From Paraphysomonas bandaiensis (taxonomy: Eukaryota > Protista > Chrysophyceae): a stretch of DNA of 64,000 nt. The position numbers were made by a program, and so were the translations under genes. The stretch lies in assembly GCA_965644295.1 (NCBI GenBank), contig CBFFRP010000041.1:248001-312000 (forward strand), written 5' to 3'. The notes beneath the pieces were generated by a model that searched no databases, had not been told where the DNA came from, and saw nothing but the letters and a program-made list of their open reading frames with translations. Positions within the stretch are counted from its first letter, which is position 1. Every line of letters begins with the position of its first letter. This document shows, in pieces, positions 1 to 64,000 of this stretch.

Positions 1-560
1 AGGGTGCTACGATTACTAGGAGTCCACATACGACCCGAGACTGGACCACCGCCCACCGCACACACGAACCCCACCACTCATACACACAGGAACATATCAC
101 CGGCCCGCACGAAACATTCAGGCCCTAGACAACGACGCCGCCTCCGGCAACTCCACCTATGCCTGACGCCCAAACGGTGCACTGAGACAACGCCACATTC
201 CACCACACCACCCACCTCTCAGCACACACATCTAGCACTCGGTACACTCAGGACCTTAATACAGAATCCTGTGCCTCAGAGCCAATCTCATCCCCCTGAC
301 AACAAGCGCCAATGAGTCCTAGGACACACAAGCATGGGTCAACTCACAATCAACATTAAGAACGGAAGTTGTCGCACCTTGGTGCTTGCGGCGACGCACA
401 AGCAGCTTCTGTAGCGCTAAATAGTAGGATAATAGAATTTGTGCTGATTAGTTACGGGTAGAGGTCGAAATAGCATGTCTAGCATTCAACTAGCCACAAC
501 ATTAGTGCAGGTTTTTGACGCCTATTGCTAAATAATAGGACTTTCAATAATAATATTAAA
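1..560 (+). mobile_element. Probable 3' end of a non-LTR retroelement: C/A-rich ORF tail, structured 3' UTR, short AAT-rich tail
   Basis: An open frame runs from the window edge to TGA at 313-315 (Pro/Thr/His-rich, ends ...HPPDNKRQ). It is followed by a segment (362-555) repeated at 1014-1180 that ends cctattgctaaataataggactttcaataataat. No RT motif is visible, so the class is inferred. Confidence 0.4.
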
Positions 561-1013
561 ACCTAAATTAAATTCTATAACTAATAAACTCACACAAAAA
601 AGACATTTCAAGCTATACTCAACCAGCTCTATCCCACAACAAAGTCGGACTCGCACCTTTTCGTGGTGTTTTGGGGGACAAGTACCGGAGATATTTTTCC
701 GGGAAACTAACGTGAGCCGCATATATAGTCAGCAGATATTGCTCTGCCCACTCATAGCCGAATCCTTGTGTGGTATAAGGGACACTAATAAGTGTCACTT
801 GTGTAGACGTCTTTGGGCCTTGACGAATAAACAGGCACCCGGGAATGAGCCCACCTCAAGGGCATTCGGGACAGGGCCCACCTGAAAGGTAACCGGGATA
901 TTGGGCTGCCTGCTGAAGTCAAGCCTCCGGGATGTTCACCTTAAAGACTCTTAAAACCTAAAGTTAGCAGATGTCAGGTATATCAACATTCTGCTTGCTC
1001 ATAGAGCGATAGA

Positions 1014-1180
1014 GCGGAGGTGGTTGCACCTTAACCTCCGTAGCGTTTAATAGTAGGATAATAGAGTTTGTACTAGTTAGTAAAAGGTAGACGTCTATCT
1101 AGCTTGACTAGCTTTCTTCTAGCCACTAAACTGGTGCTGATCCTTAACGCCTATTGCTAATAATAAGACTTTCAATATAA
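1014..1180 (+). repeat. Second, diverged copy of the structured 3'-end repeat
   Basis: tagcgtttaatagtaggataatagagtttgtactagttag...cgcctattgctaataataagactttcaat aligns with 412-548. It is preceded by a frame ending ...EVKPPGCSP* near 944. Confidence 0.75.
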
Positions 1181-1631
1181 CCAGCTCCGAGCAGCCATGT
1201 ACACAACAAGAAAGGAAAAATTGGGAAGCTAAAAACATTAAGTGCGTAGAGTGAACTAATTACTTATCTACTAGTGACTGTAATTACGAGAAAGAAGTTT
1301 TTGTTTTCAGTAAACGCATTTTATTTTTACTCTTTAGTTACTCAGCGTAACTTATCGTAGTGAGTGGTAAACATAAACATGCCATGTACATATATATATA
1401 TACATACAGCCACACGCTCGAGCTGATCCATATCCATACACACAACTGTATCAAACCATTCAGTTTCAGGAATATAGAGGCGCAATAGCATGTGTCATGG
1501 TGGTTGTTCGTGCAGTAGATAGATCTCAATTGCTCTGATCTTTTCAAGGATGTTTCATCGGATCAGGCAGATATTTTCATATCCGCCTATGGAGCCGACG
1601 GTATGCCTATAGGCGGCTGGTTCGCTTGACA

Positions 1632-1745
1632 CACTGTAAAAATCCTAATCTAGATATGCAAGTATTCGAAATATTGTGATATAAAATCGAGATATTCTAG
1701 ATATAAAATCGAAATATTGTGATATAAAATCGAGATATTCTAGAT
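1632..1745. repeat. CACTG-type terminus followed by 21/22-nt subterminal tandem repeats (possible CACTA/EnSpm end)
   Basis: cactgtaaaaa at 1632, then about two copies of tcgaaatattgtgatataaaatcgagatattctagatataaaa (1666-1745). No partner terminus was found. Confidence 0.35.
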
Positions 1746-1959
1746 TATTCGGTCGAAATCTGGAAATGCCACAGGGATTGACCCACTATAGATTTTAGTT
1801 GCTGTGTGTTTTCAGTTTTAGGCTGTGTCTCTCTGGAGGTGTACACATCGCTCCCTGTGTGTGTATACATCTGTGAGCAGCTGATGCAGTTGCCTGCAGC
1901 ATCTCATTAGCTGAGCATTAGCTGAGCATAAGGTGAACGCTCAGATTCATTCATCCTCA

Positions 1960-2158
1960 TGTTGGGGTTACTTAGACTATCAAACCTTTCGACATGGTTG
2001 ATATTTACTACGACCACAATCATCATACACACACATACATACACATACACATACATACACATACACATACATACACATACACATACATATGGACGACTGT
2101 CGTCGTAGTAAATATTTACTATGACGAATCCGGTTAGATCGTCTAAGTAACCCCAACA
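1960..2158. mobile_element. Foldback/MITE with ~65-bp terminal inverted repeats around a CATA/CA microsatellite
   Basis: tgttggggttacttagac...gtctaagtaaccccaaca is a perfect 18-bp IR that continues imperfectly (atatttactacgac/gtcgtagtaaatat). TG...CA ends; no TSD seen. Confidence 0.7.
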
Positions 2159-3245
2159 GACAGCATAGTGTATAGTCGGCTATTGTGATGTGGATACACG
2201 TACTCGGCTTACACTTGCAGCACCCGGTCCGAAGACCCTTGAAACTCAGGTAGACAATGCCTTGTGGAAATCCCGTTATTCACTAGGGAATGGCATGTCG
2301 ACATCAGTTACCACTTCATTCACCAGCTCATTCAACAGAATATTGTCAGGTTTACATATATTGAATAGGCTAAAATACTGCAGATACTTTTGGAGTGGCG
2401 ATTTAGATATCTTCGATCACTGCTGTTCCAGAAGAATTTCGGTAAACTACAACATGGAATTGTGTATACGACGGGAGCGATATACATTCTCTGTTATATG
2501 TCGTATCGTTTGTCATTTGTGTATATGTAAGCACATCAGTAGTGGGAGTGTGTGGTTCGACAGAAGCTCTCTTCTATCTTAATTATGATATTGACTGTCA
2601 TATGTATGTGATTTCATTATATTACACTATTATAGAGAAACCACAATCATGAGTCAACAATCCAAAGCTGATCGTCAAACACTCCGAGATATATTCCATC
2701 CTTGGTCTGCTGTGGAAAATGACAATGCTATCAGTGCAAGCGACCTATCTTCATAGCCAAGACTTTGAAGCAAGTTCAAGAACAATACAGGAGAGTTTAA
2801 GTGCCATATCTGATTCAGGTGCACTAGCAGAGGTTACGCATGTTGTATATAAATGTGATGGTGATGCTAATTAAGGCAATAAGAAGACTTTCGTGTGACT
2901 TCAGTATTCACATCATCACACTTATGTACGAATTTCAACACCTCGCAGTTGCTATTCCCTCAGTATTCTTCTATGGTAAGAGTACATTAGTTGTCGCTAT
3001 TATATATAGAAATTGTTTTTTTTTGTTTGAGTTGATCTATAGTGCAATTGCTATTCACAAAGCATACACAGTATCCATACTCCATACCATTAATTTGAAA
3101 CAATATGACTTCTCAATATTTCTTAATTTCTTCATGTTAATCAGGGAACACCTTATTCTTCTTACAGCAAGAAAGCTACTAACTACTAATAGCTATACAA
3201 TCTAATATGAAGTTTCCAACGTCATTAGGATAAGCTACAATTTAA

Positions 3246-3355
3246 CCTAGGGATAAGGAGAATCGTCCCTCGTCTAAATTTTATAACTCGGGGTTTTCGC
3301 TCTCGTTTCAAAATTTAGAGCGCGAGGCGATATGTGGCCTCCTTATTGCCCGTGG
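3246..3355. mobile_element. piggyBac-type MITE
   Basis: Flanked by TTAA on both sides (3242-3245, 3356-3359) with CC...GG termini. Internal inverted arms are gggataaggag/ctccttattgccc and tctaaatttt/aaaatttaga. Confidence 0.65.
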
Positions 3356-3826
3356 TTAAATATAACTATATATAAACATATAAACAAGAAACTGAGTTTA
3401 ATTCGTTTTAGTATCTATGTTCACCCGCTACACCTAAAGAGTTAGTGGTTTTCACCTATCACCGAGTATACACTATTTACTCTCTTCAATTGCACAATAG
3501 TATGCTGTGTCTTATCTAGAATTAAACACTCTCACTCAACTGGATGAAAAAATATATGGGTTGTGTACAGCATAAGTATATACAAATAACAGATTTGGTT
3601 TTCGCATTAGCGAAAGAGCTGGTTACCTGGTTATTACAATATATATATATATCAGGCCGGACCTGAGACTACGTTAAGAAAATGAGTATAGAAACATGCA
3701 ACACACATCATAACGAGTACACAACAGTACTAATTACACGCCAAAGCAAATATACACTGACGAAGCTAGAATAGTAGTAAACAAAACATCACGAGTTGAA
3801 AATCACACTATAATTTAACACTTGAG

Positions 3827-6800
3827 TTAAGTGTCTGATAGGAGAGGGTGGTCAGTCCGAGTGTTAAATTTCTTAAAGCACTCCAAAGCTTTCACTCGAG
3901 AGCGTTTCTTTTCAGTCTCCCCAAATGAGAAGTAGTCGAAATATTTTGATCTCTCCAAATGCCAAAATGCCAATCCCAATGTGAAGGAAGAATATTCTTC
4001 AGGGAAAAGGCCTAAACAAATGGCTGGGAGTGAGCCGTGCGACGCGTGTTTGTCCTCTGCCACAGCCAATTTCATGTTCAAAGCCTCAGTTAGAAGGGAG
4101 AGTACGGGAAATGTCCGCGAGAGTTGACACACAGCTTTCACCCCATTACTACTACATTTGCGTAAGCGGTGCAATAACCCGCCACCTGGACGACATCCCA
4201 TAATGGAATCAAAAACAATGACAAGCTTGAGGGCACAATATGTCGAGATAAAAAGAGAAAATATACCAATCGGCGTCACTTGTTCATATTGAGCTAACTT
4301 TGTAGCGGAGAAAATCACCGTCTCAACGCAATGATCTCTAGTTGAAGCTGTGCTGCTTAAATAATCCCTCCGACACACTCCAAGAAGACCCCAGAGGCAC
4401 GTGGTGTATAGGTGGCCACTGCCTCCTTTCTGCAAAGTGTCTAAATTTGCTAGTAACTTTTGCATCTGATTCCATTCCCCTCTAAATACACAAACCACAA
4501 CAGTAAAAAGTGATGTCCACATAGACATGGTCTTATGCTCGCGGTGCGATCGATCTACAGAGTGGAGAATGTTCTCTGCTTCCGATACATTTCCACTAAA
4601 GAAGCACAGCCACGCCGACATGTTCCAAACCATGTACTTCAGAGGACTGGAGTCTTTGCGGATCACAGAGCCCGTCAGAGCACAATTCAGATGCTCAAGT
4701 GCGCTTTCTATGGCTCCCATAGCTGCTTGTCTTATACCCAAATGAAAATTCAAATTTGCACTCCCAAGTGCACATTTTGACCGCGGAGTCAGAATGGAAC
4801 ATTTGGCTAAGAGCCGGTTAGATTTCCTTGAGTGCTTCTTTACATAGTGGAGAGTGGAGAGAAGTGCCATAACAGACGAAGTCATATTTAAATCAGACTT
4901 GTGTACAAGAAACGAGCTTGTGGATGCGAACTTCAAAGCTTCACCTACCTTTCCCCGCATCATTAAAGACTGTGCTTGATAATACAGCATTGCTCCGAAT
5001 GCAGTTTTCCCTGGCATTTTCAATAGTCGCGTTGAAAATTTGACAATTACTTTAGGCATGGTTGTACATAAATTCAGTCCATGCAAACATAAAAGCGCCA
5101 TATTGAAACTTTCACGAAAGTCACACATCTTGTACTTCAGAATACTCATCTCTGCTATTATGCAGTACAGTTGGATGTCTGAAATGAAAGGCTGCGCCGA
5201 ATGAAAATTCCTCTTTAAATCTGTAGGTGCCAAATATTTTTCACTGGCTAGTAGGTTATCAAAATGAATTTTCGGTCGACGGGTTTTACGATTATACTTC
5301 CTTCTAATTGATTTAGGGTAACAGGAGCACATAATCTCATCAATGGTCTGCCCTTTCGATGCAAGTGTTACAAGGTGGTGATAGTAGTTGTACGAGGCTG
5401 AGTGCATATTCTCCTGCTTAGTGCTTGCAGCAGCGAGTTCTGTGTACATTATTTCCTTCGCCACGTCATTCGCTCGAGAGTAGTGAAACGCAAGAAGCTC
5501 CACGACATTGCAAGTCGGAGACCTCATATCCAAAGACTCAGCCAAAATAGTCGCTACTATCGTATGGGCAGATTCTCGTTGCTTCTCCAGCATGATATTG
5601 TACACACTATCTGAATACCTGCGGTCTGAAAATGCATAGGTTTTATTTGAACCCATCTCTGTTCGTCTCCTTCTCAAGCTAGAGAGGCGAAATGTCCCGT
5701 CTTTTACAACATTATCGTAAGTAACATTACAACAAAATAAATAGCCTACCTTTGTAGTAATCTGCTCCTGCAACCCGCTGTATAAGTCCTCGATCTTCTA
5801 TCTCAGACAGTGCTTGGTCGAGGTATCTCGCAGTATCTATATATCCCATCCGTTCTAAAGTCTGCTGTAACAGATTCCGGGTAAATATCGTTCCACATAC
5901 AGCGGCAACCTTGAGAACCACCTGGTTGTCGTAGTTCATGCTGTCGAATTGCTCAAGTGCGGTGCCATCAACTGCGTTCTTCTGAGTCTCACCAGTAGCA
6001 GAGAAATTAGATCGGGCCACGGAAGCTTCCAGTTCTTTCACCTGTCTCATAACCATTCCAACAATACCCTTGGCGCTCTTGTGGTACACATTCGATACAA
6101 ATGCATCAGATACCGCGTTGGGCATACATTGTAACAACACAGGCCCCAGGACGTTTTCTATGATAATCTTGATATCGGCCGCACTTATTGGTTTTAAATT
6201 GATCACTTCACACAAATTGTCCAGTTCTTCGACTGTATTTAGTACTACACTCCCTTCAAACGACTCCGCACGCATATGATGGGGTTTGCGGCCAAGAGGG
6301 ATAAACGGCCTCATGCTGCCCACAAAGAAAAGAGTGTCACTCGTGTCTAGAATACGCTTTATAATATGAAATGAAGGTTTATCTGCCCACTGCAATTCTT
6401 CTATCACTAACGCCCCCAAAGAGCACTGTTTGCCAAAGCCAGATACAATTTCGACGATCATTATCTCTAACAAAGCTGGAATACGCTCTGATGTCACAGT
6501 CGCAACGAGCTCCACATCGGGGCGGGTTTTGGTGTCCAGCGCGATTCTTAATAGAGGCAAGACTTCCATGATATTAAATACAGTATCACCTTCTGGAGGA
6601 GAGGTGTCATTATCGCTACTTGATAATTTGGTAAAACCAGAGTGCGATTGACATACAAACGAGCGCATACTATTAGCTACCGACGAGAAGCCATCCACCG
6701 GTTCGAAATCCTCCAGAGTATCTTCGGTGGTGGTCATGCCACCGCAATCAAAAGTGACATTGCTTAAATTATTCTGCACCCACACATATATCCGATCGTA

Positions 6801-9295
6801 TAGGAGCTCGAATCTCTGGTCTTCATCTAATACCAAATCACAATTGCTATCCTGTGTAGTATCAAGGTCTACTGCAGATTCAACACGGCCAAGAGGTGAA
6901 GTTTTGGTGTCAAACAAAGCCTTCAACAGCTGTCGCGATGTTTCATACGGCTCTAATACATTTGCTAAATGGCAAGAAACAACAAAGAGAAACTGTATCA
7001 CTTGTTCATTTCTCTGCAGAAATTCGGTGATAACTTTCGTTTTTCCGGTCCCCTTACCACCCAGGATGATAAATTTATTCGAAGGGTAAATATTCTTACA
7101 GGAGTGAGATGATACAGGAAAGCATTGTTCAATCACACAACAATCTTGTGTATCAGAGTTTTCTATGCTATTAATGTACAAACTGAACGAATTCTGAAGA
7201 ATAGCCATTTCTTCATCCCGTCCAACAAAACACCCCCCGCGGCGACCAGTGCTCAACAGTGCCACGACTTCATCCACAGTCATGTAGGCTGTAGGGTTTT
7301 TACGCAGGTGCTGCAAGGAGTAAACTTGCACAGGAGCATCGTAGCCTTTGGCATTCAACTTTGGGAGCTTATCAAAAATAAAATCGCTGTTTACACCCAA
7401 ATATACATCACTGCTGACAATGATCTGATTATCTCGACACAGCCCCATTAGTCTTGCTGCAAGGTTAACACTGGACCCCATCATACAGTACTCCTTGCGA
7501 CTGTTGCTTCCAACATAGCCGCAGTATACCATACCCTTCGAGACCCCAATGCGGCAAATGATATTGTGACCAAGAAGCTTGTCACGAATGAGCACAGAGG
7601 CATAGACACCCCTTAGGTCATCAGAGAGTGAACTAAATCCCGGAACACCAAAGGAGCATATCACGACGCAGCCCTTATCGTCAACAACATACTGACGCAG
7701 AGCTCCACCCAGCTTCTGGAGCACTTCCAGAATTTCTATTAACGCCTGCTGTGGTCTCTCTACTTCTCCCCTATCAAATTCATCGTCTAGATTCATTATT
7801 TGTATAAATAATGTAACCACTACTCTCAGCTCGGCCAGGTGACTGGAGGTGTTGTGCACGATGGCACCACGAGCGGATTCATGCACGAATCGCTCTAACA
7901 TCTTTTGATATTCATCCGCATGCGAGGGATTCAACTTTACTATGTGCGATCCGCTAGGTCGATAATCCATATTCTGCATTCGGCATGATTCTGAGTCGGA
8001 ACACGTCTCCATGTGCAAGGCATGTGTCCGACATGAATCCTCCTCCTCTGAGAGTTTGTCCTCAAACTTGAACACAGCGTCACTATTACGCCTCTTGTAG
8101 GCATTATTTTCCGGAAATAATTTGCGGGATACAGAATCAAGTCTACTTGTTCCATCAGTGCTAATGTCCGAAGCAACACTCTTCGTACTCGCTGTGTTGG
8201 TATGGTTGTTATCAATCAAATCACTCGCTGCCACCGTAAACTTATCTGGAGTAGGGGGTGACGGAGTTTGCCCACCTATTATGAATGAAAAAGCAGTAGA
8301 TATGGAAGAAGGTGTCGTCCCGAAGGAGTCTGCCGACCCCTCACATCCAGAACTGTCTCCCTCACTATCAAAGAATACCTTCGCACTACGACGAGACGGA
8401 GATATGGTTTCAAGTGTCTGTACGAACTGCATTGCCGTTGTCACGAGAGAAAGGTTGCGCGTTTTAGGGGAGTCAGCACCAAGGATCTTGTGTGACTTAT
8501 GTACTGATGTCACACGAAAAGCACCCTTAGCCAAAACCTGTCCTGTACAGGTGTGTTTCACGTACTCGTACGCAGTTTTGGAGAGGCATAGTTCACCAGT
8601 CTTCGCCGCGGATTCGGCTGTCGATAGTTCTCGTAGCTGAGGACCGGCTATAAGAAACTCCATCCTGTTTTCATTCCCTAAAGACATACAGTGCAACTCT
8701 CCAGCGCTCATGCCGCAGTGCAGTCGAAGGCGTATTGTATGCCCACCCACAACCTCTTCGTACTGCCCACAGGTGTCGTTGAGCATATCTGATACGCATT
8801 TAGTAGCCTTGTAAACGACGTGTTGACGAGCAGACTTATCCGTATTTATCGGTGCGGTCCACACAACCAGCACAGCATCACCACAAAACTTAACAACATC
8901 ACCGCCATGTTGTTTGAATTTTCCCAAAAGGTATGTAAAGAAGTGACTGCAAGTAAAATCACTGACAAAATGATGAGAAACACAACAGCGACTCACTTGA
9001 TATGATACTTTAACTCCTCTACACTAAGAGTTGATGCCAGTTTAGTAAAACCAGAAATGTCAGCCAGAACCACAGCTGCGAATATTTTCTGTGACCATGG
9101 TCCACATTCGCTGCAGTCTGGGCTACAGTGGCCATTAGTCCAATAAGTGACAGACATTACACCGTACCTTCTCTTTATCAGTAGTTTCTGTACTGTTGTT
9201 GGCGTCAAGGATCGATACTCAGTGATAAGAGGCACTATAGAAGCGTCTTTATTATTTTCTGCAGTGGATATTCTGAGAGACGACTGTCCTGCCAT
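3827..9295 (-). CDS. Soluble adenylyl cyclase-like (ADCY10-type) protein: two class III cyclase domains, STAND P-loop NTPase, helical/TPR-like C-terminus; 3 exons
   Basis: Catalytic motifs VLADISGFTKL, KFCGDA, VDDKG and GSSVNLAARLM; Walker A GGKGTGKT and Walker B LVIEELQWAD. GT-AG introns at ~8997-8948 and 5749-5701 join the three ORFs in frame. Confidence 0.9.
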
Positions 9296-11427
9296 GTCAA
9301 CCAATCAGCACTGCTTCCAGATCCAATTTATCGTTATTCTTAGCCTCATATAAACCACATACATTAACAATGTATAGACATCACCTCTATGAGTGTTATT
9401 TCTTCTGTTTCGGTGGTGGGGCAGGCCAGCATGCGGTATATACGCGATGTCTCTGTGCATGTTATGCTGAGGCAGGCAGTCGTCGTCGTATGAATATCCC
9501 CCCCCTTTTATGCACAGTGTGTGTTATATACCAATCAATTCATGTATATATTCTATGATTGGTCAATTGGAAAATACACGACACAATACGTTCAAGATAA
9601 AGAAGGAATACAAGGGTGGAAGGAGAGGGGCGGGAGATACTGTCAAAAAATAGCTGATTTCTAGTTCAATCTCTGTGCTGGTGAGGTCAATAAATACTGG
9701 GTTTTTGTGGTGATAAAAGGTTTTCTGATTGCTCCTTCCTGAAAATCTGAAATTATCATGGCTGTGTCCTATTAAGGAGCGAGGAAAGAAGCAACTACTC
9801 AACTTGCCGATAGATTATAAGATCATCATGTTATTAGGATGATTAGAGAGTAGGATAACTATCAGCAACCAGTCATGATGATCTTATTTTACAAGTGAGA
9901 GCAAAGTGACTAATCTATTACTCGCAGCTTCTTGATGACTAGGAAACTCTCCCATTCAATATATATATATATATATAATGAGGGAATATCCCTAATCGTC
10001 AAGCATACATTTTGTGGGGAAGCAAACAGGTGTAATATTACTCGCTGATATTACCTGCCCTATTCTCCCCACCACCCTGCCCTTTTGGTTACAGTAAGTA
10101 AACATGACCTTTCTCGTAATTATGTATGACACATTTTCGTATTATGTCGCTCAGATTAGTTTTTTATAACAAACTATAGTCACAGCCAGAGAACGAAAAG
10201 GGGGCAATCACGAAGTCACTCCATACTATTGAGACAATGATGACAAGAGTATATGTATTACCTTCTACGATTTCCCAGAATTATTGATCTCACTAACTCA
10301 AAGTATATACTACATACTATATATTCACTGATTGTCTATTACCAAAGACTAAAAATGCATTTAAAAAATATATTTCTCTTCCTTTCATTGGAGGGATATC
10401 CACGAGAAGATGAGAGAGTTAAAGAGTTAAATGCATAAGCAATTGAGTTAAATTTATTTGCTACTTGCTAACAGCTAACACATACATCGTTCATTTTATT
10501 CAAATGGTAGTGTACTAGTATTAGTTGCATTTGTGTACAACTAGTGTTTGACAAAACAAATGATTGTGTGGTCGACATGAGAAGATTGACATTTCATCCA
10601 AGTAATAAGTAATTTGTGTATGTAAATTTTATTTAAGTTCAATATATTAAATCATACTTGTAGTAACACAGTATTGACTGAATTACGTTGAGAGATATAT
10701 AGTGAAATTATGATGTTTTAGCGCTGTGATTGAAGGAACGCCAATCTCCAACACCAACATTCTGTTCTACAAGTCGCATCTTGAACAGCTCTATATTTTC
10801 AGTTACTTTGTATACTTTTAATAGCTACTCCTATAGTGTAGTCCTGTATATTCTGTATTGCATCGCTACATAGAATACAGGATAGCTACTAGCGATAAGC
10901 TTCAACAAGCTACAAGTACGTACGTAGGAGTTGGTTCTAGCCTAATACACTATAAGCTATAAGAATGGTGCAGAGTCACTTCTTGACATAGTCATATCCT
11001 GACTTATGCTATTACAAGAAGGCTTGTTTAATGTTGCTGCCTATGTACGACATTTTTATAATTAGAGAATTTCTATGTTATTTTTTGCCTATTCTAGCCT
11101 CACGCGAACCCTTTCTCCTAGTGGTATTACTGGCACTGAATGCTGAGGCTATAACATCACGTTAAACGAAAATTTTGTTTACTATTATCAGTTGAGTTTG
11201 CGCTGTCTAGCATCCCCGTAGAAGATAAAGCGAAACAACTAACTCATACCTGCACTCGGAGTGCAATATAGTTAAGTAGCAGTAGCAGCAATATAAATTG
11301 CATAAGCCGTAAGAAACACCACAAATTTATCCCGAAACTCAGCATTCATTATCATATTTTTACAGTATTGAATACACATTGCCACGCCAATGGGATTACA
11401 ATAACTTGGTCAGAGTACGCCAGAAAA

Positions 11428-11842
11428 CTAGTGCTGATTCTTTTTGAGATCTTCCCTAATTTCACCAACCTGGACACCTAGAAACACCCCATTATCACGC
11501 TGGTCATCCCATTCATCGGTCTATATCAATGACACTAAGTTAAACGAATTAAAAGTATTATGTGTATGCTTACCCAAGCCTCCGGGCACACTTGAGTGTA
11601 GTGGAGCTTCGGCACTTTGCAAGCATCTTCATCACAGTCATTTTTATTCAGACAATGCAAGTACTCGTTATACTTTTGCCTATGTAAGTTTTAGATAATA
11701 TGTTATGTTTATATGATTTAGTCTACCAGCAAAACTGCGCTTGGTTCTGACCAGGAAAGTGCTTGTAGTCATATTTCACTCCCTGCTTCATCGCCATCTT
11801 AGCGATGTTTGCTGCCTCTTGGTCTGAAACATGTCCATCCAT
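11428..11842 (-). CDS. COX6B: Cytochrome c oxidase subunit 6B (Cox12); 3 exons
   Basis: Exons 11842-11727, 11679-11574 and 11520-11428 give MDGHVSD...HFPGQNQAQFCWQKYNEYLHCLNKNDCDEDACKVPKLHYTQVCPEAWTDEWDDQRDNGVFLG..., with the CX9C/CX10C pattern and FP-QNQ and W--QR--G-F signatures. Confidence 0.92.
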
Positions 11843-12973
11843 TGTAACTTAGAGTATTAGAGGTAATAAGTAGCCGGGCAATGGAATATAATTATTTTAC
11901 TTTGCCGTCCAGCAGATGAAGCAGCACATACACAGCAATTAGTGCAAGCACTGCAGCATATTGCAACATAAGCCTTGACAAAAACAGCCAAATATACACA
12001 CAAAAACCTCAGACAACAGCATAATATCTTGAACAGTCAACACATCGACTGAAAAAATGCTCATAGGTGCTCGCTCTCTGTATCGACTGTGGCACGGTAT
12101 TATTGTGGAGTATATTACCGTATACTGTATGTATTTCAACGGATGCAAGGAGTGGATGATTTGTCCCATTCCAAGCATGTCGTTAGGTTAGTTAGGGCGG
12201 GTCCAGTAGCGTGTGCTATCATAATCTTTGTGTTCTAATGTATGATAGGAACCCTCAAGATCACCATGTATTCCTTGGGCAATAGCAGCATTCTTAGAGC
12301 CTGGGTGTATCCGATGTAAGCTGCAACTCCTCAGTTAATAATACGCGTGTTAAGCAATAGTTATTAGTACTTTAGCATGATATAAAGAACTATTATATTT
12401 TTGGATTGAGAAGTTTGTATTCGTACAGACTGTGTTGACACGGCATTGACGATGAAATTCGAATACAGATGTCGTAGTAAAACAGATATTTCTTCCTGAT
12501 TTAAAGGGAAAAACTATAAGGGCACAGGCTTGATTGTTTCTGCATAATAAATAGCTTTGTAGCAACATTAATTTCTCACTCTCACAACGTTTATGATGGT
12601 GGTAAGTCATGATAATCTCAGAAAAGACTTAAGTCTAATGCTATATAATTTTTAAGGTGCGAGGTATTCTGCAATAAGATCAAATCCATCTAGAGATTAT
12701 ATTACTGCCTGATTGTACCTAGCTTATATACAAAATCACAATGCGAGACTTCAGATATTCAAAATTCTTTCTTGGTTCATATGGCTTTGGTAGTTATACT
12801 TATTACCACGTCGGATCATTCTTCCGTGTGATACATAGCTGGTAAAGCCAATAAAACTTGCATATAAAAACTGCTCGCGAAAATTTCTACATTAGTAACT
12901 TAATAAAATAAGCAAATGAAAACACGCACTGCTACTATTTCTCAAACACAACGTTGAAAAGCTTCTATATATA

Positions 12974-14730
12974 CTAAGACAATGGGTGTGCGACTGCAGA
13001 TAAAACTCTCAGAGGGCCAACGGACCTGTGCAACATATATTAGAAAAATTACCTCACAATGAACATATTACTTGATATGCGCCAACGAGGATTCATTCTT
13101 TGCCAATAGCATCCCTACAAAACCTGTGGATGGATATTGAAATTTCACAATAGTATGAGGCTTTAGGGGGCAAATCATATCTTACCTATTCCATTAACAG
13201 AAACCATACCATCGTAACTCTCCCGTGAACGTCGCACAATCATCATCCACCTAAAGCAAGTAGCATTAAAGTCTCTGAAAGCTCTAGCGCTATCTATCTG
13301 GTATATGTAACATCATATACATATGGGAGTACCTTTCAGTGAGCAAAAGGTTGTACGACTCAGGAGGTGTATTTTCCTCCAGGTGCCTCTTGTGTTTATC
13401 CTCACTATACGGAAGAGTCCCAGTGACCCGCAGTAGTTCATGGTAAGCAGACATTAAGTACTCTGCGATCAAAACAGTCAAATGAGACGCATGACAATTA
13501 AGCTACAAAGACAGCAAATAGAAGCGTGGTGACGGCACTCACCATTATAGGAGTAACGCTTGTCTTCTGTGGAGTCCCACTCAGCTTCATTCATCAGCAC
13601 CAACACACCATGTTCGAAGTTGTACTACACAACACACATTAACAATATTATAGTCGGCAGACAAATCACAGATTGAACCATATGAAAGACGTAAGCTGGG
13701 AATAATTGTACCTGAGGCACCCTATACGTGTTACTGGAATGTCTCAGAGGATCATAAAAAAGCCACTCGCCCGATTGAATCAATGGGTAAATAACAGTTT
13801 CTACAGGAAGGATCTACAACAACACAGATTCGCTCATAAGTGCACTAGTGTGAACATTTAGAATACAGTAAATGCACACTCACCTCAATGCCAGAAAACG
13901 AGTATATCTGATCGCGCGGTATAAGCTGCATGTGTTTATGATGCTGAGAGGATCCAGCATTCGAATCACTATTATAGAATCCAAAAGCTTCAAGGCGAAC
14001 GACACACCACATCCATGCCTCCATGTCATCATACGTTAGCAAGGAATTTTGAGGTTTAAAACGGTTAGTGATAAGAATGACCTACAAATTTATTAACGCG
14101 CTTTACAAAAAAAGGGGACTAATCTTAATGTATACGATTGGTAACACACATTTGCATTGACACTTACATGGTCTGTAATTGAAGGAAATTTGTTCAACAC
14201 TAAGGTGTGCATAGGTGGTATAGTGGAAACCAGTAGCATGGGGTCAAGGTGATCCGCTCCGAAGGGGTCATATGAATTTCTGTTACTACTTGCTCGGCTC
14301 CGGAGTTCAGAATCGTGCATATAAGACAGAGCGAACTGAGTGACAGTCAGAATCAATACATCCATAACAATATATCACTTACTGTCATATCATTTTCAGA
14401 AAATATCTCAGCATGTGAGTTCCGTATAGGCACTAAAGAATTGCTTTTCTCTGCTCTTTCTGTGGCTTCGTGTACCAAATAACGAAGATTTATTGGCTTC
14501 TTGTCATACTTTGGAGTTAACTTATGGGATCTAGGGGTTGATCCAGATGAGTATGTCAGTAAAAAAAATATGACAAATATTGCCGAGACAATAACTATGA
14601 TAAACCCATCACTCTTTCTCTGCTTTGATATGTGGGATATGAGGTTCTTGGAATCACTCTGTGTCTCAGATTCCTGAAGAGCCATCCTCATAGGAACCAT
14701 GTCACTGAGACCTCTACTGGGGGCCTCCAT
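12974..14730 (-). CDS. ATP adenylyltransferase / Ap4A phosphorylase (APA2-like) with an N-terminal transmembrane segment; multi-exon
   Basis: Motifs YDPF...LLVSTIPPMHTLVLNKFP, GFYNSDSNAGSSQHHKHMQLIP (HxHxQ), SYNLLLTER, VRRSRESYDGMVSVNGIGFVGMLL, GPLRVLSAVAHP. The N-terminus has KQRK followed by hydrophobic FIIVIVSAIFVIFFLL. Confidence 0.85.
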
Positions 14731-15112
14731 ATCGCTACTGTCTACACCACAGGTGAAGAGATCTCTTGTTGCTTGTATTGTGAGTGGCTTTACAGTGTTT
14801 CTCTATGGATTATTTCTTGAAATAACATACAGAGTGTCTCGAAGTATACAGTGTATGCTGTAGAGTACAACTATACTACAGAACATATCAAGCAAAACAA
14901 GTTTTCAGTTTTTGTTTTCTGAGACTGTGTAAGATATGCACTGGTGTGTGGATGATGCGAGGTAAAATTGATGAACAAAAAACGAGGTGCAATAACAGGC
15001 AGGGCAAGAGCTGCACTGGCAGGCTATTACTTTAACAGAGAGAACAGGTACTCGGTGATATATCCTATCTCAGGAACTCTGTGAGTAATTTTTTATTTGA
15101 AACTTCAGAGCA

Positions 15113-15697
15113 ATGGCAGGCGACAAGTTACCCGTTCAGATCAGGACTAGAAAGTTTATTCGCAACGCTCTTTTGAGCCGTCGCCAATTTGTAAGTAGTT
15201 GTTATCGAGGTAGACGTAATTCTAATAGGAAGTGCGTGAACTTATGTAGATTGTCGACATTATTCACCCTGGTCGCCCTAACATGGCTAAGACCGAACTC
15301 CAGGAGAAACTGGCTGAGGTGAGAATATAAGGTGTTATGTCAGTCTTCACTAAACCTTTTCAATTTGCTTCGGCTTAGATGTACAAGATCAAGGACAAGA
15401 ACACCATCTTTGTTTTTGGATTCCGCTCTGCTTACGGTGGTGGAAAATCTACTGGGTTCGCCCTCATATATGATGCCGTCGAGGACGCCATGAAGTTCGA
15501 GCCCAAATACAGGCTTGCCAGAGTACGTCGTTCGTAATGTATATATGTGGTTGTTACTCATTCGTGTACAGGCTGGCCTTGTCAAGGGCAGAGAGGGGTC
15601 CAGAAAGCAGATCAAGGAGAAGAAGAACAGAGGCAAGAAGGTTTGGGGTGTTGGGCGCAGAATTGCCAAGCACAAGGCCAAGAAGGCTCAGGCTTAG
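15113..15697 (+). CDS. RPS24: 40S ribosomal protein S24 (eS24); 4 exons
   Basis: Exons 15113-15190, 15250-15318, 15379-15522 and 15572-15697 give [48 protein letters not shown]...[23 protein letters not shown]. Confidence 0.97.
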
Positions 15698-16239
15698 ATC
15701 CCGTAACTTTAGTTGGTTGGTGCTATTGCTCTCTCACTCTAAAGATAATGTAATTATCCAACTCAATATTGAATTTTCTGTGAATAGGATTGATAAGTAG
15801 CGTTGACTTTTTGGGTACTGTCCCAATTACAAGTGAACATATCCACTAGTTTGTTGCGCCCACTCACTCACTCACTGGCACATGAGCTTACAGTTGTATA
15901 GTTGTAGCAGGCTTGCCTCATGATAAATAAGTAAAAGGTACTCTACCACTGGAGAGATCGCGCCCTGGTATGTACTAAAAAATAGCAAAGAGTGGACCGT
16001 TAGTTGTTAGTTAGTCCTGATCCAACTCTGACTTCAAACTTCAAATATATTGTTCAATATATTGCCACATATTAGTATGACTAATCAGTAAGTAAACACA
16101 TCCGTAGTTTTTTGTATTCGTCATTATAAGGTCTAAGGTCACTTGATAATCAAACCCACCACTCTTAACTGATTAAAAGTTTCCTCATACTCATCCTCTG
16201 AGCCATCATCAGTGACATCATCATCACCATTTTCATCCA

Positions 16240-16671
16240 ATATTTATTGAAATATGCTTGCATCCGACCACAACTGTCGGTTAGCTTTCAGAAACAACAG
16301 CATATTAAGTGTAGTAGGATGCATACATTTGCGCAACACTGATATAATCAGTTTTGCTGCGCTGAACAGGCGTTCACATGTATGGAAGTACATACTACAT
16401 GACTCGTGCACCTGTACTTAGATATTTCAACTTTCCGGTTCTTAAATTTTTGAGATGATTGAAGAGTTTTCTCCGCATATCCAACTTCAGCTTCATCACC
16501 CTCTGTATTGTTGCAATAATCACTGTCTGAACGGAGATTTGTATACATGGACTTATATTTTTACCCCACAGTTAAGAATCTTTCTGTATATGACTATCAT
16601 AATATTGATTGCAATATATTGCAATGTATTGTACAATGTATTGCAATACAATATATTGTTCCTTATTCCTG
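16240..16671 (-). mobile_element. hAT transposon relic: transposase C-terminal dimerisation fragment plus a degenerate terminus
   Basis: 16378-16268 reads CERLFSAAKLIISVLRKCMHPTTLNMLLFLKANRQLW on the minus strand. The terminus caatatattgttccttattcctg (to 16671) resembles ends at 20348 and 46525. Confidence 0.7.
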
Positions 16672-17452
16672 CTATAGGTTATAGATAAGGTAGTTTTATT
16701 TCAGCTTCTGCATAGGATCGGTTTATTATTCTTTAGTTTTTAAATGTAATATCCACATATCCACAACCTGTTCCACTGGCATTAATCAAAGTAGCATTGA
16801 GCATAAAATTTTTATACGTAACTGAATACACTCCGTACTTGAATTAACTATAAAGTCCTCAGCAGCAGTACTACGGTAACTATGTATAGTTGTATAGTGC
16901 ACATGAAGTAATTGTTCGCTGTGAGTTATTTCTATTGATTCCATTTTCCAACTCGAACAAAATAATTAATTGCTCTTGTGCAAAAGAAGTCAGAAACAGC
17001 AGCTCGAATTCTATTGCAATAATATCCCTTAGAATAGAAAGCTACTGCTTCTTGATTGCTGTATATTTAAGGATAGTACCTCAAACTACACTTTTAATCT
17101 ATACAGCATCTGATGGGTTTACAACATATTCTTCATTCGATATTCTTTTTCTCGTACCAGAACTAGGTCGTATACATTAATTTAAGCTCCATATATTCTT
17201 CAGCTTTTTCAAACATATATCAATAATAGTGCAACTAAGATATGATATCACTGAAGACTGTATAATGTGTCCGATAGATTTCTCTACTTAATCCTTGCAA
17301 TTCCTCGATTATAACACTCACTCTTACAAACCAATCTACTCCCTGTTGGGAAATTTCCACAACAGATTGACAGAAAAGTATGACATATCTCTACCTCAAT
17401 GTCATCCAATTCAAATTGGTGGCCGGAATATGTCCATCATCTTTGTGCGTGA

Positions 17453-18484
17453 TGTATGTATGTATGTATGTATGTATGTATGTATGTATGTATGTATGTA
17501 TGTATGTATGTATGTATGTATGTATGTATGTATGTATGTATGTATGTATGCATGTATGTATGTATGTATGTATGTATGTATGTATGTATGTATGTATGTA
17601 TGTATGTATGTATGTATGTATGTATGTATGTATGTATGTATGTATGTATGTATGTATGTATGTATGTATGTATGTATGTATGTATGTATGTATGTATGTA
17701 TGTATGTATGTATGTATGTATGTATGTATGTATGTATGTATGTATGTATGTATGTATGTATGTATGTATGTATGTATGTATGTATGTATGTATGTATGTA
17801 TGTATGTATGTATGTATGTATGTATGTATGTATGTATGTATGTATGTATGTATGTATGTATGTATGTATGTATGTATGTATGTATGTATGTATGTATGTA
17901 TGTATGTATGTATGTATGTATGTATGTATGTATGTATGTATGTATGTATGTATGTATGTATGTATGTATGTATGTATGTATGTATGTATGTATGTATGTA
18001 TGTATGTATGTATGTATGTATGTATGTATGTATGTATGTATGTATGTATGTATGTATGTATGTATGTATGTATGTATGTATGTATGTATGTATGTATGTA
18101 TGTATGTATGTATGTATGTATGTATGTATGTATGTATGTATGTATGTATGTATGTATGTATGTATGTATGTATGTATGTATGTATGTATGTATGTATGTA
18201 TGTATGTATGTATGTATGTATGTATGTATGTATGTATGTATGTATGTATGTATGTATGTATGTATGTATGTATGTATGTATGTATGTATGTATGTATGTA
18301 TGTATGTATGTATGTATGTATGTATGTATGTATGTATGTATGTATGTATGTATGTATGTATGTATGTATGTATGTATGTATGTATGTATGTATGTATGTA
18401 TGTATGTATGTATGTATGTATGTATGTATGTATGTATGTATGTATGTATGTATGTATGTATGTATGTATGTATGTATGTATGTA
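17453..18484. repeat. (TATG)n microsatellite, ~1.03 kb
   Basis: Near-perfect tetranucleotide array with one CATG variant at 17551. Confidence 0.99.
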
Positions 18485-18557
18485 GTAGTATTGTGTAGCT
18501 AGGTATGTGGATTTGCTCTTCTTTACTTCCACAGTAGCATATCGTCTAGTTGGAACC

Positions 18558-19256
18558 ATGATGTATCTAGCACTACTCAGCAGTGTCTTTTTGACCACAT
18601 CGATGGCGTGGTTGTTCGATGCACCCGCTCCATTGGACTCTAGGACGAGTATATTCGAGTTCTCTGCAGCTGATATTAAGGGCGATCTTGTCGACTTTTC
18701 AACTCTACGCGGGAAGAAAGCGTATCTAATCGTCAATGTTGCAAGCCAATGAGGCATGACTAATACCAACTATGAAGAGCTTAACTATCTATATGAAAAG
18801 TATTCTTCAGTTGGGTTGGAGATCATCGCTTTTCCCTGTATGTGGTAACACCTCACTGATAGTGAGCAACTGCTAATTTGATATCAGGTAATAAGTTTTT
18901 ATACCAAGAGCCAGGATCTAATGACGAAATATTGGAGTTCACGCGATCAAAGAACGTCAACTTTCCGGTCATGGCTAAAGTAGATTGTGGTGTTTCATCG
19001 AATGCTCATCCGATCTTCCCTTTCCTCTGTCAGAAGCTCCCTGATTCAGGACTTTTACCTGGAATTCTTGGCAACGGAATAAAATGGAACTTTAGCAAGT
19101 TTTTATGTGACAGTGAAGGTATTCCACTGAAAAGATATTCGCCGAACGAGAGCCCGAAGTCCTTTGAATCTGATATTGTTCGGCTTTTAGAAGACGTAAG
19201 TATATATTGAACATCTTGGTAATCACTAAATGTCATTATTTTAGAGGGAGCTTTAA
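18558..19256 (+). CDS. GPX: Selenocysteine-containing glutathione peroxidase (PHGPx-like) with signal peptide; 3 exons
   Basis: [11 protein letters not shown](18750-18752)[10 protein letters not shown]...[17 protein letters not shown]...IKWNFSKFL; the TGA is at the catalytic Cys/Sec position and the frame continues. Introns at 18838-18887 and probably 19196-19244 (C-terminus ...LLEDREL*). Confidence 0.93.
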
Positions 19257-20254
19257 CTGCATTGTGTGGTTCATGGGGTTTTGGGGTGGTTGTGTTTGTC
19301 TTATCAGAATGACGACTTTTGAATAGTTTGAAATGATAAGAAAATACAGGAAGCGCCACTCCTAATACGTTGCTTGAAATATAAGATAAAACACTGAGCA
19401 CTAAGCGATATAAACTAAAGTAAAAATGGATAGCTACGACAGCTGTAAGTGCGGGATATCTCTAGACTATAGACTAGGTTTGAACAACTTATGGTCTTAT
19501 GCAAAAGACACTGAGACATAGTTTCATATGACGAGTTTGCTTAGCTTTTCGACAGAAGTTGTGTTTGTTGTCAAGCAGTCACTCTTAGTAGAAATTACTT
19601 CTGATACTATTTCACGACCACGACATACTCCCGGACAACGTTTAGGTAGAGATTATAACTGATAATTCAGTTATTATATACATTATACACATGATTATAT
19701 TACATGGGAACAGACGATCATACTGCATACTCTAGCCTCTACAAACTCCCTGTTGTATACATGCAATGCACAATACTTTATCTTCGCATTTAAATGAGAG
19801 TTGAAAAGTTTCTAATGACCAAGTAGGGTGTAGTTTCAAAGCCTCCTTCATTTTCGATGTCATCAGGGCCAACGCATACCTCGCAAGCAATATTGGTTTC
19901 GGGCTTGATTTTGTAAGAGACCTCCTAAATAAAATATATATACTATATATTCAACCTACTACACTTTTAATATTATATTGTCGCTTTTGAAAGCTAATCA
20001 ATCCATGTAACCGGATGCATACTTCAATTAATTTTGAATGAATGTGGTGGTAATAACAGTGCCAATTATGGTTCAGAGAACGAATAGGAGGAAAGTTGTG
20101 ACTGCAGCTAGGCAGGAGGTAGTCTGTGACTGGTATCGTAGTTCGTAGTTCGTCGTGGTTTTGGTTATCATGTATGTGATCGATCTTATTGACAAGTACT
20201 AAATATTAAATATGGAATCTACGCAAGTGTTTAATTACTAAATAGCGATACTAC

Positions 20255-20348
20255 CATATTGCAATAGTATTGAGTAAAAAAACCATCAATATTATTGTTA
20301 AGACGCTAGTCTAACAATAGTATTGTAATATATTATTCCCTAGCCCTG
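20255..20348 (-). mobile_element. Isolated hAT-like terminus (CAGGGCTAGGGAA... read leftwards)
   Basis: atagtattgtaatatattattccctagccctg is nearly identical to atagtattgcaatatattgttccctagccttg at 46494-46525. Confidence 0.6.
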
Positions 20349-20997
20349 CAAGATAGTGGGGCCAACAGCGCCTTTTGTCCCACGGCTGTGGATAATTGTA
20401 GACAAAGAGCGATATAAGTGTTGCGCTTGATTTTGTAAGAAATCTCCCACCACATATATATATACTAAGGAACCAATACAATAGTGATTAGTAATCTGTT
20501 AAAATGCACCAGCTTAACACCTAACCATGTGCTTGCAATTCAGGTGACCTAGATCCACAATAGGAAATAGGGCATGCGCATGCGGTGTGTACACGTGTAC
20601 ACTGCTGTAGGAACGGGATTGCTAGAAAAGATGCCTCAGTATGACACTCCTCTCCTGATTCTGATTGTGAAATGAAGTTCTGAGGTGTTTGTTCTAAGGA
20701 TCATATGCAGAAATTCGGGGTGCCTCAACGTAGAAGTCTGTTGTCAGGTACCGGGTACATCTGCTGGGTAATTAATCACCATATAGGAGAGCACAATTTA
20801 TGACAAAAATAAATTGTGACTACGATTACTGAATTCGAAATGTTTACATGTAGAGCAAATTTAACTTCAGTGAAATGTCTAATTCTAACAAGGCGTATGT
20901 CAGTAAACGTTTAATTCATCATTTTGTATAATTCAACATACACAGATATATTATATATAGGTATAAGATATAGTGTATAAAAACTTCTTTTTGTAAT

Positions 20998-22251
20998 GGG
21001 ATCTATTATTGAACCTAGTCAAATTGGTGTAATTTCCTAGTCACACCAAAATTGGTGTAAAAACCTAGTCAAGCGGTTGAAAAACCTAGTCATTTAATAA
21101 TTCATATTTTCAGTTTACAATGACTAGGTTTTATGGTATTCACCTAGTCAAAAATAAAAATTTTCATTCAAACATGGGAGCATACTCTATCCATCAATTG
21201 ATAAATGTAGATATTGTATACATGCAATACATAACATTATAACGTTGCATTCCAATGAGAAATTGGTGACCATGTCCGGTGCAATTCCATAGCTTCCCAA
21301 GGGCCATGACATCGGTGGGTCACCGTTGATGAGGGACCTCGCTGATGATGCTGATGTTCTGATGACACACTCATGATGCTGTAAGACTGATGACACACTC
21401 ATGATGCTGATGTTCTGATGACACACTCATGATACTGTAAGACTGATGACACACTCATGATGCTGTAAGACTGATGACACACTCATGATACTGTAAGACT
21501 GATGACACACTCATGATACTGTAAGACTGATGACACACTCATGATGCTGTAAGACTGATGACACACTCATGATACTGTAAGACTGATGACACACTCATGA
21601 TGCTGTAAGACTGATGACACACTCATGATACTGTAAGACTGATGACACACTCATGATGCTGATGTTCTGATGCTGCTCTGCAGTCCACTTCAATGATACT
21701 GCTTTTAGAAGTTTGTTCCCTGAAAACCTCCTTTTTTTTCCGTTGGACTAAAAATAGGGAGATTTATGCACCCCTGAAAGCCAATGCAGCAATCGAAGTC
21801 ATTCATTCAGTGCTGAAGTGAAGGAAGATGAGCGCCATCACTCCCAGCATATGAAGATCTCAAGATGTCCTGCGGATCATAGAGTGAGTTATGCCCACAG
21901 CTTCATGGACCCTCCTCCCCATAACACTCACAGGGACCATCGCTATATGCATACATGCTACAGATAGGCTAGATAGATATACACGTACATCTGTGTTATG
22001 TAGATATGTATATATGAGCTTATTGTTATGTTTGAGTGTTTGTTTTGATGCTCTGTAAGCCACTAATATATTGTGTGGTGTGAGATGGTATCTTAGACAG
22101 TCACAGTGTGTAATCAATGGATATAAGAACGACTAGGTTGAATACCAAAGTTGACTAGGTTGAGTCATTTATTACTTTGACTAGGTTATTCCACCAAAAA
22201 TAGCGTGACTAGGTAATTCAACCAATTTGACTAGGTTGAATAATATTTCCC
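20998..22251. mobile_element. Non-autonomous Mutator-like element (MULE) with 9-bp TSD
   Basis: TIRs gggatctattattgaacctagtcaaattggt and accaatttgactaggttgaataatatttccc. Direct repeat TTTTGTAAT at 20989-20997 and 22252-22260. Multiple subterminal cctagtca motifs at both ends. Confidence 0.9.
21344..21671. repeat. 28-bp minisatellite (11 full units plus partials) inside the MULE
   Basis: Unit gatgacacactcatgat(g/a)ctg(taagact/atgttct) starts at 21361, 21389, 21417 ... 21641. Confidence 0.95.
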
Positions 22252-22561
22252 TTTTGTAATACGTAGTATGAAGGATGAGATTAGAGGCTGATTGGGTTAG
22301 GAATAACGAGTAGAGAGCTCACACTACATTGCAATAATATGCTATAGAAAGTAAAACCAATAACAGAGGACTATTGATAAAATTATGACCGTAAGAAATA
22401 GTCGTAAATAGCGAGTAACTGCTGAATAATTCTAAATACACTAATGAATACACCAACATACACCCTACACATACATAACATGATGCCAGTCCGCTCTACA
22501 ATTGTTGCTCGTCATAATTCACACTACGACGAATCTACGCGTGGTGCCATTATTATTCTAT

Positions 22562-24241
22562 TTACTCAATCGCTAATCGCATCTTCTCAATCTCATCCGA
22601 CTCATTCGGAAAATAAGGACCCAAATGGCGCACCACACCAGATAGAGCAAGCCCAGAGTCTTTGTACACTTCCGTGAAAGAGACTATTCCACTACTCTCA
22701 GTGATTTCAGGAACAATGATGCGGTCAGTTGTTGAGTCAAGTCTGCTAACAGAAAGGTAATACGGCGTCCCGAAAACGTTTATATGTTCAGTAACATCTT
22801 GACATGTGCTGCTCCCATGAACGATCACACATATAACACCCGGAAAACTACTAATATAAGACTCCGATCCAACGAGGTGCGTTGCAGTTATATAAATCGC
22901 TTTGGTAGGTGATGATATGTGTATGTAGTTTAAGTTGAACAGAGACGTGGGCATATGGATGGACCGCAACGTCAAAAAGCGTTCAACATTCAAAGCGTTG
23001 ATGTTATTCTTCACTGCTGAGCATATTATAACACTTTTATACTTTGCGAAGTAGAAGTATGGTCCATACGTGGTAAATGACCGAGTGTAATTACCTTGTA
23101 GAAAATCTAATTCCTGTTGGGCCACCACAGATATAATACCACCATTTGCACGCAATTGGGTCATGTATAAATGCGAAGAATTAGGTGCACTGTGAGCACC
23201 AATTACAAAAAAACTATCAAAGAACTCCACAAATGTAGTGAAATGAGGTCGTTTGGATAGTTCCAAAGGAATGACTTGTGTTCGTCGTAAACAGCCGCCG
23301 TTAAAATCACATTCTCCACTAGAATTCCGGTGGAATGAATAAACCACTGAAGAGCTTCGTCGGTTATCTTCTGTCACAAGTATCTGCCGAGAGGGATCAA
23401 AAGCAATCGAATGTGGACTGCCTAAATCATTGTCTAGCACATACCACTGATGTACGGGGCGATTAATAGATTCACTTACAAGCACACGGTTGTGCCAGCA
23501 GTCAACGATGAAATAAACACCATTATACTCCATCAATTGTGTAGGAGTGTACAATTTGTGACGCCAAGGAGAATATATGTCCACTGTATGTCTTTCATAC
23601 ATCGTCATACGGTTCAGAGACGACGCAGCATCAGAGGCACCGCTATGAGAAATATGGGCTACGTTGAGAGGAAAGGCACTTGACGTACAGACAAGCATAA
23701 AGGTATTTGTCTTCATATCCTCATATAAATGAACTGTATCAAACAGTGTTTCCAAGAGATTACGCACTTCGTTTAAGGACTGCTGATTAGATTCAAGGGT
23801 GTATGTGCCTTCTACTTCAATGTACACAACAAATCGAGAACATTGTTTCAAATGATGTGCATACATTAATAGCATGCTCATGTCCGACCTCTCTACCGAA
23901 TATTCCGGTGAGTCAAGTGTAGATATATTAGAACTAATTGTGACGTAAATCCCATCCCATAAGTTGTTACTGGAACACAACTCCCGCTCCCTTTGGCTGT
24001 GTGCAGATCCGTACAGATCATGCAGACTCGGATAGGAATCCACCACAGAAAAACCATCACTACCCGCGTGATGAGCTATATGAATACAGCTATGTGAAAT
24101 ATATGAGAGCCCGACATCAGCTTGAGGTAATACACCTGAGCAGACATACTCTACCCGCTGACCACTATCACTATGAGCCAGACCAGATACACACAGCAAC
24201 AGACACAGCGATATCACTCCATACCATACCATGTAGCACAC
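22562..24241 (-). CDS. Secreted protein with a C-terminal beta-propeller-like domain; intronless
   Basis: 559-aa ORF with a hydrophobic signal peptide (VISLCLLLCVSGLA). Propeller-like blades: YTPTQL...YFIVDCWHNRVLVS...LGSPHSIAFD...RPHF. Confidence 0.8.
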   Translation of the reverse strand: MCYMVWYGVISLCLLLCVSGLAHSDSGQRVEYVCSGVLPQADVGLSYISHSCIHIAHHAGSDGFSVVDSYPSLHDLYGSAHSQRERELCSSNNLWDGIYVTISSNISTLDSPEYSVERSDMSMLLMYAHHLKQCSRFVVYIEVEGTYTLESNQQSLNEVRNLLETLFDTVHLYEDMKTNTFMLVCTSSAFPLNVAHISHSGASDAASSLNRMTMYERHTVDIYSPWRHKLYTPTQLMEYNGVYFIVDCWHNRVLVSESINRPVHQWYVLDNDLGSPHSIAFDPSRQILVTEDNRRSSSVVYSFHRNSSGECDFNGGCLRRTQVIPLELSKRPHFTTFVEFFDSFFVIGAHSAPNSSHLYMTQLRANGGIISVVAQQELDFLQGNYTRSFTTYGPYFYFAKYKSVIICSAVKNNINALNVERFLTLRSIHMPTSLFNLNYIHISSPTKAIYITATHLVGSESYISSFPGVICVIVHGSSTCQDVTEHINVFGTPYYLSVSRLDSTTDRIIVPEITESSGIVSFTEVYKDSGLALSGVVRHLGPYFPNESDEIEKMRLAIE

Positions 24242-24369
24242 TAGTTGAGGTCTACTTCAAGTGTGACAAACAACACACACAAAATATATGCATGAATATA
24301 TATATCTATGCAAGCCAGATATGAGATACGTATACAAGCAACAACACCATAGGAGTCATGTCCGTGTAA

Positions 24370-24719
24370 GTATGTATGTATGTATGTATGTATGTATGTA
24401 TGTATGTATGTATGTATGTATGTATGTATGTATGTATGTATGTATGTATGTATGTATGTATGTATGTATGTATGTATGTATGTATGTATGTATGTATGTA
24501 TGTATGTATGTATGTATGTATGTATGTATGTATGTATGTATGTATGTATGTATGTATGTATGTATGTATGTATGTATGTATGTATGTATGTATGTATGTA
24601 TGTATGTATGTATGTATGTATGTATGTATGTATGTATGTATGTATGTATGTATGTATGTATGTATGTATGTATGTATGTATGTATGTATGTATGTATGTA
24701 TGTATGTATGTATGTATGT
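24370..24719. repeat. (TATG)n microsatellite, ~350 bp
   Basis: Perfect array between two divergently oriented genes. Confidence 0.99.
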
Positions 24720-24797
24720 TCCTGTTGTTCTAGGTGTCGTAAACTCATTCGTTGTTGAGACTTTCTTGCAGTTGTCTTCATTATCTATGCTTGAAGA

Positions 24798-26723
24798 ATG
24801 TTTCGTCCTTCACGTATCTATGTTCGAGTGGCTATAGGGGGTCTCTTGTGTTGCAGTGGAGCGTCTAGTGCATGCAACAGCAGCGACTATAGTCATGACC
24901 TCAGAAGATACAAGTATGTTGTAATTGGGGCAGGAGCTTCTGGACGCGCTGCAATCCAGGAAATTGCCCAAGATGATTCTCCTGATTTCAACATGCTTGT
25001 AGTGGATAGGATTAAGCAGCGCCACGTCACCAGCACTGCCAGATCACACATCGAACATACAGATAAAGAAATAGCCCACATTAACATCCCGCAACATTCG
25101 ATTTCATTTACCGACGGTGAAACTGTTGCCTATAACAAATGTCTTATAGCAATAGGCCGTAATTTCGGCTTTCAAGAGCGGCACAGTCTTGTGGACGACG
25201 AGTGCAGAACCAAAGTAATGTGCGTAGGTGACAATGGGGCCATAACACGTGCAGTTGAAATTGTGCAGTCTGGGGGCCATGTTACATTGCTAGGTGGGTC
25301 TTGGACGGGAGTAGCCCTTGCAAGCTATCTTACGGTGGAAGCGAGACGTAAAGGATACGTGGGCGCTGTCACATTGATAGCACCCTCTACGGGACTCCTG
25401 AATGACATTTTGCCGCATTATCTAAGCCGTGCCGTTGAGCAACGCCTCAAGTCATCTGGGGTGGAAGTTGTCACATATACCCAGGTGCGCTATGTAGGTA
25501 ATAGTGACACACTTCATTCGTATGCGCTTCCATCGCTAAGCCCTACGAATGTTGAAACGAATGGTTTGGATAGGGAGTGGAAAGAATGCCTGGGTATACA
25601 TTGCGCCGCAACACACGATACGCTTCGCACTTCAATGTTTGCAACGGATGCTGTACTCTTATGTACTGAATGTGGAAACACAGCTCCAAAATTGTCTTCT
25701 TCCACTCCGGGCCAATCGAGCGGCGCTTTATCCCTTTCTTCGGGAAACGCATTTGTGTTCAACTCTGGTTTAGAAATCGACCAGTTTGGGTGTGTAGTTG
25801 CCAATCCCTCCTTGCTCGCTGCTCAGGACGTTTATGTTGCTGGAGACATAGCGAGCGCTCCGTCGGCATTGGGGCGCGGTTTTTCTGTCGGTCTGCTTGG
25901 TGCTTTGTCGAGTGGCATTGCTGCTGGAAGAAATATGCGCTTGGACGGGAGCGTCGACGCTACCACCAACCCTACAGTCACGAACTCTTTTATTCCTACT
26001 TACCATGGAACTGTTCCCGCCCTGGGAATGAACATTCGACTTATTGGAGACTGCTCTAACACGTATATGACATATGGATTCTGGTGGAAGGATCCGGAAT
26101 GCCAGTCACGAACACTGTCGCGAAGTAATGAAAAGTTTACTTATGAGACCCACCATGGTGGTTACCCGAAATCTATACTTGATATGTCACGCACTTATGG
26201 CAAGCTGTTATCTCGTGCTCTACCAGAACCTGACCCTCCTAAGGAAGGGCAGGCTAGTGACCTTCTAGGCATCGGGGTTGTGTTTTATATTAACTCTGAC
26301 GCGGTAATTTCCGGAGTGGCAGTGTGTGGCAGTGGACCAGAAGAACATAGCAGTAACATTAATAGACTCTTAGATGTCTACTCGCAGGCAGAGTTGCTTA
26401 TAGGAAAGAAAACTGCATCGTTAGAATCTTCGGGCAATGACGACAAAGGGAAGCGTATAGTTGGTATGCTTAATACCGGTAATGTTTCTGGGGAAACTAG
26501 TGCTTCGATGAGGCGGTCGCTGCAGGAAACCGCTTGTCAAATGTATGAGCGAATATACCCTGATGAAATGACTAGTGCACCAACCCCTCGTCTGAGGTTT
26601 ACTGCTCCCAGTAGATCAAAAATGATGAGAGAAGTGCGGTCAGGAAAAGGGAATAGACTTCCTTGGAGATTTTCGATACATAGTTCGCTGGAAACGGAAA
26701 ATATATTTTACAGAAAAACGTAA
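24798..26723 (+). CDS. AIF-like (AIFM1-family) FAD-dependent pyridine nucleotide-disulfide oxidoreductase-fold protein
   Basis: YVVIGAGASG (FAD Rossmann), YNKCLIAIG, ILPHYLS...LKSSGVEV, SGLEIDQFGCVVAN...DVYVAGDIAS and a C-terminal GIGVVFY. Arg-rich N-terminus resembling a mitochondrial presequence. Confidence 0.8.
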   Translation: MFRPSRIYVRVAIGGLLCCSGASSACNSSDYSHDLRRYKYVVIGAGASGRAAIQEIAQDDSPDFNMLVVDRIKQRHVTSTARSHIEHTDKEIAHINIPQHSISFTDGETVAYNKCLIAIGRNFGFQERHSLVDDECRTKVMCVGDNGAITRAVEIVQSGGHVTLLGGSWTGVALASYLTVEARRKGYVGAVTLIAPSTGLLNDILPHYLSRAVEQRLKSSGVEVVTYTQVRYVGNSDTLHSYALPSLSPTNVETNGLDREWKECLGIHCAATHDTLRTSMFATDAVLLCTECGNTAPKLSSSTPGQSSGALSLSSGNAFVFNSGLEIDQFGCVVANPSLLAAQDVYVAGDIASAPSALGRGFSVGLLGALSSGIAAGRNMRLDGSVDATTNPTVTNSFIPTYHGTVPALGMNIRLIGDCSNTYMTYGFWWKDPECQSRTLSRSNEKFTYETHHGGYPKSILDMSRTYGKLLSRALPEPDPPKEGQASDLLGIGVVFYINSDAVISGVAVCGSGPEEHSSNINRLLDVYSQAELLIGKKTASLESSGNDDKGKRIVGMLNTGNVSGETSASMRRSLQETACQMYERIYPDEMTSAPTPRLRFTAPSRSKMMREVRSGKGNRLPWRFSIHSSLETENIFYRKT

Positions 26724-27543
26724 AATAGAGCGATACACATCACTTTTGTTAATACAATATACACCTGTAATATGGACTCGAATGTCGAGTTTCATTACAT
26801 AATAGGAGTATGATGTGAAGATGTATATAATGAATTCATTAATAAAGTGTACCGCGAACTGAATCAATACAGGAGATACCCTTGTTGAGTGTTGAGTCAA
26901 CCTTATATATAGCTTTGGTCGATTAATACTGACTATAATATAATAAAACGACTTTCTTTATGTGTGCACTACTTTTATTGTTAATGTTTATAGTGTTATT
27001 CCTCTACTATCATCATAAAGGGGTAGGGAGGCAGGGAAGATGACATCCTTACTAGTAGAGGCACACAGAACACACACAAGCAATGTATAGAATTATATTA
27101 AAATCCAGGCGTATTATTTGCGTGTCTGCACTAAACAAGCTCCAGCTAAATCTATACTATACTTACATGACTTACATTCTGGGGAGGAGAAAAGAGGGGC
27201 CTCATCCAATATCCAATGATACGCTAGGCCTCAGTGAGGCATACATGGTCACGAAAAGCTCCGTTTAATCTTTGTTAGAGGATTGAAAGGTGAACATGTC
27301 TTCCTTGCTAAATTTGCGAGATTTTCATACATAAGTCTTGCGTAGTATAAGAAATAAGAAATCCCGCGTAATCTTTGTGAGGGCGAACACGGATGGGGCA
27401 GTAGGGTGGCTCGCATAGAATCTAAGATATGGTGAACGGGTGGGTGGCTGCGTAGTATCAGCGCAATATATACTGTCGCTTTAGACCATTACAGATTCGA
27501 ACAATCCCCCTTCTCCCGCTGTGTGTGTAGAGCAGTACTTCTA

Positions 27544-28070
27544 GGGAAATATTATTTAACCTAGTCAATTTAGTTCATAATGTCAAACTTTGATAATATC
27601 CATTGATTACACATTGTCACTCTACTGTCTAAGATACCAGCTCACTCCACACAACATATTAATGCCTTGCATATCAACAAAACAAACATTCAAACGTTCA
27701 AACATAACAATTAATTTATACATACATATCTACTTAACAATTAATACATGAACTCGCCGATGTCATAACCCATGTGAAAGCTGTGAAACTGCACTAGACT
27801 TAGTCACGAGAAACTGTCCAATTCTCATTGGAATGCAAAGATAAATGTAATGTATTGAATATATACAATACCTGCATTCATTAATTGATGGCTAGAGTAT
27901 GCTTCCTTGTTTGAGTGAATAAAAATATATCTGACTAGGTGAATACCGTAAACACCTAGTCAACCTGGCCAGCCTAGTCATTGCAAACTAAAAATATGAA
28001 TTATTAAATGACTAGGGTTTAGACCACTTGACTAGGTTCTTTCACCAATACTAGTGTGACCAGGAAATCC
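27544..28070 (-). mobile_element. Inverted, internally deleted second member of the MULE family at 20998-22251
   Basis: Begins gggaaatattatttaacctagtcaa. Blocks 27600-27740 and 27819-28066 are diverged reverse complements of ~22000-22125 and ~21030-21265. It lacks the minisatellite core. Confidence 0.85.
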
Positions 28071-28445
28071 CACTTGAAGTGTGACTGATTCGCCACAGAT
28101 ACAAAAACAATCACGGGTTAACATATCACTACACAACGAGCAAGTAGTATGCTACATTTATGAAGAGCTGAGCTGTGCTTAGTATTCTCTGACAATCGTA
28201 AAGCAGACAGCGGGTGTCCCTATGATCTCAAACACGTAAAGACACTGTCGTATAAGGTATGAATCATATTAAGAGCCTCTCTGGGATCAAAAATTATAAG
28301 ACTGAACTCATGTGACTGTCTCATACAACAAACCTCACTGTAATTCATAAGCACCACACTCCATCCCCAATCCAAGCAATCCAGATCTGGATCCATCCCA
28401 CACAAGTATACCGAATACTACAGCAGTATATGCATATATCTATTG

Positions 28446-28448
<3 letters not shown>

Positions 28449-28477
<29 letters not shown>

Positions 28478-29662
28478 TGTATGTATGTATGTATGTATGT
28501 ATGTATGTATGTATGTATGTATGTATGTATGTATGTATGTATGTATGTATGTATGTATGTATGTATGTATGTATGTATGTATGTATGTATGTATGTATGT
28601 ATGTATGTATGTATGTATGTATGCATGTTTGTATGTATGTATGTATGTATGTATGTATGTATGTATGTATGTATGTATGTATGTATGTATGTATGTATGT
28701 ATGTATGTATGTATGTATGTATGTATGTATGTATGTATGTATGTATGTATGTATGTATGTATGTATGTATGTATGTATGTATGTATGTATGTATGTATGT
28801 ATGTATGTATGTATGTATGTATGTATGTATGTATGTATGTATGTATGTATGTATGTATGTATGTATGTATGTATGTATGTATGTATGTATGTATGTATGT
28901 ATGTATGTATGTATGTATGTATGTATGTATGTATGTATGTATGTATGTATGTATGTATGTATGTATGTATGTATGTATGTATGTATGTATGTATGTATGT
29001 ATGTATGTATGTATGTATGTATGTATGTATGTATGTATGTATGTATGTATGTATGTATGTATGTATGTATGTATGTATGTATGTATGTATGTATGTATGT
29101 ATGTATGCATGTTTGTATGTATGTATGTATGTATGTATGTATGTATGTATGTATGTATGTATGTATGTATGTATGTATGTATGTATGTATGTATGTATGT
29201 ATGTATGTATGTATGTATGTATGTATGTATGTATGTATGTATGTATGTATGTATGTATGTATGTATGTATGTATGTATGTATGTATGTATGTATGTATGT
29301 ATGTATGTATGTATGTATGTATGTATGTATGTATGTATGTATGTATGTATGTATGTATGTATGTATGTATGTATGTATGTATGTATGTATGTATGTATGT
29401 ATGTATGTATGTATGTATGTATGTATGTATGTATGTATGTATGTATGTATGTATGTATGTATGTATGTATGTATGTATGTATGTATGTATGTATGTATGT
29501 ATGTATGTATGTATGTATGTATGTATGTATGTATGTATGTATGTATGTATGTATGTATGTATGTATGTATGTATGTATGTATGTATGTATGTATGTATGT
29601 ATGTATGTATGTATGTATGTATGTATGTATGTATGTATGTATGTATGTATGTATGTATGTAT
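28449..29662. repeat. (TATG)n microsatellite, ~1.2 kb, with two identical CATGTTTG interruptions
   Basis: Interruptions at 28624 and 29108. Confidence 0.99.
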
Positions 29663-29738
29663 CTGCAGTTATGGTCAGTTGTTTGCATCTCTGTGTCTCC
29701 GCACCAATGCAATAGCCAATAACCACCACTCCTAGGCT

Positions 29739-32700
29739 ATGAACGGCATAATGACTTCCCTGACAGAGGAGGGTCTGCTGAGTAGTGTGCTAGAGGAGTC
29801 TAAGATCGGCATGAACCCCTATAAGGACCCCCCCTTTCATGTCATATCTTCCACCTTTCAGAGCTACTGTCAGCGCTATAGTATCGACACTCACATGGAG
29901 AACCATTGCTATAAGGCCCTGCTACTGTTCACTGCCGACAGTGATGTGTCTTGGTCTCAGCGGATGGCTAAAATCGCAAAGTATGTGAGAGCTGCACACA
30001 GTCGTCAGTCCCCGAAACAATCCGGTCCTTCCGTACACGCCACTGAGAAAGACACGAGACATATATATCAATCTCCGCAGCAGTATGTGACAGAAGATTG
30101 GAAATCTTCACCTAGCATAGGAAAGATGTCTCCTAATCGGACGCCAGAGACCTATCAATCAAGGATGAAGCGCAGTGAGTTAGGTGTCTCCCGAGCGAGT
30201 GATATTGCCGAAGGTATGTTTCTTTCGTCCTTTCTTAATAGCCCTTCTCCACAGCCACTTGCCCATATGGGCACAGATATGAGTGTTGCCCGTTCACCTC
30301 CAGTGGAAGCATCTAGGAAGAGTATCTCTTTTGGAAATATGCAGACTCCTGTGGGACAAGGTAACGTGTCAGCGTCGCCATCTCCTCTCACAACCTCTCG
30401 TTTCTCTTCGTTTCGGCCAAGTTCATCATCATCACCTTTGGTATTCTCTAGCCCCATGACTGGGATCCCCACTCTTTCTAATGCCACTTCCTCGCGACAC
30501 TTGGATACCCCTAGCCCATCCTGCACCGGACGCCCTTGCAGATTAATGCAAAAGGCGGAGAAACACTGGGCTATTAAACGGATGCGACATGCGCTTTGCT
30601 TATGGCTTTGGTACCGCAATCTCCGCCGAGGACAACCGAGCACTGAACAACCATCTGTATCTCGCCTCGCGGAGCAATCTGCCCGGTCTCAAATTTTACA
30701 TCTCAGAAGCGTGGCGGCTACTGCGCATGGCTTGTCGTACTCTGCCGCCACAGGTACCCTTCGACGTACATCCGTCCTTGACAGTGTTGACCCTATCCCC
30801 ACTGCTTCTAGCATACGAATGTTAGTTCTTTTCCAGAAGTATTTTGCGGGGAAGCCAATCGGAAGCTTTGCTCACGCTACAAAGCGCCACCCCGCCCCGT
30901 CATTATACCTTCATTTCTGCAAGCTTTCTTCTCGTTGGGGTGATGAGGATGACCAGGAAAAGTGGTTACGTGCACGCATGCATGCATTTGTACAGATGGA
31001 AACTATGGATATATTCTTTCGTATCTGGACTGAACAGATAGCTCGAATCAACCAGGCACGTGCATTCTATATCACGAAGAGTCTGCGCAGAGGTCTGGAA
31101 GGCTTACAAGATTTTACTCTGGCTCGGGAGTTCCCTCGGTACGGAAAACGGAACGTAGGTGGCGCTCGACATTATTTCATACGTCAAGTGAAAAGGTGTT
31201 TTAATGTCCTACGTGTGCTCTTGAAATCTCGCCGTACAATGCGCTCCCGGTATATTACTTCAGACGGGTATTTAGGTGATCGTCTTTCGTCGAAACTGTT
31301 TTGCATTTGGAGAAATCGGTGCGTGACACGGTTTCGGCATGCTACATATATCTCTGTGAGCGATATGCATTGCAACCAAGCTGTGGCATCCCTTCTCCGT
31401 GCTTTCTTTAACAGATTCTACACCCGCACAATGCTATACCCTCAAGCTCATATACTAGCTAGGAGGCGTACAACCCGGCTAAAGAAGAAGTGTATGTGGG
31501 GATGGATGGGATGCTTTTTCCATCGTAAACTTGATCGTCGTCCTCCAGGGAAATCCATACGGGCACTTGATATTCTTCCTAACGATTATATATATACGTT
31601 CATTCACTGGTATAAGTGGAGACTTCAGGTTCACAGATATGTTCAGACTGATAGACTGGCATGCCGTCGTGCGGATAAATTCTGGAGAACCCGCCGAGGT
31701 CGTCATGCCTTCCTCTGCATGCGAGCCAATAAAATGTCTCGGATGAGAACTAAATCTGAAGAGATAAAATGTCTCCGTCGTGCAAGACCGGAATCCGTCA
31801 CCACTCTGGATGGAATCATATGTTACGTAATGCTGAAACGCTGGCGACTGTTTACTCGGATTAGGAAAGCAAACACTGCATTTGTACTAGGCTGTACTAA
31901 GAAAGTACGCATGCTGCATGGGTTTCCTGTAAATAATGGTCGAACTATCAAGGGGTGTGTTGGTGAAAAAGGCCACAAGGTGTTAGGTGCTAAAGCATTT
32001 GCGTTGGTTCGACAAAATAGTTTTGGAATCGGTAATCCAAATGAGGAACCTCCGGAAACAGATATCCGTGTTATTGGGTCGTGGAAAAAGTTCATGAAGA
32101 GAATCCGGAAGCAACAGCGTGTTAAAACAGTGGAATACACATGTGATATAGTGTTTTTACGAAAACGATTCAAACGTATGCGTAGAGTGCTTGTTATGTC
32201 TCGGGGACACAGGCTGCTGCGATGTGCTCGGACTTCAGAAGTATTTTACACGTGGAAGTACGTCAAGACTATTGCTGCTTCTCGGCGTCACAGGTTGACT
32301 CGAGTGTGGCACTTTATGAAAATCTACAGTGCTATGCGAAGAAGGGTTGGTATATGGTACACAAAGACCGCCCTTCCTAAGGTTAGAAGAGCATTCTTGC
32401 TATTACGGCAATACACAGATCAATGCAACAAAGCTGACTTACTTGTTCACGAGCTATGCTGTACTTACAGGCTGAAGTCTGTGTTTGTCTGGTGGATGAT
32501 GTTACTGAAGGCGGAGAAGTTCTTTTGCTTCAGCACACTGAAGCGAGTTATGGTGACGAAATTCGCTCGGCAGCGAGACCGAAAGCGGTTAGAAAGAAAG
32601 GCGGCTCTTCGCAGGCAGCTTCTGCGCTTACGGCGACTGACTCTTTGTCACACCGCGCGTCGAAAGGTCGCCGCAACTCTGCAACGCTACCGGGCTTCAG

Positions 32701-33116
32701 TAAACCTCTTGAGGAAACTACAACGATTCTTCAAAAAAAGAAGCAAGGAAAGGATTCGCCAGACCACAGCTTTGAGGCATTGCACTATCAAGAGTGTGGG
32801 GTATGCCCTTTCTCGGTGGATGGAATTTGCAACAATGTCTGTTTGTAAGCGTATCAGCACTAATATATCTATTTTGTCGATGGCTTTGTGGAAAGTGATT
32901 TACAAAATCAATGCCAGGTTTTCTCAACAGAGAATACTCTTCATTGCAGAAAGGTTTTATATCCGACAGAGTGCCCGCCTGCATTTGAAGCGGTGGTATT
33001 GGCAAATGAAACGTCAGTCCAGAATTCGAATGAATAACAGACAGGGGTTGCATTATTATAAGCGGAAAAATCAGGCATTTGTTGTTACATTGCTTCGCAA
33101 CTTAGCCATGTATTAG
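29739..33116 (+). CDS. Large Arg/Lys-rich protein with a Ser/Pro-rich N-region and recurring Trp/Phe motifs (Sfi1-like, putative centrin-binding)
   Basis: 1125-aa intronless ORF with recurring motifs such as ALCLW, FFRIW, LFCIW, MLKRW, ALSRW and HLKRW. The ORF is solid; the family call is tentative. Confidence 0.6.
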   Translation: MNGIMTSLTEEGLLSSVLEESKIGMNPYKDPPFHVISSTFQSYCQRYSIDTHMENHCYKALLLFTADSDVSWSQRMAKIAKYVRAAHSRQSPKQSGPSVHATEKDTRHIYQSPQQYVTEDWKSSPSIGKMSPNRTPETYQSRMKRSELGVSRASDIAEGMFLSSFLNSPSPQPLAHMGTDMSVARSPPVEASRKSISFGNMQTPVGQGNVSASPSPLTTSRFSSFRPSSSSSPLVFSSPMTGIPTLSNATSSRHLDTPSPSCTGRPCRLMQKAEKHWAIKRMRHALCLWLWYRNLRRGQPSTEQPSVSRLAEQSARSQILHLRSVAATAHGLSYSAATGTLRRTSVLDSVDPIPTASSIRMLVLFQKYFAGKPIGSFAHATKRHPAPSLYLHFCKLSSRWGDEDDQEKWLRARMHAFVQMETMDIFFRIWTEQIARINQARAFYITKSLRRGLEGLQDFTLAREFPRYGKRNVGGARHYFIRQVKRCFNVLRVLLKSRRTMRSRYITSDGYLGDRLSSKLFCIWRNRCVTRFRHATYISVSDMHCNQAVASLLRAFFNRFYTRTMLYPQAHILARRRTTRLKKKCMWGWMGCFFHRKLDRRPPGKSIRALDILPNDYIYTFIHWYKWRLQVHRYVQTDRLACRRADKFWRTRRGRHAFLCMRANKMSRMRTKSEEIKCLRRARPESVTTLDGIICYVMLKRWRLFTRIRKANTAFVLGCTKKVRMLHGFPVNNGRTIKGCVGEKGHKVLGAKAFALVRQNSFGIGNPNEEPPETDIRVIGSWKKFMKRIRKQQRVKTVEYTCDIVFLRKRFKRMRRVLVMSRGHRLLRCARTSEVFYTWKYVKTIAASRRHRLTRVWHFMKIYSAMRRRVGIWYTKTALPKVRRAFLLLRQYTDQCNKADLLVHELCCTYRLKSVFVWWMMLLKAEKFFCFSTLKRVMVTKFARQRDRKRLERKAALRRQLLRLRRLTLCHTARRKVAATLQRYRASVNLLRKLQRFFKKRSKERIRQTTALRHCTIKSVGYALSRWMEFATMSVCKRISTNISILSMALWKVIYKINARFSQQRILFIAERFYIRQSARLHLKRWYWQMKRQSRIRMNNRQGLHYYKRKNQAFVVTLLRNLAMY

Positions 33117-34449
33117 AACTGTTAAGTTTAACTGCCGTGGAATAGAGTGAATTTCAATTTGAAAAGTATCGAGTTTATTTGTTTTGGGTGTTGTTGTAAA
33201 TACGTCTGCCTTTTTACTTTGACTGCGCTAGTTTTTCTTTAAACGAAGGCTTGGGAAGTACTTTAGTTGCAAAATATTAAATTATCTGAAATTATTGCGA
33301 CCAGTGGCACCACGCATTATACATTTGCACTGCCAACCCTATGCCAGGGCCTGGTAACCATTAATGGTATATTGCCATTATAATTGCGGAGAACTGCTTG
33401 GCACCTATTAATTGGCCATGATTTGATATATGATATATGCTTATATCCTCTATTCTCCGAATAAACTCTAGACAGCTAGACAGTGCTCACACAACTCTGC
33501 AGCTACTTTGTAGCATATCTATGCGCATTATCAGCGGCAAACTTACAGCTATAAGAGTTAGAAAATAATTTCGTGACCAACAATATACTTAACAATTGAA
33601 GTGCCTGCTTTGTGGTGTTTTATGTACGTCCTATATATATGTTAGGATAGAGTAATTGTAGGTCTCATAAAACTAATAATATAACGGCAAAAGTTACTGC
33701 GGTATTATTTATTCTCCATCAACCCATATTCTGAAATATTGTTTGCCAATTTCATTTCTTTATTTGCATCTCCATGGCAGGGCTGCGTATCAATTAATAC
33801 AGTAATACTTGCTGTTTCAATTTCAGTTATTGCTATTAACTGCAAGTAATTGCAATCAGTAATTATTTATAGTACTAAACTACATCAGCTGCCAATATAG
33901 CTACCTCATCCAGAGGCGACGGTTCATGCTTAAAAACATAAGTAATACTCTTGTGCATATTCTACAACAGTATTAGCTCTTAGCTCTACTGAGCAACCTT
34001 TCAACCCTATTGGTTGTGGCATGCAAGTGCTTCATGTTGCCTGCTACCATCAATCTAACTTTGAGCGGTGGTATATTTATGATCAGTTAATATTTCTTTT
34101 CAAGTTTGGAAGAGTTTACTTACACAATAAGACCAAATAATTATACAATTGCAAATAAAGATGGCAAACAGAATTGATGGCAGTCATGCCAGTAGAGAGC
34201 AACAAGAACGACGATGTGTGGTAACGGTAATTTGTAGTCTGTTATTTAACAGCCAAAGAGAGTATAATTTCTTATATTTAAGACAACCATGTACACAGGA
34301 AAGTCATGACTATTACAAGCTGAAACCAGGTGAAAAATATATGTGAACGTGAAGTGTGTAAAATAACTAGGTATCAAGGACTACTTGGCTAATAATATAC
34401 TATCTAGTTTAGTTTATAGTTAAGATATATTATGAGTATTTACTTTCAG

Positions 34450-37400
34450 CTACGACACTACTTCCATTTCACTGCTCCCATTATTATCTACATTCTGAGA
34501 AGTAGCAGTGCCATTTAGAATGACGTTGCGTAGACGTTTCCGACCAACCACCTGGAAAGGTAAAATTCATTTTCTGTGTATTCCACACGATTTCTATAAA
34601 TTCTTACCTGTTCTTCGCTCATTAAAATGGTATGTAGAGAACTGCGGTCTATTGGCTGCCCCATCTGCTTAAGAAAGTCCTTCATCTATCCATATATAGT
34701 ATATCATATTCAGGAGATATTCCTTCTGATATACTTACCAATTCCACAGCCACATCCGTCGATAAATTCAGACACGAATCTTCTCGTAAGAATTGGTTGA
34801 TCCATAAAGGAAACTTTGATCGCTTGTCGTATCGATTATATCTATATTCTTATCAGTAAAAAAATCATGTAACGGATCTACAAGTACCTCGAGTCTGCCA
34901 GCACGACAAGTCCATAGTCAGTTTTACTTCGTATCACTCGTCCGACACATTGTGCCGCTTGCCTCAAAGCATCAAATGTTAGGAAATCATTGTCCTTTAT
35001 CCCATACTTAGACCACATGTAATCTAGGCGAGATCGCAGAACATGCGACAGTGTATACTGATAAGGGATACCAAACACAATGACGCATCTGCCATAGTGC
35101 CTATCGAAATCTATTCCTTCGGCCACTTTACCCCTTGCCACTGACAGGAACACCGCTCCCCTGTAACATGAGTTATCAAAAGTGTTTTACAACTAGAATA
35201 CTCCTACCGGCCGCAGTCACAGGCACGTTTGTAGTTGTCCAGTGCAAGCGTTGTTTCAACGACATCTTTGGTTTCAAGAAATATCAATTTATGATCCATG
35301 ATCTATATAATTCCATGAATAAGTTGCAACAAACTCATATATTAAACTAGACCTTCTGAAGTATTCGCATTTCATCCCACTTAGTAACAATCTCTTCCAT
35401 GTAAGAGTAACTTGTGAAGAAACAACACACACCATCTGGAACGGTGGCAGCAACTTCCAGAAGTAAAAGTCCATAGTTCCGGATAATAGACATATCTTTC
35501 CTTTGATCGAACTTGGTAGAGAGTGGCACTTGATCGCTACCCCTGGTCACAACAAGTGGAAGTAGACAAGGGCGGAAGGTGGACATTGGGAGAGAAGCTC
35601 GCACAGCCGGGTGAAAATCGAGAAGCTTAGGGTACAAGTCGATTGGAGACAGAGTCCCTGTGCGAATTCACTAATAATACAATGTGGACCTTCGAATTAC
35701 CATACCTGATGTGATAACGACGGACTGAAACCGTTTGAAAACTGGTTTGATTGCAAGCGAGGCATCCAGGCAGCAGAGTTGTAAAAGCGGCTCCTGTACA
35801 CCCGCCAATGCTGTACCCTACATAAAACCATTTCACTTCATATGTTCCTGTATTCAAATGCATGGTACTTGTCATCGTATGCATCGCGCAAGTAAAACTC
35901 GGAGATACAACAATAAGTATATTAACGGAAATATTCTGACCTTAGGCTCCATTATTATTGAGAAACCGTCAATGTACGTAGACACAAGGGTTGCGAAGTT
36001 AGCCACATCTTGTAGTGGATTGAACTCCTCCAGCGATGTAATTTCCAATGTGCGCAAGAGAGAATTAAGTCGTGAGTAGGTAAATTTCAAAACTTTCTTC
36101 TCGAGAGCTGTCTTGGTATGAAGATCATGCATAAAAGCTACGGGAGACTCCTATAATATACGCACAAGTTATATTGAGTCGATGAAGACTTTATACCGCC
36201 ACCTTCTCAACATTGCTTCCACGCAGCCGTTTCTTAAAGTACTCAACTATTTTTTTCAGGAAGGCCACGAAGTGCTCAGCCTTACGTATGTTTCCTGGAA
36301 CGGCCTCCTGATAGGCATACAAATAAGTAGGAACAGACAGAATGTGTACTGACTCTACTTTAGAGATGGGAGCGGTCAATATATATACTACATCATTTAT
36401 AGTTGCCAGTTCTTTCTAAGTCACCTGTAATATATCATCCGGGAGGACAGGGTTGCCTAACACAACATCAGCTCCCGATCCAGCAATAACTCCTTGCTCT
36501 GCAAGACCGCTGACAAGTGCTTGGTACTCTCTCGCCAACCTCTCGGAGTCCGAGGCTTTCATGTCCGCCACCTTCGCCTGCAGTCGACCGATAGAACTAT
36601 ACAAACGATGAATACGTTAATTGCAATCATTGCATAGCGCGAAGTATGACGATGTCAACGAAGTAAAAAATTCTTCATAAGCACAAACAATGGCTTACCG
36701 AGAGGACGCGTCGAGGGCAGTTTTATCTATCGTCACCGAAAGGGCTTCAATACATACATTGTCTATATTATGGGCCTATACATTTCATTACATATACAGT
36801 GCATTATATTTACTAGCCCAACCTCATCGAATACGACTATGCTATTCTGCTCGAGTTCTCTGGAGACCAGATTGCTAACTTTAGGGTCCAGCATATACTG
36901 GTAATTGTACACAACTATATTCGCTCGGTTGAGCACCTGAAGAACATTGAGAAGGAGAATATTTTATACAAATTAATACAATAATACCCGTCTAGCCAGA
37001 AAGTAGGGACACCAGCCCCTTTGCTGACCCAGTTCTTTAAGTTGATCAAGGTCATATACTCCAAGGGGTATGTCTGCGTCATTACCCTCGCGCTCAAAGG
37101 ATTCGTAAAAACTACACAATTCCACCCCTGCGTGCTTTGTCGCCCGTTGGCGCACCCACGAGGCAGTCATATTTCTTTGTACATGATTAGTTCTCAGTGC
37201 CAGGGCGTGGAATTCTCCTACCTGCAGAGCGAATCCACCGTGTCGCGGTCGCTCTCGTCCATTACTCTCGGGTGAATACACAAATTACGCCTACATTACA
37301 AAATAAATATATAGCACTAAGCACCATGCTAATAAAAACCTGGAACTGAGACATAATGCCAGAATATGTCCACTTTCTGGCCCGGCACACTTTGCGCGAT

Positions 37401-37819
37401 AGTCGATTACATTCCTGATTTCTTCCATACACTACAGAAATAAATCGCTGAGAGAAAACACGTATAGAGCAATAGTACTACTTTGACCATCTCAGGGACA
37501 GTTCTCGTGCAGTAGACGAGCTTGCCTGTCCCTGGATTAGCATACTGATAAGATGATATGAGAGATATCAGACAGACAGTCTTCCCGGTGCCTGAATATA
37601 ACATCAGAGAGCACGCACACGTCTATTGACAGGTGAACCTGTGGGCATCTCCAGCAGTGCACTCCCATTTGCATCAAGAGCTCGTTTGAGTTCGAGCATA
37701 TACTCATACTGCTCTTTGTACATATAGTCATACGGGAAGAACACCTCCAGACCTGCGCCATGTTACCAGACAACACGCACACACGCACACGCACACGCAC
37801 CGTCTATATAACAACGCAT
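34450..37819 (-). CDS. ERCC2: TFIIH helicase subunit XPD (Rad3); many short introns
   Basis: [18 protein letters not shown]...[104 protein letters not shown]. Confidence 0.97.
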
Positions 37820-38188
37820 TGCTCCGGGGGTATATGTGATGTAAAGGGTACGTGCAATGGGGAACTATGCGCTCTTACTCTGCACACTATGTACAGGCCT
37901 GCATCTTACCGACACTACCAGGCAGATACATGCATGACCATGACCAGGAACACCCACTGCACTGTACGTACGTATGTACAGTATATCGTCCTCCTTTGTA
38001 TATTTTTGTTGAAAGATGCCTCTAATATTGAGACAATAATTATCTGTATTCCAGCCGTAGTCGTATTGCAGTAATATAAAGTATATTTGCTTCAATTTAT
38101 TTCCGAAAACTAAGATGCTGACTGCCGATATCAGCATGATCTCAGTCTGGTGGTATTATTATCGTGACCGTCATATAATTTGGAATCT

Positions 38189-38768
38189 ATGCAAGTCGTT
38201 GGTATTCTAAGTGTTTTGTCATGTTTGCTTCTGGTGAACGCAGACATGACTGCGTACTATAAACGGACCGCAAAGAAGTTTATGTCTGAGAAGGCGTCTG
38301 ACCCGAACGTCATAGCATTACAGTCAGGAGTTTTAGTAGAAATTATAAAGAGTGGTAAAAGTGCGTTTGCTAAGAGCCCCCGAGAGAATGACCGCTGTAA
38401 AGTGTCGTACACGGGGTCTCTTAGAGATGGGACAGTATACGAAACAGACACGTTGATATTTGCACCCACTGAGCTCCCATTGAAGGTGAGAGGGAATGAG
38501 TGCACACTGCTCCATAGTTGACGTCGTATATTTGAAGGCTTGGAGGGAAACTCTGCAAATGATGAGTGAAGGTGACAAGTGGAGAATATATTTACCGCCT
38601 AGTCTTGGATATGGTGAGGAGGGTCGCAAATTTGCAGAAGTGACTGTGCCACCGTATGCCCCTCTGGTCATTGATTGCGAACTCAAATTGGTTATGGGTC
38701 CAGGGAAGTCGGCAGCTGAAGCCAGAGCGGCCTTCACATCTGCGCAATCGCAAGATGATATGCTGTGA
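38189..38768 (+). CDS. FKBP-type peptidyl-prolyl isomerase with signal peptide (Mip/FkpA-like N-region); 2 exons
   Basis: VIALQSGV...SPRENDRCKVSYTGSLRDGTVY, intron 38486-38537, then AWRETLQMMSEGDKWRIYLPPSLGYG...VPPYAPLVIDCEL; ends QDDML. Confidence 0.9.
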
Positions 38769-39589
38769 TTGGGTGTGTGTTTAAATGGTTGAATGTAGTG
38801 ACTATTTCTTTTAGGTAACTTAAATATACTTATAATACACTTTCATTTTATCAGTTATTTAGATTAGGATGTGATGAGGGGACAATGATGTACCTCCATA
38901 ATATCGTTTCCTGATCCGGTTTAATAGAGGCAGAGGGTTGACACAACAATCACATAGCTATTATCATGGGCAATGGCGATTAATCAATACTCAACTTAAC
39001 TAATATTCTCTGTGATATTCTAAGAATAAGCTATACTTGGAATTCTCTGTCTTTTGTATTGCTAGAGATAGAACTACAGTTTTGCTAACCAGCCTCAAGT
39101 TTCCAAGCCAACCAAAATGCATGCTATTTAGTATTTAGCGCTGTATATATAAGTATTTATATCATACAGTGTAATTCGACAGCATCAGACATGAATATAC
39201 GAGGATAGATTAGATAAACTGTTGTGAACATTACAGATGAAATACTAAAATCAATATCTCACTTGGTATTCTAACTAAACCAGTTAAATTTATATTTATT
39301 GCTATCTGCTAGCTATGATATTATGATATTCAAGTAATGGAAAATTTAGTAGGTTTAAAATGACATCGAATTATAAAAGACTTCATATAAAGAGTAAAGC
39401 CTAATATACTAGGATTTGACACAAGAGGATGCTAGGATGGTAAAGGCTTAAATAACTTAACGTAATACACACTCAATGATTTTATTATTAATTATGATCA
39501 GTCTCACTTATCATTCATTGTCATTCCTCAAATTTATGTCATTTCAATTTTATTTAATCATTTTTATACGATCTTATATCAACTAAGTT

Positions 39590-40220
39590 GCTTCGGTTTT
39601 GGAGGGCCGTATAAGGACAGCTATTCCATCCCAGCGCTGCATATTTTTTGCCCTGCATGGAACCTTTCCAAGGTTTCTTGTCATGGTTATCCTATGAGCA
39701 AGCTTAGCAGGTGAAGTCACCCTTGTGAGAGTTTTTACATATCCAACAAGCTTCTTTGGAGCCCGGTAAAATTCTCGTTAGCGCTGACGAGGGAGAGGAT
39801 GTTTTGAGAATTGTCTTATAGCCTTTTGAGACTTTGTAGACTCTCCTGTACAGTTTAACCAAGAGTCTTTCACATACACTCCGAAGTCATAAGTGTCCAA
39901 GGAATTTAGTGAAACTTGGTTCTCGTCTGCAATGAATTTCTCCTTTGCATATTTCAACCCGCTGTCTACAAGTTTTAATTTTATTTCGATGTTGAATATA
40001 GTATTCTAGTTAGCCTCTTCAGTGGGTAAAACTTCTGAAATCAGTTTATATAACTGGTCCAGTCAGGCAGATTCTTTCAAGAAGGCTTTAGGAGCACCTA
40101 ATTCCATCTTAAAGCAAATACAAAGCCCGTTTAAGTAGACCGGTAGAGGTTCGGAGATCTGGTTCCTTCACTGCTCTTTCTGCATTTTCCAGTATAACGC
40201 TTGCTCAGTGCCGGTCCCAC
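39590..40220 (-). pseudogene. Decayed coding relic of unknown, possibly TE, origin
   Basis: A long frame (MELGAPKAFLKESA*LDQLYKLISEVLP...YVKDSWLNC...) is interrupted by scattered stops; a neighbouring frame has a CWICKNSH Cys/His motif. Confidence 0.3.
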
Positions 40221-40696
40221 ACAAATGACTACATTAAAGCAACATGTACAGCAGCAGTGTCTATCTATGTCTATCCATTGCTTGAACAAGTAGTACGATA
40301 GTAGCTAGCGATATTCTCTCTTTTTACAGAAAATTGTTGTGTACAAATCTGTACATTTCGTGGGTTGAAAACATATGGTTTTTAGCTTTCCCATCATATC
40401 TTGATGTCTCTTACCGTCTGTACATATGAAAATATAGGTATATTCTTTACAGTTTTTCAGGTCTGTACTACTCCTGACTTTCTCTCTGCAGCTCTCTCCA
40501 TAAGTAAAATGTATATCTGCTCCGGCACAGCCATTACGAGGGAGGGAACAGACACACGAATATACATTATAGACATCACTCCGTTCGTATTCTGATATGT
40601 GTACTTGCAAGTTGGTTCATAGCAGCATTCAGTCATTTTGGGGGCCCAAACAACAATCCCTCTCCGACATCTTGATGCGGATTAATTATAAAAGAA

Positions 40697-42078
40697 ATGA
40701 AGTCGTTCGATTCTGCATGTCAGAAGCAACACGAGAGCAATGCATTAAATCCTTCCAGCAGGTAGACGAATGGATATCGAATGGATGTGATATCATGGTA
40801 CCTGTAGAGCCCTGTCGCGCCCAATGAGAGAGGAATTAAATGAATTGGAGCGCCAGAGGTGTGCAGCTGTTTTGTTTGGAATGTTTTGTTTGACTCTCCA
40901 CTTTCAGAACTCGCAGAACTAATGATTATCTATCGTCTATACGAAATATATTACAGGTTGTTGTTTTAGTGTAATTGTTGTTGATATTGTTGATTGCAGT
41001 ATTGTGTAGGTGGCCAATATACCTACGAAGAAAGACAAGTTTTCTGTTATAAAAAAGTGAGAGGTACTATATATATAATATATATTGTTGTAATATTAGG
41101 CATGTGTACAACAGCGCCCATGATTACGTTCTCTATCTGAAAAGCCACCTGCAGATGGCTGAGTCTAGGATTGATCGAGCTCAGATATCATCTGCGAACG
41201 AGTCAGTGATAGACAGGTAGTGTGTTTTCATGAGTATGATTACTTGCGTGGCATGAATATTCCGTACAGACTAGGCGAGGGGCAAGCCATGGAATCGCAG
41301 GTAAGATTAGGCTAGTTAAATTCTGTTACGATTCAATTGTCTGTACAGGGATATGTTCGTATTGGGACGTTGGAAGATGGACCTCCGCTGTCAATATCGC
41401 AACTGTTCAGAAATGCAGGAGTAGCAATGGCTTTGGTGAACGTTGAAGGTTGCTTAGTAGCATGCAACAAAGCTTTTGTTCAACTCACTAAGTTTACGAG
41501 GTACATATTTTATGTAGTATTTAGAGCACTAGCACGTACTCTTGGATGTCATTTTGTTCTGTAGTATCGTATTGTTAGCTGAATTCTGAATATGTGGCAC
41601 CACTGTGATATATATGTTGCAGTGTTTGCATGTGTTGTACCGGTAGTACAGCTGCTGTTAGTCTTGTCTCTTGTATTCAGCTCATGGACTCATGGACTCT
41701 CCCTTTTTCCACAGAGAAGATGTGGAATCCAAACGTATTTCGGTGTTGAACTTTGTTTCTGTTCGTGCGTGGAGTGAAATGTCTCATATGAATCAGGCGG
41801 TGAGGTTATTGTGGAGCCCATGTATATTTAGAGATCGTGAAGAGCTCTGCGTGGTGTCTATATGGCTTGTACTTGGTGACAACCCCGACCAGGTTGGGTG
41901 CTTTCATATGTCAATAAGTCCTGCTAGTGAATGCACAGGTAGTCAGATAACTACAGTACCTTCGTTTCTGTCTAACAAGGTGGAATGTATTGTAGATTCC
42001 ACTGAATCTAGCACTTGTCTCAAGCCCTCGTCAATTGCTGATTTCGTTCAGAGTTTTGAATCAATTGAGCAAATCTAG
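40697..42078 (+). CDS. bHLH + PAS-like transcription factor; multi-exon
   Basis: Spliced bHLH: REELNELERQR/TRRTNDYLSSIRNILQ/VANIPTKKDKFSVIKN/AHDYVLYL. PAS-like segment: QLFRNAGVAMALVNVEGCLVACNKAFVQLTKFTR. Confidence 0.78.
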
Positions 42079-43462
42079 TGTTTAGCACTTATTTACAGAC
42101 CCCAAAGTTACATCTTTGGTATCAATATGTTTTGTTGTTGTTTTCAAAATACTTTTTTAACTCATATGCAGTATGCAGTATAAATAGCGTTTTAGTTTGT
42201 AGAGTGTTTTATTACTCATTAGTCGTTGTGATAAAAGCTAGTTTATGCTTTATTATAAAAATATATTAAATTATCAACATATAGTGTTAATTACAAGACA
42301 ATTATTACAACACATGTGTTTCATAGTCATATTTAAGTTATGCTTAGTAAGAGTTGTCTACATCACAAGTGTAGTTTGTAGAGAAATGCTTTATATACTG
42401 GTAAATATTAAATACGGTTTACTAGTATTTACTATTGGTCATTTTAATCGTTGAGAAAAGTTTATAGTAATTACACTGGATAGACTCTTCATTATAATTG
42501 CATACACAATTGTGTGTGTAGTCATGTAAGACATATCAACCACTGCTCAACTTTCATATCTTGAATCGTCATGATACAATACTTCAGTTTCACAGTTATA
42601 GCTATATTAGTATCTTTGGCTACGTATTACTGTTTTTCACATTGTATTTAACGTATTCTACAGTATTATCTTAGAGAACCATACGTATTCCAACAACTAG
42701 ATCATATGAATCACAGTAAATAAATAATCCGTATACTTCGCATCTTAAACAATAGTTTTGAAAAGAGATTTGTACTCAACCAGAGCACTATTTTATTGTC
42801 GTGAGATGTACTGTACAATCTCTTATAATATTTTAGTGTATATATCATATATAGTATATATAATTTTAGTCTGTGCTGCAGGATTCATTCATTCATTCAT
42901 TCATTCATTTTATAAATATGTACGTGAGTACACAAAAAATGATTAACACAGAACACAGTTCAAAATAATATATACACATTTTTCTTCTGTATCTAGCAAT
43001 TCGTTACGACGGTGGAGACAGTTCGTTACAATGATTGCAACAGTTCGTCGTTCTGTAATAGTTTAGTGTCGTGATCACTGATTAATATAGTGAATTTTAA
43101 CGTGGTGAATAATACACACTAGCAATACACCAATCGGCTTCAATCTAACAACAGCATCACAGTGAAATTCCTTTATTCATAGTCAAAAGTATCTTTTAGT
43201 CATGAACTTCTAAACATAACATTTGTGAAGTTCAACGATAAAATGATTTTGAACATTATTCTACCTCTACCAAGAAACCTGTAGTTGAAAACCTACGTTA
43301 AACCTCACTATAATAACATTCGCCTTTTCACATTGAAATTTCAAACCGTACTATAGTCAAGACGAACCACACAGAAAGTAAATAAAAGTATATTAAAACA
43401 ATACGAAGACATTAAACATTACCGGAATACTCAGATATATAACAGTACTCTACAGGTACCTA

Positions 43463-44007
43463 CTATAAATCTATGTTATCAATTGTGGATTGTAAACGTG
43501 ACAGATGCTTTTCTTTTTCGTCAGAATTATACACTAAAGATGACGTAACTGCACTCTCACAGAGACTGCGTAAACTTTTGGTGCACGTTCGAGCACAGCT
43601 AGCAATCTTTAGTGTCCGTAACGACACCGGGATTTTCTTAAGTTCAGTGATGCAGAGTAGCGCAAAGCAGCATTCAGAGTAGTCAGACCTGGATAATAAA
43701 TGTTATAAACCAACCCGATACTGGCCTCTAATGTACCTCGGTGTACGAACAACATATATAAGACTGTTGTTGTCTAGGAATCTGACAAACGAATTCAAAC
43801 CAAATGCTCCGTATCCACAATCTCCAAATAATGTGAGTATTTTTTCCTGGTGGATAATTCAGTGCATGTATTTATAGTGTAAGTGTCATATACCCGCAGA
43901 GCACTTTGCACATCATTAGCAGAGATTATGTCTCCGACCTGCTCTCCATTCCACGATGGATCCACGAGAACTTGTCCCACAATGTATCGGAATTTTAATC
44001 TGACCAT
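43463..44007 (-). CDS. POP5: RNase P/MRP subunit Pop5 (Rpp14/Pop5 family); 3 exons
   Basis: Exons 44007-43894, 43846-43737 and 43688-43463 give MVRLKFRYIV...ALR/EKILTLFGDCGYGAFGLNSFVRFLD...VVRTPR/...FALLCIT...LRTLKIASCARTC. Confidence 0.88.
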
Positions 44008-45539
44008 AGGTCCAGTTAGTTCCAGTGGAAGAGTGTTAGCTCCTGTTCACTTACATGCCCCATACACAACACACATACCATACATAGACACTTCGCTCAT
44101 TGGATGAGACGTATACTATATACTCATATATTATGGTATTCCCACAGCAATACACGTTTTTGTGACTCTACAATGTCTTGAAACCCGGGATTTTGGGTAA
44201 TCTAGAGTGAATACTCTGGATATATTTCATGACCAGCCTCGACTGCTGTACATGCATACACACAGCAGATGATACTCAACATATCAGTGTATCATTGATC
44301 TCAGCTCTTCCGTAAACGACGTGTGTGAGGTATAAGGAAGGCGAGTCGTTCCTCCCTATGAGTAACTACGAAGAGGGACGGTACATAACTACAGCACTAC
44401 AGATACCAGTGCGGCTATATATATATACATAGGCTAGGGCATATACACACTAGGGAATCTCTCGTAGGATTAACATCAGTCTGTATGTACGGGACAATGA
44501 ATACAACTGAGGTGTCATATTTACAGTATGTTACAGTATGATGTACTGTGGAGAGGAATTCATTCATCCCAGACGAAGTCATCCACAGAGCACATGCAGC
44601 GCAAGTATCAGTGAACATGTGTGAACAGTATCACTTACTTCATATTATATATACCGTCTTGTGTGTGATTATTCCTATCTTAAGCTTTATCGCTAATTAA
44701 ATACTTCGAATTCCTTTCAACTTGTTGAAGAAGTTATGTAGGATTATTCAGCTAGTCTACTGGACACACCATCGCTATTGCTAACTGAGCACACAAACCG
44801 GCTTATTAGCTAATTCTGGGTCTGTTCCGACACCTTTGTTATTGAATATTCTAGAGCAGCCTGTGAAAATTTCCACCCCATATGAAAGTGTTGAACAGGT
44901 TGCATTGATGCTGAAAGAGCTGAAGTAAAAATGCAAAAAGTTCTTTTAGTCAAAAGCCAAGTTTACTAGCCGTGGAACGTGACAAATGTGTAGAAGTATA
45001 AAAGTGGCACTGCCGCTGATGACACCTCAAGGGAAACAGGCTGAAGAAAGTCGAAAAAAAATGGTCGCTGGTATATAAGAGTTTACATATAATATTGACG
45101 ACTCTGATGAGGAATGGGGTACTGTAAGTATAAGTGTAGGCTAGTTCTGTAATCTACGGAAAATCAAGCCTTTGATTCGGCGATTTGTAAACCCCAAAGC
45201 ATTTCTTCTTCGACAACCCAAAGCAAACATCACTTTTCAATTAGCTATATTACGAGCTCTTTGGTCCTCCACAAATGTCATATATTTGTTTTGACCGTTG
45301 GTGGTAAACAATGTACACACACAAATAGGGGGAGGGGAGGAATGCCTAAGTGACGTGAGCTGGCTCCTTTCACTCCCCCTATTTGTGTGTTGGTGTTGAG
45401 TGCGAGGCTCTTGGCGTTTTGACTGTTCAGGAATGATGGTGTGGGTTTGAAAATAAAAAGTTCTCTCGCTTGAGTAATAGCCCTTGAAACCGTACTAATT
45501 TTTGCACTAAATAATACATGGTATTTATTTTGCATTGAC

Positions 45540-46525
45540 TATAAGTGAATAATTTGGCCTGTAGTATCTACCAGCTCTAGCACCATGTATCCCTCTGTTG
45601 ACCACCTCAACCCAATAGCTGTCTCCATGAATACTGTATATGAAAATCAAGTGCCCTTGTGCGCTTTGCCCCTGACAACTTTTTTGTAGTAAGTGCATCA
45701 GTAATTTCCAGGTTACCGTTTACCATATTCGATGGTGTGATTTAACAATTTTCTCAAAAGCCATTTCAAATCATCTATAGATAGGTATCTCACGTGCTCT
45801 TATTATTAGCAATAGGCGCTTAAAACCTGCGCTCCATATCATTAGGCACGTCCAGATTCCAGATGAATTGCGGTATTAGATGTATCTACATGCTTGATGA
45901 CACCCATCTTCCTGAAATGTTCGCATATTCCTAAAAACCTGAGTATTATTTCCTTCATTGAACCGTCCTATACATACAAGTTGAGCTTGTTGGGTTTTCG
46001 CCATATTTACACTGCCTGCTACTATCACATACTTCTGTATTCGCACCTCCTTCTATTAGTCACATCATTCACCGAATCGTTTTCAGAATGATGATCAGTG
46101 AATTCAAATATACAGAAACTTTATTCAATTTTCTCCTCTTCCGCACTCATCCTCCGCAATATGAAGTAGTTGTTTACTGGGATTCGTATCAATCAGTTGT
46201 CAGTTAATTGACGCATGTTATAGGCAATTATGCTTGCAATTATTACTTTCTGTCCCAATTAATTGACAATTAAAATAGTATATACTATACAGTATATATA
46301 GCTTACTCAACGATTCATTCTAGTAGCAACGATTCATGTGTACCTCTAAATGACGAGGAGTCACTCTTGAGAAAATCAATAATAACAATCTAAGCTCTAT
46401 TGAACTTTCTACATTATTGTATGTGGCACACACTACACACGGACTATATAGTGTTGTATATTCAATAATATTATTATTGCTGAGGGGCTATCTATAGTAT
46501 TGCAATATATTGTTCCCTAGCCTTG
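45540..46525 (-). mobile_element. hAT relic: terminus at 46525 plus a degenerate BED-finger-like N-terminal fragment
   Basis: The terminus is shared with 20348 and 16671. Minus-strand fragments LVCIG... and KMGVIKHVDTSNTAIHL resemble the BED TSN-x-HL motif; many stops. Confidence 0.45.
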
Positions 46526-46906
46526 GTATATATGTATATATTGTATTCCATAAAGTCAACCTTTGACTACAAGAACTGTTGGCGTCTGATGCGAGAATGA
46601 GAAGAGTAGTTTTGTTCACATGAATTGAGTGAAAGAGACTGCATGATTTGTACTCCTCTATTAAACTATATCAATCCTATATATCATATTGCGATATTTT
46701 TACATAATTTATAAAAATATAGCATTCTCTTCTTACTGCCTTCGTCAACTTAAAAATAATGCAGTTGTAGTTCACTTCACCAACTAAAAATTAACCGTCA
46801 AGTACAGTCAACACAGTATTTAGTAAATATTCAAATGTAATGTAATGGCACTTACTACGAGAAGAGAGCAAAAAGTATTATACTATTGTTTACATGTCGA
46901 ACGAAT

Positions 46907-48517
46907 TCATTTATTGTTCTGTACATAATTAGGAGAGGTACAATGGTGACTTGGCATGGACTTGTCAGGTAGCTGAGAATTTCCAGGTGAGGGAGGTGGA
47001 GGTGGTGGCCCGGAAGGAGGAGGTGGAGGCGGACGAAATTTACGGTACTGCGAGTTCCTCCAACTTGTCTTTTTCCTGTCGTGACCTGTTGAAGTTGATA
47101 AACCATTCACGCTCACTGCATTCCGGTCCCTACAACTAACGGAAGTCACTTCTGTCTCCCGGCAGGTGACAGGGTCCACTCCATCACAAGTTCCGGCTAT
47201 TGTGGTTGGTACCAAAGGCAGACGATAGGGTGGCAGCGTGCCACCGTCCGCAGTAAAAAATACGTGATCCATCGCAGCTGCGGCACTTATACGCTGTAAA
47301 ACGAACAAAGTTATCATCTATGTTATACTGATATCATCTCACCTCATCAGGATTAAGACAGAGTAATTCTTCCAGTAGTAGAATGACATTGGCGGGGAAT
47401 TTTTCAAACCGCTCTCGAATACGACAAGGATACTCTTTCGATATCTGATATTTCTCCCACCCTTCGCACAGCTTAAGCCGATCTGCTGCTGAACCAGTAG
47501 GACTTCCACACAGTTCATACACAGCCTCTAGTTGATCGATTTCTTTCTTTGGACGCCCCGGCCAAATAATGTCTCTTGTCATCATCTCCACCATCACACA
47601 TCTGAAACGGCAAGAAATGTCGTAAGGCTTCAATCTTTGACAACAAAGCTGGTAGCTTACCCCACTGACCACATATCTACCTCGGGCCCGTATCGTCTGG
47701 ATTCTAATAACAATTCTGGGCAGCGATACCAAAGCGTGACCACTGTGCCAGTCATCCTACAGGCACTCTTTAAAAATGGAAGAAGAAAGACACATGGAAT
47801 CGAGCTATCATACCTTTGGGAGTTGCAGAGGTATGACCTCGCCAGTCCCCAGTCAGCTATTTTAAGCCTATTATCCCTACCGATTAAAATGTTTGCGCCC
47901 TTTATATCTCGATGCAAAATTTTATGCTGGTGCATATATTTTACTCCAGAAAGGAGTTGCTTTGCATAGCACCGAATATGATCATGTGATAGAGTCTGGA
48001 ATTAGACATCAATAGATGAGCACATGATAAATACATTGTACACATAAGACGCGCTACCATGTGTTTAGATGCTATCAGGGTACTCAAGTTAAAGTCCATT
48101 AACTCTAAAACCATAAATACTGCCCCTTCTTCTATTCCATGACCAGCATTCCTTGAGTCTAAGCAACAAAATGAATCGCTAATACAACGACATCAAACCA
48201 TACCCTCATCACATGACAGTATTTCTAACAAGCTGATTATATTTTCATGTTTGATGGATTTTAGTATCTTGATTTCTCTCATGGCGGTGACTGGGAACCC
48301 ATGTTTCTCCGTCTTCATCTTCACCATCTTAAGCGCCACACTCTTGTGTGTAGTGCGGTCGGTTGCGCGGAACACTGCCCCGTATACGCCGGACCCTATC
48401 TCCTTATCGATGTTCATGCAGCTCACATCACGTGTATCTGTTGACGGGTCATGTCAGATACGCATATATCATGTGAGTTATCATACATCTCCTACGCTTA
48501 TTTCTGGAGTCGTCCAT
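46907..48517 (-). CDS. Cyclin-dependent kinase, CDK9/CDK12/13 (CDKC-type) CTD-kinase family; multi-exon with Pro-rich tail
   Basis: IGSGVYGAV, VALKMV, GFPVTAMREIKIL (PITAIRE-like), LHRDIKGANIL, ADWGLAR, VVTLWYRCPELLL, DMWSVG and a poly-Pro C-terminus. Confidence 0.93.
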
Positions 48518-48989
48518 ACCAGTAAATGACCGCAGCTAACTGTAACAATAAACAAATAGGTGGACTGATGTATAGACGGAGCAGTGGGGTTTAATGCTGT
48601 GTATGTATGATAGAATAGATATGCATGAGGTCAGAGTGTTGAGTACGCGTTTACTTGTACAGTAACATTGTACTGATGTACATCCAGCAGTACTGCGGTA
48701 CAGTGCAGTGTGACCCGCGGTACTACGACGTACTGCTGTATTTGTGTGTTTCTATCGTGTGTGGTTGGTCATCTAGACTTCTTGCGAGTCGTACTGTGCG
48801 TATTCTATACCTACAGCAGTATATACCAGTGTCATACAACATATCCATATACAGAGCAGCGCAGAAGATACAGTTGTATGACACTGGCGGTCTAACGTGA
48901 CGTTGAGCGATATATACATGCATGTTATGCTCAGAGTTACATTTGCTCAGGCCCTGATACATTTGCACTATATATATCACTGACCTACA

Positions 48990-49558
48990 ATGATGAGATT
49001 CATTCCCCGTAGTACCTCATCCTTTATGATGAGTAAGTGGTATGGTGCACAGGCCAGGAAGGTACATTCTAAGAATATCTCTGCTTGTCGACATGAGATA
49101 GTGAATATCATGCACGAATTTATGTGGTGTATTGATAAAAACGAACCAGAGAGGTTTGCCGATCTGTTCACCGATACTGGTACTGTACTAATTGCAAAGA
49201 CTGGAACCAGTATTACTGGGAGGGACAACCTAATGGAGTTATGCTCTGGACTACATCAGCGATTCGCTCCTGCATTGCATTTTGTAAGTCATCGTATCAT
49301 CTTTTCCTTTGTTGTCATATATCTGTAATTTAGGAATCTAATATTGTGCTTGACATTTCTTGCGATTCGAGTGCCAGCAATAAATCCTATTGGTATGCAG
49401 TGCTTGGCGGAGATATCATTTCCACGGGATTCCACTACGACCAATTTGCAACAACAACCGATATTAATGGTAATCTTGTTTGGAAATTTAATCATCGTAT
49501 CGTGGAACATCACTGGACGAAGAGTGGGGGCCATGAAAACTACAAACAACATGAATAA
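48990..49558 (+). CDS. SnoaL/NTF2-like domain protein with putative mitochondrial presequence; 2 exons
   Basis: EIVNIMHEFMWCID...FADLFTDTG...ITGRDNL...LHF/ESNIVL...TGFHYDQF...WKFNHRIV; intron 49284-49333. Confidence 0.85.
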
Positions 49559-51033
49559 TGGCTCTAAACGTTACTGCAATACACTATAGAATCTGTAGAA
49601 GTGATAGAAACATGTGAATAATTTTATGGCTAGGTATTTAATCTAAATGATAAGTAGTTATTGTATTAGTCTTCAAGCGCTTACTACTCAAACACGGTGC
49701 CTTCTGCGTAACACGTAGTCACATCGGTTATGGGTTTTGACAGCATATGCACACAGGTATATCGTTGAGTACTTGAGGACATGACATCGATTTTATACAT
49801 ACACATGACACATGTACAAGGATACGTTGTAGTGCAATATAATAGGACTAAATGATAAGAAACGAGAAAATCTAATTTATACAGGAGAAAGAAAAGATAT
49901 TACATTTGTGTAACCTCAGAATGTCACATTTACAATGGTATAATAATTTCCTCGCGTGTTCACAAGACTTAAAAGGGACTCAGGAGATGAGCGGAGACGC
50001 TAGTACGATCATGGATATTGGAGGGACGAACAGAAGACAGATCTGTCGGAACAGATTTAAATGAAGGGAAGGCATTTCCGGTTATGAGGAGCCGGATTAC
50101 GCTGCCTTCATGTAGAGATTTACCTGTTAAAATGGAATAGAGAATAGAGTGTCTGAATTTGCAAAATCTGCACTATTTGGGGGAAAGCCGGCGACTTTTG
50201 CTGAATATTTTGGGAAGTGTGAAATCAGAGTGAGCGGAGTAATATAGGCACTAATCGAAACTGTTTTAATGTACCAGTTGATCAGACATCGACAAATATG
50301 GTCGAGTAGACTTCCTGAAAAGTAGCTGTCAGTATATAGGCGCCAACATCGTCTGACAGCATTGGACGTTGTCATATTGTATCATACAGAAGAAAACTAT
50401 GTTCCTGCTGCGCGAGTACAAAGGTGGATGTTTATGCACCCCCGACAGCCCACGTGAGTGCACTAAGCGAATCATGTAACTTGTTATTTGGTCACGCAAC
50501 AGTACAGCCGCAGCACAATACGGTCTATGCATGTATATGTGTGTGGGTGTTCTGTATGTGTGTGTGTGTATCTGCTGCGGTATTATTCATATGATCATAC
50601 GAGTCTCTCTCCTCATGAGGAGCACACACCACTATACACCACTATGACCACACACTGTTGATAGTCCTCACTCGTGTCTGTGAGTAGAGGCAGCAGCAGA
50701 GCCTCTGAATCATGTACTCATATATGCATATATCCACATCACATTCACTTCGAAGTCACTCACAGGAGCACTCTCATAATGGTAGACAACTGTCCAGTTT
50801 ATGTGGGAAACCCCAGGTTTGTTGGAGAAACCATCCAGTAAAACCATGGTTTTATAGTCAGAAGCCTTATGCATGTACAGCAGTATGTACATGTATGTGT
50901 GTGTGTGTATGTATGTACAGTATACTGTGAGTGTAGGAGGAGCTCGAGCGGGTGTTGTATTGGAGGATTTCAGAGTGGGTTGCGGTGTTGAGGTGGAATA
51001 TATGCAGCTGTTTTCTTTAATTGAGAGTGTTGC

Positions 51034-52305
51034 ATGAAGTGTTTGTTGTTGTTTTTGTTTCCTGTGTTGTGTGTGTGTATATATGGGGATGGTCGAGTGG
51101 GGCTGTCGCCTGTTATCGGAGTGCCTCATACATTCGCCCAATACATCATCGATAAGTTTAACTCAGATGAGAATGAGAGGATGGCGGAGGCTTTGTCTCG
51201 CACAGGCTCAAAGACTATTGATCGGTGGACGGCGAGCAGCAGTCCGTTTATAACGGGTAACGGGTTCCGTCAGCTGTGCTTCCCTCATGTTATCGATAAG
51301 GCGGGGGGGAGGTGCAATGTGTCTACGGCTATCATGCAGGCTGTTCCGAGTGGTATGTTTATATTGTTATGTGAGATGGAGTGACTTGTAGCTGTTAGGG
51401 AAGTGCCTGTACATAACATCAGACTGTATGGGTAAGGTTATCAATGAATTTCTCCCAACTGTTCGCAATAAGATTACGCTTGTGGTTCACAATGGCGATC
51501 AATCTGTGCCTGACGGCCAGACTGATAAGCAGCTAGGTTGGTGATTGCATTCGTGGCGATAGTCTGTGACTGTTTTGTAGGGTTACAGACGTGGAAGACC
51601 TTACCAACTTTACAGGCCGCTCAAGAAAACGGAAATATATTGGCTGTACACGCACAAAATCTTTGGTGGACCGATTGGCGTACTATTCCGCGGCCTTCCT
51701 GGCTTCATTGTCTTCCGATTGGTTTGGAAAATAGAGGTTGGTCAAAAGGAGGCAATTTGGTCAATTACATCAACATGATTCGGGAGGTAGTTCTAGGTCG
51801 TCCTGCGGACTACCACCTGCATAGTCGTCCTTTGCTTCTAGTTGCCTTCTCCCCCAAAAGAATATCCCCAGACAGGAAGACAGCTCTAGACGCTCTTGCC
51901 CTAAACGCGGCTGGTACCTCTGTTCCCTTCTACAATCGCACTGCCCTCCCACATGGCCATTGGTTGCAGGCTATAGGACTTCACCGGTTTACGCTTTGCC
52001 CCTTCGGGCATGGACTTGACACGCACCGACTGTGGGAAGTTTTACTGATGGGTGGCGTGCCAGTTGTGCGCCGTAGCTCTATAACCTCTTGTCTGGATGA
52101 CTCAGACAACCAGTTAGGAGATGTTATAAGAGGCTCTTTGCCAATTGTGGTTGTAGACTCATGGTCTGATGTCACGAAAGAGTTTTTGGAAACCAAATGG
52201 GTTGAACTAAGTTCACCTCGGGAACCTGGTCGAGAATGGGACTACAGCAGAATTATACTGTCTCACTGGGAGAAGCGTATACTCAGTGGCCACAGAAGAG
52301 TTTAG
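51034..52305 (+). CDS. Exostosin/GT47-like glycosyltransferase with signal peptide; 3 exons
   Basis: PFITGNGFR, LVVHNGDQSVP, LPIGLENR, HRFTLCPFGHGLDTHRLWEVLLMGGVPVV, LPIVVVDSWSDVT; introns at 51353-51398 and ~51537-51580. Confidence 0.85.
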
Positions 52306-52749
52306 AGAAGTAGTACGTAGACACAGATTGATTTTTTAGGGTTAGATTGAAATGTTGATGTTTGTGCGCGCAAATCGGAATCTTTGGGATGAGACTATAG
52401 CTCAGAAAGTTATTCTAAAATTTAGCAATAGAATTAAATTGCAATGCGATTAATTGAATGCTTGATTAATAATTGCAATTACTGTTGTTGGATATCTGTC
52501 ACCATCATTTCCAATTTATTGTTACGCAAGCCTCGCGAGTGCAGTGTAGTAGGTATGTGATTATAATGCCATTACCATGAATGGTTACCAGGCCCTGACG
52601 TAGGTACCACGTATGAATAGCAGTTGATCACTTAGTAGTGATGTTTCAACCAAACTATCGACATGTGTAAAATCACTTCTCCACTAAGAGCGACAGTGAG
52701 TGCACACTTGGTGCTTGCGGTGACGCACATGCAGCTTTCGCACTATCAC

Positions 52750-53400
52750 TCAAAGCAAACGCAGTGAGCAATATGTTCTCGAATGAAGTGATATCGAATT
52801 GCGATATTTTCGTACGGCAATGATGACTGCACCTTTATTATCGCACCAAATAGTTGTGGAGAATGGAAGTTTGAAACCAATTTCTGATAATAAAGAGCGT
52901 AGCCGTACTGACGATAAGGCCATATAGTCTTCAGTAGACGACAGTGCCACTGTTGTCTGTAATCGAGATTGCCATGATATAAGACAATTACCTATGAAAA
53001 ATGTAAAAGCTGTAGAGGACCGTCGAGTGTGGTGACATCGCGTGTTATCCTGACAATGTTATGTGGGATCAATGATTGTATTCATGCAAATCATAATTGA
53101 ATGAGAGCAACATTGGTGAATGAATTGGTTTACAATTAGACATATTGATTTTTTTCAGTAGTTTGGTGACATATTGTTCCTGACTTAGAGTCGTGATATT
53201 CATATCGAAGTCCTGGTGAATGGAAATGCCTAAACAATAATCTAAGAGTCCGAGATCCGTAATTTCGAACTTCTTGGCTAGACAGTTTTTGAAGTCTTGA
53301 ATATCAGTGTCTAATGCAGATGCGATGATAATGTCATCAACAATAATGGCGATGAACATAATCTTGCCATCGATCTGTTTTTTTTAATATACAAGGATCA
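52750..53400 (-). mobile_element. Ty1/Copia pol relic (RT and RNase H fragments)
   Basis: IIVDDIIIAS...FEITDLGLLDYCLGI...LSQEQYV...MSNCKP (RT) and ISWQSRLQTTVALSSTE...IWCDNKGA (RNase H); deleted and frameshifted. Confidence 0.9.
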
Positions 53401-53410
53401 GATATTAGTC

Positions 53411-53658
53411 TTGTTAAAGTTTTTGATCGAGAATTATTATGTTTACACACAATTGCTTTGAGTTCCATGTACTCTTCGGTATACCGTTCAATGTCTGCAG
53501 CTGAATCGGGTCATCGAGTTCAATGAGGCGCGCGGTATGACCATTGTTGTCTACTAGGCCACGGTACGCTGCATACATTGAACGGTATACCAAAGAGTAC
53601 ACGGAATCCAAAGCAATCGTTTGTAGACATATTAATTCTCGACCAAAAGCTTTACCAA
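53411..53658. mobile_element. Foldback element/MITE with ~90-bp inverted arms
   Basis: ttgttaaagtttttgatcgagaatt...ggtataccgttcaatgtctgcagc pairs with gctgcatacattgaacggtatacc...aattctcgaccaaaagctttaccaa around a ~65-nt spacer. Confidence 0.8.
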
Positions 53659-54156
53659 ACAAATCCAGCGAATCAGATCGAGACCTCGATATAGTTAATG
53701 GATCTCAAGATCTCAAGTATCTTCAACAGATGCAATCATTAATTCAGTTCATAATATATTTCACTGAACATTATACTTCACATATACTATCTCATAGGAA
53801 GATTAATCTTAAAATAACTATTGCATAGTATGATATTATTAGAGAAGTCGTAGTTCAACAAGATCGTATTTTATCTATCGATTCTTTCGCAAAGTACAGT
53901 TTGCAAAGATCTCATCACACAATAAACTAATATCCCTTTTAGAAACTACTGTTTTTTCTCATTTTAGTTGAATTTGAATGTGTTTTAGGTAAATAATATA
54001 CATGTGTAGCTGTAGACATTGTAGAAACAATATAAGCACACGAAAATTGAGACTACGAAAAATTACTACACACAAAATGTATTCAATTACACATTACACT
54101 TACTACGCGAAACTAATTGTTTTACAATAACAGAATAGTGACTTGATATATCGGTC

Positions 54157-57100
54157 TCAGTTGTGACCAAATGCACCAGTACCAGCCTGAAGTAACGACT
54201 CTTCTGATGATCTCTTGGAACGTCTTCTCTCGATCTTTGCCAACAGATATCTCTTCTGAAGTCGTCTTCGAACGAAAAACCAAAATATGAGCGCAAAGAA
54301 ACCTATAATAGAAAAGCAGAGAATGAGCGTAACACTATCTCTCTCTGTGTCTGAAGGAATAAATATCGTGTGATGGCAAGTCACAAATCTATCTAGCTCG
54401 TCCGTGTTCCCCTCGTATCCCTCTACACAATCTGTGGTACCAAAAATATACTCTGGGCCTTTCCGCACCAATACATTGCGGTAATTCCACATAGGGTCCT
54501 GCCATGCACCGTCACATTTGTTTCCCGTGGCATCACATATGGTCACATCGTAAGCCATCTTGCACAAGCAAGTGCACTGATTCGGCTGCGTGCAATTGCC
54601 ACGCTTGAATTTTCGACCGTCATACGAATGCACGTCGAAAATATCAACTATGCCACAAGGATCCGATTCGAAAGCTATCACCTTGTCCTCGAATATAGTT
54701 GGCAGCTGCGTCCTTGTGAGCGGGTCCGCAACAACCTCACAAACTGGAGTCCTACAGTCGTAGCCCGTCCACCCTTCGGCACAGGTACAAACTTCAGGGG
54801 CCGTGCAGTTACCCCCATTCGCACAACGGTAGCAACCCTCTCCTGCTGGTGCTTGGGGGAGGTCCGTGCAAAAAGGATCGTAGTATCCCTGTACACACAT
54901 TGGTATCGAACAGTCGGAACCCGTCCATCCCGTTACTCCGCGGGCTGCTTCCGTGTGCGCCATCCATAACACAGAGTCTGTTTGAACACATTCACAGTCA
55001 TCTCGAGAAGCGCATATTCCGCTGTTAAGACAGCTGGTGACCTCTCCGGAGGGCTGAAGGTGTCTGCAAAGGGGTGTGTTACAGTCATAACCCTCATACC
55101 CGTCTGTACATGAGCACAAGTCTGGACCTAAACAAGAGCCCTCATTGTAACATGCATAAATACCCTCTCCAGGTACTTCTGGCCCCTGAACCCATCCCTC
55201 TTCTCCTGGAATACCAATCATGTTCGGGTAGTTGATCCTCACGTGTCGCCCATGTTTGAGACCGTATAAAGTTCCCACGCCCTCGATATCTGACAAACCC
55301 GCATCATCCACATAGTCCCCTTGTATCCACTCTTGTACATTGCACAGAAAGAGGTCCGACGTCAGGTTACTGCGGAAGTTGTAGGAAGAGTACAGAGGGT
55401 CCTTGTCGGTGTAGTACTGTGCTTTTCCATTTCTCCTAGGCGAATGGTATTTGCCGCACAAACGGAAGTTGGCGTCGTCGTCTAAAAAGAATTCGAACTT
55501 TGATATCTCGGATCCTTTACCTGTTGTTAATGTGGGTGCTGCAGAGCAGTAGTATGTGTTTTCCGTTTGAACGGCATCTTCTTCCTCACACACGTAACAG
55601 TCGTATTCGTCGTTGGGATAAGAGAAACAACAGCCGGTGCTTAACACATCGAAACCGCAACCTGTCTGGAAACTCCTGCCATCATTACTGGTAACTTCAA
55701 CATCGAACACCGGACATCTCGGAAGGACATTCCCGCCTTCTACACACTCAAGGAGGTTATCACCTCCATGACCCCCAAGTGTCTGAAAGTTAGCTGTGTC
55801 CGTCCGCTCTGTATTAAGGAGAAACTTTTCGGCTTGCACGCATATAGGAATAGAGCAGTCATAACCAGTCCACCCCGTGTCCTGAGGGTCGCCATTTGGT
55901 TTCCTAAAAAGCGGTCTACCTCCTCCATTCCTACCGTCTCGCTGTTCATTGGGCCATTGTCTACACTGGCATGTATCAGGAGCAACGCACACCCCCCCAT
56001 TTTGACACTCTTGCGCACATATTGGGATCGAGCAGTCAAAACCCTCCCAGCCCTTTTCACAAGTACAAGTTTCTGGGAAAGTACAGTTCCCATTGTGTTG
56101 ACACTCGAAGTGGCATACTGGAGTTCGACAGTCGTATCCCTGCCATCCTTCCGCACAACGGCACTTATTGGGGCCCTCACAAGTACCGTTATTGAAGCAC
56201 CCTCTAACGACTTCGTTCACGCATTCACCACCAGCAGCCACCCAGCGGCCAAGAGAAGTCACTTTGAACACGTCGTACGACACACGCGAGCGAAAGGCCA
56301 AATCAGGATCCTGGACAAAGACATCAAATCGCTCGGATTGCAAATCAAAGTCCTTGCTCGAGTCGGAGCAGTTTCGATCGAACTCCATGATACATGTGCC
56401 ATACTCCCAAATATTATATGTACGATTCCATACTCCAAAGACACGGTACCCTTCGTTGGTGTACATATAAGTGATATTCTCGACATTGGTAACATATATC
56501 CTAGACTTTTGGTGCAGTGGAGGCCACTCCATTCCAGTCCAGTTTGTGTACGTATGACCATCTCGCTCAACTTTTGGGTTCATATAACGCGAGTAATAAT
56601 TGGGATGAGAGTGGACATAATCTCTATTCTCCCAGTCAGTCATGGCTCGAACTGAACACCTGTACCCGCCTTGCTTAGTTTCCACACGATACAAGTTCGT
56701 CCAGTCAGCCGGTCCCAGATATCTCTCTCCTCCATGATCCCGAATTTCCCAACCAATGAAGGACTGGTTATGATATGTTTCCCACTGCATTGTGTAATTA
56801 GGATTGGAATATGGCCACGCCAGGCGGTATGAGTTATTTCCCATAAAGGGTAAAAAGTATCTTAGCTCATCGTCCGTCTCAAGACCACTTACAAATTTGG
56901 TTTGATCTTCAAAGTAATATCCTTGTTCACAAATAGGTGTCCGACAGTCGAATCCCATCCATCCTTCAGCGCACTCGCAAACATCCGGAGCGGTGCAGTT
57001 ACCTCCATTCGCACAGGCGTACACTCCTTGAGACATATTTAACCACTGCACATATGCAATCTGCCGGTCTGGAGTGTATTCCCACGGCCCCGTATGACCC

Positions 57101-60100
57101 TTGGTAGGCGTTTCGTATCCACGCCAAGGGTTCAGCACATTCGATGTATATTTCGCATTGGGGGCATAACGACGGACACCGGTAGTTGTATTGTCGGCAT
57201 ACAACAGTTCGAATGGAAGAATATAGTCGATTGGAAGCTCAATTTGCATACAACGCGTTGGTCGTGTCTTTCGGCCTGTTATTCGCCTCCATTCCCCTCC
57301 GGACGGCAGCTCTATGACTAACCGCTCAATGTCGTCTTGGTAACATTCAAACTCATTCGTAGCATTACACCAGGTCTCAAGGTTACATGGTCTATAAAGT
57401 GGCCAATGTTGTAAATTTGTGCTATACAGATGGTTCGGGAACTGTGTTGGGTTTTTCTTAAAGTATCCCTGAGTGCATACCGGGACGGAGCAATCATAAT
57501 TAATCCACTGGGGAGGACATATACAAGTGTTAGGGGCAACACAGTATCCGCCGTTCATACAGGTCTGTTCACAGACAGGTATGCGGCAGTCATCTCCGGT
57601 CCAGTCCGTGGGACATACACACACATTAGGAGCGGTACAGTTGCCTCCGTTGGCGCACGTTCTGGAGCACACAGGGGTGGTGCAGTTGGTATCGAACCAC
57701 CCATCTGCACAACTGCATGTATCAGGAGCTGAACATGTGCCACCATTGTAGCACTCCTGGATACACTGTGGAACATCACAGTTAGGTCCTTCGTATCCCG
57801 GTTTGCAGGTACAAGTATCTGGCGAAGTGCAGAGCTCATTTTCTGAACACGGGCTGGTGCAGTGAGGGACTGTACAGTCTATACCGGACCAGCCTGGCTG
57901 GCACATACAGGTGTCTTGCTTCACACAAACACCACCATTCTCACATATCTGAGTGCAGACAGCCGAGAGACCACGTATCATGTTGTTGCCAGAGTCAGCA
58001 ATGTAGAGAAAAGTACCATTGGTAATGATGGATTTTATATTGGCTGCAACTCCTTGAGGCTTGTCAAAGAATGCGCCCTGGGCAGGCTGAGAGTCCCCAT
58101 AAGCACATCCGATGTCCAAATGCGCAGTGGGGTGACCAGATATGGTGTGCACCATTACAACAGACACTTCTGTCGGGGCAATACTGAAAATGCGCTCCTC
58201 GTCCGCGCTCATGTCAAGTGACGTGATTCCATTCCTGGTGGTGCTCTTGTTGTAGGCATCTCCTGATCCATGGATGTAGAAGTAACGCTGAAAAGTTACT
58301 CGGATGTACCCACCGACAGCATCATCAATCACACCATCATGGACCGCGGCCCGACACACACTGGAATCATCGGAGTACCACTCATTGCCAGCGATAGGAT
58401 ATGAGGTACCGCTACCACAGCTACTCGGGCAATAAACAATAACCACCCCGCCTTGTTCACTGTCCTCGTTCACATAACTTCTCTCGTCGTCAATTACCAA
58501 GTTGTCCCCAGTCAAATTAAGTGAGCGCTTGTCCAGCTTCTCCACTGGAGGCACGCCTACACAGTTTTTAATGTACTTTCCATGATCCTTATGTGGGTCC
58601 CTCTCATTCGGCCAATCATTAGAATATAAGAAATTAGCCTCAGCATGTGATATCTTTCTTCCAATGTCGTCAAAGGGCATATCGTAACTAACACATCCAG
58701 AGGGACGCATGAGCTCTTTCGCCATAACCTCGCACCCAATCTCCGGAGCAACCAGAGGCATTGGTGTTATACGGCGAACTTTACACGAGGCAGTATCCAC
58801 CACATAAGCAATGTTGTCCTCCGTCACTATAACGCCTGCGGGGTTGAAGAAGGTACTCTCATCCCCCGGCCCATCATCATATCCCTGGAAAGAATTCCCT
58901 GCTACCGTAGATACTCGGCCCATAGACCGGATTGTGTATATCTCAGTCTCAACAGATGGTAACTCAATTAGGCGGATACGATGTTCATCAGCCACATACA
59001 CTGTATTATTCGGACCTCTTGACACGTCCACAGGATTATAGAACTGTGCATATGACAAGTTTCCATCCCTGAAACCTGGAACCCCGATGAGACAGGGTGG
59101 AGGGCATCCACCTACTGGGTTGCCGTCTTCATCTGCAGGACCGTTTGCGATTTCACCAGCAAGGGTATACGTGGTACCGTTATTGAGTACCCATCGAATG
59201 AGCCAGTTCCCTGTATCTGCTACAACTATATTTCCGTTATCGAGGAAAGCAACGCCTTCTGGCGCGGAGAACCTTGCCTCTAGACCCAACCCATCCGCAA
59301 ACCCGGCATAGGGAGTGGCGCGGTACTTAAAGTCAGTGGCAGAGGTCGTATCATTACCACAGAGTCCCGTCAAGCACCTCACCTTACAAGAGTACATATC
59401 TACAGCATCCACTATATCTATACGACGAATCCTGTGGTTTCCAGTGTCAGCTACAACAATGATCTTCGTCAGTGATCCGTTTATGGTGTCATACCGTACG
59501 TCCAGGCCTTTTGGTTGCGAGAACTCTGCTTTGCTACAGTCTCCGTCGGTGAAGCCTGCTTTATTAGGACCCATTCCAGCAATGGTGCTGACTGTGCCAT
59601 TAGGCATCACCATCCGAATCGCATTGTTATCTGTGTCCGCCACGTAGACGATGCCGTACTCGTCCACTGCTACACCCTCCGGGTGAAAGAACCGGGCTTC
59701 CGTAGCGTTTCCGTCTTCAAATCCCGCGTCTCCACTGCCAGCCAGTGTAAACGAAAAGCCCTGTGGATTAAAGCTGGGAGTAATGTCGTTTTCTGGGCTT
59801 ATGGTACAATCCACCCCAGACTCAATGGCTTCGGCACATGTTTTCGGGTACTCCCATAGGTCTACCTTGCCATCATTTGGCCACCTAGGTTGACCATCGT
59901 AAAAGTCGATAATCGTTCTATTGGCCACAGGCCGAGCTACGGCAGGTGCTGAGAATCCGTGACCAAAGCAGCGGACAGTACAATCGGAGAAATTCGTGTT
60001 CGATGGAAGTAGACAGTGGCCGCCGCTAGTTAAGACACAGAAGTGCGTCACACTGGAATTTCCATAGTCTCTGCGATGACCCCCGCCCACTGGCCACGCT

Positions 60101-60536
60101 GTATCTGATATCACGGGGATATTCACAGACATGTTCTCACTGAAAACACCCTGTAGCTGCAGCTGGCAGAGGCCCAGCTCAGAGAGACATTCAATTTCCT
60201 CGCATATGTGGCACTTACTGGTTCCGCCCTGGACCTGACATTCGTGTCTAAAATCTTGCAAGTTTGTGTTAACCCGCCCCTGTACACACGAAACATCACA
60301 TCACACGGCATCACATGGCATCAATCATACACACAGAGACAGACAGTCACTCTCACCTTTGTTTCGAGGGTATCGCCTATGTACTTCTCATAAGCAAAAG
60401 GCCAATTGGGCTGACGGGACATCTCACACCTTAATAGACAGAGACATGAGACGCACACAGATCATCAGGTAGAGAGCTTACGAGTGTCTTGTGCTCCATG
60501 AGCGGTGCTCTCGCAGCGCATTAACAGCAGGGACAT
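54157..60536 (-). CDS. Large single-pass membrane protein: NHL-repeat propeller, LCCL domain, many EGF repeats, C-terminal TM and basic tail (5' exons approximate)
   Basis: 2034-aa ORF plus short upstream exons (...DTR/VRCPVSPNWP...ETK/GRVNTNL). NHL motifs (ARFFHPEGVAVD, VADTGNHRIR), LCCL (YSDDSSVCRAAVHDGVI), many C-NGG-C-AP--C-C--GW-G-DC repeats and TM LILCFSIIGFFALIFWFFV followed by RRR. Confidence 0.9.
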
Positions 60537-61989
60537 CAAACCCAAATGGAGCGATACAAAATATATAAAAATTAACCAATAAACTAATCAGCATTTGGAG
60601 AGCTGCTCGAAACTTGCACGTACTCTACCGGCAGGTTATGAAATGCTATTCATTATAGCGCACAGCGGACATATGTACCGCCCTCACATATACACACTTC
60701 ACTTCCAGAAGAAATTATGCAACAAGTAACCCCTCAAGGTGCTGCTATGGTCATATACGTATACACTCAAATGAAGTAAACTACTCGAAATACAATAGTC
60801 AGATCCGTTGCGTATATTTGTTGGCAGTATACACTGTATTCACATAGTGTATTCTACATTACGATTGGACGGGCTACACAATTATGTCTGCAGATGCATG
60901 CATGGCTGCACGGATGTGTGTGTTCGTGGACTAGGAAGCTGTGTGATATCTTCTTAAGTCCATATCTAGCAATATACAGCCATATATAGTGCGACAAAGA
61001 GTACGTGGCCGACTAACAGTCATTAGAGCTCATGAACACATGAGCAGTTATATTATCGGCCCCATATAAACAGCTCTCTTATTTATTTATGTCCAAACAA
61101 GAGGACATGACGAGTGGTCGTATTCCTCATTGAAATGGATATTGTCCTGAATTGACTGAGAAACAGATTCTTTTATGGTGATATCATTGTAATGATGTTG
61201 TATAATTTACTGTTGAGATCGATCGGATCAGCTATCATTTTCGTATAGCAGAATACATACAAACTCGTAAAGTTGCGTTACAAGATTGACAAAATGTCGT
61301 CTTCAATGTCGCTGGGTATGTTATACCACCAGTTCTCTAGATGCGTCAAGAACCTTAGAATGGATTCGACTTTAACTCGAATAATAGAGGAAGGAAACGT
61401 TGAATGTGTAGAAGTGCGTCTAAAGTAGCCTACTCAAGGACTAGCAGATGATGATTGGTTGATTGGGTGTATAAGATCGTAAAAAGCAAAATTTAAGTTT
61501 AGATATACCACAATAATCACTGCCTCATTCCGAGTGCAAATCAACTGTGCACCAAATCAGTATACTTTGTCAAGCGTGATTTAAACATATAGTTAATTGA
61601 AACCCCGTTAGTATTCTAGTCAAATGTTGGAAAAAAGTATTTATGTAGCAACGAGATCCATTCTTAGAACTGTTGTGACTACAAAGGGCAATGGAAAAAA
61701 GCCTTATGTTATATATGTTTCAATAAGTAAGTGCTACTTGTGCCACTCTGAAACTACTTTGATAGAGAGTGGAACTTCTGTACTTATTATCGTCAACTCC
61801 ATAGTTGAAAAAATGATTATTATAAAGAACTCGAACAATACTTTGTATTAACGTAGTAACTCACCAGTACCTTTCTACGAGGTCTGAAAAGACCAGACAT
61901 AAAATATTACAATATACTGACATTTCTCTCAAACGAATATGCAGTGCATCATGTCTTATCACAAAACACCAAAGCAATAAACTTCGATC

Positions 61990-63336
61990 TCAATTCATTA
62001 AGTCACCCAAAAAGAGTGAGTTATTCCTATTCCAAGCCGTAGGAGGTTCATCGCCCAGACTTTCTTCGTCTGAGTCACTCCTGCAATTTCCTCGAAGTGC
62101 AGATTCAGCCTCTTCCCAGCCACAGTCTATGTCTGTACCTCCCTCTCCGTCCTCCTGAGAGTATACCGACAGAGTGGTAGCTCCAATGCTCTCACCTGTC
62201 ATAGCGGAGTATGAAGAAAGAATTTCGTCAATAATAGCGTTGGGGTTACGCATACTATATACAGGTCTATGGGATCCCGAAGGTTCGATCTCACTCCCTA
62301 TTTGTTCCCACCTCATATGTTGGAGTCTGTTCACAACATACTGTGCCCACTCAGTCGTATTCCTGGGAGGGTGCGAGAACATGACAGGAGGTGGGCGAAA
62401 GAAGCTATCTTGTGAAATGATTCGAGGGGGCGTTAATATTTGGGGCTGCAAGGAAATGGGAGAAATCGTGGGGATATGTGCAGTTTTTCGGAGGTTAGTT
62501 GGGCGCTCTTCTGGAGAGGAATACTGGTCCATAGGTTCCTCCAGGGGACGTTTACTCTTTACGAGCTTCGATCGAATCTCTATTCCAGAAGTAGTCGCAG
62601 GACTCACGTCGGAACAAGTGGGATCTTTGAGTGTATCAGGGGTAACTACCACACAGAAGCATCGACCCTGGTGGCGCATAGACACTTCGTTGATGCGTAC
62701 TTTAAGCTCAGTTCTCCCGGTGGCCCCAATGTACATACAACTGTCTCGTGTCACCTCAAGGATCTCCTGTTTTACAACACTCTCCCCTCCCAAATATTGT
62801 AGTCGAATCTTGATAGGAATAGATCTGTTAGTAATATTCTCACTGTTTTCTCCCACGAGGCCTACCACTATATCAATGCATTTCTGCCTACCTCCCTGGT
62901 CCTTGAACCATACACCAGGAATCTCATCGATATTATTTATCACAAGTCTGTGACGAATAGGCATCATTGAGCTTGTAACTGCATCTATAACGTGAATGTC
63001 ACTGATGATTGGTGTGGCCACCATGACAAACTTTCGCTCTCTATATTGTGAAACACCATTCAAAATTCGGCACCTAATATTCGTCATTCCACTTGATGAA
63101 ATCTTCGTTGACGAGGAATCAGCGATGTCAAGAACATGGTCAGCGTATTCATCCGAGTCAACGCATTTCATCCTTATTTGCAGTGGTACGTCAAGCCCTG
63201 TCTTTAGCCTTCCGGTGTCGGTCGTCAGTGACACCCTTACATCGAACCACTTGTCTAAAAATGGAAACTTTGGCACCTCACTGACTTTCAAATGGTACGT
63301 CTCTCGAAGCGGTAGTGCCATGTTTGTAATATTCAT
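61990..63336 (-). CDS. Uncharacterised protein with two tandem beta-sandwich domains; putative CudA/p53/STAT-fold-like DNA-binding protein
   Basis: 448-aa intronless ORF with two related segments (P..FLDKWFDVRVSL...PLQIRM...RCRILNGVSQYRERKF and PGVWFKDQGG...PIKIRL...KVRINEVSMRHQGRCFCVV...IEIRSK), a basic KSKRP patch and an acidic tail. The fold call is inference. Confidence 0.6.
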   Translation of the reverse strand: MNITNMALPLRETYHLKVSEVPKFPFLDKWFDVRVSLTTDTGRLKTGLDVPLQIRMKCVDSDEYADHVLDIADSSSTKISSSGMTNIRCRILNGVSQYRERKFVMVATPIISDIHVIDAVTSSMMPIRHRLVINNIDEIPGVWFKDQGGRQKCIDIVVGLVGENSENITNRSIPIKIRLQYLGGESVVKQEILEVTRDSCMYIGATGRTELKVRINEVSMRHQGRCFCVVVTPDTLKDPTCSDVSPATTSGIEIRSKLVKSKRPLEEPMDQYSSPEERPTNLRKTAHIPTISPISLQPQILTPPRIISQDSFFRPPPVMFSHPPRNTTEWAQYVVNRLQHMRWEQIGSEIEPSGSHRPVYSMRNPNAIIDEILSSYSAMTGESIGATTLSVYSQEDGEGGTDIDCGWEEAESALRGNCRSDSDEESLGDEPPTAWNRNNSLFLGDLMN

Positions 63337-64000
63337 GAAGTCCTATATGAATGATGTAGCTCAAAGGACTCTCAGCTGATCTATTTGTGAGCTGATGTGG
63401 GGTGTATGATGTATGTATATCCACACTGTTTGCCACGTCGCAATTTCACACCACTTCGCGGAAATAGAAAGAATGTTCTGCGGAACTACAGGTACTACAC
63501 CCAATAATACAGCATTGCATGCGACTTGTATCTATATCTACTGCATGTAGAGCAGTGTGTATTATACTCACAATGGTTTCTACAATTGCATTGAGAGGTG
63601 ATCTCAATACATATACGATGTGGAGATTGTCACTGTGCTGCATTTAACTCACACTGGTATGGTTATTTCCCTTTTTTATTAATGGCAGTAGAGGAGTGAA
63701 CGGGTAATCGTGGATTAAGACAACTCGGATTTGCATGCTGATGATGATATTAGCGGTATGTGTGCACTTATAAGATAGTGTGATGATGAGACGATAACAT
63801 CTGTGAGTGATATCCACTATGATGTGTCTGAGGTCAAGCACAACTGGTACGAAGAAGACAGATAGAGTGAATTTTGTAATTGGTAATTTGTTTGATTGGC
63901 AGGCCTATACCTCTCATTGGCTGTGCAAGGTACTTATGCTTTTACGCATGAATCGTTGCTTATATAATCATATGACAGTTGATCAAGCTATGTTGGTAGC

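What the first reader, a model, noticed from the sequence alone, without database searches (positions are those of the whole stretch)
17453..29739. Three large (TATG)n arrays each end 73-78 nt upstream of a start codon: a candidate expandable microsatellite promoter element
Array ends and the next ATG are 18484/18558 (GPx, 73 nt between), 24719/24798 (AIF-like, 78 nt) and 29662/29739 (Sfi1-like, 76 nt). In all three TATG is on the coding strand, although the arrays range from ~0.35 to ~1.2 kb. Randomly placed microsatellites should not share an offset within 5 nt. This suggests the array's 3' edge is tied to the core promoter/TSS, for example a factor-binding motif that slips and expands upstream and might tune expression by copy number (inference from three cases).
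Basis: partly seen in the sequence, partly recalled or inferred. Interest (0 to 1): 0.8.

Follow-up and report, generated by a model that had tools for sequence, protein, structure and literature searches.

The report
TATG repeat arrays abutting gene promoters
Three kilobase-scale (TATG)n repeats really do end 73-78 bases before three start codons, but in a sample of this marine protist's genome such repeats sit next to gene starts in either orientation and at 45-270 bases, so they are promoter-side repeats and not a fixed-distance, strand-specific promoter element.

Summary
The arrays lie at 17452-18484, 24365-24719 and 28448-29662, are 99% pure, and end 73, 78 and 76 nt before the first possible ATG of a selenocysteine GPx, a Pyr_redox_2 (AIF-like) gene and an 1125-aa ORF.

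- **Abundance:** (TATG)n makes up about 0.8-0.9% of the 62.5-Mb genome, equally on both strands.
- **Promoter-side bias:** in 299 kb that I could read (42 arrays), 21 of 65 confident ORFs have an array within 500 nt upstream of the ATG. None has one within 500 nt downstream of the stop (p about 1e-6).
- **No strand rule:** 18 genes lie on the TATG strand and 14 on the CATA strand.
- **No 75-nt peak:** ATG-to-array distances run from 45 to 265 nt.
- **RNA evidence:** the AIF-like mRNA starts 40-42 nt after array 2, so the array is not in the mRNA. Another gene's mRNA starts 204 nt after its array.
- **Length instability:** two duplicated arrays with about 99% identical flanks are 625 and 1445 nt long.

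Best reading: an unstable, lineage-specific microsatellite confined to untranscribed promoter-side DNA, here pressed against three core promoters. The shared offset is about the minimal promoter plus 5'UTR room, plus some coincidence.

The scan found this array class before on other pieces of this genome.

The parts
17452..18484 (+). (TATG)n array 1, about 258 units, 99% pure
   Evidence: TRF; sequence
18485..18557 (+). 73-nt unique spacer between array 1 and the GPx ATG (core promoter plus 5'UTR, inferred)
   Evidence: sequence; no RNA evidence obtained (one search found only distant GPx relatives)
18558..19256 (+). Selenocysteine glutathione peroxidase gene. In-frame TGA at 18750-18752. Two short introns with GTATGT and GTAAGT donors. 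C-terminal DREL.
   Evidence: (Pfam GSHPx)
22562..24232 (-). Divergent 556-aa gene (weak NHL-repeat hit). Its ATG lies 132-137 nt from the 5' edge of array 2.
24365..24719 (+). (TATG)n array 2, about 89 units, between head-to-head genes
   Evidence: TRF; a DNA contig of run X11 crosses the 3' junction
24720..24758 (+). About 40 nt of untranscribed spacer between array 2 and the mRNA 5' end (core promoter, inferred)
   Evidence: RNA contig X2 starts at 24759. JGI transcript contig L053 starts at 24761.
24759..26951 (+). AIF-like (Pyr_redox_2) mRNA: 5'UTR 37-39 nt, ORF 24798-26723, 3'UTR 228 nt
27809..28367 (.). RNA contig without a long ORF. It ends 81 nt from the 5' edge of array 3 and overlaps a dispersed repeat. 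Strand unknown.
28448..29662 (+). (TATG)n array 3, about 304 units
   Evidence: TRF
29663..29738 (+). 76-nt unique spacer between array 3 and the ATG of the 1125-aa ORF
   Evidence: sequence
29739..33116 (+). No Pfam family at E<=0.01.
   Evidence: no transcript on record

Best explanation
The three arrays belong to a genome-wide, lineage-specific class of unstable (TATG)n microsatellites, roughly 900 arrays and about 0.8-0.9% of the DNA.

The arrays are tolerated, or arise, only in the untranscribed DNA on the promoter side of genes. They often lie between head-to-head genes. Otherwise they lie at the gene-proximal end of a long, repeat-rich intergenic stretch.

They grow and shrink by internal slippage. 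This leaves both flanks in place, so array length and edge position are independent.

In this window all three press against a core promoter. About 40 nt of unique DNA lie between the array edge and the transcription start (shown for array 2), followed by a 5'UTR of about 37 nt. That gives 73-78 nt to the ATG.

This spacing is near the lower limit seen elsewhere (45-95 nt in about a third of promoter-proximal arrays, in either orientation). The near-identical offsets therefore reflect the minimal room a core promoter and short leader need, plus some coincidence.

The array is not transcribed into the mRNA and is not itself the promoter, because most genes lack one.

Any positive role is inferred, not shown. 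Candidates are a spacer or barrier, a Z-DNA-prone alternating pyrimidine-purine tract that absorbs negative supercoiling, or nucleosome exclusion.
For: - Arrays and offsets are real.
- A run of ten TATG units matches 62,434 forward and 65,017 reverse positions in 62.56 Mb.
- In 299 kb holding 42 arrays, 21 of 65 confident ORFs have an array within 500 nt upstream of the ATG. None has one within 500 nt downstream of the stop (binomial p = 1e-6).
- Both orientations occur: 18 versus 14.
- Distances run from 45 to 265 nt, with a lower bound near 45-60 nt and a cluster at 61-95 nt on both sides.
- The mRNA 5' end lies at 24759/24761, 40-42 nt after array 2.
- Flanks are unique, so the arrays are not carried by one mobile element.
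- A duplicate pair with about 99% identical flanks has arrays of 625 and 1445 nt.
- Arrays 1 and 3 sit at the gene-proximal end of intergenic regions of about 2.8-3.0 kb. The rest of those regions holds no ORF and some dispersed repeats.
Against: - The sample covers only about 0.5% of the genome and about 5% of the arrays.
- Gene starts were called from ORFs and a codon-usage score, without annotation. Short first exons are therefore missed and some long distances may be overestimates.
- For example, one locus on contig C9 scored 263 nt. By eye it has a plausible start about 72 nt from the array.
- Only two transcription starts next to arrays have RNA evidence. Both come from assembled contigs, which can fall short of the true 5' end.
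- A 0.0015-0.004 chance for the triple is small enough that a real sub-class with a fixed spacing is not excluded.
Confidence: 0.6

Rival explanations
1. The arrays are a functional, expandable promoter element. A factor binds TATG/CATA units, or the tract adopts an unusual DNA structure. This opens chromatin just upstream of the core promoter, and copy number tunes the output of the adjacent gene or gene pair.
For: - Promoter-side location is strong and one-sided.
- The proximal edge lies 40-42 nt from a transcription start.
- Arrays fill the whole gap between several head-to-head gene pairs, with 63/68, about 72/65 and 78/137 nt to the two ATGs.
- Length changes quickly.
- The very high purity suggests ongoing turnover.
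- Promoter tandem repeats that modulate expression are known in yeast and humans (reviewed in PMC3899988; PMC4857002).
Against: - There is no fixed distance and no strand rule.
- One transcript starts 204 nt from its array.
- With about 900 arrays in 62.5 Mb, most genes have none. The window has three arrays among many genes.
- No expression or polymorphism data were obtainable.
Confidence: 0.2
2. The shared offset is coincidence among otherwise neutral microsatellites. The arrays have no relation to promoters beyond lying in non-coding DNA.
For: - The offset agreement is a post-hoc pick from a scan of more than 1,300 windows.
- Distances elsewhere are broad.
- No shared sequence motif was found in the three spacers or in 59 upstream regions.
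Against: - Neutral placement predicts arrays downstream of genes as often as upstream. The counts are 0 versus 21 within 500 nt.
- Arrays 1 and 3 lie at the extreme gene-proximal end of intergenic regions of about 3 kb.
Confidence: 0.12
3. The arrays are tails or internal repeats of a mobile element that inserts upstream of genes, or they are assembly artefacts.
For: - Some arrays lie in larger repeats: a 2,291-nt tandem unit on contig C53 and an inverted duplication on C2.
- Some 9-nt junction words recur.
- A dispersed repeat of about 235 nt lies near several arrays.
Against: - The 500-nt flanks of 42 arrays are otherwise unrelated to each other.
- Array 2 sits between two genes with no room for an element.
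- An independent DNA contig crosses the junction between array 2 and its unique flank.
Confidence: 0.04

Closest known systems
Variable tandem repeats in yeast and human promoters (Vinces et al. 2009, as reviewed in PMC3899988; human promoter repeats as eQTLs, PMC4857002)
   Same: These are repeats enriched just upstream of genes in untranscribed promoter DNA. They are unstable in length and are proposed to tune expression through chromatin.
   Different: - Here a single tetranucleotide unit dominates.
- Arrays reach 0.1-1.4 kb at 99% purity and sum to nearly 1% of the genome.
- No array was seen downstream of a gene in the sample.
- An effect on expression is untested.
Z-DNA-prone alternating pyrimidine-purine tracts such as (TG)n upstream of promoters (my own knowledge, not checked in the papers)
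   Same: TATG is strictly pyrimidine-purine alternating. It lies upstream of transcription starts, where negative supercoiling accumulates.
   Different: The unit is a mix of TA and TG steps, and the arrays are 10-50 times longer than typical (TG)n tracts. No structural evidence exists. Neither single strand folds on its own.
Bacterial contingency loci with tetranucleotide repeats in promoters
   Same: A tetranucleotide repeat next to a promoter, with copy number that can change by slippage.
   Different: Those repeats lie between the -35 and -10 elements or inside ORFs, and they switch genes on and off through spacing or frame. Here the organism is a eukaryote, the arrays lie upstream of the core promoter, and their length does not alter the spacing between promoter and gene.
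Earlier notes of this scan on the same genome (s1-440805, s1-440756, s1-440794)
   Same: The same array class, with the same conclusion that arrays occupy untranscribed promoter gaps and that transcription starts outside them.
   Different: This report tests the specific claims of a fixed 73-78-nt offset and a coding-strand rule, and finds neither in the sample. It adds a paralogous pair of arrays that differ in length.

Membership tests
Promoter-associated variable tandem repeats | The repeat lies in untranscribed DNA upstream of the transcription start | tested here: met
   The mRNA 5' end lies 40-42 nt after array 2. Counts of arrays within 500 nt are 21 of 65 ORFs upstream and 0 of 65 downstream.
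Promoter-associated variable tandem repeats | Repeat number varies between alleles, strains or paralogs | tested here: inconclusive
   A paralogous pair with about 99% identical flanks has arrays of 625 and 1445 nt. These are assembly lengths, not checked with long reads. No strain comparison was possible, because short-read contigs break at the arrays.
Promoter-associated variable tandem repeats | Repeat number changes the expression of the adjacent gene | not testable with these tools
   Only assembled contigs were available, and they give no expression levels.
   The RNA 5' end lies 40-42 nt from the edge at array 2 and 204 nt at L012. ATG distances run from 45 to 265 nt.
   18 genes lie on the TATG strand and 14 on the CATA strand. 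A dihydroxyacetone kinase gene has a CATA-sense array 61 nt upstream of its ATG.
Z-DNA-forming tract | Strict alternation of pyrimidine and purine | tested here: met
   The unit T-A-T-G alternates, and the arrays are 99% pure.
Z-DNA-forming tract | Adopts the left-handed form in vivo or under supercoiling | not testable with these tools
   This needs chemical or antibody probing.
Microsatellite tail of a mobile element | A shared element sequence on one side of every array | tested here: not met
   All-against-all BLAST of the 500-nt flanks of 42 arrays found only local duplicates and one repeat of about 235 nt at variable distance.

The most novel reading that the evidence does not exclude
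(TATG)n arrays are a selected, lineage-specific piece of promoter architecture in this protist. On this reading they are kilobase-long, Z-DNA-prone or nucleosome-excluding tracts. They would act as a spacer or barrier between a core promoter and either its head-to-head partner or neighbouring repeat-rich DNA. Rapid length changes would then tune several hundred genes. A sub-class would be anchored about 40 nt upstream of the transcription start.
Probability: 0.2. Interest if true: 0.8.

Novelty: new variant of a known kind. Interest (0 to 1): 0.45.

Why it matters
If the promoter-side restriction holds genome-wide, nearly 1% of this genome is a single tetranucleotide repeat placed only upstream of genes. 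That is a more extreme and cleaner case of promoter tandem repeats than those known in yeast or humans.

It would give a natural system for asking two questions:
- whether repeat length tunes transcription;
- whether long alternating pyrimidine-purine tracts act as topological or chromatin barriers.

The specific idea of a fixed-distance, strand-specific microsatellite promoter is not upheld in my sample. That narrows what needs testing.

Tried and rejected
- **More genome sequence.** I did not use long N-padded patterns to read further flanks, because that would have gone round the limit.
- **Spliced gene-model search.** A dynamic search for start codons was too noisy to use. It misses the GPx because of its in-frame TGA.
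- **Motif search.** Counting 5-mers in 59 upstream regions gave no convincing core-promoter motif.
- **Transcript look-ups.** Exact look-ups failed for the 1125-aa and 556-aa window proteins. They also failed for ten array-adjacent proteins from other loci.
- **Homology searches for transcripts.** These found the organism's own transcript for only two genes and not for the dihydroxyacetone kinase.
- **Metagenome scans.** Scans for the 1125-aa ORF and the GPx found nothing close.
- **Hairpin model for slippage.** Rejected, because both strands fold with a minimum free energy of 0 kcal/mol.
- **Mobile-element origin.** Rejected, because the flanks are unrelated.
- **Literature.** A search for TATG microsatellites in promoters found nothing relevant, and no paper on this genome turned up.
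Full report
**1. The observation**

Tandem Repeats Finder reports three period-4 arrays in the window: 17452-18484, 24365-24719 and 28448-29662. Each has 99% matches and no indels. All three read TATG on the + strand.

That leaves 73, 78 and 76 nt between array and ATG.

- ATGs 24798 and 29739 are the first possible starts of single-exon ORFs of 641 and 1125 codons. In each case an in-frame stop lies two codons upstream.
- The 641-aa protein carries Pyr_redox_2 (E = 1.6e-14). The 1125-aa protein matches no Pfam family at E<=0.01, so the label 'Sfi1-like' is unverified.
- ATG 18558 opens a glutathione peroxidase with an in-frame TGA at 18750-18752 in the catalytic motif. It has two introns of about 50-60 nt with GTATGT and GTAAGT donors.

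- Out-of-frame ATGs lie inside all three spacers.
- Array 2 is also flanked on its other side by a minus-strand 556-aa gene that starts 132-137 nt away. Even in this window, one array-adjacent gene has CATA on its coding strand.

**2. The genome-wide class**

The window is part of contig C41 of a 62.56-Mb, 669-contig eukaryotic assembly.

A run of ten TATG units matches 62,434 forward and 65,017 reverse positions. This corresponds to about 0.51-0.54 Mb, or 0.8-0.9% of the genome, split equally between the strands.

Merged with the window, this gives 299 kb and 42 arrays of 67-1445 nt. At that mean length the genome holds roughly 900 arrays, so most genes have none.

**3. Where the arrays sit relative to genes**

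No annotation was available. I trained a codon-usage score on 28 long ORFs and called confident ORFs as those with at least 150 codons and at least 35 bits.

- Of 65 such ORFs, 6 have an array within 100 nt upstream of the ATG, 18 within 300 nt and 21 within 500 nt.
- None has an array within 500 nt downstream of its stop. The nearest is 894 nt away.
- The count of 21 against 0 gives p = 1e-6.

Seen from the arrays, ORFs reading outward start near both edges, while ORFs reading inward are almost absent. Arrays are therefore promoter-side features.

Many arrays lie between head-to-head genes and fill nearly the whole gap. Distances to the two ATGs include 63/68, about 72/65, 95/46 and 78/137 nt.

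Others resemble arrays 1 and 3 of the window. They have a gene on one side and more than 1.2 kb without ORFs on the other. In the window those gene-less stretches hold dispersed repeats.

Arrays 1 and 3 lie at the extreme gene-proximal end of intergenic regions of about 2.8-3.0 kb. Random placement would rarely give this.

**4. The two specific claims**

*Strand.* Among edges with a confident gene start within 300 nt, 18 genes lie on the TATG strand and 14 on the CATA strand (p = 0.6).

One CATA-sense case is a dihydroxyacetone kinase gene whose ATG lies 61 nt from the array. Homologs cover 95-99% of the query, which supports that start.

*Offset.* With both orientations pooled, the ATG-to-array distances are 45, 61, 63, 65, 68, 73, 76, 78, 94, 95, 107, 121, 123, 137, 141, 175, 192, 206, 248, 258 and 265 nt.

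- There is a lower bound near 45-60 nt and a loose cluster at 61-95 nt on both sides.
- There is no peak at 73-78 nt. The window's three values are the only ones in 70-80 nt.
- Drawing three distances from the other 18, smoothed, gives a range of 5 nt or less with probability 0.0015-0.004.

This is unusual for one triple. It was also picked after the fact from a scan of more than 1,300 windows.

Caveat: ORF-based starts miss short first exons. One locus scored at 263 nt has, by eye, a plausible start about 72 nt from the array. The true distribution may therefore be somewhat more concentrated at the short end than my numbers show.

**5. RNA evidence**

Only assembled contigs were available. 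Two RNA assemblies place the 5' end of the AIF-like mRNA at nearly the same point.
- A 2,193-nt contig of run X2 covers exactly 24759-26951.
- A 2,191-nt JGI transcript contig that encodes the identical protein starts at 24761.

I could not establish whether these two assemblies are independent. They may derive from the same reads.

The mRNA therefore begins 40-42 nt after the array and has a 5'UTR of 37-39 nt. The array is not in the mRNA. A DNA contig of run X11, in contrast, runs on into the array.

A counter-example comes from contig C16. The transcript contig L054 maps without gaps to L012:4714-3495 on the minus strand, and the TATG-sense 3' edge of the array is at L012:4919. The RNA there starts 204 nt from the array.

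The array edge is therefore not tied to the transcription start as a rule.

An RNA contig without a long ORF lies at 27809-28367, 81 nt from the far edge of array 3. Its strand is unknown and it overlaps a dispersed repeat.

**6. Origin and dynamics**

- All-against-all BLAST of the 500-nt flanks shows that they are unrelated. The exceptions are local duplicates and one repeat of about 235 nt at variable distance, so the arrays are not carried by one mobile element.
- Neither strand of the array folds on its own.
- On contig C2, an inverted duplication with about 99% identical flanks carries arrays of 625 and 1445 nt. If the assembly is right, length changes are fast relative to point substitution.
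- Growth by internal slippage leaves both flanks in place.

**7. Reading**

The best-supported account is an unstable microsatellite class confined to untranscribed promoter-side DNA. In this window, three members press against core promoters.

The spacing of 73-78 nt equals about 40 nt of core promoter plus a leader of about 37 nt for array 2. It lies near the lower limit seen elsewhere.

What keeps the arrays on the 5' side is inferred, not shown. I see three possibilities:
- selection against the repeat in transcribed DNA, since the TATG sense would add an upstream ATG and a GTATGT splice-donor-like word every 4 nt;
- preferential origin in open or negatively supercoiled promoter DNA, since the unit alternates pyrimidine and purine;
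- a positive role as a spacer or barrier.

A functional element that tunes expression remains possible, but it was not testable here.

**8. Prior notes**

The scan had already found this array class on other pieces of the same genome.
- Follow-up notes s1-440805, s1-440756 and s1-440794 reached the same promoter-gap reading.
- One of them names the organism as Paraphysomonas. I did not test that.
- First-reader note s1-452896 proposes a near-fixed distance, which my sample does not support.

Noticed in passing
window 18750-18752, 18839-18887 and about 19186-19244: The GPx has an in-frame TGA (selenocysteine) in the NVASQ-U-G motif. It has two introns of about 50-60 nt with GTATGT and GTAAGT donors, and a spliced-on DREL C-terminus. 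The GTATGT donor word is the same as the array repeat read in the TATG sense.
   Followed up: partly
window 27809-28367: RNA contigs of runs X1 and X2 cover a stretch with no ORF above 61 aa. It ends 81 nt from the 5' edge of array 3 and overlaps a dispersed repeat (27818-28068). It may be a divergent non-coding transcript or repeat-derived RNA.
   Followed up: partly
window 21359-21661: A 28-nt tandem repeat of 10.8 copies at 94% identity. It lies in a stretch (20998-22251) that also matches other loci of the genome.
   Followed up: no
L003 (G000:C2:61500-71499) 4028-5760, and 8760 onward: An inverted duplication with about 99% identical flanks. Its two (TATG)n arrays are 625 and 1445 nt long, and each faces a copy of the same gene start 175 nt away.
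   Followed up: yes
G000:C53:1174-8079 (positions only): Four array junctions spaced exactly 2,291 nt apart, which suggests a 2.3-kb tandem repeat whose units each contain a (TATG)n array. A related unit of about 2.4 kb lies between two arrays in L022 (2606-5038).
   Followed up: no
Genome-wide array junctions listed: The first bases after the 3' edge are often TACAGC, TACAGA, TACTGC or GACTGC, far more often than expected. Several arrays pass into (TAGG)n, (TG)n or (TGAA)n at their edges, for example in L046-L051 on C41:206273-207458.
   Followed up: no
L036, L012, L005 and L044 flanks: A dispersed repeat of about 235 nt at about 76% identity lies 100-400 nt from several arrays, on their gene-less side and in either orientation.
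   Followed up: no
window 24743-24874: DNA run X11 and RNA run X2 share several single-base differences from the assembly, in the spacer and at the start of the AIF-like gene. This indicates another allele or strain.
   Followed up: no
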